DNA of 64,000 bases from Octopus sinensis (lineage: Eukaryota): contig NW_021833458.1 of assembly GCF_006345805.1 (NCBI RefSeq), positions 10,371 through 74,370 of the forward strand, given 5' to 3'. Positions 1 to 64,000 of this stretch are shown one piece after another (within the stretch, counting starts at the first letter, position 1; each line of letters opens with the position of its first letter). The notes under the pieces are model-generated. The model was not told the DNA's origin and did not search any database. It saw nothing but the letters and a program-made list of their open reading frames with translations. The position numbers were made by a program, and so were the translations under genes.

Positions 1-766
1 CGTCTACATCACATGACAAATATATGCGACCACAATGAGTAATCTATGAGGTGGGACTTTCTCTTAGAAATAGCAGCCAGATGTCGATTTTCTTTACCAA
101 TTTTTTTTCGATCATACCACTAACGAATTCAATGAAATAAGATCAAGGATAAAAAAAAAATTATCGTCAGCTCTCGGTACAAAAGAAAATGAGATGGATG
201 GTCACAAATGGAACGATCAGGAGTCACTAGGTGCTAAGCAAAGACGACAATTATGCTCTCAGATTTTAAAACGATAAAAACCAATAAATAATACAAAGTT
301 CATAAAAAAAAAGATACATGGTGGCACAAAATGTAGAAAAAAATGCACAGAAAAATTATCAACGTATATACAAAAGCAAAACAATATATGAAATCACTTT
401 TTAATCAAGTCCAACAACCTTAAGAAATAAATTTCATTAAAAAAAATGCTGAATTGAATTAAATATTATTTGGCGTATTATATATGTGAGAAGGTTTACG
501 TTCTTCCTTCTATAATCACAAAATATAATTATAAAAAGGATTCCTGTATTTTTCTTATTTATTTTTCGATTTATTTATTTCTTGCTCATGTTATTTAGTT
601 ACAGTAATCTTCACACGACCTGGTTTGTTATTTTCTTGTAAAAAAAACTGGCGAGTTTTGCAAATATATTGATTTCTATATTTAATGAGCTGAAGCCTCT
701 GCAGACAAATGAAGAAACCAAAAATAGAGCACTTTTGTATACATACATACATAATACATACATACA

Positions 767-1145
<379 letters not shown>

Positions 1146-1199
1146 TATATATATATATATATTTATATATATGTGCGGGGGTTTGTATGTGTGTATCTT

Positions 1200-1542
1200 G
1201 CTCTCCAATCACATGGTTGCGGTTTCAATCCCACTGAGTGGCACCTTGAGCAAGTGTCTTCTACTATAGCCACGAGAAGACAAAAGACTTGTGAATGAAT
1301 TAGGTAGACAGAAACTGAAAAAAGCTCATCGTATATACATGTATATCGTCATGATTGATCCCTAGCCACTACACATTCTTTATTTTCTCTCCTTGTTTCT
1401 TTCTCTGTTACTTTCTGTTGAAGAGCGTAGGTTCGAAATGTTAAAGACATTTTTCACTTCCCGAGCGTTATACTAATACATCTGTTGTCTACACCACGTG
1501 TCTTCTTTTTAATTCTCTACATATATATATATATATGTGTGT

Positions 1543-1579
<37 letters not shown>

Positions 1580-1810
1580 TCCTGTGTGTGTTTGTATGTG
1601 TTTGTCTGTCCCCCACACCGCCATCGCTTGGTAACTGATGTTGATGCTTTTACGTTTCTTTAACTTAGATGTTGTTAAAAGAAACCGATAAAATATGTAC
1701 TGATATTACAAAGAATGAGTCCTCACGTTGATTTCTTCGACTAAAGGTGGCGCTCCAGCATGCCGTAGTCAAATGTCTGAAAAAATGTAAAAACGAAAGG
1801 AATAAAAGAA
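1200..1810 (+). mobile_element. SINE family A (tRNA head, CORE-like domain, internal microsatellite), interrupted by a Penelope-like repeat at about 1346-1520
   Basis: cccactgagtggcaccttgagcaagtgtcttctactatagc core; tail ggtggcgctccagcatg..gtcaaatgtctgaaa. Confidence 0.8.
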
Positions 1811-1879
1811 TATATGTGTGTGTATATATATAAATGTGCATTAAGTATATAATATGTATATATATATATATATATATAG

Positions 1880-1912
<33 letters not shown>

Positions 1913-2443
1913 TATATATAGATATATATATATATATTATAATATATATATGTATATGTACTAGTGCCCCTTATATTAGAAAATAGTCTTTTACGATAAA
2001 ATGGTGGACCAGGTCAGTTTGAGCTTCCCTACTACTATAATGTAAACTTTTTTGAACTCATAATGTTCTGTAGTTGTATGTATATACAGATACAATACCA
2101 ATATTCCACTGAACGTTTTAATAATTCCTTCTGAAAACTATCTTTAACATTTTCTTGAGAATGTAATAAATATATGTTATAATCTTTTGTGCCCAATATT
2201 TTAATGAACTTGTTAAACTTTTTTATGTCCTTAACATGTTCTTGTTGCCAAAGACTGTATATGTGTAATTTAGCATTTTGTAACAACCAATAATTAACGC
2301 AACCAAACTTTTACATGTTACTTTTGACAATCTTTTTCCAAAGAGTGAAACCGGTAAAGTAAATAAACATCTTTTAAAATTGCATTTTTAAACCTTCTTT
2401 CATATATAATTCCTCTCGTGCGGTACCTTACAAATCCACTTTG

Positions 2444-2516
<73 letters not shown>

Positions 2517-2521
2517 TATAC

Positions 2522-2592
<71 letters not shown>

Positions 2593-3385
2593 ATACATAT
2601 GTATATATGTATGTATGAGTATGTATGTATGTATGTATGTATGTATGTATGTATGCATGCATGTATGTATGTGTGTCTGTATGTGTGTATGTATGTGTGT
2701 GTATTGTGTGTACATAGACACATATAGACAAACGTACATGCATCCATGGATACACGTACACATATGTGTATGCATAGCCTAATGTATATATGTGCACTCT
2801 CGTAAGAACACATGTGCGAGTGAGTTCGTTAGACGTTTGGTATTGTGTAATATTTAACTCCGATATTATAATTATCGTCTCATTGTTTTATTTGATGGTG
2901 ATGTCGTTGTATAGCATTGATATTAGTGATGCATATTTTTTTTAATATTCTTTTGGGTTGTCGCCGTTTGAATTGGCGTCGTTGGAGTCGTTCTTTTACA
3001 AGTTAAGGCATTAATACAAAGTGTTATATAACTACGTGCTTTGTCTGCAAAACTGCATTTGAACTGCATGAGATTTTAAGAATGTTCTGTACGTCTTGCT
3101 TCTTTCATTTTAACCGTTTGTCTAGTTCTTTCTTAAGAGTAATGTTGTTCTGATTCTTGTTGTTGTTGCTGCCGCTGCTGTTGTTGTTTTTGTTGTCGGT
3201 TATTTCCATTATTTTATACAACAATTGTATTTTAAATCTAATTTCTCACTTTGGAGAATATGGGTGCTTAGCAAGTTTCATGATTCTATAACACATGAAT
3301 TATTCACTGACTCGCACATATATATACATAAACACGTAGGTATACATGCAATTGTATATACTTCGACACATACACTATAAAGTAG

Positions 3386-3418
<33 letters not shown>

Positions 3419-3601
3419 CATAATATATATATATATATGTGTGTGTGTGTGCATGTGTGTGTGTATGTGTGTCTGTGTGCGTATATGTATATACATATCC
3501 GTATTTATATATATCCACACACACTCACTCATGCATATGTCTACACTAAAGAATGCTTACGAAATCTAATCATTCACACACATATGTATATACATATATA
3601 C

Positions 3602-3675
<74 letters not shown>

Positions 3676-4289
3676 ATGTATATAAATATATATATACATG
3701 TGCTGTGCGTGAATATGTATATGTGCATGTATGTCTGTGTATACATGTGTGTGTATATATGTATGTATATAAGTATATACATATATTTATATGTATTAGT
3801 AACTACAACACTCACAAAATAATCAATTAGCATGCATCTTTCTACGAATAAACACATATATTCGTAAATACATACATACATACATACATATGTACACACA
3901 TGCATGAAGACAAACATTGCCCTGCTTCAACCTACAAAGTTTGACGCTGTCAACGTCTGTTATAAATCATTTCAGAACTTTCACTAACTTCATAAAATTA
4001 ATGATATGGTTAGATGTAAAAACAATGCGTTCATAGTTCACCATGTAATATAAGCAAACTTTACTCTACATGTAAATATATAAATACATACATAAATGGA
4101 TATGGATACACGTATACATGCATACATACATACATACATACATACATACATACATACATACATACATACATACATACATACATACATACATCCATACGTG
4201 GATACACGCATTTATTTGTATATATATGAATGCATACGCATATAAGTGTATGTGTGTTTGTAAACATTATATACACATATATATATATA

Positions 4290-4521
4290 ATATTTCTTTA
4301 CTACCCACAAGGGGTTAAACACAGAGGGGACAAAGAAGGACAGACAAATAGATTAAGTCGATTACATCGACCCCAGCGCGTAACTGGTACTTAATTTATC
4401 GACCCCGAAAGGATGAAAGGCAAAGTCGACCTCGGCGGAATTTGATCTCGGAACGTAACGACAGACGAAATACGGCTACGCATTTCGCCCGGCGTGCTAA
4501 CGTTTCTACCAGCTCGCCGCC
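4290..4521 (-). mobile_element. SINE family B (tRNA-derived; central gcctttcatcctttcggggtcgataaattaagtacc, resembling the MetaSINE domain as I recall it)
   Basis: Full head ggcggcgagctgg..gttagcacgccgggcgaaatgc to tail cccttgtgggtagtaaagaaata; many near-identical copies in the window. Confidence 0.85.
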
Positions 4522-4720
4522 TATATACACATATATATATATAATTGCACATATATCTATCCTCTTCTCTCTTAGACAGAGGAAGAGACTGGAGGAGGGA
4601 AATGAGAATATTGGCGAGATACACAGACATACAGCGACAGACATATGTGCATGTTATATATATATATGTGTGTGAGTGTGTGTGCGTGTATTTATGAGTG
4701 AGAGAAAGAGAGAGAGACAC

Positions 4721-4787
<67 letters not shown>

Positions 4788-4914
4788 CATCTACAAAAGA
4801 AAATGCTGCGCTTAATTATTTGTAAACGGGAATGCTGGAGTCAGTATAAAGCACAACCGCCATCGTGATCATCATTCATTTTATTATTATTATTATTATT
4901 ATTATTATATTATT

Positions 4915-4947
<33 letters not shown>

Positions 4948-5349
4948 ATTAGATTTTACTTTATGCTCATGTGTGAAAATAGGGTTTTAACCTCAGTGGG
5001 TGTAAGTGATTTTTTTTTCCAATTATCTTTAGTCTTTATAAATCTGATAAGTAAAGTTTGAGCATTTTCTATTTTGTTTTCTTTACGTTCAGTTTATCTT
5101 TCTTCATGTCTGAAATAATCCAATCAATGTTTCCATTGTTAAAAGATATCAGCTAAATGTCTTCCCTTTAAAATTTGCTATTTATTTGTCTTATTGAATT
5201 AAAATATTTGAAGTCATTTATACATATATTTATTTATTTATTTATTTTGCTCCTTCCGTTTCAGGGTTATTATTTTTCATTAAATTGAATTCTCGACGAC
5301 ACTTTGTATAATTATTTTCATTTTACAATCATAAAACTCTATTATAGTT

Positions 5350-7440
5350 TAAGAGTGAACAAAACAAAAGATACCGCCCTCTATTGATGTGACAAAACGC
5401 TTAAGCATATCTTCTTTGAAATAGTTCATATTCCTAAAGAAAATTTCTCGTTTAAACTTCGTTAAAATATTTCGTGAAATATTTCAGCGACTACAAACGC
5501 GTTTTATTGGCAGAACTTGTAGCTTGTTGGAAAAAATGCATCGAGGTATTTGCTTCCGTTCTTTACATTCAGATTTCAAATCCCGCCTTTATCAACTTTT
5601 CTCTTCAGCCTTTCAAAGGGCGGTAAAATGTGACACAAGTAATGTGCTGAGATCAGTTTTATCAACTCGCCTTTCCCCCAAAATGTCTGACCTTGTTCAT
5701 ATGTCAGAAAATATCGGTGCAACGGTGAAATGTTTCACGCGTTGGAGGGAATACTTCTCCGGTTTTTGCTTCGGTTTCTGCATTTCGAGTACTAATACCA
5801 GAGACGCTTGCTCTGTCTTCCGTCATTTATTAAAACGAAAACATAGTCGGCAAATACTAGCGTCGAAATTTCAATCTACATTGAGAAATTTGGGGATTAT
5901 CTTAAAATGTTGGGGATAAGTAATAAGCGCAAGGTCAGCAATTTTAGGAGATGTGGTTAATGGATGCCATCACCCGAATTTTAGCGACCTGAAATGATAA
6001 AATACAAGGATAACCTCGACGGGATATGATTTTATGACATGAAGACTCGCAAGGAATACGACAATCCAATTTGTCCAATGCTTTCCCGTTTCGGCCAGCT
6101 TGTATAATTTGGGGGATACATTAATTCTTTCCAGATTTTTAATGGGTCATATTAAATTTGGCAGAAGGCTAGCAACTTTTTAAGGATGAGGAAAGGTGAT
6201 TTGATCAACTCCAGTGCACAGGTGGTAAGTATTTCATTAAACCCGAAACGACTGAAAGGCAACGGTCATCGTTGGTGGTAATTGAAATCTGAAAACTTAA
6301 AGGACGGAATAAAAGAGAAGACAGTAAGAGAAGGGGGAGAAGAAGAAGAAGGAGGAGGAGGAAAAGAAGAAGAAGAAGACGAAGAAAAAGATGAAGAAGG
6401 AGTAGAAGACAAGAAGAAAAAGAAAAAAGAAAAGAAGACAAGAAAAAGAAAAAGAAGAAAGAAAAGAAGACAAGAAGAAGAAAAAGAACAAAAAGAACAA
6501 AAGGAAGACGAAGAAGGGCAGGAGGAGAAGGAGGAAGAAAAGAAAAAGAAAACGACGGCGAAGCAGAAGAAGAAGAAAAAGAAGAAAAAGAAGAAGAAGA
6601 AGAAAAAGAAGAAGAAGAAGAAGAAGAAAAAGAAGAAGAAGAAGAAGAAGAAGAAGAAAAAGAAGAAGAAGAAGAAGAAAAAGAAGAAGAAGAAGAAGAA
6701 GAAGAAGAAGAAGAAGAAGAAGAAGAAGAAGAAGAAGAAGAAGAAGAAATAGGAAGGCCAAAGTTTTTCTGGTGCAATCTTGTTCCTGTTGCCAGATCAT
6801 AATCGTGTAACGTTCACTTTCTGTTCCTTTGCATGGTGATTTTTGCCTTTGTTCTGTTGTGGATTTGCGTATCTGAAAACCGCTGAAAGGTAAAATTCAT
6901 AGAGTCTAGAGAGTTTTAAAATAGCACATGTATTACAGTTGGGTACAGAAAGCTTTGCAAGGGTGAAGGATGGTTCCCTCTCTTCATCACTGTCACACTT
7001 TGAGTAAAAGTAATTATTGTGTAGGATAACTACAGCTATGCCTTTTTATACGGAAGTGTGTAGTTGTCAAAACAGACCCATGTGTCCCACCAAACATTGG
7101 TGCCATATGGTTTAAAGTGAACATTATCAGAAAGTCTATTGATGAAAATGAGGTCATTGCGGCACAGATGGATTGGTTTTAACATAACCGAAACCGTGGG
7201 AACCCAAGAGGTCATCGTTTCAACAAATGTTGGTATACTATTGCATTTCAGTCAAAGAAAGCTCTTTCTGTTCATACTACGACGTTGTGATATGTAATAT
7301 GGGGCAACAGATACAAATTTCAGCATTTACGAATCATAGATGGGTGGCTTTTACAGGAAATCTGTGCGTAAACATGATTGAAAACATTGTTATTTTCGGA
7401 GCAGCAACACAGTTTTTAATAAAGTTCTTGAGGACAAAAT
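5350..7440 (-). pseudogene. Heavily decayed L1/Tx1-like LINE remnant split by an (AAG)n expansion
   Basis: Minus-strand pieces across frameshifts: KGIAVVIL (APE-like), KALDKLD, LSPTF, VFADYV (FADD-like), FWGKG..KGGI, in the expected APE-RT order. Confidence 0.4.
6338..6748. repeat. (AAG)n / A-G-rich microsatellite
   Basis: Long gaa run; explains the poly-K, poly-S and poly-L ORFs. Confidence 0.95.
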
Positions 7441-7462
7441 AGAAATGTGTGACTCAAACATA

Positions 7463-7810
7463 TATTCTTATATTCTTTTATCTGTTTCAGTCATTTGACT
7501 GCCGCCATGCTGGAACACTGCCTTGAAGGGTTTTATTTGAACAAATCGACCCCATTACTAATTTTTGATGTCTAATACTTATCCTATCGTTTTCTTTTAT
7601 CGAACCACTGAGTTACCGGGACATAAACACACCAACATCAGTTGTCAAGCAATGGTAGCGGGGAGGACAAATACAGACACAAAAATATATACATATATAT
7701 ACGACGGGCTTCTTTCAGTGTCTCTCTACAAAATCCACTGCAACGCTTTGGTCGGCCCGAGACTATAGCAGACGACAGTCACCCAAGGTGCCATGCAGTG
7801 GGACTAAATG
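7463..7810 (-). mobile_element. SINE family A copy
   Basis: tttcagtcatttgactg tail through ccaaggtgccatgcagtgggact core. Confidence 0.85.
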
Positions 7811-8710
7811 TTCTTACTACATCGCCACGACCATTTTTCTTCGCTTCATGGTCTTGCATTTTACCGATTTTGGTTACTTTTATACAGTGAGGGCAGACAG
7901 TTTTCTGCACAAAAACAGGCTATGTTTTAGTCTCATTCGTCCTAAATTCTATTACTTGAATTAATTTAGTTCTTCATCTCTGTTTTAATTCCCATATCCT
8001 ATCAATCTTTTTTAATGAGAATACCGAGTTTTTTTTCTTATTTCAATGTTAAAATATCTGCTATTTTCTAGTCCACGAAGGTGACAGATCCTCCAACGTA
8101 TCTGACTTTTACAAACATATTTTCAGTACCTTTCATTCTATTTTATTTTTCATTTTCTTATGGAAATGACTATATATACTCTGCTGCTGAGAAAACGAAG
8201 CAATAACAATTATTAACATGTGAAAACCATTTGGACGTTGAGACAGAATGTTTTTGCCTGAGTTTAAATCATGTAGCTTGTTCCCAAACATTAATCTGAT
8301 ACTTAAGATATTAATGGCTGAAAGTTGTTCAAATATTTCCAGAAGAAAACAATGAAATATTTATATAATTTCACTTTAAGATATGTCACAATAGCAAAAC
8401 TGGGCGTTGAAGACAACTTAGAGTTTGTAAACTACTTAACATATATTAGGAATCAATATTTTATCACTTCATCATTTGATTGTCATGGAAATATGCTAAA
8501 TAAACCCTGTTTTTCCCCCATAAAAACCAAACTATTCTGAGCGGAATGTATATGAAAATTTCATTAAATTTGGGTGTTGTTTTTAGAAAAATAGAAAACT
8601 CTGGAATTTCTTCTTTATTTTTGTAAGTCACCGTAGATATTATCGCATTACGAGTGACAAATCTGCTCGTACTGCTGCTGCTGCTGCTGCTGCTGCTACT
8701 ACTACTACTA

Positions 8711-8743
<33 letters not shown>

Positions 8744-8744
8744 A

Positions 8745-8793
<49 letters not shown>

Positions 8794-8991
8794 AGTGTAG
8801 CCACTATAGCGGTAATAATGGCTTGTATTCTTAGGCACGGGGCCAACAATTTTGAGGGATGTAAGTAAGTCATGACAACTGAGTCAAGTAGTTATCTGGT
8901 ACATTATTCTATTGACAGCGAGAGGTTAAAAGGAAAAGTTGAAATCGGTGCTATCCGACTGGCCTGCAATTTCAATTGCACATCACCTTAC

Positions 8992-9037
<46 letters not shown>

Positions 9038-9061
9038 TAATAATAATAACAATAAATAATG

Positions 9062-9092
<31 letters not shown>

Positions 9093-9644
9093 GCCCTGAT
9101 GCAGTACCAGGCAGTGGCTCTCATGGCTTCTGATCTTAACTGATTGGAAGTGTTATCATGTACGTTGTTTTGTCTTTGTATAAAAGATGGGCTACAGCAA
9201 ACATTCTGCTCAATACCACAGATTTGCTTGTCAGTTGTTTGACCTTAACCAGTTGAGCATGTCCCTTAGTGGCTGACGATATGTGCATCTCTGATCACGA
9301 GCAGAAGTAGTGGGGGAGCATCATAGCCATGTGTTGAGAGGGATTCTTGGGGTTTGAATAGTTCACCTCTGGAATATGGGTGGTTCTTTCAACATCCTTA
9401 AACAACCCTTATTCAGGGACCGTTTGAGCGGGATGGGCTACTCAACCTGAAGAAAATTCTAACTGGGCCCCACCTGCAAGGTCATGTGCTGTTTATCTTG
9501 ATATGAGATCACCATGTCGCGCACATATGGTTGTGATGCATGTGCCTGGTGTACCTTTATCAGACGGGTAGTCATGATGGGTATATTGGGCTTCGTATAT
9601 TTTACCCCAGTGTCACTTTGATGGCATGAACTGCTCTCTCACTC
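9093..9644 (+). mobile_element. ~550-bp non-coding element embedded in (AAT)n
   Basis: Flanked by (AAT)n on both sides; second broken copy at 9673-9760 plus 9971-10178. Confidence 0.75.
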
Positions 9645-9764
9645 AATAATAATAATAATAATAATATTAAATGCCCTCACGATGTACCAGACTGGCTCTC
9701 GTGGCTCCTGATCTTAACTGATTGGAAATGTTATCATGTACAGTTTTGTCTTGGTATATAATAA

Positions 9765-9797
<33 letters not shown>

Positions 9798-10179
9798 AAC
9801 AACAACAATAATAATAATAATGATAATGATGATGATGATAATAATAATAATATTAATATAATTAATAATAATATAATAATATAATAATATAATAATAATA
9901 TAATAAATATAATAATAATAAGAAGAAGAAGAAGAAGAAGAAGAAGAAAGAAGAAGAAGAAGAAAAAGAATTCAAGAACCTTTTGGGCGGGATAGGTTTC
10001 TCAATCTAAAGAAAATTCTAACTGGGCATCACCAGCAAGGTCATGAGACCACCGTGTCGTGCACAAGTCGTTGTTATGCATGTGCCTGGTTACCATTACC
10101 AGATGGGTAGCTAAGATGAGTATACCGGGCTTTGTATATGTTACCCCTAGTGTCATTTTCATGACGTGAAATGCCATCA

Positions 10180-10212
<33 letters not shown>

Positions 10213-10214
<2 letters not shown>

Positions 10215-10767
10215 TAATAGCTTCATCTGTAATAGAGTGCATGAAACCATTGCCCACTATCACAAACAAATGTCCAACGCTTGCCCCAAACCACTGAAAG
10301 TTGTGGAGACAGGAACACATAGCGAAAGGCTACATTGGAAACTGTGTGAAAAGTTGGGATTAGAGTGAGGCAAGACGTGGTATGAGCAAAACCCACAATG
10401 AGTGGCGGAGTTGGAGACTATAAAAATCCTCTGGGATTTCCCAATCCACACAAATCAGGTGCTAGAGCACAACAGACCCGACCTAGTGGCGGTGGACAAG
10501 GTGCAACATATATGCTATATAGTTGATATTGCATGCCTCTTTGAGTAACAAATCTTCAAGAAGGAAGGCAATAAATAGATAAATACAACCCTTTTCAGTA
10601 CGAAATAGCCAGCCCTGCTATGGAAAATAAAACTGGTGAAAATAGTGCCAATTATTGTTGGGTCCTTGGGGACAGTATCAGAAGGCATCAAGAGGAATAT
10701 CAAGGAAACTGTTGCAAAAGGTTTGCCTCCTTGGCATGGCCAGAATAATCTGGAAAGCATTAGATAG
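10213..10767 (+). pseudogene. R4/Dong-clade LINE 3' fragment (Zn knuckle plus restriction-like endonuclease)
   Basis: HETIAH..HWKLC..ILWDFPIHTNQVLEHNRPDLVAVDK..IVDIA..LGMARIIWKALD*, with stops and frameshifts. Confidence 0.85.
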
Positions 10768-10774
10768 CAGAAAA

Positions 10775-11511
10775 GAACGAATAGTGTTATCATGTATATT
10801 GTTTTAGCTTGATCTTATACTGCTACAAACAAACTTCCTGTCTCCCTGTTCATCCTTCCTTCCTTTCTGCAACCTTAAGCATGTCTTACTATTACTCTTT
10901 GCTGCATCTTTTGGAACCTAGCTGCAAAGCCTTCTCCTGCCAGTCAGATAACTTTTGTTCTTCTTTTCTGGTTTTTAACTTCGTTTGGTGTTTTTTGGTT
11001 TTCCTAAGTCTTGCTGTGACTCTATCAGCTCTTAATTTACTTCCTTCACTATTACATACATAAGAGCCTATATTTATTCAAGCTAACTCCACGCAGTCTT
11101 CTGCTAATATTTAACCTCTTCCACCTTCCTTCCTAGGTAAGTATAGTCTTGCTACTCCTGTCTTTGGGCGGAGTCCTCCATTCATATTGAATTCCTTCTT
11201 AGTTCTTCTCTCTAGCTTTGCTAATTCAGGTTTGTCCAATATTCAAAAGCTGCTGAGTATCTAAGTAAGGATACCACCCAAGTATTTACAGCCTTCACTA
11301 GATTCGGACTATTTAGCTTTGACTTCATGTGCTTCCTCACCCTTTTGATATACTCTTCAATTTTCGTTTTCGTGTCTATAGTTAGTACTCTGTCAGATTC
11401 TAATACTTCCAGATGCTTATAAATCTCTCCTTCTTTCAGTGATTATAATGTCTGGTCATCTGGTAACTGGATACCTTCGCTGTCGACTATTTGTCCACTT
11501 TTCCGGACAGA
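10775..11511 (-). pseudogene. R4/Dong-clade LINE RT C-terminal/thumb fragment
   Basis: SEGIQLPD..YKHLEVL..NLVKAVNTWVVSLLRYSA..VARLYLPRKEGGRG..WQEKAL..ETGSLFVAV*DQA. Confidence 0.85.
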
Positions 11512-11966
11512 TATTGCTCACTAATCTATTCGCGAGTCAAATAGTCTCGTTAAATCCTTTACCGTTCATTTCATCGTCAGTTCTGTTCGTCATCGGTTTG
11601 TCGTCAGTACTCAAACCAGACTGTCATTCAAATATCTCATTTTGTATATTCTGGTTTCAATTCCTAGTATTTGTTTCGGCATCGGTTCAAATTGCATGCC
11701 TGAAAATTGCACAGTTCCTTAATTCAGGAAGACGGGTAAGTGTTGAATCACTACAATGATAGGTTGTTTCAGGCAGCATTTCGCTAACATACAAAGCATA
11801 ACTATATCAACATGTAAAGTAAATGAATTAATATATTACGTAAAAGAAAGGTGTACGTAACGTAAAAATAATGAATATGTAACGTAAAGAAATTGCTACG
11901 TAATGTAAAGAAATAAATTATGTCCCATACAGGAAATAAATTTCAGAGATAAAATATAAAATAAAT

Positions 11967-12207
11967 GTGCCCTTTTTTAAAGCCTAGCCAGGCTTATGGG
12001 CCCGGTTTCCATGGCGTATGTGTTCCTGAGATTGGATGGGACGCCATTCCATCGCAGTGTTACTAATTTTTGCCAGCTGAGTGGACTGGAGCAACGTAAA
12101 ACGAAGTGTTTTGCTGAAGAAAACAACGCGTCGCCCGGTCCAGGAATTGAAACCACACTCTTACGATCCTGATGCCGACACCCTAACCACTAAGCCACTC
12201 GCCTCCA
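11967..12207 (-). mobile_element. SINE family C (tRNA head; tail ggaaaccgggcccataagcctggctaggctttaaaa)
   Basis: A/B-box-like head tggcttagtgg..gtttcaattcc; related copies at 17365-17430, 54276-54575, 59545-59790. Confidence 0.75.
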
Positions 12208-13310
12208 CAAATTCCAGAGATATAACGAAGATAACAATGAGAATATCTTGTATAACTGTCGAGGAAGTGAGCGGTTGCACTGTAGTAGGTAGACATCTAA
12301 GGAAGTTATTCCGCAATGAGATTTGAACTCGTCTTTTTGCGTTACGGATTTCTTATCAACACGGCTATGACTATGTATTTTAAAGTTTATTCATTTCGGA
12401 AAGAAAGTAATATTAAAAGACCATTTGCATATCAACAACTTGCTATTCCAGACATTCGTCTTAACTATAAATCGCTAATAGATTTCCTGGAATAACTCGA
12501 TATCACGTTTCAAGTAAACATATATATGTTATTGAGATATTATAGTCGACGTTGTATCCATGTTATTAATATTGTTCTTATTGTTAGCTTGTAGAATCTA
12601 CTCATGTTTTCATATTTTTCAATTTATTATATTGCTTTTTTTTTCATTCTTTTTTTTAACATTTTATATTCATTAAAATCATTTTCTTGATCAAAGTGCT
12701 TTTCCAAAAAAATTTAAATAATTAAATAATGAAGGGATGATTAAAACGGTTTCAATATAAAGTTGAAGAGACTCTTAACATTTAAACCATTAATTTCAAT
12801 GAATTAGACTAATCAGTGAATTTAATCTGCTAATTATTACTGTTATTTTTCTTGATATTATGTAAAAGCATATTGTTTAGATGCAGTAGTTATACGATAT
12901 ATATTTTATCTCATATATATGTTTGTACATATATGCATGCGGGCGTACAAACGCACACATATGCATGTATATGTGTTATGTGTATATGTGCAAACACAGT
13001 CTCTTTCTGAGACGCTCGCTCTTTTTCTCTTTCATTGCTACATACATAGATATATACAGGCAAAAACATGAACTGTTACGCACGTTTATGTATACTTCCA
13101 TATCATGTGAAGTAGTTATCACATTAATTACTGTGAAACAAAGAATTGGACGCAGGAAGCAATGAGAGAAATATTTCCTATTTAATAGCAACATCTTGGA
13201 ATCTTAATGTGTTTTCCGTGTATCATTTTGAAAAGATGTTGGTTTTCGAACACCACGACAGACATACAAACACACACATACATACAGATACATATATGCA
13301 TATATAAATA

Positions 13311-13402
<92 letters not shown>

Positions 13403-13483
13403 ATATTATATATATATATATATTATATACTATATATTGCATGTTTTTATATTCAAGGGCTCCCTGTGATTTTTCTTTCAAAG

Positions 13484-13586
13484 AACGTCTAAAATACATC
13501 GAAACCTCGATATCCGCTTATTATTTGCCATTGACAAATTCCATAAAAGATCGCATTCAGGCAGAATACGATTTTACTCTGCTTCT
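13484..13586 (+). CDS. Candidate internal exon, unidentified protein (RLKYIETSISAYYLPLTNSIKDRIQAEYDFTLL)
   Basis: T-rich tract with AAG acceptor, TCT|GTAAGC donor, open frame phase 1 to phase 2, compatible with 14035-14145. Confidence 0.35.
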
Positions 13587-14034
13587 GTAAGCAGGTCTTC
13601 ATCGACCTCATAAGTAACATTTGCATGCTTTCATACACACAGAAAGACGGTTTACTACTTCATTATGCAAATATATCTGGAAATTGAAAAAGAAGAATAT
13701 TACTAAATATAAAACGATATACACATATATTCCACATGCAAAATCAAGTGACGTTCTTTATCTTCAGTACCTTGCGTACTAAAAAGCCCCATTAGCAATG
13801 AAATTTTCCCTTCGATCAACATTTATTTCTGAATAAATGATTTTTTAAAATATACAGCTGTATCCAACTGTATGGCTAATCGACAAAAGACAGTAACAAA
13901 AGACAATGTTAGTTGAAAATTCATCACTAAACATCATTGGTAGGCCGGCACAGATACATCGATTCTAATCCTTTGTTCAAAACTAAAATAAAATCTGTAA
14001 TGTTATGTTACTCTCTTCTGCAATACATAAGTAG

Positions 14035-14145
14035 CACCTTCCGGGACAATGAATATAGAGGAATGCTTTCATTAAGGTACAGATCAGTATTTCAAAATAT
14101 AAATATCATTTCGGATCCAGCTAGATTTCGATATTTATATAACAG
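14035..14145 (+). CDS. Candidate internal exon (TFRDNEYRGMLSLRYRSVFQNINIISDPARFRYLYN)
   Basis: AAG/TAG tandem acceptor, CAG|GTAACA donor, open frame phase 2 to phase 2. Confidence 0.35.
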
Positions 14146-14564
14146 GTAACATTTCTGAGTACAGAAAAGTCTATTTATATACGTCCTTTGCCAAAATACT
14201 TTTTAAAGGATCTTCAATAAAACGCAGCTGTTGAGTAGAAGAAAGACCCTATAATCTCGTACGAAACTAATATTTTTGAAAACTACATATTTTTGTGGGT
14301 TCAGATATATACTTATAAAAGATGATTTTACAACGTTCAGACTGAAAATATTTCTGTTTATGATAAGTATGAATGGGGAATGGAGTTTTAATTCCACTGC
14401 TACTCATCATAGATTTGTCTGTATTTGTCTGTATTTATTATCATCCTAGTGATATATTTATGGTTTACAGATGAAAGCTTATCCATATTTTTTCATATAA
14501 TCAGATTTAACATGTTCCCTAAGCGGCATACACTCAAATTTAGAGGGCATTGTTAGTCCTTAAA

Positions 14565-14949
14565 TCTCTCTCTCTATATATAAACGGCAAAATGTCTATC
14601 TGTATGTGTGCGTGCGTGTCCTTTATACAAATCCACAATTTTTCAGTTAGAGGGCTCGCACTTTCTTATGGTCATTCAAAGCCGTCCAAGGGTGTTTGTG
14701 CCCATCTTTACATTTCCCCAGTCACCCCGCAAAGCCATTAAAAAATCAATAGAAGTGACTTTTTTGTGAATTTTCTATCCAAAACCCAGTCAAAATGCCC
14801 AAAACTTGATACGCCAATTGAATGCCAGCTAGCTGTATGTGATTGGTCAGAGATTTGGACAGTACTTGCGTGTATGTGCGCACGCACGCACGCAGCTGTA
14901 TATGCATGCACTACCACTATGACCCGGCGTTGCCGTGTCGTAGTGCTAG
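14565..14949 (+). mobile_element. Non-autonomous Helitron
   Basis: a|TC start (tctctctctatataaa), subterminal hairpin cccggcgttgccgtg, CTAG|t end, A/T target, no TSD. Confidence 0.75.
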
Positions 14950-15703
14950 TCATTTATAATTTTTAAAACGTCCCAAGGCGATGACGTGGCAGAATCGTTT
15001 GCTCGACGGGCAAAATGTTCAGCGTCTGGTCTATGACACAGACACAAAGAAAAGAAAGATGATCACATAGTGATTATTGTTCTCTAATTGTACATATCAC
15101 GCCGTTTTATTATTTATTTCTCTAATTTTCAACGTCTTTTATTTTATCGTACTTTATTATCTCTTCTCTGATTTCAATCTTTGTGTTGATACTCTCTCAC
15201 TTTTTTTTAACATAAATGAACTCTCCCGCTTAACTTTTAACTTTGGTATACTCCCCATCTTTTCTTCTGACCTAAGTATACTCTCACTTCAGCTTTACTT
15301 CTCTCTATTCTTAATGATTTCTCCTTCACTTTAAAACACCCTTTTCTCTCCTCGAGTCTGTCGAGACGCAGTCATCTAACATTACAATTGCATTTATTCA
15401 ATTCTCTTCTATAATAAACAAACTGTCCTCAAGATTTTCACACATCTTATTTACATGGGAACAACTTTAGACATCGTTCAACCCCATTCTCACTAAAATA
15501 TTGCTTTCTATACCACTACCCTACTTTCTTATATTTCTTAGTATTTTTAGTCACTTATATAACAGAAGAGCCTTGTGTTCCGTTTTGTCCATAAAATTTA
15601 CTTCAACGTGGTCCGTCATTCGCAGCAGTGAAAGACGTACCTCGTACTCTTACGTTTTTCTGTTTATATTTCTGTCCCACTTATATATGTATATATCTAC
15701 ATT

Positions 15704-15960
15704 CATATGAGAGGGATGATAACTATGTGGACAACCCTTATGCTAGAAGAAGATCCGCTATGGTCTTACGACTAAGAAATGTTCTCAAGAAAATTTCGGA
15801 TCTACTTCTAGCATAAGGGTTGTCCACATAGTAGTCATTCCTCTCATATGTATGTAATACAATTTTCTGAACCTTCAGATTTTAACATGCTAGACCACTG
15901 GTTTTAAATTAATGTTAATCAAATTAATATCCAATTTTTCATCCTCATTTTAAATTTATG
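15704..15960. mobile_element. Penelope-like repeat with terminal fold-back
   Basis: 54-bp inverted arms at 15704-15757 and 15797-15850; body shared with 925-1145. Confidence 0.55.
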
Positions 15961-16544
15961 TATATATTTATATATTTATTTGGTTATTTTTATAATACTA
16001 TTTGTATTTTTCCATTATTTTTCTACTATCTATCTCTCTCTGTATATAACTTCAGTGTTTTTTTCCAAATTCTTCCTCTTACACAGTACACGTCACTATT
16101 TTTTTCCTGTAAATTAATACAACCATCATATGCATATCTAAATGTAAGCAATATCGTAATTTTATTCAAGCGTTTCATTTCTATTTCAAAACCATTTAAA
16201 ATCCAGTTTTAGCATATACGTTATAATAAACACTTTAGTTGTTTCGAAAAGCGGTAATGCGAAACCGTGAGCAAGATACGGTATAAATGACAGTTGCATT
16301 TTTCTGTTATTACACATACACACACACATATATATATACATACATGCGTGTATGTTTTTTTTTTTGTCAGTGTGTGTAAATAATATTAGCAACAGACGAA
16401 ATATTGTGTAACACTATCCGTACTGTATTTATAAATAGACGCGTAAGCCTGTCAACACGTTTCTTCGCAATTCGATAGATAAACGTTACAGTTGATGTTT
16501 ACATATAGCACTTCTATTGCTCAAATCGGACATAGACGTAAAAC

Positions 16545-16595
<51 letters not shown>

Positions 16596-16986
16596 TAGAG
16601 ATAGAGGGAGGGAGAGAGACAGAGAGACAGAGAGACACAGAGAGAGAGAGACAGTATGTGTGTGTTTCTGCGACTATCGATATATGCGGCTTGTCTAGAA
16701 TGGGTGACGTATGTACGAGTTATTAATATTCTTCTCTAGAAGTTCTTTTTCTTTTTTGTCGCCAATACGAATGAAAAGATTAAAAAGTTATTGAGACCTA
16801 ACATGATAAAACAATAAGTCATATTAAAGATATTTTGAAAACACGCTTAGAACGCGCAGACACTCGACTTGGATACATAAACACAAATACAAACGCATTC
16901 ACACAGATATTTATATACAGATGTACGTATGCTTGAGTATATAAATATGTATGCGTGTACACAGACATACCTACACACACATATAC

Positions 16987-17214
16987 TCTTTTATTCTTTA
17001 TTTGTTTCAGTCATTTGACTGTGGCCATGCCTTTAGTCGATAAGCACCGCCTTTAGTCGATCAAATCGACCCCAGGACTTACTCTTTGGAAGCCTAATAC
17101 TTATTGTATCGGTCTCTCTTGCCGAACCGCTAAGTGACGGGTACGTAAACACACCACCATCGGTTGTCAAGCGATTTTGGGGGTACAAAACAGACACACA
17201 AACGTATACACACG

Positions 17215-17267
<53 letters not shown>

Positions 17268-17350
17268 GACGGGCTTCTTTCAGTTTCTGTCAACAAAATT
17301 CTCTCACAAGGCCTTGGTGCGCCCGAAGCTATAGTAGAAGACACTTGCCC
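16987..17350 (-). mobile_element. SINE family A copy
   Basis: Tail, internal (CA)n(TA)n and core present. Confidence 0.85.
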
Positions 17351-17699
17351 ATGGTGGGGAATTTCTACGCCTTTGAAACCGGGAAAGCGGACCCATGAAC
17401 CTGGCTAGGCTTTAAAAGGGCGAATTTATTTTTATATATTTATATGTGTATGTACTAATACATATGAATGTGTGTCTGTGAATGTGGGTATGGGTGTGTG
17501 TATAATACGCACACACATGTATACTGGATGGGCAGGTATATGGATGGACATTTCAGTATATAAATCAAGAGAAACCTACATTAAGAAATCTTATCTTTTA
17601 ACATTTTTTCCCTCTGGTGTATTATCGACTTTAATATTACTGATGATTAGAATCTATAAGCCTAAAATAAAATATGAGGTAGTCCTTGTGAGTTTACAC

Positions 17700-17945
17700 A
17701 CCAGCTACAGTCGTTAATGTGAAACCAGGTATTTCAGAGGACGCTCTTATCCGTGTTCAGGTTTAGGGAAGATCCGGTGTTGATCTGGCAACTCGAATCG
17801 AAAGAAAGACTGCAGATCCAGAAAATCATCAATGGGGGTTCTAAAGGATTGTTAAGGATCCTTCCTGGAACCTTTCACGCAGCAGAATTCGCTGTGAGAC
17901 ATCCTCGCACCAAAAGACCGCTTAATCATCCTATATTATGACGGA
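17700..17945 (-). pseudogene. Possible Penelope-like element ORF C-terminus remnant
   Basis: ..SLNLNTDKSVL* resembles the LNxD motif that ends PLE GIY-YIG ORFs; short and decayed. Confidence 0.3.
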
Positions 17946-17970
17946 GGCACAGTACATATCGGACAATACT

Positions 17971-18513
17971 TATTTCTTTACTACCCACAAGGGGCTAAAC
18001 ACAGAGGGGACAAAGAAGGACAGACAAACGGATTAAGTCGATTATATGGCATAGTCGGGCATATGGCATAGTGGTTAAGAGAGCAGGCTACTAACCTCAA
18101 GGTTCAGAGTTCAATTCTGTTCGGTAACATGAACAACAACAACAACAATAGAGAATTGAAAAATCAATCAATCATCATATCGACCCCACTGCGTAACTGG
18201 TACTTATTTAATCGACCCCGAAAGGATGAAAGGCAAAGTCAACTCGGCGAATTTGAACTCAGAACGGGACGGCAGACGAAATACCTATTTCTTTACTACC
18301 CACAAGGGGCTAACACAGAGAGAACAAACAAGGACAGACAACGGATTAAGTCGATTATATCGACCCCCTGCGTAACTGTACTTATTTAATCGACCCCGAA
18401 AGGATGAAAGGCAATCGACCTCGCGGAATTTGAACTCAGAACGGAACGGCAGACGAAAATACGCGCTAAGCATTTCGCCCGGCGTGCTAACGATTTGCCA
18501 GCTCGCCGCCGTT
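17971..18513 (-). mobile_element. SINE family B partial dimer with nested tRNA-like head plus (AAC)n
   Basis: 16-bp TSD catatcggacaatact at 17955-17970 and 18514-18529. Confidence 0.85.
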
Positions 18514-19936
18514 CATATCGGACAATACTGTAGTGAACATGAGAAACATATGACAATGATCATATTGCAGACTCCTAGATCACGTGATTTAAATGTGGTG
18601 ACATAATAAGTCGGGAGCGCCGTCCAAGAGAGACCCGTGTTAAAAACAAACAAGGAGGCGCATCTACGGTATGACTCGTAGGCGTCCAGTTGCGTCTGTG
18701 GTAGAATCGGTAACGTCATTTGGGTTGCCGGCGGTTTCGGTGGATGGCTTATCTTTCGTTATGACTATCTTGTTCAATATGTGTGCCAAATCTCTTTCAG
18801 CAGCATGTTTTATTTTCGTTTTTTGTGTGTTTGTTTTAGTTTGTTTTGTTCGTTCTCGTTTGCCTGGCGCACCCTGATATGCTTGCATGTGGTTGAATGC
18901 ACGCGTGTGGATTTAAGCATACATACAGACATATATGCGGGTGAAATGTGATATTTATAAAAATTTGTCACTTAAGTGCACACGCACACACACACACACA
19001 CACACATAGGGAGAAAGATAGCTAGATAAAGAGAGAAAGGGTGAAAGAAAGAGAGAGAAAGAGGTTAAAGAGATAGAGAAAGGGAGAGAGAGAAAAAGAG
19101 CGGATGACGTTTTATTTCCAGCGTAAACTCGGGAGCTGCCACGTAGATAATATCGATGCATTTGAAAAACTTTTAAGGAAATTGAACTTTTAATCCAGGC
19201 CGTGCAGCGTTGCTGTATATCGTCTTCCATTATTACCACATTGAAATTTGTTCACAAATATATGTGCTCAAACATTGATCAGAACCGAGAGGCCTCACCC
19301 AGGTAACAATATATGCCAATACGTAATATATTGGCGTACCATCGGCAGCTAAACCTAAACCCCTCCAAAATTACTTCATACAGTAATTTTTGGACAGAGT
19401 GAATCCAAAAACTATCAAAACAAGGATATTCTAAAAGTAGCTGAATAAGAGTTCCTTGTATGGAAATTTGAAAGCGAATATATAAAGGGCAATTTTGCTC
19501 GAGGCCTTCATGCTTATATTATCTGACAGCTCATCTGATTTTGTCTACCGCCATTCTAACGGCTTCAAATTTTTGAAGCGCAACATTACAGTGCACATAT
19601 AATTAAACTGCAGGAGTTTTTCGCAATATTTTGCTTTTATACCGCAAAAATTAAGATTCGGATATACAAGAATGACGAATAGACAACACGAATTTTGTTA
19701 TGGCGACTTGGCAACGCGTCAGTCATAAAAAATGCCGACACTTACATAGATACATAGATACCATGATATTCACAATACTGCAAATATCGCATAAGAGATA
19801 TCAGCTGTAAATTTTCGATATTCTGGGAACTTAAGTCTTAGTTGAGGTGTCTCAATATCCATTAAGTAAAGCAGGGTACTTGGTGAAAAGTTTCTATTGA
19901 ATATTACCAGAGTACCTCACAAGAAGGTGGTACATA

Positions 19937-20352
19937 CTCTTAACTCTTTTACTTGTTTCAGTCATTTGACTGCGGCCATGCTGGAGCACCGTCTTTAGTC
20001 GAGCAAATCGATCCCATGGCATATTCTTTGTAAGCCTAGTACTTATTCTAACGGTGTCTTTTGCCGAACCGCTAAGTGACGGGGACGTAAACACACCAGC
20101 ATCGGTTGTCAAGCGATGTTGAGGGACAGACACAGACACACAAACATATACGTACACACACACACGCATACATATATATACATATATACACCGGGCTTCT
20201 TTCAGTTTCCGTCTACCAAATCCACTCACAAGGCATTGGTCGGACCGGGGATAAAGTTGAAGAAACTTGACCAAGGTGCCACGCAGTGAGACTGAACCCG
20301 GAACCATGTGGTTGGTAAGCAAGCTACTTACTACACAGCCACTCCTGCGCCT
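19937..20352 (-). mobile_element. SINE family A, full length
   Basis: Head gcaggagtggctgtgtagtaag to tail gactgaaacaagtaaaagag. Confidence 0.9.
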
Positions 20353-20674
20353 ATGTCACAAATTTTAGTGGGAAACTGGGTGCATATTATGAAACGACTG
20401 AATGTGTGTGCGTGCATGTATAAAACTATACATACGCACCCCCATATACTCACACGTGAACATATAACACACACCCCATCCCTGTTTTCCCCACTCTCAC
20501 ATCCTCCCACCTCCAAACATAATCACACCACAGCACACACCAGTACACCATACACCACCATACTACTACACAACACCACACCACATCACATGACACCACC
20601 ACGCACACACTATCACTGACCACTTCCTAACCCCACATCCTCCCACATACACAGACACACACACACACACACAT

Positions 20675-20711
<37 letters not shown>

Positions 20712-21763
20712 GATGCAGGCCTGGCTGCTGGGGGTATTTTCTCCCCTTCGTAAATATATAAGGACACAGGAAAAAAAATGTGTCGAAGCCATCAGGAAGC
20801 GTCGATACTTCCTAGGGCTAAACAGCGGTGGTGTAATCCCCTACTGTCACGTTAAATTGACAGTGTACAACTATTCTATCGCCCCATCACCGTACATATC
20901 TCTATGAGATATTTAGAAATTTAATATTTCTGATATATATATATATATATATTTGCATTCCTGCACAAAGGCATGCATACGTACTTGCATATATTGTACA
21001 TATATACATTCACAGTCCAACAAACAATACACATAGGTAGGGGAACATTTAGTCATTCAAAAGTGCACAACTGTTTAATTTGTCTTAATCATTCATTATT
21101 TATAGTGACAGATTTTGTTGCATTCTCAACGACCTGCCTACTGGTCTGCCAGTAAAGCTGTTCGCAAATTTAACAGAACTCAGGCCTCTTATAAATTAAT
21201 TTTTCTACCTCGACCCTATTGGAAATTCATTCCGGTCGTCCTAAATTAACCTATATAGCTGAGTGAAAAAAAATGTTTCTTAATAACTTAAGGCGGATAT
21301 CCACTGCGCGATAGCCCTGTTTCAGAATATTTGCCGTTAGGCTTTGAGTAACAATGATGTAGTGGGGTCATGAACAATATCTCAGAAGGCCTTTCGTGGT
21401 ACTCTTAAATTTAGGAACATTACAGCACCCGTCGTGTATATATATAATTACATATAAGAGGAAGAAATTAATTTAGATGCATAACATATCATGAAAATTG
21501 TTATTGCTTACTTGAAAAATTGTTGCCATTTTGGGATTTGTTTTCCATGTTATGGATGTCCGTATTATCATTAGTAGTAGTATTGCTACCATTTTACCAA
21601 TTCTTCATTTCTGACTGACTTTCTGTTAGAAATGAGATTTTCTTCCGCTCAATTTTATCGGTAACATAAATCAGCTTCCGCCATATTCACTCGAAGCTCA
21701 ATTTGCAAGAAAATCACAATGCTGAACACTGCTTGTGATAGTTACCTCCTCTTTCTCTCTCTC

Positions 21764-21811
<48 letters not shown>

Positions 21812-22154
21812 GGGGGTATCGCAAAAGAAATCTCTCCGTCATCCGATTATCCATCTCAAGCCGCTTATTCTAGATTTAGATTTAGTAGAGTTATAACTAT
21901 CTTATTTCGTCTTTTGTATATATTCGGTGTTTCTTTTACATTTTTTGTTCTTCCCCAGTTGTTATACGGTGTTTGTATCTAACCATATATGTATGCATCT
22001 GTGTAAGTATATATGTATATATATGCTTACATAAATATGTGTTAGTGTTTATAAAAATATATATATACATACACATTTCAATATGTAATTATATAATTAC
22101 ACACACAAACACACACACACACACAAACACATACACATATATTTATAAACTTTT

Positions 22155-22797
22155 ACACTTTTTAGTCATTTGACTGTGGCCCTGCTGAAGCACCACTTTT
22201 AGTCTAAGAAATCGAACCCAAGACTTATTCTTTGTAAGCCAGGTACTTATTCTAGCGATCTCTTTTACCGAACCGCTAATTTTTGGGGACAGCAACACAC
22301 CAACATCGGTTGTTAAACGATAGGGAAGGTGTGAGAAACACAGACACACAAACATATACATACATACATACATACATACATACATACATACATACATACA
22401 TACATACATACATACATACATTATGGCTGCCCCTTCGTTATCAAGTATAGCCATTGCACGAAGCTTAACTGTTACTGGTGCTGTGATCGAATGTGACTTT
22501 TTAGCCCAGCTAAAGATCTACAATGTCTTGTACAAAATTGGCAACTAAAACCTTTACTGGTAATAGCCAGCTGTAGTTGTAACTGGGCTTCATGTACCTT
22601 TGCATGTCGTTTAAGTCCTCCTGCCGAATTACACTCTCTTCCACATGCCCGACAGATATGATTAGTATGGTGTGTTACAACATCACCAGTGGCCAGGTTG
22701 TCACTTATCTGTCTCGTTTTATGACTACGAAGATGACACATGAGTCCAGCTTTACTGAGGCAGGGTCTTGCAATACATACATACATACATACATACA

Positions 22798-22833
<36 letters not shown>

Positions 22834-23006
22834 CGACGGGCTTTCAGTTTTCGCCTACGAAATCCACTCACAAGGGTTTGATTGGCACAAGGCTATAGTA
22901 GAAAACATTAGACCAAGATGCCACGCAGTGGGACTGAAACAGCAACGGTCTGTGTGTGTGTGTGTGGTGGGGGAGAAAGCTTCTTACCACTCAGCCACGC
23001 CTGCGC
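22155..23006 (-). mobile_element. SINE family A interrupted by an RTE-like LINE fragment
   Basis: Tail half 22155-22355, head half 22829-23006. Confidence 0.8.
22421..22772 (-). mobile_element. 5'-truncated RTE-like LINE 3' end encoding C2H2-like zinc fingers
   Basis: CRACGRECNSAGGLKRHAKVH and CQFCTRHCRSLAGLKSHIRSQH*; 3' hairpin cttcgt..acgaag; (TATG)n tail; same tail at 25745-25799 (+). Confidence 0.7.
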
Positions 23007-23231
23007 TTAGCTTCTTACCACACGGACATGAAATTAAACAACAAAACCAGCGTGAAATTTGTAGGACATTTATTAAGAGATAGGTGGTCCTCTGGATACC
23101 AAAGCATCTTATATATATATATATATATATATATGCATTTATATACAAACATTTGCATATATCTATACTTACATGCATACATATCTGTGTAGAGATATGT
23201 GTATGTTTATATAAAATATAGGAGTATAAAA

Positions 23232-23372
23232 AAAGGCGGCGAGCTGCAGAAACGTTAGCACGCCGGGCGAAATACTTAGCAGTATTTCGTCTGCCGTTAC
23301 GTTCTGAGTTCAAATTCTGCCGAGGTCGACTTTGCCATTCATGCTTTCGGGGTCGATAAATTAAGTACCAGC
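23232..23372 (+). mobile_element. SINE family B, 3'-truncated
   Basis: Head and central domain present. Confidence 0.8.
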
Positions 23373-23373
23373 T

Positions 23374-23428
<55 letters not shown>

Positions 23429-23910
23429 CGTATGTGTGTGTATGTGTGTATATGTATGTATGTATATATACACATACACAGACACAAACACACACACAAG
23501 CATGCTCACATACATGCATATACATATATGTGAGTGTGCGTGTGTGTGTGCGCGTGTGTATGTATATGTATGAATAACCTGCTGAAGGAGATATCTTAAA
23601 GGGGCTACAGTATCATAATCGACAGTTCTAGAGAACACTCACATCAAAGTGGTGATAAACTCTACTGTATATATATATAGAGAGAGAGAAATTCAGGGTG
23701 AGTACTTGATAATTATAAGCACCTGTATATACCGTTTGGTGGTGTAGGTGGTGGGGTAAATTAATCAAAATAAAAACATGATGCCAAGGATTCAGCGGTA
23801 CATATGCTTCGGGCCTTTATTAGACGGATTTATAACAATGCATAATGTGTGTCTATGGCCTTCTTCATCGGTAACATATATATATATTATATATATATAT
23901 ATATGCATAT

Positions 23911-23984
<74 letters not shown>

Positions 23985-24559
23985 TATATAATATATATAT
24001 ATATGAATTTAAACAAAAATTAAAATAACCGCCTTAAGGGATAGAAAATATCGAATAGATTTCTGCTTTGTTGCCTATTATATTGTTGTGAATAGTAGTA
24101 TTTCTAAAATAATACGTTTAAGTATAAATCTTGGTTTATATATATTCATATTAAAATCCGCAAAATGGAGAAGTCGCGTTAATATAATTTATTAACTGCA
24201 AGAATCCAGCATGTTCACGTACAGCTGTTTTTAGTTTGCTGTAAGGAATTAAATTCTATTAATTAAAGCATTTTATTAGGCAAAATATCGCCTGAGCAGT
24301 ATATTCTTCCAAAACATCACAGCAGCTGTTGAGAAATTTTGGAAGAATAACATGTAATGACCTAACGATATGTCGTTTCTTATTCCTCTGGCGAGAGTTT
24401 GTCCAGTAAAGTGCTTTAGTTAATAGTATTTAATTCCTTAGAGTAAAACTGAAACAGCTGTTCCTCAACATGTTGAATTTTTGCAGTTAACAAATTATAT
24501 TAACCCTACTAACCATTTTCTGGATGTATATATATATATATATATATAGTTAATCCAAA

Positions 24560-24745
24560 CAAGAAAACACAAAAAAACACAACAACGCGAGGACGTGGAA
24601 CAAATATAGTATTATTGGACGCTCAGAAAAGAAGGGAAGAAGGAGGATTTAACGTTTCGAGCGGAGCTCTTCGTCGGAAACATAGGAGAAGGAAAGATCC
24701 AGAGAAGGGAAGACAGAGGGAAAAAAATCGCCAACGGTACACACG
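24560..24745 (-). mobile_element. Penelope-like LTR repeat with hammerhead-like motif
   Basis: Minus strand TTT CCGACGA A GAGC TCC GCTC GAAAC GTT AAA; adjoins (AT)n. Confidence 0.5.
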
Positions 24746-25227
24746 AGGTCACATTATATAACTGTAATGCGTGTATGGGAAATATATCTATATATATAAA
24801 ACTCAACTTGTGTGTCTGTGTGTGTATCTGTGTGTGTCTCTGTGTGTTTAACTTCCCGGCACATCGCCTCCTAGCCAACAAATCGTAGAACCACCAAAAA
24901 TGGATCACTTAAAGTTTAGGAGAATGAAAATTGAACTGCGCTATTTCGTTCCGAAATTCATCTCGCAAGTGCAAAAATCGATAATGTGTTTGTTTAGGCC
25001 TTATCCCATGCATTGAAAAGTGAACTTTACTCAGTCAGCTGTTTGACGTGAACTGTGTTCACCACGCGTGCAAGCATGCGTAAATTGCATGAAAAATAAA
25101 CAATCAAGATATAGACACGAATCGCTGTAAACATTGTAGAAATTCGGCAAAGAAATGAATTTTCGGGATGTAGCCTGGAGGGTTTTTTCCTATTAATCGT
25201 CTAGACTTTTTGAATACATACCAATTA

Positions 25228-25600
25228 TCTATATATATAAAGCTGAAGTTGTCTGTGTATAGCAGGTTTGGTAGCCTTCAACTAGCACTATCTCCTCCGA
25301 GACCCTGCGGCGCAAGTTGACCAAAATTGAGAGTATGATACAAGAAGGCTTGCTCTTCCTTCCGTAGAAGAAAAAATTCAAATCGGACCATGTTAACACT
25401 AAAAATTATCTACATCAAAAAGGTGCTTTTTTTCTATGAAAATCCCTTCATTTTTTTTTACGATTTTTCTTTACTGTCGCCATTTTTCGTGTATTTCAAC
25501 CAGAAAAATATTCGCTTAAAGAGAATAACAAGCTACATAATGCAACATTTTTACTTTTCAAAAATTCCAATTCTAAAGCAACGCCGATGGATACTGCTAG
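25228..25600 (+). mobile_element. Non-autonomous Helitron, copy 1
   Basis: a|TCTATATATATAAAGCTGAAG start, gcaacgccg remnant hairpin, CTAG|t end; second copy at 56680-57070. Confidence 0.8.
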
Positions 25601-25967
25601 TATATATATTATATATATTTATATACAAAGACAGAGAGGATACGAAGATGTAACACTCTTCTCTACTTACAATCAATAAGTATGTAAGTATGTAGTTCAT
25701 ATGAAACTAATACCAAGTAATTTGATTAATATCAGCAAATTCACTTAGCTTCGTGCAATGGACATACTCGATAACGATGGGGCTGCCATAATAATGTATG
25801 CACAAGTATATAATGTATATTTTGAATATTTGAAAATATTTATTTATCTTTTCATCGGGCACTGATATTCTGTTCGCAATCTAATGAAATATCATGCAAC
25901 TTAAAGTTATTATACTAAATCAGCTACTTCATTTGTTTCTACTATCTATTTGTATTATTTCCTCTGC

Positions 25968-26054
<87 letters not shown>

Positions 26055-26183
26055 AATATTCTATAATTATATACATAATTATTATTAGGGGTCAGCTAAT
26101 TGCTTGACCGCGTACATATATACATACATATATATACATATATATATACAAACATACACACCGATATGCTTGTATATATGGGA

Positions 26184-26248
26184 CCATGCTGATGAGGCTG
26201 CACTTTTCCTTGCGGAAAATAACAGCTGAAACTAAATTTAGTACATGG
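26184..26248 (+). ncRNA. Type I hammerhead ribozyme within a Penelope-like repeat (about 26085-26390)
   Basis: Stem I ccatg/catgg; CTGATGA; stem II ggctg/cagct plus ttttcc/ggaaaa; GAAAC; palindromic stem III actaaatttagt; GTA cleavage triplet at 26241-26243. Confidence 0.85.
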
Positions 26249-26441
26249 GTAAATATTTATTCCGTATATTTTTCACTTTGGTTTTGTTGAGTTTGATCTG
26301 AGAACATAAACTTGTTGTGGAGAATGGCGATTTGACGTCTATATCTAGCATGTTGACTGTCCATTTTTCGTGTGCAGTCCTTAATTGGTATGTATGTATA
26401 TATATATATATATATATAATATATATATGTCTATATATACA

Positions 26442-26483
<42 letters not shown>

Positions 26484-26561
26484 GTTTTATATATATGTAA
26501 TATATACATATATAATATACATGTACGTATATATATATACATATATGTATATATATAAAAC

Positions 26562-26593
<32 letters not shown>

Positions 26594-26903
26594 TAATATA
26601 TACGGTACACAGAGTCTCCTTCACTTAATAACGGTACCTACATAAGACTTGTGGCAGATTTTTAAACTTACAAACTTCGTCGTGAAGTATTTCCCTCTCT
26701 CGTATTATGCGATCACGAATCTTACTAATACTTCAACATTGTAACCTTACAATAAATCCTCCAATATCTTTTACACATCTTTGATGATTATAATTCGGAA
26801 TAAGCTTTGGAGATGATCTGAGTATTGACCTATTTTGCGATAATATTTCACAAACATTGTAATATTTCTTCTATGCAGAATTAATAAAAAAAAAATTATT
26901 ATG

Positions 26904-27310
26904 GGCGCAAGAGTGGCTGTGTGGTAAGTAGCTTGCTAACCAACCACATGGTTCCGGGTTCAGTCCCACTGCGTGGCATCTTGGGCAAGTGTCTTCTGCT
27001 ATAGCCCCGGGCCGACCAATGCCTTGTGAGTGGATTTGGTAGACGGAAACTGAAAGAAGCCTGTCGTATATATGTGTATATATATATAAGTGTGTGTGTG
27101 TATATGTTTGTCCCCCTAGCATTGCTTGACAACCGATGCTGGTGTGTTTACGTCCCCGTCACTTAGCGGTTCGGCAAAAAGAGACCGATAGAATAAGTAC
27201 TGGGCTTACAAAGAATAAATCCTGGGGTCGTGTTGCTCGACTAAAGGCGGTGCTCCAGCATGGCGGCAGTCAAATGACTGAAACAAGTAAAAGAGTAAAA
27301 GAGTAAAGAG
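26904..27310 (+). mobile_element. SINE family A, full length
   Basis: Near-consensus head, core and tail with (gtaaaaga)n end. Confidence 0.9.
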
Positions 27311-27574
27311 TAATAATCTTAACAGCTTGAAAATTACTTTTATTCATTTATTTGTTTCGATCATTGGAATGCAGCCATGCAGTGGCAGTGTATCGTAAGT
27401 TGTTTTTGTTAGTCGATCAAATAGAATTCAGCAGTTAAGTTTTAATCCCATGTATGTTTCGTTTTAGTTTATTAGTCTGGAGGGCTCGGTTAAGAAACAC
27501 ACAAGAAGCCAGCAAGCCAACACCTGCTAGCAGACTACGAGATACAAACAGAAATACGCTTCAGCAGAATTTCA

Positions 27575-27998
27575 TATACTCTTTTACTCTTTTATTCTTT
27601 TACTTGTTTCAGTCATTTGACTGCGGCCATGCTGGAGCACCGCCTTTTAGTCGAGCAAATCGACCCCGGGACTCATTCTTTGTAAGCCCAGTACTTATTC
27701 TATCGGTCTCTTTTGTCGAACCGCTAATTGACGGCGACGTAAACACACCAGCATCGGTTGTCAAGCAATGCTAGGGGGACAAACACAGACACACAAACAT
27801 ATACACACACACTTATATATTATATATATATACACATATATACGACAGGCTTTTTTCAGTTTCCGTCTACCAAATCCACTCACAAGGCATTGGTCGGCCC
27901 GAGGCTATAGCAGAAGACACTTGCCCAAGATGCCACGCAGTGGGACTGAACCCGGAACCATGTGGTTGGTTAGCAAGCTACTTACTACACAGCCACTC
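27575..27998 (-). mobile_element. SINE family A, full length, tail-to-tail with the previous copy
   Basis: Reverse complement of 26904-27310. Confidence 0.9.
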
Positions 27999-28655
27999 CA
28001 GCGTGTGTGTGTATTTATATATGGGTAGCGGACTCGCGGTCGTAGGATCACAGGCCGGGAATATATATCATTCAACTACAGCCTGGAAAAAAAACAGGGG
28101 TTACATAGAAAAAATGCAAGTAAGGGAAATAATATTTTTAATGCCGCAATTTACTCACTCACAAAACAATCATACAGAGATTGTCATTAATTCAGTTCTG
28201 AACCAAACTGAAAACTGTTAACATCTTTGAAGAGACTGGCCCCTACTTACATTTTGGAATTAAAAATTGAGACTTATAAATACAGTGTACATTTAAATAC
28301 ATAAGAGAGGGCCATCACTGGACTACCCGCACGCTAGAGAGGACACTTAAATTCCAAACTACATTTAGGGATAAAATATCGAAGAGAATTAAAAATAAAA
28401 GGAGTTAGATGGTAAATGTTTTTATTTTCCATTCCCTTCGATATTTTATCCCTAATAGTGGTTTGGAATTTAACTGTCCCGCTAGCGTGCAGGTAGTCCT
28501 ATGGTGGCTACCACTGATGAGTTTAAATGTACACTATATTTATATCTATTTATATGTATATATGTATGTAAAGATATATATAGGGGGAGAATTCACAAAA
28601 ATGAAAGATATATTTATGTATAAATATATATATATATGCATATATATATATACAC

Positions 28656-28733
<78 letters not shown>

Positions 28734-28906
28734 ACATACTATAATTCCAAGCACAAAAGGAGAGGGCGTAGAAAAGTAGGAGAAACAATTTAGTAAGATT
28801 GAAGATAACTAATGGGAGGTCATTTTGAATATAGGCTGGAACATTTAACTATGTAAGCAGTAAATAGATAAATAAACAGATATCTATCTATCTATTTATC
28901 TATATC

Positions 28907-28946
<40 letters not shown>

Positions 28947-28982
28947 TGCATATATATGTATATATATATATATGCATGTATA

Positions 28983-29060
<78 letters not shown>

Positions 29061-29446
29061 TATGTGTATATATACATGTACAAAATATGGGCATTTAGTT
29101 CACAGGTGATCTAAACGATTAGGTACGCTAGGTAAGTGCTGTAACGGAATACTAGGGCTACAAGGTTTCAGATTTCCGATATAGCGGATACATAATTCTT
29201 ATAGAAGGAACATTAAGGCAAGGCAAACCTCTCATGTCGTATACATTATTATTTTTTTTATTATTATTATTATGGGAAAAAATTCAGTCTTACAGCTGTT
29301 TCTGGGATTACCCAGAATATGGAATATTCCGTCATCGGAGATAAATAGGAAAAATGAGAAGGGCATAAATTAATGAAATAAAGACACACAGGGCAGGAGT
29401 AAAGGAATACGTTCATGAAGAAAGATGGTCTGGTCGGTCACGTGGT

Positions 29447-29511
<65 letters not shown>

Positions 29512-30129
29512 GTTTGTGTGTGCCTATCACAACAGCTATGATTGTGATGCCCTATGGATCAAAATTATTTAGCTATCTTACCCCAAACCGCAGATGCACA
29601 CAAATCAATATACCCAATTCTTCTTTTCCATAAAATCAATTCTGTAAAATCCCGTCCATTCTTGCATTTTTTCTGCAGGGCTGGACTTATATATGTTCAA
29701 TAGGAACTTTAACAATATTAATACTTTTCAGTCGGGGATCCTGCCAACTCAATGCCATTATTTCCTCCTTCCTACCCTTTGATACCGCGAGTAGCTATTC
29801 AGGAAATAAAGTAAGAGAGAAGGAGTGCATTACCAACAAAAGGCTGGTAATTATTCGTCGATACTGAGAAAATGAAGCGCAATGTTGGCTTCGGTTTCAT
29901 TAGAATTCAGGATGAGCCATCTGAAGCAAATATCCGATTGTATTTCGTTTGACGCTGTAATTATATTGGAAATTAACCTTTTGATTTAGTAGTCCTTACG
30001 TGCACTAGGGTGTCCAGTTTTCCCTACTGTTGTGGTTCTGCTCAATAAAGATCTACCTGCTGTTACGTCCAACAGCGCATGTGCTTCATCATATGATACG
30101 ACCATTCATTTCTCGCAGTTCTACAAAAT

Positions 30130-30720
30130 TGCTTCATTGACATGCAACCAGGATACTACATATCCAGCTTATACAAACCTTGAAACCAATGGCAGCAATG
30201 AAGCAATACCAAGCTTATCTCTTTCAACAGCAAAATTAAAAGCTAAAGTACATTTTATATACAGACAACATTTTATTTACAGATAACACATTCCCGAAAC
30301 ATGCCTGGCACTCAGCAACAGCCATCACAGTTTTCTTAAATGCTGTGCTTCAACACGGATGACCAACTGTCCAAAGTATACCTCAGCCTATTTAAGACTA
30401 CATCCTAAAAACTGATCCTTTTCTATAGGGCCAGAAATTATTTCAGACCGCAACAGTTGTTGACACTTCACAATGCTCTAGTGAGGCCCACAATAAACTT
30501 TTAATCCTTTATCTAGAAATTTGCAGCTGCCGCAGACACAGATACCCATTGTTGCTTCTAGAAGGAACATCTCTCGACTGATTCGCCTTAAATTATTCAT
30601 AATTATGTCCCAACAACTCCCCCACAGATGCACCGTCTCATTTCTCTGTTACCGCTGCCGTAACTGTAAAAGCCTTGGTTTATCGGGTCTGGTTGATTTT
30701 GTACTTCCTCCACTTGTCTC
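30130..30720 (+). pseudogene. Decayed CR1/L2-group LINE RT C-terminal fragment
   Basis: KLILFYRARNYFRPQQLLTLHNALVRP..ISRLI..LPHRCTVSFLCYR..LPP, with stops. Confidence 0.6.
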
Positions 30721-32166
30721 TCTATATATTTTAATACAAACACCCAATCTCCAACACGAGTCGTAAACCCCTGTCTCTCTCCCAGGTGTATAGGTTCACT
30801 AAAATCTCCCTTCAACCTATTCATATTATTCCTTTTAGTGTACATGTGGATTTTTTTTAGGTGCGCTGGTATTCCGTAACTAGAGGGATGTTTCTACATT
30901 TCAAAGTTATGAACAAAAAGTTTTCAAGGCGCTGAAATATTAAATACAGATATTTGTAAAACTTACTTAATATTTTCTAAATCCCCAAATGCACTTACCC
31001 GTTGCGATGTATCATTTTGGAGTAACTGGTAGACATTTTGATATAGATATACACATTTTACTTCTTAAGTGATACTGGTTGCTTTACAGAATGCAGTGGT
31101 GCCTGCTAGGATTTGAACTTACAACGTATAGAAATATGGATTCGAAATATATTTTTCCTTTTAGTTGGCCGCCCTGTCATTTGAACCGTGGCACCAGCGT
31201 AAGACAGATGAAAAGTAATATATATATATATATATGATAGTGTGTCTGTTTTTGAGTAGTGTATGTCTGTATACACATATGTATTCATATGTGAGTGTTT
31301 ATATACATGTTTGTATGTATATATATATATATATACACGCACATAAATATATATTATCTATATATTATCTTAAAACGTTATTACTGAACACACAGCAGCA
31401 ACAGCAGTCGCAGTATCAGAAGATGATGAAGGAGAAAAAAATGAGGAGACAAAGAAGAAAATACCGGGAAATAACACGAACAACAAAAAGAAAGAGAAGA
31501 AAATAGGGAAAGAAAAAATTTTCTATAAAAAAATTACATATTTTCAAGATAAATAACTCTATAAAATAAACCTCCATTTTCAATGAAAATCTAACAGCTA
31601 ATTTGAAAATAAATAAACATTCTTAAAACTAATAAATATTTTCAAAACAAATAAGTAGTTTGGAGCGTAAAAAGTTGTAAAGTTAATTGAAGTTAAAATC
31701 TTTTCTTTTGCTGTTTATACATATTTTTTTCTTTCTTTTATTACTATTTTGTTTTCGTATAATGAGCAAGTAAAAATGTTGGATTTCCTAGAATTTAACT
31801 TTAGTTTCATTTCCCCTAAAATGTTTCGTACGCCAAAAGACGTTTCGTTGCTGCTGCTGTTATTGTTGTTGTTGTTTTTGTTATTTTAACTTTCGCTTTA
31901 CAAGAAACTTTTGCTTCATTTTATTATTAGTATTATTATTATTTTTTTTTTTTTTGCTTTTGTCATAGTGTTATCTTTTCAAAATATATTTTAACAACTC
32001 TTTATTTTATTGTTTCTTACCGTTCCCTTATTGTTCTTCCTTCTCTTTATTCTTTCTTATTTCTGTTGTTATTATTGTTGTTTGTCATTGTTCTTGTTGT
32101 TGATGTCGATAATATTTCTGCTATTGTAGTTTTCTAAAACTCACCTTCCCTACCTCCTTATGTTTG

Positions 32167-32207
<41 letters not shown>

Positions 32208-32251
32208 ACTCACACGTGTATATATAGATATATACATGCATAATATATGTA

Positions 32252-32283
<32 letters not shown>

Positions 32284-32420
32284 GAATACATAGATATATG
32301 TACCTGCATATATATACATATATATACCTATATATATATATATATGTATGAATACATATGTGAAAATATATGTATACAGACACTTACACATAGAAACATA
32401 TGAAAAGACACATGTCACTA

Positions 32421-32451
<31 letters not shown>

Positions 32452-32508
32452 ATATATATATATATATACATATATGTATGTATATATATGTATATATATA
32501 TATATATA

Positions 32509-32543
<35 letters not shown>

Positions 32544-33279
32544 GACGCACATATATTCCTATAGATATATGTATACATACACCCACACGCAAACACAGAC
32601 ACATATGAGAGAGAGAGAGAGTGTGTGTCTGTGTATGTGAGAGTGTCTGTGTGTGTCTGTGTGTGTGTGTGCTTACGTATGACTATATATTTGTTTTATT
32701 AAATTTCTATTTCTTTACTTTCGTTTTGCTTTATACTTATTCTATCATCTTAAAAGCAAACGCTAAAAGGAGATAACACATATTAGAAAACAACGCAAAA
32801 CACGAAGCAGATATGATATTATCAATTTACAAGATGTGTCGAGAGAAAGCATGGCTTATTTGCTTTTGTGCTTTTGTTTCAATTTTATATATATATATTT
32901 TTTTTTCTCAATTGTCTTTGTTTTTATTTTATCGTTTGTTAACTTTAATATTATTTCGTTATTTTGTTTAAATTTGTTTCGTTACATATTGTGTAGCTTA
33001 GAGATGTTTACCCAAGAAAGGTGCAAGCGTTGTTTTCCTCCCAATGAGAGAAGAGATTATCGCTGTAAGACCTAACAAGATAAAAGCAGATGCCACAAAG
33101 TTTAATATACAGCTAGTGTATATAAGGTAGTAGGATAATATCAATACTACTGGTGGCTATATTTTCCCTGATAGCATACTCTGCAAGATAAATATGACAG
33201 CGGCACCGTAAGAGGAGGGGCGATTGGAGTTCGTGCTGTTAGTTAGAAAGTAATGTGTTAGAAAGTTATGCTGCTGATG

Positions 33280-33751
33280 ATGGTGATCATGACGATTAAG
33301 GTGGTGCGCGATGATGTTGAGTGAGGTGGGAAAGTTGGTAGGGTGTTGTGATGACAGCAGCGGTGGTGGCGGTCGTGGTGGTGTGCCTGATGTTACTGGT
33401 GATGCTGGTGATGATGTTGACAATAGTGATGCTGGTGATGGAGTTGACAATGGAAAGGTTTCGGAAAGTGATGGAGACGATGTTGACAGAAAGGTGGTGT
33501 CAGTGATAGTGGGGGTGGGGGTGGGGGGTGGAGGGGTAGATGATGCTGATGGTGATAATATAAGGCATGATGTTGGCACGTGATAATTGTCGTGGTGGTG
33601 GTCGGAGTAATAGGGGGAGAGATAGTTGATGCCAGCAGGTATATTAGAGGTAGGTGGACATGGTTGGATTTGGTAGAACGGATGCTGTTGATTCAACACA
33701 CTGCGGCGTTTGCAGTGGTAGCAGCAGTGGTCGTTGTGGATGAGGATTATA

Positions 33752-33790
<39 letters not shown>

Positions 33791-33819
33791 TTGATGACGA
33801 TGATGATGATGATTATGAC

Positions 33820-33855
<36 letters not shown>

Positions 33856-33860
33856 AACGT
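33280..33860. repeat. GT-rich low complexity plus (GAT)n
   Basis: (gat)n 33750-33855 and degenerate ggt/gat repeats. Confidence 0.85.
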
Positions 33861-34055
33861 AGTGCATTGCACAATGGCGACGCTACTGGAGCTGAAAGTA
33901 CATATGACAAACCCTCACACCAACAGGCACAAGGAAATACACACACAGGCATACATACGTGTGTGTGTGTGAGTGTGTGAGAGTGAAAGTGTGTGCGTCT
34001 GTGTACATACATACATATGTATATGCATATATTGATACATATATATATGTATATA

Positions 34056-34086
<31 letters not shown>

Positions 34087-34153
34087 GCATACATATATAT
34101 ATACATATATATTATACACATATATATATACACATATATATATACACACACAC

Positions 34154-34216
<63 letters not shown>

Positions 34217-34700
34217 TATAGAAAGCGGTGGTAGAATTTATAGAGATGATGGTAGCATTAAAACATAGCAATCGTCGTCATATTGGAATTTATGTCGGTA
34301 ATATTCTTATGTTGAAGGTGTGTTAATGGTTACGATGCTGAAACAACGATAAGGTTTCCAAATATTATAAAACTATATCAATCGCTTGATATTCAGTAAG
34401 ATAGATAACAAAGAAATGCATGACAAAAATGAGCAAGGAAAGTTGATATAATGGTTGAATATGATTACTGAATGGATATCTTCATGATTATTAAAAAAAA
34501 CAGAAAAAAAAATGCATGAAAGTTTTGATGCCCCCATTTTTCAAAAATTAAATTTGTTTTTGTATTGAATTTTCTGTATCCAGTGTTTTATTTTTGTATC
34601 TAGCATACAACGATATATATATTTACGTCTTCTGCACGCATATTTACGTGTACGTATCGGTCTCACTCTGTGCATACTTCTATGTATATACACATCAGTG

Positions 34701-34747
<47 letters not shown>

Positions 34748-34822
34748 CTTTGTCTGTCTGTCTATTCATCTCACTATGTATGTTTATATATGTATACATA
34801 TAAAATATATACACACTGTTTA

Positions 34823-34857
<35 letters not shown>

Positions 34858-34862
34858 GTGTG

Positions 34863-34909
<47 letters not shown>

Positions 34910-37279
34910 ATATATATATATATATTATATATATATATATGATTTATAAATATATGTATCTGTATCAATCTCTGTTTATTTTCTCTTATTCCTTTTTGTT
35001 GAAGACTGTAGTCTCGAAGCGTGAAAGGCATTAAATTTTTCCGAGTACCAAGCTAATAAACGTGCGTGTTGTTCGTACATCTGCCTTCGTCTTTCGTTTT
35101 TCTATAAATTTCAAATGTCTATGAATATATTTGTATTTATATGTGTATATAAATTCACACACAAGGAAATACATACATGAATATATATATATATATAATC
35201 TAAATTCAACTTACGTTGAAAGTCAACAAAGTTTGCTTTAGAAACGTTGAGATTCGAACTCACATCCGTGTGATTACGCGTTTACCATTAATATAAACTA
35301 GCCAGCAACAAATTCTTCTGCAATTTCAGGATATATAAATCTAGCTTTATGAGACCACTTGACGTGTAATCACAGGAATGTGAGTTCGACTTTCATGGCT
35401 GGCCGCCGACAGATTTGTCTGCAAAATATCGTTAGTGTGTGTGTGTGTGTGTGTGTGTCTATGTGTGTGTATGTGTTGTGTGTGTTTGTGTGTGTGTGCG
35501 TGTGTCTTTGTGTCTGTGTTTTCCTGACCACCACCTTCGCTTGACAACCGATGTTGGTATGTTTACGTCCCCGGCAAAAGACACCGATGGAAGAAGTCCC
35601 AAGCTTCCAAAAAATTTGCTGCGATCAAATTACTGAAACAAGTAAAATAATTTTTTAAATAGTAACGAATAAAAGAATATATATGCACATACATACATAA
35701 GTACGTACATACATACGTACATAATTACATACATACATACATACATTTCTCTTGCTTGTACATCACGCAACGTTGTCTCCATCGAATACTCTTCTGCTGC
35801 AAGTTGACGCATCCATATATTTTATTCTTCTAATAAAGTTATAAAACCTTGCTTTTCGATAGCAACTGTGTGGAAAATATAATTTATATTCATGAAAATA
35901 CATTTAAATTTATTTGAATATTTTAGTTGTATCACGTTGAATATTATTAAAACAAAAAAAAAAAAAACACTTGCTGTTTTTATTTATGTATTTATTAGTA
36001 GACATCAGACAGTTATCACACTGTGAAAGATAAATTTTAAAACGAAGATACATTAAAGTAATAACAGCTATAATTTTATAGTTTGTTACCAACAAAAGTA
36101 TCTGGAACACAAGTACCGACGTACTGTAGTTTTCTAATATTTATGTGTTGACAAGTAAAAATGATTTATTATATTACGCAAAGAACAATTAATATAACGA
36201 ATATATCTCATGGTGAAATGTTTCTTTATTGAATACTTGCGAACTTGGATTTCTACAAGTAAACCTTACGAAGGTGTTTACATTTATTTTTCTTTGTTGG
36301 CTTTGATTTCGAGAGCAGACATTTTGGTTTTTGGCTTATTGTCTTTTTCTTGTTTCACTTATTATTCTGCGGCCCAAACTGGGCCTGCCGTTGAAGTGTT
36401 TAGCCAAAGGTAGCGATCCGAGGACTTATTTTGTTGTTGTTGTTTTTTCATTCTGTTACGTAACTTGTTGGTCTCTCAACTGATATATTAAGGGGACATA
36501 ATTGTTCATCAAAAGAAAAAAGATCCTGGTTGTTAAGCGGTTATATATATATATATTTCGTTTTTGGATTTGGTTTGCAAGATTCTTTATGTGAATTCGT
36601 GTGTTGAATCATATTCTGTTGTGGTCTGGGGAGAGCCATTCTCCTTTTAGTGCCTTGTAACTTAACACACTCACCGGTAAAATTTCCACTTATTTTCTTC
36701 TTTTCTGAAATTTTCTGAAATTTTCGTTGCGTCTTGCAACCTTTTCAATAGAATCAAAACTATTGAAAAGGTTGGAAGATGCAATGAACATTTAAGAAAA
36801 ATAAAGAAGTAAATGAGTGGAAATTTTACCGGTGAGTGTGTTAAATTATAAGACACTAACAGAGAATGACTCTCGCCAGACACAACAGTGTCTATATATA
36901 TATATATATATATAACATTTCACGACGCATTAAGCAGTGATTGATGAAAAAGTTTCACCCGCTCCTTATTAAATAATAAAACTCCATTCAAAAGATATTT
37001 TAACTATGTGCCCTCCATTTTTATATATAAATTCGGTTAAAATGATAATATCTTAATTGCATAATTGTGGAATTTATGATGTTGATTGCTAAAGAAATAG
37101 GTGATGAGCGTAATTAAATAATGAAACATTTGTGAAATTGTTGCTTTTCTGTCTTTAATGTATGCGCACATACATATACATATATGTGTGTATTCATATA
37201 TACACACACCTATGAATACATGTATAAAATAAGTATATTTATATATACATGTTCAAGATATATGTATGTTTCAAATTTT

Positions 37280-37480
37280 GGCGAAAGGCCAGCGATTTCG
37301 AGGGTGGAAGTAAGGCGATTACATTATTGAGCCCCCCAGTGCTCAGCTGGTATTTATTATTCTGCCCCAAAAGGTTGAAAAGCAAAGTCGACCTCGACGG
37401 AATTTGAACTCAGGACGTAAAGACCGAAGAAATACCACAAAGCATTTCGCCCAACGTGCTAACGTTCCTGCCAGCTCGCT
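37280..37480 (-). mobile_element. SINE family B, diverged
   Basis: aaagtcgacctcgacggaatttgaactcagg..ccagctcgc. Confidence 0.7.
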
Positions 37481-37784
37481 TTACACACACAAATAGAAAC
37501 ATCAACACGCACATTCATCCAGTCACATACACGCGCAGAAGGCATATTCCTTCTACCGTTTTGGCATTCTTTCCTGGGAAATATCATCGAACGAGTACAT
37601 TCGTACGCTGGTAGGTGATGATTTCAGCGGGATTTAGCAACTCTTTCTTGCAAATCGCCTGGCCACGTCGAGATTGTCATGTTCTCTGGATACAATGGGA
37701 AGAATAGTGACAAACACCACCTCAAACACATACACATATACACCGGAATCAATAGCAATAGCTTAATATGAGCGCTGCCAGCAC

Positions 37785-37828
37785 TGCTACTACTACAATT
37801 ACTACTACTACTACTACTACTACTACTG

Positions 37829-37870
<42 letters not shown>

Positions 37871-37919
37871 ATAATAATAATAATAATAATAGTACTGCTG
37901 CTGCTGTTGCTACTAATAT

Positions 37920-37963
<44 letters not shown>

Positions 37964-38191
37964 TTACTACTGCTGCTGCTGCTGCCACCACTTCTGTTAC
38001 TGATTATGCTATTGCTTCTACTATTACTACTACTGCTGCTACTACTACTACTACGAGTACTACTACTACTACTATTACTATTACTCCCATGGAAAAAGAT
38101 CGTGAGAGTTATGATCATGTAGACGATGGTGATGATGACGACGACGACAACAACGACGACGGCGACGACGATGACGATGATGATGGTGATA

Positions 38192-38279
<88 letters not shown>

Positions 38280-38360
38280 CGACAGTAGTGGAGATGGTTG
38301 TAGTGATGCTGTTGCTGTTGATGGCGATGACGATGACGATGGTGGCGATGATGGATGATT
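37785..38360. repeat. Compound (ACT)n-(AAT)n-(GCT)n-(GAT)n microsatellite
   Basis: Direct reading; explains the poly-T, poly-D and poly-H ORFs. Confidence 0.95.
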
Positions 38361-38769
38361 ATGAAGACGAACGAGGAGGAGACGATAATTCCAAGAAGCA
38401 ATACATTTATAAAGTGAAAATAGATAAATAAATAAATAAACGAAGAGAAACGCTAATTAGAGAAGAGTGACCAATTTCCTTCCTTCACATGGTGCCAGTC
38501 TAGAAAGGAAGCGAAATAATTAAGCAGGTAGTTTTCGACGCTTTGGAACACTCGAAGAATATCTCAAAGTTCTAGAGATAACCTGATTATGTTTCGTCTA
38601 CAGAAATATCGAATTTTATTTATACTTATTGACTTAAGGAGTAATTTACATAAACAAAATAAATACATGTATAGATTTTGAATTATGGCAAATCGAATAT
38701 ATTACCCAATATTGATTTTATCAAGCACATAATGGCGAAAGGGCAAATTCAATTTTTATATGGTTTGGA

Positions 38770-39150
38770 AAGCGGTGAGCTGGCGGAAAAGGTTAGCACG
38801 CCGGGTGAAATGCTTAGCGGTATTTCGTCTGTCTTTACGTTCTGAGTTCAAATTCCGCCGAGGTCGACTTTGCCTTTCATCCTTTCGGGGTCGATAAATT
38901 AAGTACCAATTACGCACTGGGGGTCGATATAATCGACTTAATCCGTTTGTCTGTCCTTGTTTGTCCTCTCTGTGTTTAGCCCCTTGTGGGTAGTAAAGAA
39001 ATAGGTCTTTCGTCTGCCGTTACGTTCTGAGTTCAAATTCCGCCGAGGTCGACTTTGCCTTTCATCCTTTCGGGGTCGATAAATTAAGTACCAGTTACGG
39101 ACTGGAGTCAATATAATCGACTTAATCCGTTTGTCTCTCCTTGTTTGTCC
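38770..39150 (+). mobile_element. SINE family B partial tandem dimer
   Basis: Body repeated from ttcgtctg.. after aaagaaatagg. Confidence 0.85.
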
Positions 39151-39380
39151 TCTCTGCGGTGCTCCAGCATGGCCGCAATCAAATGACTGAAAGAGATAAA
39201 AGAATAAAAGAAACTTACATACATATGTATGTACAGGGAGGGAAACAGAATTTACATTGATAAACACGTACAAACATACATATACACAGATATATGTATA
39301 TACATACATACATACATGTATAGATGTGTACGTGTGTGTACATATATACAAATATATATACATATAAGATATATATATAT

Positions 39381-39421
<41 letters not shown>

Positions 39422-39700
39422 CGTATATATTTCTATTTGTGTGTTTGTATGCATGTATGTGGATTTCTATGTAATTATCTGCTGTGAGCTTCTTTCTTCA
39501 TCGCTATGTTCTACTCTATCTATGCAAATATATTTTCAAACACGTTTCTAGAAATACAACAATTAACTTATAAGTGAAATTAGTTCTTCTCTTTGCACAC
39601 AAGCCCATCGACACACACAGGCACTCACACGTACTCACACATATGCACGCACACACACGTATGTGTGTGAGCTGCAAAACACAAAACTCTCTTGTTAACA

Positions 39701-42700
39701 GTTGATCGAATTTTTGCTAGTGGAGAGTTGATCGAATTTGCACAAGTAGACGGTTGATCGAATTTTCGCTAGTGGACACTTGATCGAATTTTGGCTAGTG
39801 GACAGTTGATTGAATTTGCACAAGAGGACAATTGATCGAATTTGCACAAGCAGACAGTTGATCGAATTTGCACAAAAGAACAGTTGATCGAATTTGCACA
39901 AGTGGACAGTTGATCGAATTTTAGCTAGTTAATCGAATTTTCACCAGTGTACAGTTGATAGAATTTTCGCGATTTGGACAGTTGATCGAATTTTCGCTAG
40001 TGGACAATTGATCGAATTTGCACGAGTGGACAGTTGATCGAATATTCAATAGTGGACAGTTGATCGAATTTGCACCAGTGGACAGTTGATCGAATTTTTG
40101 CTAATAGAGAGTCGATCGAATTTTAGCTAGTGGACAGTTGATCGAATTTTCGCGAGTGGACAGTTGAACGAATTTTCGCTCGTGGACATTTAATCGAATT
40201 TGCACAAGTGGACAGTTGATCGAATTTGCACAAGTAGACAGTTGATCGAATATTCGCTAGTGGACAGTTGATCGAATTTGCACAAGTGGACAGGTGATCG
40301 AATTTTAGCTAATGGACAGTTAATCGAATTTTCACCCGTGGACAGTTGATCGAATTTTCGCTAGTGGACAGTTGATCGAATTTTCACGAGTGGACACTTG
40401 ATAGAATTTTCGCTAATGGACAGTTGATCGAATTTTCACTTGTGAACAATTGATCGAATTTGCACAAAAGGACAGTTGATCGAATTTGCACCAGTGGACA
40501 GTTGATCGAATTTTTGCTAATAGAGAGTCGATCGAATTTTAGCTAGTGGACAGTTGATCGAATTTTCGCGAGTGGACAGTTGAACGAATTTTCGCTCGTG
40601 GACATTTAATCGAATTTGCACAAGTGGACAGTTGATCGAATTTGCACAAGTAGACAGTTGATCGAATATTCGCTAGTGGACAGTTGATCGAATTTGCACA
40701 AGTGGACAGGTGATCGAATTTTAGCTAATGGACAGTTAATCGAATTTTCACCCGTGGACAGTTGATCGAATTTTCGCTAGTAGACAGTTGATCGAATTTT
40801 CACGAGTGGACACTTGATAGAATTTTCGCTAGTGGACAGTTGATCGAATTTTCACTTGTGAACAATTGATCGAATTTGCACAAAAGGACAGTTGATCGAA
40901 TTTGCACAAGTGGACAGTTGTTTCAATATTCAATAGTGGACAGTTGATCGAATTTTCGCTAGTGGACAGTTGATGGAATTTCCACCAATGGAGAGTAGAT
41001 CGAATTTTAGCTGGGGGACAGTTGATCGAATTTTCACCAGTGGACAGTGATCGAATTTTCGCTTGTGAACAATTGATCGAATTTGGACAAGTGGACAGTT
41101 GATCGAATTTACACGAGTGGACAGTTGATCGAATTTTCGCTAGTGGACGTTTGATCGAATTAGCACAAATGGACAATTGATCGAATTTGAACAAGTGGAC
41201 AGTTGATCGAATTTGCACAACTGAACAGTTGATCGAATAACCAATAGTGGACAGTTGATCGAATTTCCTACCAATGGACAGTTGATCGAATTTTAGCTAA
41301 TGGCCAGTTGACCGAATTTTCACCAGTGGACAGTAGATCGAATATTCGCTAGTGGAATATTCGCAGTGGACAGTTCATTGAATTTAAGCTAATTGACAGT
41401 TGATCGAATTTCCACCAATGGACAGTTGATCGAATTTTAGCTGGGGGACAGTTGATCGAATTTTCACCAGTTGACAGTTGATCGAATTTTCGCTAGTGGA
41501 CAGTTGATCGAATTTTCGCTAGAGGACAATTGATCGAATTTGCACAAGTGGACAGTTGATCGAATTTGCAGAATTGGACAGTTGATCGAATTTACACAAG
41601 TGGTCAGTTGATCGAATATTCGCTAGTGGTCAGTTGATCGAATTTGCACCAGTGGACAGTTCATTGAATTTAAGCTAATTGACAGTTGATCGAATTTTCA
41701 CAAGTGGACAGTTGATCGAAATTTCGCTTGTGGACAATTGATCGAATTTTCGCTTGTGAACAATTGATCGAATTTGCACAAGTGATAGTTGATCGAATTT
41801 ACACAAGTGGACAGTTGATCGAATAATCAATAGTGGACAGTTGATCGAATTTCCACCAATGGACAGTTGATCGAATTTTAGCTGGGGGACAGTTGATCGA
41901 ATTTTCACCATTGGACAGTTGATCGAATTTTCGCTAGTGGACAGTTGATCGAATTTTCGCTAGTGGACAATTGATCGAATTTGCACAAGTGGACAGTTGA
42001 TCGAATTTGCAAAAGTGGACAGTTGATCAAATTTACACAAGTGGTCAGTTGATCGAATATTCGCTAGTGGACAGTTGATCGAATTTGCACCAGTGGACAG
42101 TTCATTGAATTTAAGCTAATTGACAGATGATCGAAATTTCGCTTGTGGACAATTGATCGAATTTGCACAAGTGGACAGTTGATCGAATTTGCAAAAGTGG
42201 ACAGTTGAACAAATTTACACAAGTGGTCAGTTGATCGAATATTCGCTAGTGGACAGTTGATTGAATTTGCACCAGTGGACAGTTGATCGAATTTTCGCGA
42301 TGTGGACAATTGATCGAATTTTCGCTAGTGGACGGTTGATCGAATTTGCACAAGTGGACAATTGATCGTATTTGTACAAGTGGACAGTTGATCGAATATT
42401 CGCTAGTGGACAGTTGATCGAACTTGCACCAGTGGACAGTTGATCGAATTTTAGCTAATGGACAATTGATCGAATTTTCACCAGTGGACAGTAGACCGAA
42501 TATTCGCTAGTGGACAGTTGATCGAATTTCCACCAATGGACAGTTGGTCGAATTTTAGCTGGGGGACAGTTGATCGAATTTTCACCAGTGGTCAGTTGAT
42601 CGAATTTTCGCTAGTGGACAGTTCATCCAATTTTCGCTAGAGGACAATTGATCGAATTTGCACAAGTGGACAGTTGATCGAATTTGCAGAAGTGGACAGT

Positions 42701-43440
42701 TGATCGAATTTTACACAAGTGGTCAGTTGATCGAATATTCGCTAGTGGACAGTTGATCGAATTTTCACAAGTGGACAGCTGATTGAATTTTCGCTTGTGG
42801 ACAATTGATCGAATTTGCACAAGTGGACAGTTGATCGAATATTCAATAGTGGACAGTTGATCGAATTTTCACCAGTGGACAGTTGATCGAATTTTAGCTT
42901 GCGGACAGTTGATCGAATCTTCACCAGTGGACAGTTGATCGAATTTTCGCTAGTGGACAGTTGATCGAATTTTCGCTAGTTGACAATTGATCGAATTTGC
43001 TTTAGTGGACAGTTGATCGAATATTCAATAGTGGACAGTTGATCGAATTTGCACCAGTGGAGAGTTGATCGAATTTTAGCTTGTGGACAGTTCATCGAAT
43101 TTGCACCAGTGGACAGTTGATCGAAGTTTTTCTAATGGACAGTTGATCAAATTTTCGCAGTGGACAGTTGGTCGAATTTGCACAAGTGGACAGTTGATCG
43201 AATTTACAGAATTGGTCAGTTGATCGAATATTCGCTAGTGGACAGTTGATGGAATTTGCACCAGTGGACAGTTCATCGAATTTTAGCTAATGGACAGTTG
43301 ATCGAATTTTCGCTAGTGGACAGTTGATTGAATTTTCCCTAGTGGACCTTTGATAGAATTTTCGCTAGTGGACAGTTGACTTAATTTTCAGTTGTGGACA
43401 CTTGATCGAATTTTCACAAGTGGACAGTTGATCGAATTTG
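39701..43440. repeat. 26-bp satellite, about 144 units, consensus GTTGATCGAATTT(G/T)CNCNAGTGGACA
   Basis: Invariant gttgatcgaat every 26 bp; 416-bp (16-unit) block duplicated at about 40066 and 40482. Confidence 0.97.
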
Positions 43441-43445
43441 CTCCC

Positions 43446-45125
43446 TGTTATGTCGTACATTCGGATTCTTTCTACTCAACTCGACTCCTCTCTACACCTC
43501 TCTCACATTTAGACCTCTCCCTCTATATCTACGTAATAGGATAGCTTATTTCATCGTCTGGTGGCGTCCACACAACACCTCCACCTTTTGAGCTTTTAAA
43601 TCCTGAATTAATCAATTTTATTTCCTCTGTGAGAAACCGGCATATCTTTTTTCTCTTAGCGTTAATTTCCATCATTTCTGTAGATTTTCTCTTCCTGTTC
43701 GACCTACGTGTCAGTTCTGCTTTTGCTTGTGGTTCTGGGTCCTCGAACACTTTTTCTTGTGGTTCTGGGAACTGGAACAAATCATACCATAAATCTATTC
43801 TTCTCGTCTCTCTTGGTTTTTGGTATATCTTTTTTTAATTGGTTTAAATCCATTCTGTGTTCATATTTTGGTCCTTTTACCATGTACATCACGTTACCCA
43901 GACGTCCAGTTACACTTCCTTCTTCCCTGTCCTGTTTTCTGTTACTATATATTTTAAAATACTCTTTGTCACCTGTATTTTTAAAAAATTCATTTTTCTT
44001 CCCTATTTTCTGCTCGGCAACCATTTGTCAGAAATAAAACGATAAAGATAAAACAGGTTTTAACTTTAAAGGGGCAATCTTTCCTCAAATGTCGATCTCC
44101 GCAACCGTAGCACTGTTTTGAATTAAAATTTTTCCTTCTTTCTGTACTCTCTTTACACATTTGTACATTATTATTCTTGTCTTCTGTCTTTCTTGTTTCA
44201 TCGTGGAGGTCTATTATTTGTTGACATTCCTAAGCCACATTCTGCAAATGAGTTTCACATCTTGATTCAACTTTGATAAAATTCTTTTTCTAATTTCCGC
44301 GTCTTCCGTTGCCACTAGCCGTTTAACGAATATTAAGTACTTGAACATATCTGGCGTTAATTCTTCCAGCTTAAACATTTCGCTAGCCTTATTAACCATA
44401 CCGGCATATGTTAAGATATCATCGGGCTCGTTTCTCTTTAAATTTAAACATTCCCATCGAATATTAAACAGCGAAAGTTTCTCGCTAAAAATATTAGTCA
44501 AAATATTTATCGTTTCATCAAAACACATTTCCGCGGGCATTCTCGGCAAAATAAAGTTACAAAATCTTTCGTGTTCCGGATTAGCAATATTTTGCAAAAG
44601 GAGCCTTACCTTCCTTTCACTAGGCCATCCTCTGCATTCCTCTCGGAATATGTCTTCGTATCGTCTGTAATATGCAGCAAACGTAATTTCTTCATCCGGA
44701 TTGTAGTGAAATTCTTCGATGGAATTTGCAACACCATCTGCTGAAAATGATTCTACCGTTTTTCTCGACTGCAGTAACAATTCTATTAAATTCTGTAGTT
44801 GTTGTTGCTGCTGCTGTTGTTGTTTTACAACTGCTTTCAGTAACTCTTCCATTTCGGTACTATTCGAAACCACGTCACCACTGTTATATCGCAAGACTAC
44901 ACAATGGCTGTGTGAGCTACGAATTCCTCGTCGCCACTCTTATATCGCAATACTACACAGTGGCTGTGTGAGCTACGAAATCCTCGTCGCCCTCGTCATG
45001 TCGCACGTTCAGATGCCTTCTACTCAACTCGACTCCTCTCTACTCGTCTCTCATGTCTAAGCTTCTCCCAAGATATCTACATATTGGACTAGACTACTTC
45101 ATCGTCTGGGGGCCTCCACAAAACA
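43446..45125 (-). mobile_element. Internally deleted Gypsy (Mag-like) LTR retrotransposon
   Basis: LTRs 43446-43577 and 44993-45125; PPT aaaaggtggagg abutting the 3' LTR; PBS tggcgacgagga; gag, CX2CX3HX4C knuckle and integrase C-terminal tail; no PR, RT or RH. Confidence 0.9.
44214..44852 (-). pseudogene. gag: Gag of the Mag-like Gypsy element (frameshift near 44250; knuckle CYGCGDRHLRKDC at 44074-44112)
   Basis: EITFAAYYRRYEDIF..KVRLLL..FSEKLSLFNIRWECLNL..YAGMVNKASEMFKL..DAEIRKRILSKL. Confidence 0.85.
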
Positions 45126-45899
45126 CTCTTGTGAACAGTTGATCGAATCAATTTCTGTTTGTGTGTTTGTATGCATGTATGTGGGTTTCTATGTAATTAT
45201 CTGCTGTGAGCTTCTTTCTTCATCGTTATGTTCTACTCTATCTATGCATATACATTTTCAAACACGTTTCTAGAAATACATCCATTAACTTAGAAGTGAA
45301 ATTAGTTCTTCTCTTTGCACACAAGCCCATCGACATACACATGCATTCGTGTGTGTGCGTGCATGTGTGTGTGTGTATGTATTCTTCACTGCTTTCTTCT
45401 CTGTATCCAGTATTAGTTTTCCTACCGTTATATTTTTCTTTTTACTCTTTGAGGAACATGTCAGACTCATTTCTTTTTCTAGCAATTTCTAACTTCAACC
45501 CCATCTCACAGACTCACGGACGCACAAATTTGTTTGCATGTATTCTGCTGTAAAAACAGAATAAAATAACAGAAAAACAAATTGAAAGAGCGAAGCATGT
45601 AAAAGAACTTTCCATGCGGCTCATTTTACGTAAGAAACTCATTATATATCTAACTACAACCATATGCTTCATATGACCTGAACGACGGAGAAAGATCTTT
45701 TTTCGGGTAATCTAGGAAGCAGAAGTTATGTGAAGAATTGCATCGCTGCTGAACCTTGCACATTACTGTGGACAAGGAGTCTTGTTTACAGATTTTGTGT
45801 AAATAAATTGTGTAGAAGCATGAAGTTATTTCAACATGCATGTTTGTACTCCAGTATAATATGGTGTAATTACTTGTACAGATTTATATATATATATAA

Positions 45900-45957
<58 letters not shown>

Positions 45958-46178
45958 ATTTATATATAGTGAGAGAGAGAGAGGGAAACATATATTTATT
46001 TGTATATATGTATCTATATTTATATTGATATATATATATAAAAAAAAATATATATATATGCATATCCATCTCTCTCTCTCTCGCTATATATATATATATA
46101 CCTATATATACATATGTATTTATATATATATATTTGTATATATCAACATTTATATATATTTCTTTATATCTATCTATC

Positions 46179-46221
<43 letters not shown>

Positions 46222-46245
46222 CTAAATATATATTATATATACATA

Positions 46246-46293
<48 letters not shown>

Positions 46294-46403
46294 TATATAA
46301 ATTACACGTAGATAATAAAACGTAAGCTATGTTATATACATTCAGACAGACACACATGTATGTATGTACATACGTATATCTATACATGCATGTGTGTATG
46401 TTT

Positions 46404-46409
<6 letters not shown>

Positions 46410-46490
<81 letters not shown>
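46410..46490. repeat. (GT)n microsatellite
   Basis: About 40 pure GT units. Confidence 0.95.
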
Positions 46491-46495
<5 letters not shown>

Positions 46496-46698
46496 TTACC
46501 CACTGGAATTATATCTTCAAGAGAAAATAAAACAATTGGAGATTCGAAAAAGTGGATAATTTCATCTCCAACAAGCTCGCACACGTGCCTAACATTCGCA
46601 CAACATGATCATGTATATTCAGGTGTATGTGTATGTATATATATATATATGCAGAGAGAGAAAGTGAGAGTGATGCATAGATATTTAGATAGATGAAG

Positions 46699-46759
<61 letters not shown>

Positions 46760-47463
46760 AGATATGTGTGTGTGTATACACACACACGCACACGTGCACA
46801 CACACACGCATATATATATATGTATGTATATACATATATATGTGTGTGTGTGTATATATATATGTATATATATACATATATATACACACACACATATATA
46901 TACACACATATATATATATACATATATATATACACACACACATATATATATATACATGCATATATATATATACGTAGATAGATAGATAGATAGATAGATA
47001 GAGAGAGAGGGAGAGAGAGAGAGAGATGGGTAGTTAGATGGAGAAATATATGTATGAAAAGATATACATGTACGTGTCTATATATGTGTGTATGTGCGTG
47101 TGTGTTCCTGCGTGCGTGTGTGGCGTGTGCGGGTGTATGTGTATATCTATATATGTATGTATATGTGTGCAAATCGAGGGAGATATAGAGTAAGATAGAG
47201 AGAGATAGAAAGAGAGGGGGAAAAGAAGCCAGTTTTCACACATAGTATATTACCATACACAGTTGATACATATATTTTAGATGCGTGGATACGTTTGTAT
47301 TGCTAACCAAGCTTGAATATCCAAGTAGAATATAGTTAAAATTGAAGTTATATTCATATACAGAGTATAACTTTGTGCTTCATAATTCAAATAAATACGG
47401 TCTCTCTTTTTTTTCTCTCTCTCACTCTCTCTTTTTTCTGATGTCTTATCATTCTTCCAACAG

Positions 47464-47547
47464 ATCGTTCGTTGCAGAAGCAGCAGCTCTGGTACCCGAG
47501 TAGAGTAAAAAGTACAACAATTCAAAGAGTTGATGCCATTTTGAAAG
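47464..47547 (+). CDS. Candidate 84-nt symmetric internal exon (RSLQKQQLWYPSRVKSTTIQRVDAILK)
   Basis: Long polypyrimidine tract, ctgat branch-like site, CAG acceptor, AAG|GTAAGT donor, only one open frame (phase 1-1). Confidence 0.55.
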
Positions 47548-47815
47548 GTAAGTAGCGAAAAAGTGTGAGCTTCCATTTCAGTGGGGCGTCAAATGAAATA
47601 AATTTCAACAGCTGTTATATGTGTGAATATACAGGGTAAATAATAGAAAAAAATAGGCCGCACAATGCGATAGTGTTTACGCATCTACAGGCTGCACCAT
47701 CCCAGATGTGTAAGTAATACTTCACTGTTTTTCAAATGGTTTGGTGATTGGTGAATATTTCTACTGAGAAATGAATGTAGACTTTAAATTGCAGCTTTTT
47801 TTAGCTTATAATATT

Positions 47816-48070
47816 CAGGGGTGTTCAAAAAATTTCTCCGCAGTGAATTCTCTTCATCGTGCGCATGCGCAACTTGGTTATCCCTGCGTGGGTGGGCGGC
47901 CGGGTGTCAACCGTTGTCTTTTAGTCATTGTGTACCCTTCAGCGCGTCGACATGCTTACCATTGAAGAACGTACGTTTTTGGTTGAACGGGTGTTTCGAG
48001 CTGGAAAGAAATACACTCGATGGAACTTTATCTCAGAACGTACAGCACCGGATTTTTTCCCTATGCCCTA
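47816..48070 (+). mobile_element. Tc1/mariner 5' fragment
   Basis: TIR-like caggggtgttcaaaaa; MLTIEERTFLVERVFRAGKKYT from 47952 resembles the N-terminal HTH of mariner-like transposases. Confidence 0.6.
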
Positions 48071-48072
48071 TG

Positions 48073-48623
48073 CAGTAATCCCTCGACTATCGCGGGTGCT
48101 ATGTTCCAAAACGCCCCGTGATAAATGAAAATCTGCGAAGTAGGAACAGTACAGTATTTTTTATTTTTTTATTCAGCTCAGAGCTGCGGCCATGCTGATG
48201 CACCGCCGTTTGCTTTTCGTATGCAAGCCGGTGGGGCTCGCTCTGAGCACTCTAATTTTTTCACAGTGAACGTACCCACCGCCTCGGACACTCGGCGAAG
48301 AGCACGTTCGGAGGAACCGTGCGGGCCGAAACGACCGGGAGGTGGACGCGCTACTACCGCAACGCGAACGGCGACTCCCGACGATGCGCCTGCCTCGTGG
48401 CTCCCGTGCGCGCAGCACCGACCTGCGCGACGTGAAATCGGACGAAACGCGCGGGCGAAGACAAGGCAGGGCGGCGGCCGACGCGGCGGCCGACGCGGCG
48501 GCGATGCGCGCAGTGCTCCGCGGCCCGATTTGTTACAAATGCAAAACAACACCACGGAGGAATCAACGTATGCTTAAATAATAAACCCTGATAGGTGAAC
48601 CACGATATAGCTAGGAATTACTG
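48073..48623. mobile_element. pogo/Tigger-like MITE with a GC-rich interior
   Basis: Imperfect TIRs cagtaatccctcgactatcgcg / cacgatatagctaggaattactg, followed by TA; related end fragment at 62205-62270. Confidence 0.7.
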
Positions 48624-49168
48624 TACTAATAACGAAGAAAAATAAGCAGCGCAGTTCCAGATTTTGACCTAATTGTGTTCAAGATGTACACACACAAACA
48701 CACATACACAAATACACACAGGCACACACACACATAATAGAATAACAGCAGATCTGGTATTATGCGCTTGATCAAAATTTGGCGGGGCGAGAAAAATTGG
48801 TCAAGTTGGACTAATTACCCGAGAGGATTTTTAATTTAAAAAGCTCATAATGATAAACGACCTATTTGAGCACAGCAGGATTTGAACTCAGATAGCAAAG
48901 AACAAGAACAAAGAAGACGAATTACGCTGTTACACGTTACAACGATTCTGTTAAAATACCGCTCAAAACAACGACAACAGCTATAAGACGATGTATATTC
49001 TTTGAAGACTCTTACAACGGCATGAGCTTTTTGCGGAAGCTATATTTCTTTAAACATAATAAAGGTGTTTGTGTGTCGGAATATATATATGTGTGTGTGT
49101 GTGTACGTGTGTGTATGTATATATATATATATATAAATGTATAAATACCAGCCCTTTTTTTGACAGCC

Positions 49169-49219
49169 AGCTTCCTGATGATTTCATTTGAATGAAACAG
49201 TACTAGTCCTGTAGAAGCT
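49169..49219 (+). ncRNA. Type I hammerhead ribozyme
   Basis: Stem I agcttc/gaagct; CTGATGA; short stem II ttc/gaa closed by U.U; GAAAC; stem III acag/ctgt; GTA triplet at 49211-49213. Confidence 0.7.
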
Positions 49220-49306
49220 CCTTCTATAAATAAAATAAATTAATTTACTCTGCTATGTATTGAGTACCTTATTTACTGTGGTTAACCCCCGACTCAACCC
49301 GGGACC

Positions 49307-49351
<45 letters not shown>

Positions 49352-49672
49352 CACATTATATCTACTCTAATTGCACCAAATCCAGAACTACTTAGCTCCC
49401 TTAAATATAATTTTTTTACTGGGGGATTAGTAGACCCGACACCGTTCACTGTCTGTGAACAGTAATTTTACGAAACCGGTGTACCTTTGAATCTCTTTTC
49501 CAATTCACAATAATGATTTTATTACTTTTATTCCTACTTCAGTTCATCGAATTGTATCGTTACTTTTCCTTAAAAAATCCTTTACTTTTTTTGATTTCCA
49601 ATGTGCATTTTAGCATTTTTCTTCTTATTTACCCCTTACATTTCCACGTGTATTTTCTATTTTCTTTTTGTA

Positions 49673-49836
49673 ACATGTGGCTGTGTGGTAAGCAGCTTGC
49701 TTACCAACCAAATTGTTCCGGGTTCAGTCCCACTGCGTGGCACTTGGGCAGATGTCTTCTTCTATAGACTCGTGCCGACTAAAGCTTTCTGAGTGAATTC
49801 GGCTGACGGAAACTGATAGAATCGCGTCGTATTATG

Positions 49837-49901
<65 letters not shown>

Positions 49902-50145
49902 TGTATGTATGTATGTGTTGTATGTGTGTGTATACGTTTGTGTGTCTGTGTTTGTCCCCCTAACACCGCTTGACAACCGATGCTGTTGTCTTTATGTTCC
50001 CGTAACTTAGCAGTTCGGCAAAAGAGACCGATAGATTAAATACTAGGCTTACAAAGAATAAGTCCTGGGGTCGATTTGCTCGACTAAAAGGCGGTGCTCC
50101 AGCCTGGCCACATTCAAAATGACTGGAACAAGTAAAATAGTAAAA
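49673..50145 (+). mobile_element. SINE family A, full length
   Basis: Head, core, internal (TA)n and tail. Confidence 0.88.
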
Positions 50146-50254
50146 GTGTATATGATATATATATAGATATATATATTATTATATATATATATATATATAT
50201 AAACTACTGATCCATTCTTGTTACATTTTTCTTGGTTATATATATATATATATA

Positions 50255-50547
50255 TACTAAGCAATAAGGGTTCAGCAACGATTGCCTTACCACATACCGA
50301 ATTTAGAAATAGCAGTCAAAGGGTTATAGCTATTTCTTCTACTAAAAAGGGAGATCTCCTTTTTAGTAGAAGAAATAGCTATACCCTTTGACTGCTATTC
50401 TAAAATCGGTATGTGGTAAGGCAATTCGTTGCTGACCCTTATTGCTTAGTATTACTTAAATTTCCTCAAATGAGGCTTTTACATGCCGAAGACTACTTGG
50501 TGTAATTGATATTATTCCAAATAATTAATTTCACCCTTCATATTACG
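50255..50547. mobile_element. Fold-back repeat, probable Penelope-like fragment
   Basis: Spacer-less palindrome 50255-50451 centred at 50354/50355, embedded in (AT)n. Confidence 0.55.
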
Positions 50548-50619
50548 GATATATATATAGATATAATATATATATATATATATAAACTACTGATCCATTC
50601 TTGTTACATTTTTCTTGGT

Positions 50620-50670
<51 letters not shown>

Positions 50671-50700
50671 TATGATCCATTCTTGTTACATTTTTCTTGG

Positions 50701-50771
<71 letters not shown>

Positions 50772-50807
50772 CTGATCCATTCTTGTGTTACATTTTTTGA
50801 TTTATAT

Positions 50808-50855
<48 letters not shown>

Positions 50856-52302
50856 ATAGTAAACCGTTGCGCGTGTTTGATGAGTTTACGCCAAATAGGC
50901 ACAAGTGATGCACTTTACATAAAGAAATATCTCGAAATCTTTGGAAGCGAATCAAGATATTTCGCCGCTAGTGAGAAGATTGCGTATAAACATCAACAGT
51001 GAAAGGAGAACCATTTCCTTGGTGATATTCAATTTGTTTCTTCTCATAATTAACTGTTTCTTGCATAGCAGGCATTATTTCTATATTGTTGTTGTGCTAA
51101 ACGGGATCGTGATAGATTTAAGAGGTGGTTTTTTCTTATCCTATATACAATTCAGTAATCGCATAAAACACATTTTTTAGATAGTTTAGTCAGCGATGAA
51201 AAGCTATTGTTCATGTCCAGAGCATTGGTGCCTAGTGTAAGGAAGAGAGGAGGTAATACTCAGGCTTGAAAGTCTAACCGCAATACTTGCAACAGAAGGA
51301 CCTCTGTAAATGACATCCAAGTGTGAAGAATGGGAGTTAAGTAGGGAAACGGTGTACCTCTCTGTCTTTAATCGTATAGTAAGGAGGTAAGATCCTACTC
51401 CCTGCGATATGGCTTCAAATCCCACCGAAATCAACTGTCTTAATCCTTTCAAGATCTATATAAAAATTACTAATTTTAGAGAGTTGGATTGGTGGGGCAG
51501 AGAAAGAGAGGATCGGAGAGAAAAACTTTTTTTTTTTGTTCAATACGTTCGCAAGTGTAATATCCGCACAGTCGATGGGCTTTCTTTGGTAATTTTGACA
51601 TTTTAGAATATTCTCCTCCCTTCCTGTTTTTGCTGGGAGAAGGGAGGAAAATATCCTAAAACCAGCTACCTAGCTAGAATGCAGACAGGACTCCATTGAT
51701 CCCACACAAAGTTCAACATGGTCCCCTATTCAACCGGGTGACAGATTGAATATACCACTCAAGAAAATCATCTTGAACATAGAACTTGGAATGCTTAACA
51801 TTAAAACAAATATGAGGAAGCATTGTGTCCTACGTTATTAGAATGGTGCCAATCCTCCATCCAGTATTGGTCCTGCCTTGGGTACTTTGGAAAGGAAAAG
51901 AAAGCCAAGTTTGTCACGACGGGATATGAACACATGTCGTCGACATTCGGCATAAACACAACGAGGCATTCAATCTAATGCATCAAAGAAATATATCGAT
52001 ACGTTTGCTTACGATCCAAGAAAAGAAACAGTTCCTGCAATGGGCTTTCTTGGGTTTTCGACAAGTAGATTTCATTGAGAATCCCCAAGTTAAACCGAAA
52101 GAAACTCATACAAAATATTTGCAAGATGTGTCGCACTTTCAGTTCTAACTTGAAACTCGTCTGTTTCGAAATTTTCTTAAACATTTTCATGCTTACGCCC
52201 ATTCTCACCGACGAGCAAAAACACATGGATACGAGAAAGGATCTAAGTCGTGGCTATACTGTCTTTTTGTACGTAATGAACTACAATGCTAAATATATAC
52301 AG

Positions 52303-52533
52303 GGCGGCGAGCTGGCAGAAACGTTAGCACCCCGGGCGAAATGCGTAGCCGTATTTCTACTGTCTTTACGACCTAAGTTCAAATTCCGCCAAGGTCGACT
52401 TTGCCTTTCATCCTGTCGGGGTCGATTAAATAAGTACCAGTTACGCACTGGGGTCGAAATAATCGACTTAATCTGTTTGCCTGTCCTTGTTTGTCCTCTC
52501 TGTGTTTAGCCCCTTGCTGGTAGTAAAGAAATA
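52303..52533 (+). mobile_element. SINE family B with 21-bp TSD
   Basis: gaactacaatgctaaatatat at 52278-52298 and 52534-52554. Confidence 0.9.
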
Positions 52534-52606
52534 GAACTACAATGCTAAATATATTCCTCATTAGTCAAAAGACTAGAATACGATTTCAAATAGATAATTT
52601 ATTTTT

Positions 52607-52830
52607 AACTACCCACAAGGGGCTAAACACAGAGAGGACAAAGAAGAACAGACAAACGGATTAAATCGATTACATCGACCCCAGTGTATAACTGGTACTT
52701 AGTTTATCTACCCCGAAAGGATGAAAGGCAAAGTCGACCTCGGCGGAATTTGAACTCAGAACGTAACGGCGGGCGAAATACGGCTACACATTTCGCCCTG
52801 CGTGCTAACGTTTTTGCTAGCTCGCCGCCT
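52607..52830 (-). mobile_element. SINE family B, tail-to-tail with the previous copy
   Basis: Full-length reverse copy. Confidence 0.88.
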
Positions 52831-53829
52831 ATTTCAAACAGATAATTGCAATGCTAATTATGCTTATCGGCTGTGTGGAAACTTCGTTCTCTAAATGCTC
52901 TCTTTGCCACTAATTTTGTAAGATTTTTAATTAAATACGTATTGTTTACGGTTATTTAAGAATTACGTGTTTCGATTTTAGCTTAAATTAGGAAATGGTG
53001 GAATGTAAGCGACACCAGTAATCGACAGTTGCTTTAGGATTCACGTGCAGAAAGGTGGAAGAGAAGTATTATCTACATTCAACATGGTTTGAATACATCA
53101 TGTGAAACCGGCGTAATTCACACGGCATGATATTTTTAGTCACACTCTACGAAAAAAAGGTACTTCATAGCTTTTTTCTACATGAATGATAAATTTTAGT
53201 ATTTTTCTAGCCTGGCAGGAATCAAAGTGGTGAATACGCAAAGTCTTTAGATTATAGGTTAGAATGTTAATTGGCATTTGTTCTGACTCCCTGCGATGTG
53301 GCTTCAAATCCCACCAAATCAACTGCCTTCATCCGTTAAAGGTCTATATAAAAATTACTAATTCATAGGGTTGGATTATTGGAGCAGATAAAGAGAAGGT
53401 CGGACAGAAAGACTTGTGCTTTCTTTTTTGGTTCAGTACGTTCTCAAGTGCAATAACGATGGGCTTTCCTTGGCAATCTTGCATAACAAAGCATACAAGT
53501 TTCCCCTTTCCACGATGTTGTAGGTAGAGGATCTTGCATGCTGCTAAAAGGAATCTTACATTGCAGACACCTGCTCAACATTGGCCGACGGTGGTCCTCT
53601 GTAGCATGGAGGAATCAAATATCGAACTCGGCTTTGTTGATGACCAAAAACAAATAAATAGATAAATAAGATAATTATTATTGTCGCAAGCAACCTAAGT
53701 GCTGATGTAGTTATTTCATTTGTTAGAAATAGCGAGCGTATTTGTTCATATTGCAAATTGCTTCGTTAGCAACATGGAGGATACATCAGATAGAGCTCCT
53801 AAATATACAGAAGATAGGGCTCCTAAATA

Positions 53830-53985
53830 CTGAATATACCTTATTTACATTATTTAAATTTGACGGATATTTGTCCTCATCTTGTTTGTTAAAACACCGT
53901 TTCGGCTGATATAACCTCCAGCCTTCATCAGGTGTCTTGGAGAAATTTCGAACCTGGGTTCTCATTCCTAAGGGTTTTTTTTCGA

Positions 53986-54033
<48 letters not shown>

Positions 54034-54230
54034 GGTCACTGCCTGGAATCAAGCTCGGAATCTTGGGATTAGTAGCCCGCTCACTTAATCACTACGCCAT
54101 ATGCCCGTGGCATAGTGGTATATCAGCCGAAACGTTGTTTTAGCAACAAACAAGATGGGGACAACTATCCGTCAAAGGTAAATAATGTAAATAATGTACA
54201 TAATTCCTCATCTCTTAAATATAGAACTGC
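53830..54230 (-). mobile_element. Composite element: tRNA-like head + (AAT)n + hammerhead-bearing Penelope-like tail, with inverted terminal copy
   Basis: Inverted arms 53841-53913 and 54119-54194; minus strand gacac CTGATGA a ggctg..cagcc GAAAC ggt gtttt. Confidence 0.65.
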
Positions 54231-54275
54231 TTTATTTAATATATGGTTTTCAATATAATTCTGCTTCTTCTCCTT

Positions 54276-54575
54276 GCGCCCTTTTCAAGCCTGGCCAGGC
54301 TCATGGGCCCGGTTTCCTGGTTTCTATGGCGTATGTGTTCCCCCCAACTTGACAGGACGCCAGTCCATTGCAGCGTTACTCAAGAAACAGGAAAAAAGAG
54401 TGAGAGAAAGTTGTGGCGAAAGAGTACAACAGGGGTTGCCACCACCCTCTGCCGAAACTTCGTGGAGCTTTATGTGTTTTCGCTCAGTAAACACACAACG
54501 CTGGGACTGGGAATCGAAACCACGATCCTCCGTCCGCGAGTCCGCTGCTCTAACCACTGGGCCATTACGCCTCCA
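54276..54575 (-). mobile_element. SINE family C
   Basis: Homologous to 11967-12207. Confidence 0.75.
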
Positions 54576-54764
54576 CATAATTCTGCTTAGTGGGACTTAT
54601 TCGGAGCTAACCAACAACAATAACAGCTACACCGAAACGTTTATGTCTTCTGTTTCTGCTTATACACGAAACTTTATATTTTCTGTTGATATTTTCCTAA
54701 CTTGAGAAGACATAGTGTTTACATAAGCTAATTGAAAATAAACTCTGATCTAAATTCTCTTTTT

Positions 54765-55172
54765 TCGCTTTTTCTCTTTTTACTTGTTTCAGTCATTTGA
54801 CTGCGGCCATGCTGGAGCACCACCTTTAGTCGAGCAAATCGACCCGGGACTTATTCTGTAAGCCCAGTACTTATTCTATCGGTCTTTTTGCCGCCGAACC
54901 GCTAAGTTACGAGGGTACGTAAACACACCAGCATCGGTTGTCAAGCAATGCTAGGGGAACAACACAGACACACAAACATATTCACACACACTTATATATA
55001 TATACATATATACGACAGGCTTCTTTCAGTTTCCGTCTAACAAATCCACTCACAAGGCATTGGTCGGCCCGAGGCTATAGCAGAAGACACTTGCCCAAGA
55101 TGCCACGCAGTGGGACTGAACCCGGAACCATGTGGTTGGTTAGCAAGCTACTTACCAAACAGCCACTCCTGC
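54765..55172 (-). mobile_element. SINE family A, full length
   Basis: Near consensus. Confidence 0.9.
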
Positions 55173-55188
55173 GAAGTTTTTTTTAGGT

Positions 55189-55450
55189 GCAGGAGTGGCT
55201 GTGTGATAAGTAGTTTGCTTACGAACCACATGGTTCCGAGTTCATTCCCACTGCGTGACACCTTGGGCAAGTGGCTTCTACTATATCCTCGGGCCGACCA
55301 AAGCCTTGTGAGTGGATTTGGTAGACGGAAACTGAAAGAACCCCGTCGATTTTATATAGGTGTAGCCAAGTAATAAAGCAGTAGGTATTTAAAATAAAAA
55401 TTATTTTTATATGGTGAGATGAAGGGGCCTACTATCTCTAAATTAAAATG

Positions 55451-55501
<51 letters not shown>

Positions 55502-55715
55502 TGTGTGTGTGTGTGTATACGTTTGTGTGTCTGTGTTTGTCCTCCCAACATCGCTTGACAATCGATGCTGCTGTGTTTACGTCCCCGTAACTTAGCGGTT
55601 CCGCAAAAGAGACCGATAGAATAAGTACTAGGCTTCCAAAGAATAAGTTCTGGGGTCGATTTGCACGACTAAAGGCGGTGCTCCAGCATGGCCACAGTCA
55701 AATGACTGAAACAAG
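55189..55715 (+). mobile_element. SINE family A, head-to-head with the previous copy
   Basis: 16-nt spacer; about 110 bp extra AT-rich sequence in the microsatellite slot. Confidence 0.85.
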
Positions 55716-56282
55716 GAATTACAATCTAATAAGAATACTTTGTATGCCTAAGGAAGATTTTTTTTCAGAAGACTAATGATTGCCTAGATATACAAGACAA
55801 CTAGTATTTCTATACTGTGATGATCTATGTGAATTTCACATATGTAGTTGACACTATTTCCAAAAGTATAAAGCTCTTAGCACCTCATTGGGAATAATTA
55901 ATTTGGATCTGATCCATCCTTCTTCATCAAACAAACATAAAGCTGATTAATAAGTAGACGATTATCTGTGAGAAAAGTGAAGGACCAACACTATTTAATG
56001 AGAAAAAACAAAGGCGTTTATACGTTGTCTGTCATTAAATTTCGACATGATAATGTAGATAAACCTCAACATCTGCCACAGACAATGTGAATTTGAAAAA
56101 TGACTAGGAAATAAGGCTGTCACTCACTACTGCCATCAATGTTGTTTCTAGAAATTCTGACGCATAAATTTGCATTAAATGGAAACTATAGCTCAAAATG
56201 AAAGCATCGAAATGTTTCGTTAGTATTATATCCCAGCCAAAATATCAATTAGTTTTCCCTGGTATAATACTTCCATACTAAA

Positions 56283-56514
56283 AGGCGGCGAGCTGGCAGA
56301 AACGGTAGCACGCCGGGCGAAATGCTTAGCAGTATTTCGTCTGCAGCTACGTTCTGAGTTCAAATTCCGCCGAGGTTGACTTTGCCTTTCATTCTTTCTG
56401 GCTCGATTAACTAAGTACCAGTTACGCACTGGGGTCGATATAATCGACTTAATCCGTTTTTCTGTCTTTGTTTGTCCCTTCTGTGTTTAGCTCCTAGTGT
56501 TTAGTAAAGAAATA
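56283..56514 (+). mobile_element. SINE family B with 21-bp TSD
   Basis: ggtataatacttccatactaa at 56261-56281 and 56515-56535. Confidence 0.9.
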
Positions 56515-56679
56515 GGTATAATACTTCCATACTAATTTTTTATTGCTATTAGTCCAGGTAAATACTGAGCTAACCAGCAACTAATACCGAAACGAAAAGT
56601 AAATACTCGATCAAAAGCATTGAAACCATAGTAAATCCAGCTGTGTCAAGTAAAACGTAATTTCAATATTAGTTCTTAC

Positions 56680-57070
56680 TCTCTCTATATAAAGCTGAAG
56701 TTGTCTGTGTGTGGCAGGTTTGGTAGACTTCAACTAACACTATCTCCTCCTAGACCCTGCGGCGCAAGTTGAGCAAAATTGAGAGTACGATAGAAGAAGG
56801 CTTGCTCTTCCTTCTGTAGAAGAAAAAAATTCAAATCGGACCATGTTAACACCAAAAATTATTTATATCAAAAAGGTACTTTTTTTTCTATGAAAATCCC
56901 TATTTTTTACGATTGTTTGACTGCTGTGTCGCCATTTTTCAGTGTATTTCAACCAGAAAATGTTCACTTAAAGAGAATAACAAGCTACATAATGCAAAAC
57001 TTTTACTTTTCAAAAATTTCAATTTTAAAGGTCTGAAACAAACCCGCGCAACGCCGGATGATACTGCTAG
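56680..57070 (+). mobile_element. Non-autonomous Helitron, copy 2
   Basis: Colinear with 25228-25600; ccgcgcaacgccgg hairpin; CTAG|t end. Confidence 0.8.
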
Positions 57071-57484
57071 TCTTGTATAAAGGGAACATGTTCTTTAATG
57101 AGAAATTAATGGTTATTTTTATAAAAACAGTCATGGAGAGGCATTAAGTTGGTACTCCCACACTAATTAACCAATTTCATTTAGTAACTAATTTACAATA
57201 GTTATATTAAAACGTGTGTCCGGTGACACAGATATTTCTACGAGGAATGTCGTCTTTTTCTTAAGAGTAACAATGAACTGTCATCTAGAATTTGAGCCAC
57301 ACTTCTCTTAGTGACTGCTCAAGCATAACAATCGTTATTGTGACGCTGTGACTGACAGATATATTTATCTTCCCCTTATGTAGCAGTCGCGTCACATGTC
57401 AAGTCGATTATTTTCCTAGGACCGTCTCGTCTCTCTCTCTCACCATATATGCGTATGTGTGTGGGTATTGGAGCATGTGTGACG

Positions 57485-57543
57485 GCATATATATATTATA
57501 TATATATATATATATATTATATTATATATATATTATATATATA

Positions 57544-57576
<33 letters not shown>

Positions 57577-57627
57577 TATGTATATTATATCTATATATTA
57601 TGTAATATAGATATATATTATAGTATG

Positions 57628-57667
<40 letters not shown>

Positions 57668-57674
57668 GTATTAT

Positions 57675-57705
<31 letters not shown>

Positions 57706-57857
57706 AATATGTATATATATATATATATATGTATATATATAGATATATATATATATGTATATATAGATATATGTATATATATATATATATGTATATAATA
57801 TATATATATGTATATATATGTATATATATTATGTATATATATATATGTATATATGTA

Positions 57858-57897
<40 letters not shown>

Positions 57898-58459
57898 TAT
57901 ATTATATATATGTATATAATATATATATGGATATAATATAATATATATATGTATTATCTATATATATGTATATATATATATATGTGTATATATATATATT
58001 ATATGTGTATATATATATAGATAATATTAGTATATATATAATATGTGTTATATATATATATAATGTATAATATATACTATGGTGTATATATATATATATA
58101 TGTATATATATATAGATGTTATTATATATATATATATATATGATATATATATATGTTATATATATATAATATTGTATGATATATTATAGATGTATATATA
58201 TATATATCGTATATATATATATAAGTATATATATATATGTATATCTATAATATATAGTATATGTATATATATATATGTATATGTATATATATATATGTAT
58301 ATGTATATATATTATGTATATGTATGTAATATATATATATTATGTATATGTATATCTATATATATATGTATATATATATGTATATTATATGTATCGATAT
58401 ATGTATATATATATGTATATATATATGTATATAATATGTATATATATATGTAATATATA

Positions 58460-58512
<53 letters not shown>

Positions 58513-58515
58513 ACG
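57485..58515. repeat. ~1-kb degenerate (AT)n/(ATGT)n array
   Basis: Direct reading. Confidence 0.95.
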
Positions 58516-59544
58516 CACATACACATACCATCGCACATATACACACGCATACCACATGCACACACGCACCACCACACACCGCACGTATGTATATTTGTAT
58601 ATGTCATTCTCCAAGTTTGCGTGTTCTAGTTTGTAGCACATAAGTCTCCTCCCAGCATTCTCTGTCGGAGAGATTGCAGTAGAAAGAAACAAAACATATG
58701 TAGCAAAAACGTTACGGAGAAAAGTATCGCCTTGCTGTAAAACCCTGCAATCTTGAAATATATCCGATGTCTCTAAGAAAGGAAGAAAGAAAGAATGAAA
58801 CGAAAGCGAGAAAGAAATAAAGAAAGAAAGAAAAATGCCGAGAAGCAAACAAACAAAGGTTTATAATACATTACTTGTCTGCCTTTGCCATGTTTTCTTC
58901 ACCGAAATAAGAAAATTTCAAACTATTTTCCTTCGCTTTGTTCCCTAATTTTCTCATACATATGCTTCTCATAACTTTTCCTCATAGACTTGATCACATG
59001 TTTGCGCCAAAAAGAATTCTGCAAACTTCCTGTATAGTCAAAATAACATCCTTCTTTATTCCCAAATAATATAGACTCAAGCACAGCTATATCTTGATAT
59101 AGTGACAGAAATAACTAAAAGACAGACATATTAAAAGCATATAAATATACGTTTATAACTACAAATTCCTAACAATGTTGCCAAGGATACATTTGTAATA
59201 TCAGTCCTCCTTCTAGGCGTAGTAACTAAATTTTCATTAACCCATAAACCCGTTCCTTAATAAAATGACCACATTGGCTTGTAAGATTAATGATATAGAA
59301 TACCTTGGCTCGGACCGGGTGACATAGTTTTAACCTTAATCTATTCAATCAGTGAAAAAGGGGATTTCTACCCCATATAGTATACGTAATGATGGACTGC
59401 CTATATGGCAGAACATTTGCGCTCTCCGCGCTGGTCATGTAAGGGTTATGTTGATTTTCTTAAACGGTGCTGGCGTTGCTTTGTGGAAAGCAGTTTGTTT
59501 CCCAGCTACATGATGCTGGGGTCAGTGTTTGTTTCTTCTCGAGT

Positions 59545-59790
59545 CACGCCTGGCTCATAAGGACTGGTTTCCCGGTTTCCTTGGCGTATAGGTCCGTCGC
59601 AGGTGAGCTGCAAGATGCAGGGGGAAAGAGTGAGAGAAAGTCGTGGCGAAAGAGTCAGTAGAAGTTCGCCATTACCTTCTGCCGGAGCCGCGTGGAGCTT
59701 AAGTTTTCGCTCATAAACACACACATCGTCCGGTCTGAGATTCGAACCCGCGATCCCTCGACCGCGAATCCGCTGCTCCATGTGCCTCCA
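59545..59790 (-). mobile_element. SINE family C
   Basis: Homologous to 54276-54575. Confidence 0.7.
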
Positions 59791-59906
59791 CTTCTAGGTT
59801 CAGTGCAATTGTGTGACGCATTGTGCTAATGCTTTCGATTGTAGCTCCGGGACGGCCAAGGTATGTGAGTGGATTTGACAAGCGGAAACTAAAACAAGCG
59901 CGTCTG

Positions 59907-59981
<75 letters not shown>

Positions 59982-60457
59982 CTCTGTGTGTGTGCGTGTG
60001 AGAGAGAGAGAGAGGGAGAGAGAGGGAGAGGGAGAGAGAGGAAGAGGGAGAGAGAGAGACGCAGAGGGTCTCAGTATAGAAAGCACTTGGTAGCGATCCA
60101 ATGATTCGAACTCCGATGTCTTTACGAGGGACGATTTCCTTGAGGTAAAGACGGCTGTAAGAGCAATCAAGGTGAGCAGATGTGGAGGCATTCATGCGGA
60201 TGAAAAAAAAATTGAATATAACAGCTTGGGATTGATTTAGAAAAAGCGAGAAAGAAAAGTCTGAATACATTAGACGATGAATATTTAAGTATAAATATAT
60301 AGATATTTATATCGAATGATCAAATTAACACTGAGTACAAACGACAGAGAAAATAATTAAAGATAAATTGACAAAAGGTATTATTGAGTAAACTTTACCG
60401 CGACAGTATTTGAGCTTACATGCGATACATATATACATACACACACACACACACATA

Positions 60458-60514
<57 letters not shown>

Positions 60515-60639
60515 ATATTTATATATATATATATATATATATATAGATATATATATAAAATATATATATGATATTATTATATATATATATATATAGAGAG
60601 ATAGAGAGAGGAGAGAGAGATTTCACGAAAAAAACAAAA

Positions 60640-60812
60640 CAAGACGAAGACATGTGGTGTAGAAACAATTGATAGTATAACGCTCAGAATAGAAAAAGTC
60701 TTTTACGTTTCGAGCCTACGATCTCTACAGAACGGGACACGAAAAAACAAGGAGACAAACAATGAGAAAAAAAAATGTGTGTAGTGGCTAACGATCTATC
60801 ACGGCGACTGAT
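60640..60812 (-). mobile_element. Penelope-like LTR repeat (family of 1346-1520) with hammerhead-like motif
   Basis: Minus strand TT CTGTAGA GATC GTAG GCTC GAAAC GTA AA. Confidence 0.5.
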
Positions 60813-60837
60813 ATATAATATATATATATATATATAA

Positions 60838-60879
<42 letters not shown>

Positions 60880-61402
60880 ATATATATATTGTGAGAGGGG
60901 GTTGTATGTGTATTTTTATATGTATATAAATGCATGTATACTGAAATACATGTATGTCTATATATATACATAATTGTGTATAGAGTACGCGTTTCTTTTC
61001 CTTGTGGTAGAATATAATGTACGTAACTTTATAGTGTATGTCACGCGCACTAGTCATACCTATATCATTTCTATCTACATATTCATGTTAAAGTGCATGA
61101 GATTCCAGGTTTCGTAGAGATGTAGTGAGAGCGAAATATTTCCCACAATGCTTTGTTGCGTGCAGACATTCTACTAAATATTTTCTCTTCTCATTTCCAG
61201 CCATATTTTCAAAGCGCAACAAATAAGCACTGCTTGTCTTCAGTAGAAACTATCTGTAGAAGAACTAAAGATATCCAGCGATTCAAGCACACGCTACGTA
61301 CTTGCACATACTCACATGCTCTGCCAAACATACATATACAATTATATCTTCATATGCACTCAATAACATACATGCGTTCAAGCATTCATGCATGTGTATA
61401 TA

Positions 61403-62162
61403 CTCTTTTATTTGTTTCAGTCGTTTGACTGTGGCCATGCTGGAGCAGCGTCTCTAGTCGAGCACATCGACCCCTGGACTTATTCTTTGTAAGCCTAGTA
61501 CTTATTTTATCGGTCTCTTTTGCGGAACCGCTAAGTTACGGGGACGTATACACACCGGCATCGGTTGTCAAGCGATGTTGAAGGGACAAACACAGACACA
61601 CAAACGTATACCCACACACACATACATATATATATATACTATAGCCTCGGACCGACCAAATCCTTCTGAGTGGATGTGGTAGATGGAAACTGAAAGAAGC
61701 CCGTCGTATATATGTATATATGTGTGTGTATGTGTGAGTGTGTATATGTTTGTGTGTCTGTGTTTGTCCCCCCCAACATCACTTGACAACCGATGCTGGT
61801 GTGTTTATGTCCCCGTAACTTAGCGGTTCGGCAAAAGAGACCGATTGAATAATTACTCGGTTACAAAGAATAAGTTCTGGGGTCGATTTGTTCGACTAAG
61901 GCGGTGCTCCAGCATGGCCATAGTCATATGACTGAAACAAGTAAAAGAGAACACATCGGCCGATGTGTTCTCTTTTACTTGTTTCAGTCATTTGACTATG
62001 GCCATGCTGGAGCACCGCCTTTAGTCGAACAAATCGACCCCAGAACTTATTCTTTGTAACCGAGTAATTATTCAATCGGTCTCTTTTGCCGAACCGCTAA
62101 GTTACGGGGACATAAACACACCAGCATCGGTTGTCAAGTGATGTTGGGGGGACAAACACAGA
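61403..62162. mobile_element. Cluster of three SINE family A segments (-, +, -) including a near-perfect palindrome
   Basis: 61403-61620 (-), 61639-61950 (+), 61970-62162 (-). Confidence 0.88.
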
Positions 62163-62946
62163 GATACTGAGGAGTACATGATGTAAATTTACATATATTA
62201 AGCCAGGAAAATCCGCGATGTACAGAAGGCACGATTAGGTGAACCGCGATATTACGAGTGATTAATGTACATGTACTCTCATGTGACCATATTTATTGAA
62301 ACGCCTGTGCTTACATATAAATGTATGTATACACGGATGTATCTATACTTACAAGTTCTAGCAATTCTCCGTATGTGCTGATATATTCCTTTACACACAC
62401 AAGCACAAACGCCTATTTATATACATATAATCATTGCTCACAAAAACGCTATAGTATAGAAAGAAAAGTTTATATATATATACATGTATTATATATACAC
62501 TTGATGCATAAATCATGTCGTATAGGCATAGAAATGCACAGGGAGAATTACTGACTCACACAAGCACACATGAATTCAATCATACGCTTGACATGCCTAT
62601 GCGTTCACAAACACGCAAGCATATATGCGGATATATTGAATAACAAAAACATCGCCATTAATTCTCACAATCTAAAAATATATATATATCCCACACATTT
62701 ACTAATGTATACACAACTTTTCATACCAATCTACATACAGTCCTTACTTAGAGCCTTTGAATATACCTGCTCAATGTTCCCTCGTCTCCCGACCATTCAT
62801 TTCATTTTCTCAGTGAGTACGTGTGTATATACATATATATATTTAATATATATATATTATATATATTAATTTATATCTTTAATATATATATATATATATA
62901 TATATTCTATATATATATATATGTAATAGACAATATATGTATATAC

Positions 62947-62978
<32 letters not shown>

Positions 62979-62995
62979 TCATACATACATATATA

Positions 62996-63028
<33 letters not shown>

Positions 63029-63120
63029 CGTACATACATATATATATATATATATATACATAATATATATATACATACTACATACACACCACACCCACAC
63101 ACACCACACACATATATATA

Positions 63121-63152
<32 letters not shown>

Positions 63153-63699
63153 CTATAGATACACACATATAAGGCGACCTGGCACGATCTTTAGCACGCC
63201 AGGCAAGATAATTACCTGCATTTCGTCCGCTTTTACGCCATGATTTCAAATTCCGCTTAGGTCGATTTTACTCTTAAATGCGGTGCTCCAGCACGGCCGC
63301 AGTCAAATGAACTGAAACAATTGAAAGTTTAAAAGAATATATTATTCCTGTGTATTTTCAGATATTGTGGTATTACGCTATGTTTTGTGTTTTCAGCAAT
63401 GAAGTTTTATACAGGTGTGATAATCCATACTTACCTGTGGTACTGCTTTAACTTTGCGTGCTTTCCTCCTGAACGTAGAGTCTATTCGATCAGATATGAA
63501 TAACGCTCCTCCTTTTGCGCATGCTCATAACACATAGGCAGGCGCAGAATATCAACTGGTGCATCATAGCAAAGATTAATGCTCCTTGTATTTGCTAGAA
63601 AAATATCTACATCGTAAATATCTACGTTATGCAATGCACAAACTGCACTTAGGTAGCTGATGGGAACTCTAGCGAGTACTTGTACTTGTACTTATGGCT

Positions 63700-64000
63700 A
63701 AATTCACCCTGAGTGGGTTGAGTCTGCTTCTTCTGTCATGGAAGAAATTTCGTGGGAATATGTGGATTTCACAAGCGGTCCCCAACAATCGCGCAAGTAG
63801 AGACATCCAGTTTGCCGCAGATTGTCCGCAGACGCAGGGACAGAACGACCGAGGATCCGCCCGGTTGCCGAAACAGGCACTCCGAGGATTTTCATCAGAG
63901 GATTTTCATCTCTGCCGGGTTGTGACCCTAATACCCCTCGGTGTCAGACCAATCCGCCTTGGGTGGCCCTACAAGGAACCGAAGTTCCGACGGCATAGCT
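63700..64000 (-). mobile_element. GC-richer segment at the window edge, possibly the 5' region of a LINE
   Basis: Composition shift only; no diagnostic protein motif seen. Confidence 0.25.

Follow-up and report, generated by a model that had tools for sequence, protein, structure and literature searches.

A satellite array with a dead LTR retrotransposon, flanked by duplicate 198-bp sequences in Octopus: a block that may have been copied and inserted as a unit

In the genome of Octopus sinensis, a 5.5-kb block that consists of a 26-bp satellite array and a dead long terminal repeat (LTR) retrotransposon is flanked on either side by a copy of a 198-bp local sequence, here called A. Both ends of the block are formed by the same retrotransposon/satellite junction (J1 on the left, J2 on the right). 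This layout raises the question of whether the block came to this site from elsewhere and, if so, from what kind of template. A sequence-only reading of the window (the whole 64-kb stretch of DNA analyzed here) had noted the flanking repeats, the junction copies, and the divergence of the LTRs, and all three observations are borne out by re-measurement. The anatomy of the locus, the insertion of the element into the satellite, the copying of its junction, and the relative ages of these parts can be read directly from the DNA. The two copies of A and their immediate surroundings are as follows.

39342..39417, unstranded: (TA)n microsatellite (TRF, period 2, 38.5 copies), ending 11 bp before A1 begins
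39429..39626, plus strand: A1, left copy of the 198-bp flanking direct repeat, 94.4% identical to A2, gap-free
39627..39663, unstranded: m1, imperfect CA-rich microsatellite between A1 and the block (from the sequence)
45149..45150, unstranded: CA, two bases that separate the block from A2, untemplated or unassigned (from the alignment)
45151..45348, plus strand: A2, right copy of the 198-bp flanking direct repeat, 94.4% identical to A1, gap-free
45349..45385, unstranded: m2, TG-rich microsatellite directly after A2 (from the sequence)

The direct repeats had been described as 191 bp long, and positions 39429-39619 and 45151-45341 do differ at exactly 9 of 191 sites; the ungapped match reaches 39626 and 45348, giving 198 bp with 11 differences (94.4% identity, K2P of 0.058) and a mixed transition/transversion spectrum. 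A begins with ATTTCT and ends with GCA(C/T)TC. The 5-mers outside the pair differ (TATAT on the left, GTGTG on the right), leaving no short target-site duplication (TSD). On the block side, A1 is adjoined by the CA microsatellite and A2 by the satellite; J2 is separated from A2 by 2 nt, and 37 nt of microsatellite and a 16-nt patch separate A1 from J1. The m1 sequence could be part of the target or filler. Upstream of A1 there are only the (TA)n tract and SINE sequence, with no J or LTR. An open reading frame crossing A2 into the right flank has no match among predicted proteins (exact look-up and homology search). The inverted match between m1 and m2 (86% over 37 nt) was considered as a sign of fold-back repair and rejected, as its score and E-value are in the ordinary range for CA/TG microsatellites. 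No terminal inverted repeats or LINE-type poly(A) ends were found at the block, and an Rfam search returned sub-threshold matches on microsatellites only.

The sequence-only reading had raised the possibility that A is a common dispersed repeat. No third copy was found in the 64-kb window or in 24 kb from two other Octopus loci (word size of 7, E ≤ 10). These 88 kb represent a small share of the genome, making this a weak test, by which A does not appear to be a frequent dispersed repeat.

The left part of the block is occupied by the satellite.

39698..43439, unstranded: 26-bp satellite array of ~143 units, consensus ACAGTTGATCGAATTTTCACTAGTGG (TRF)

The array comprises 143.6 copies with 78% matches and has no counterpart elsewhere in the window; the spacing between units is 26 nt in 130 of 141 intervals. 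It contains young internal duplications of 416 bp (~100% identity) and 441 bp (96 to 98%), the former of which indicates later in-place turnover. A search for the pattern GGACAGTTGATCGAATTT in JGI metagenome contigs yielded 20 single chance matches in microbial contigs and no arrays. The pattern had no matches in IMG/VR viral contigs, and the satellite open reading frame had none among predicted proteins.

The retrotransposon lies within this satellite and has the following parts.

43441..43445, unstranded: CTCCC, putative TSD copy on the 3'-LTR side of the element, a 3/5 match to CTCTT
43446..43577, minus strand: 3' LTR, 132 nt, TG...CA on the minus strand
43578..43589, minus strand: polypurine tract AAAAGGTGGAGG, directly upstream of the 3' LTR (from the sequence)
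43532..44939, minus strand: decayed coding region in four different frames (open reading frames, Pfam, and DNA match to the L002 locus)
44865..44991, minus strand: 56-bp tandem repeat, 2.3 copies, containing a motif resembling a primer-binding site (PBS) (TRF)
44994..45125, minus strand: 5' LTR, 132 nt

From its ends and coding remnants, the element, which is on the minus strand, is identified as an LTR retrotransposon of the Ty3/gypsy type that has decayed and suffered internal deletion. Read on that strand, its LTRs have the form TGTT...ACA, with the end of the 5' LTR mutated to ACG. The LTRs are 78% identical, with 29 differences over the gap-free 132-nt pair (22.0%, K2P of 0.26), in agreement with the earlier estimate of about 22%. 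A PBS-like motif, GGGCGACGAGG, is located at 44982-44992, 1 nt from the LTR; its equivalent in an O. sinensis relative (locus L001) is TGGCGACGAGG, also 1 nt after the LTR. The window contains no tRNA genes. The coding region retains gag with a DUF7083 domain at 44214-44894 (Pfam E = 9e-19), a CCHC knuckle at 43990-44160, and a remnant of the integrase C terminus at 43785-44027. The window copy lacks protease, RT, RNase H, and the integrase core, and the RT domain proper was not seen in any of the element copies examined. A search with gag retrieved homologues at two octopus loci, L001 and the Octopus bimaculoides locus L002. The latter shows the domain order RT_RNaseH_2, Integrase_H2C2, and rve, and its positions 2178-2585, downstream of the rve domain, match positions 43605-44040 of the element at the DNA level. 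Neither the satellite nor A is present at these two loci.

Both flanks of the element are satellite units, and removing the element together with 5 bp restores the exact 26-nt register and anchor spacing. Thus, the element was inserted into a pre-existing 26-bp satellite. The two copies of the putative 5-bp TSD (CTCCC and CTCTT) match at only 3 of 5 positions, 5 bp being the length that restores the register. Derivation of the satellite from the 3' untranslated region of the element was rejected, given the relatives that lack the satellite and the register restored on excision. Also rejected was an apparent homology upstream of the two LTRs (AAATTGATT); this match straddles the A2/satellite junction and shows no extension.

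The insertion left a junction that recurs at the far end of the block.

39664..39679, minus strand: x, 16-nt patch TTTTGCAGCTCACACA, resembling the PBS-adjacent element segment TTTCGTAGCTCACACA (44965-44980)
39680..39688, minus strand: LTR part of J1, the first 9 nt of the 5' LTR copied at 8/9 (LTR boundary set by the O. sinensis relative, L001)
39689..39711, unstranded: satellite unit of J1 with CTCTT, the same target-site copy as in J2 (1 mismatch in 23 against the J2 unit)
45117..45148, unstranded: J2, the original insertion junction, comprising the last 9 nt of the LTR, CTCTT (45126-45130), and the remainder of one satellite unit

J1 (39680-39711) and J2 (45117-45148) are identical at 30 of 32 positions, just as the sequence-only reading had counted. 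Its description of the junction as an LTR terminus plus a satellite unit needs qualification: both are present, but the LTR contributes only 9 nt, and the other 23 nt are a satellite unit carrying the target-site copy of the element. Among 142 satellite units, J1 is the sole one within 2 mismatches of J2 (8 in the runner-up); over the 9 nt that come from the LTR, it has a single mismatch, against at least 5 in all other units. Within the block, CTCTTGT and CACAAAAC are confined to J1 and J2, and 9-mers with at most 1 mismatch to CACAAAACA occur in the window at a frequency of 3e-4 per position. The 23-nt flank of J2 has up to 2 mismatches to four array units. The x patch, which adjoins the LTR 9-mer, aligns locally at 14 of 16 positions, a score reached by just 2% of CA/TG-microsatellite control windows (p ~0.02).

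Since the element was inserted into the satellite and its excision restores the register, J2 is a one-off insertion junction and J1 is its copy. The junction is specific to this insertion, as the O. sinensis relative does not adjoin this satellite. Because J1 copies this unique junction and is accompanied by the patch resembling PBS-adjacent sequence, the block represents slightly more than one period of the satellite plus the element.

The K2P distances are 0.058 for A, 0.066 for J, and 0.26 for the LTRs. A and J are therefore similar in age (~6%), at roughly a quarter of the LTR age, with the J figure based on 2 differences in 32 nt. With LTRs 22% diverged against ~6% for A and J, and with the element demonstrably inside the satellite, the composite predates the later event, as had been proposed. 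The similar ages of J and A would fit a single event comprising the block insertion and the duplication of A. A has a period of 5722 and J a period of 5437, so that the repeats are nested and out of phase. The resulting order, A[J...J]A, is the layout predicted for an insertion with target duplication, which supports such an origin; A would then be a target duplication made in the same event.

The reading that we prefer, at a probability of about 0.5, is that a satellite-plus-element block, slightly longer than one period, was copied and inserted with duplication of A. A Ty3/gypsy-type LTR retrotransposon, now dead and internally deleted, hit a 26-bp satellite array in the Octopus genome long ago. 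The stretch copied later would have been slightly longer than one period: it would have begun at the PBS/LTR edge in one copy of the element, taken in the satellite and a complete element, and stopped 23 nt past the LTR of the latter. The template was probably a repeated satellite-plus-element unit, either a tandem higher-order repeat or a circle. The copy would have been placed in unique AT-rich DNA, where A is closely preceded by (TA)n and followed by a CA/TG microsatellite, and 198 bp of the target would have been duplicated in the same event. This duplication fits equally well with the fill-in of a staggered break, possibly with two nicks ~200 to 250 bp apart, and with a replicative template switch that left the locus after A and re-entered it at the start of A. 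Since then, unequal exchange would have kept the array turning over at this site. Several features sit poorly with this scenario. A target duplication of 198 bp is unusually long, the 37 nt of m1 make the left junction unclean, and the putative TSD of the element is imperfect. The LTR part of J1 is short and the x patch only modestly separated from the microsatellite controls, the agreement in age depends on two differences, and the metagenome and viral contigs searched hold no second satellite locus.

The template might have been an extrachromosomal circle that arose when satellite units on the two sides of the element recombined; a rolling-circle copy, or one of slightly more than one turn, would then have been joined into a staggered break. 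The 32-nt terminal redundancy and the 16-nt patch are expected from reading past the origin of a circle, and the divergence of J (2/32) equals that of A (11/198), in line with J1 and J2 having been identical at insertion. Satellite-derived extrachromosomal circular DNA (eccDNA) is documented in other animals and has been proposed as a dispersal route (PMC7403614, PMC11610590, PMC7719264). However, a block that starts and ends alike is equally predicted by a young linear tandem repeat of the satellite and the element, which unequal exchange, clearly active in this array, would readily make. No circle-closing junction is identifiable inside the array, and reported eccDNA-type satellite insertions carry 2- to 10-bp duplications rather than 198 bp (PMC7719264). 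A circular template thus seems doubtful. Of the earlier interpretation, the pre-existing composite and its copying over slightly more than one period stand, but the circle is a candidate template only, as a linear tandem repeat leaves the same footprint. Rather unlikely is the fuller version, in which a satellite-retrotransposon circle was copied by rolling-circle replication and the copy re-integrated in the germline to give the block, the 32- to 48-nt redundancy represents read-through past the origin, and the 198 bp mark two nicks at the microsatellites near the ends of A.

An origin in place, with satellite and element native to the site, is also unlikely. Unequal exchange would have duplicated the satellite plus the element, followed by deletions and a small duplication of A, with no insertion from elsewhere. 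Local segmental duplication is demonstrable in the array, the microsatellites next to A are prone to rearrangement, and no donor was found in the metagenome contigs, viral contigs, and predicted proteins searched. However, this course needs at least three independent events with coinciding endpoints, including a deletion that stopped exactly at the start of the A1 flank and a block left precisely in the interval bounded by the A copies. Under a simple tandem duplication (period of 5722), J or the element is predicted upstream of A1; the (TA)n and SINE sequence found there and the unequal periods of A and J speak against it.

The resemblance of A1 and A2 to a young LTR pair (direct terminal repeats of ~200 bp, 94% identity, noncoding cargo) would suggest a larger nonautonomous LARD/TRIM-like element with the satellite and the old retrotransposon as cargo and with copies elsewhere. 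However, A lacks TG...CA termini and a short TSD, no PBS-like TGG motif is present inside A1 or A2 on either strand, there is no polypurine tract, the 88 kb of octopus DNA hold no further copy, and the J1/J2 redundancy would be left without a reason, all of which makes this origin very improbable. An assembly artefact, i.e., a collapsed satellite whose flank was duplicated through a mis-join or gap-fill, is suggested by the error-prone assembly of such arrays but hardly credible. Flanks duplicated by artefact normally come out near-identical, whereas 11 of 198 sites differ between A1 and A2, with mixed transitions and transversions; J1 and J2 have diverged too, and the structure is internally coherent.

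Events of this kind have been described in other genomes. Dispersed euchromatic satellite clusters, such as Rsp-like/1.688 in Drosophila (Sproul et al. 2020, PMC7403614) and the Cast satellites of Tribolium (PMC11610590), move as mixed higher-order units, for which eccDNA reintegration or FoSTeS/MMBIR template switching has been proposed (PMC7403614, PMC11610590). As in those clusters, the octopus array and an unrelated repeat travel as a unit, common descent is marked by the re-use of a specific hybrid junction, and unequal exchange brings later expansion. In contrast to them, the octopus passenger is an LTR retrotransposon rather than a second satellite, and the case is a single locus with a 198-bp flanking duplication, known from sequence alone. 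Alpha-satellite repeats in human euchromatin are likewise accompanied by duplicated insertion-site sequence at unique sites; those duplications of 2 to 10 bp were read as homology used for recombination, with eccDNA as the proposed vehicle (Feliciello et al. 2020, PMC7719264). The octopus duplication is 198 bp long and shows no evident microhomology, with two unassigned bases (CA) at the right junction and a 16-nt templated-looking patch at the left one.

FoSTeS/MMBIR templated insertions at the junctions of short tandem duplications, reported mainly from human germline and cancer rearrangements (PMC5120786), also place a segment from elsewhere between two short local duplicates, with small templated patches at the junction. 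The octopus block differs in being known without its donor, so that copying and cut-and-paste are not separable. Finally, Ty3/gypsy LTR retrotransposons are found nested in satellite arrays, and plant satellites often stem from tandem repeats internal to such an element (Vondrak et al. 2020, PMC7004042). In octopus, too, an LTR element in a tandem array has become part of the repeating unit, but the satellite predates the element, as the register restored on excision indicates, and the relatives of the element lack it. Dispersal of mixed satellite clusters by eccDNA or template switching has thus already been proposed for flies, beetles, and humans (PMC7403614, PMC11610590, PMC7719264) and is not a new idea; the octopus block is a circumstantially documented case of a known kind of event, the copying and insertion of a repeat block.

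At present, the case amounts to a single anecdotal locus in a genome rich in repeats, and its concept has been published before. The arrival of satellites at new chromosomal sites has been argued mostly from indirect signs such as eccDNA blots, shared junctions, and microhomology. Here, a datable one-off marker, the retrotransposon insertion junction, is located at both ends of the insert and between copies of the duplicated target, which makes the locus a clean natural experiment and could let the event be dated in the octopus phylogeny. A donor with a single period would imply a circle, the alternative donor being a tandem higher-order repeat. If the circular reading is true, the block would be a footprint, at the level of sequence, left by satellite dispersal through eccDNA in a cephalopod.

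The locus lies in AT-rich, eukaryotic DNA dense in microsatellites. It consists of a block, made up of a 26-bp satellite array and a decayed LTR retrotransposon, enclosed by two copies of a direct repeat, A1 and A2, with an LTR/satellite junction (J1 or J2) at each end of the block.

Features of the locus, left to right on the plus strand
39342-39417, (TA)n microsatellite
39429-39626, A1, left copy of the direct repeat
39627-39663, m1, CA-rich microsatellite
39664-39679, x, 16-nt patch
39680-39711, J1, left junction
39698-43439, 26-bp satellite, about 143 units
43446-45125, minus strand, LTR element
45117-45148, J2, right junction
45149-45150, two bases, CA
45151-45348, A2, right copy of the direct repeat
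from 45349, m2, TG-rich microsatellite

The sequence-only reading had counted 9 differences between flanking repeats of 191 bp, which is exact; without gaps, the match reaches 198 bp, over which A1 and A2 are separated by 6 transitions and 5 transversions, 11 differences in all (K2P distance, 0.058). The junction recurs at both ends of the block as claimed, J1 and J2 being identical at 30 of 32 positions. These repeats are nested as A[J...J]A and do not share a period, that of A being 5722 and that of J 5437. Such an arrangement is what an insert shows when it carries terminal redundancy of its own and lies between copies of duplicated target sequence.

The LTR element is read on the minus strand. 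Its boundaries follow from an alignment of the two LTRs to an O. sinensis relative (L001): each LTR is exactly 132 nt long, begins with TGTT(T/G/A)TGTGGA, and ends with CGACATAACA. The gap-free alignment of the two contains 29 differences (K2P, 0.26), in agreement with the earlier estimate of about 22% divergence. A PBS-like motif, TGGCGACGAGG (in the window, GGGCGACGAGG), starts 1 nt past the LTR, and the purine tract AAAAGGTGGAGG adjoins the 3' LTR. The coding part is split over four frames and retains gag, a CCHC knuckle, and an integrase-region remnant, which matches L002, a relative from O. bimaculoides, downstream of its integrase core; no protease, RT, RNase H, or integrase core remains. 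The sole protein signal in the block is a gag-like ORF (44214-44894, minus strand; Pfam DUF7083, E = 9e-19), whose closest database relatives are uncharacterised proteins of O. bimaculoides (78% identity) and O. sinensis (83%); these relatives place the window in an octopus. The domain order in L002, RT_RNaseH_2, Integrase_H2C2, and rve, is typical of Ty3/gypsy elements. This assignment is likely rather than proven, because none of the copies examined showed an RT domain proper. A 56-bp segment with the PBS-like motif is present in 2.3 tandem copies (44865-44991). This duplication seems to be a trait of the element family, because L001 also holds about 1.3 copies (positions 9840-9940).

Satellite units adjoin the element on both flanks, and the 23 nt to its right have at most two mismatches to four units of the array. 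When the element is removed together with one 5-bp target copy (putative duplication CTCCC/CTCTT, 3 of 5 matching), the GATCGAAT anchors return to their 26-nt spacing. The element was thus inserted into the satellite. Because the register is restored in this way and the O. sinensis relative does not lie beside the 26-bp satellite, the satellite predates the element and does not belong to its family. J2, composed of 9 nt of LTR end, CTCTT, and the remainder of a satellite unit, is thus a scar left by a single integration event.

J1 reproduces this scar: it keeps 8 of the 9 LTR bases, its CTCTT is identical, and the remainder of its unit differs by a single change. Among 142 satellite units, it alone lies within two mismatches of J2, the runner-up having 8; the 9-nt LTR part has at least five mismatches in every other unit, and within the block CTCTTGT and CACAAAAC are found only in J1 and J2. 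An independent second integration could not yield an identical unit variant together with an identical target copy. Directly past the 9 LTR bases of J1 lies the patch x, which on the minus strand reads TTTTGCAGCTCACACA and matches TTTCGTAGCTCACACA of the element at 14 of 16 positions; a score this high is reached by only 2% of control windows taken from microsatellites. In an intact element copy, the matched segment lies immediately after the PBS, 136 nt deeper into the element. Because x matches this PBS-adjacent segment beside J1, the block seems to start, on its left, at the edge of another copy of the element, with 136 nt skipped. The block as a whole covers one period (5437 bp) plus 32 to 48 nt of a template of repeating satellite-plus-element units.

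Divergence is 0.058 for A and 0.066 for J, where only 2 differences were counted; both values are about a quarter of that of the LTRs (0.26), consistent with a single event that created both pairs long after the element had integrated. The best-supported mechanism is copy-and-insert, in which a repeating satellite-plus-element template would have been copied and inserted, with 198 bp of putative target duplicated alongside. The insertion proposed in the sequence-only reading is upheld in part: the composite predates the event, the copy extends over more than one period, and the nested repeats fit insertion with putative target duplication. Its circular template is one of two options, the sequence being compatible with either a circle or a linear tandem higher-order repeat produced by unequal exchange. 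The similar ages of J and A lean slightly towards a template whose J copies were identical at the time of the event, such as a circle or a tandem repeat of very recent origin, and weakly so, because the sample is only 32 to 48 nt. The target might have been duplicated by fill-in of two nicks some 200 to 250 bp apart, which is plausible because alternating purine-pyrimidine tracts lie near both A ends. Alternatively, replication might have left the locus after A by a FoSTeS/MMBIR-like template switch, continued along the donor, and returned to where A begins. Either error-prone joining or template switching could account for the 16-nt patch and the two unassigned bases, CA, found at the junctions.

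No further copy of A turned up in the window or in 24 kb of octopus DNA from other loci, which speaks weakly against a dispersed repeat. A simple tandem duplication predicts J or an LTR upstream of A1, where only (TA)n and SINE copies are found. The LARD-like and DNA-transposon readings fail because A has no TG...CA ends, adjoining PBS or PPT, or short outer duplication, and inverted termini are lacking from the block.

Unequal exchange continues to remodel the array in place, as it has since the proposed insertion, judging from two internal duplications that are very young: a 416-bp segment of 16 units (40096-40460 versus 40512-40876; about 100% identity) and a 441-bp segment (41396-41837 versus 41837-42278; 96 to 98%). 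The present array length therefore need not equal the inserted length.

Several other features were noted in the window. A tRNA-SINE-like repeat, presumably an abundant octopus SINE, is found just upstream of A1 in two tandem copies (38819-38972 and 39004-39156; 94 to 95% identical, 185 bp apart), with an inverted partner at 37353-37466 and many more copies across the window, marked by the translated motif RNWYLIYRPRKDERQSRPRRNLNSERNGRRNTA, among them those near 4352, 18072, 22987, 52284, 52627, and 56229. An inverted match between 39633-39669 and 45338-45374, 86% over 37 nt and involving the microsatellites that follow A1 and A2 (m1 and m2), scores like ordinary CA/TG microsatellite matches and is treated as chance; it could also mark a fold-back step. 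Unusually long simple repeats include (ACT)x101 followed by (GAC)/(GAT) runs at 37783-38279 and a 1-kb tract of (AT)x530 at 57487-58513. The many Rfam matches to microRNA families (mir-297, mir-466, mir-3149, and others) are all below threshold and all on TA/CA microsatellites (36690-37230, 39250-39370, and 46230-47170), and were rejected as low-complexity hairpin artefacts. A GC-rich island at 48100-48600, amid DNA of 30 to 38% GC, includes 2.7 copies of GCGGCGGCCGAC and partly overlaps a SINE-like motif; it may be a promoter of the CpG-island-like kind or a first exon. Short ORF fragments at 22475-22843 and 11224-11442 (both minus strand), which by eye show a C2H2 zinc-finger-like pattern and sequence resembling a LINE reverse-transcriptase tail, are probably remnants of other transposable elements.

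The 26-bp satellite has no second occurrence elsewhere within the window. Its pattern matched no viral contig and, among metagenome contigs, gave only isolated chance matches; at the protein level, look-ups of a satellite ORF and of the ORF that crosses from A2 into the flank on its right returned no match. The literature searched contained no satellite study in cephalopods. Mixed satellite clusters have been proposed to move as higher-order units in Drosophila (PMC7403614) and Tribolium (PMC11610590), as has human alpha satellite (PMC7719264). In these cases, the hybrid junctions that are shared act as markers, and the route suggested is reintegration of eccDNA or template switching. In contrast to these cases, the host here is a cephalopod, an LTR element travels as the passenger and its integration scar provides the marker, and the flanking duplication is 198 bp rather than 2 to 10 bp.
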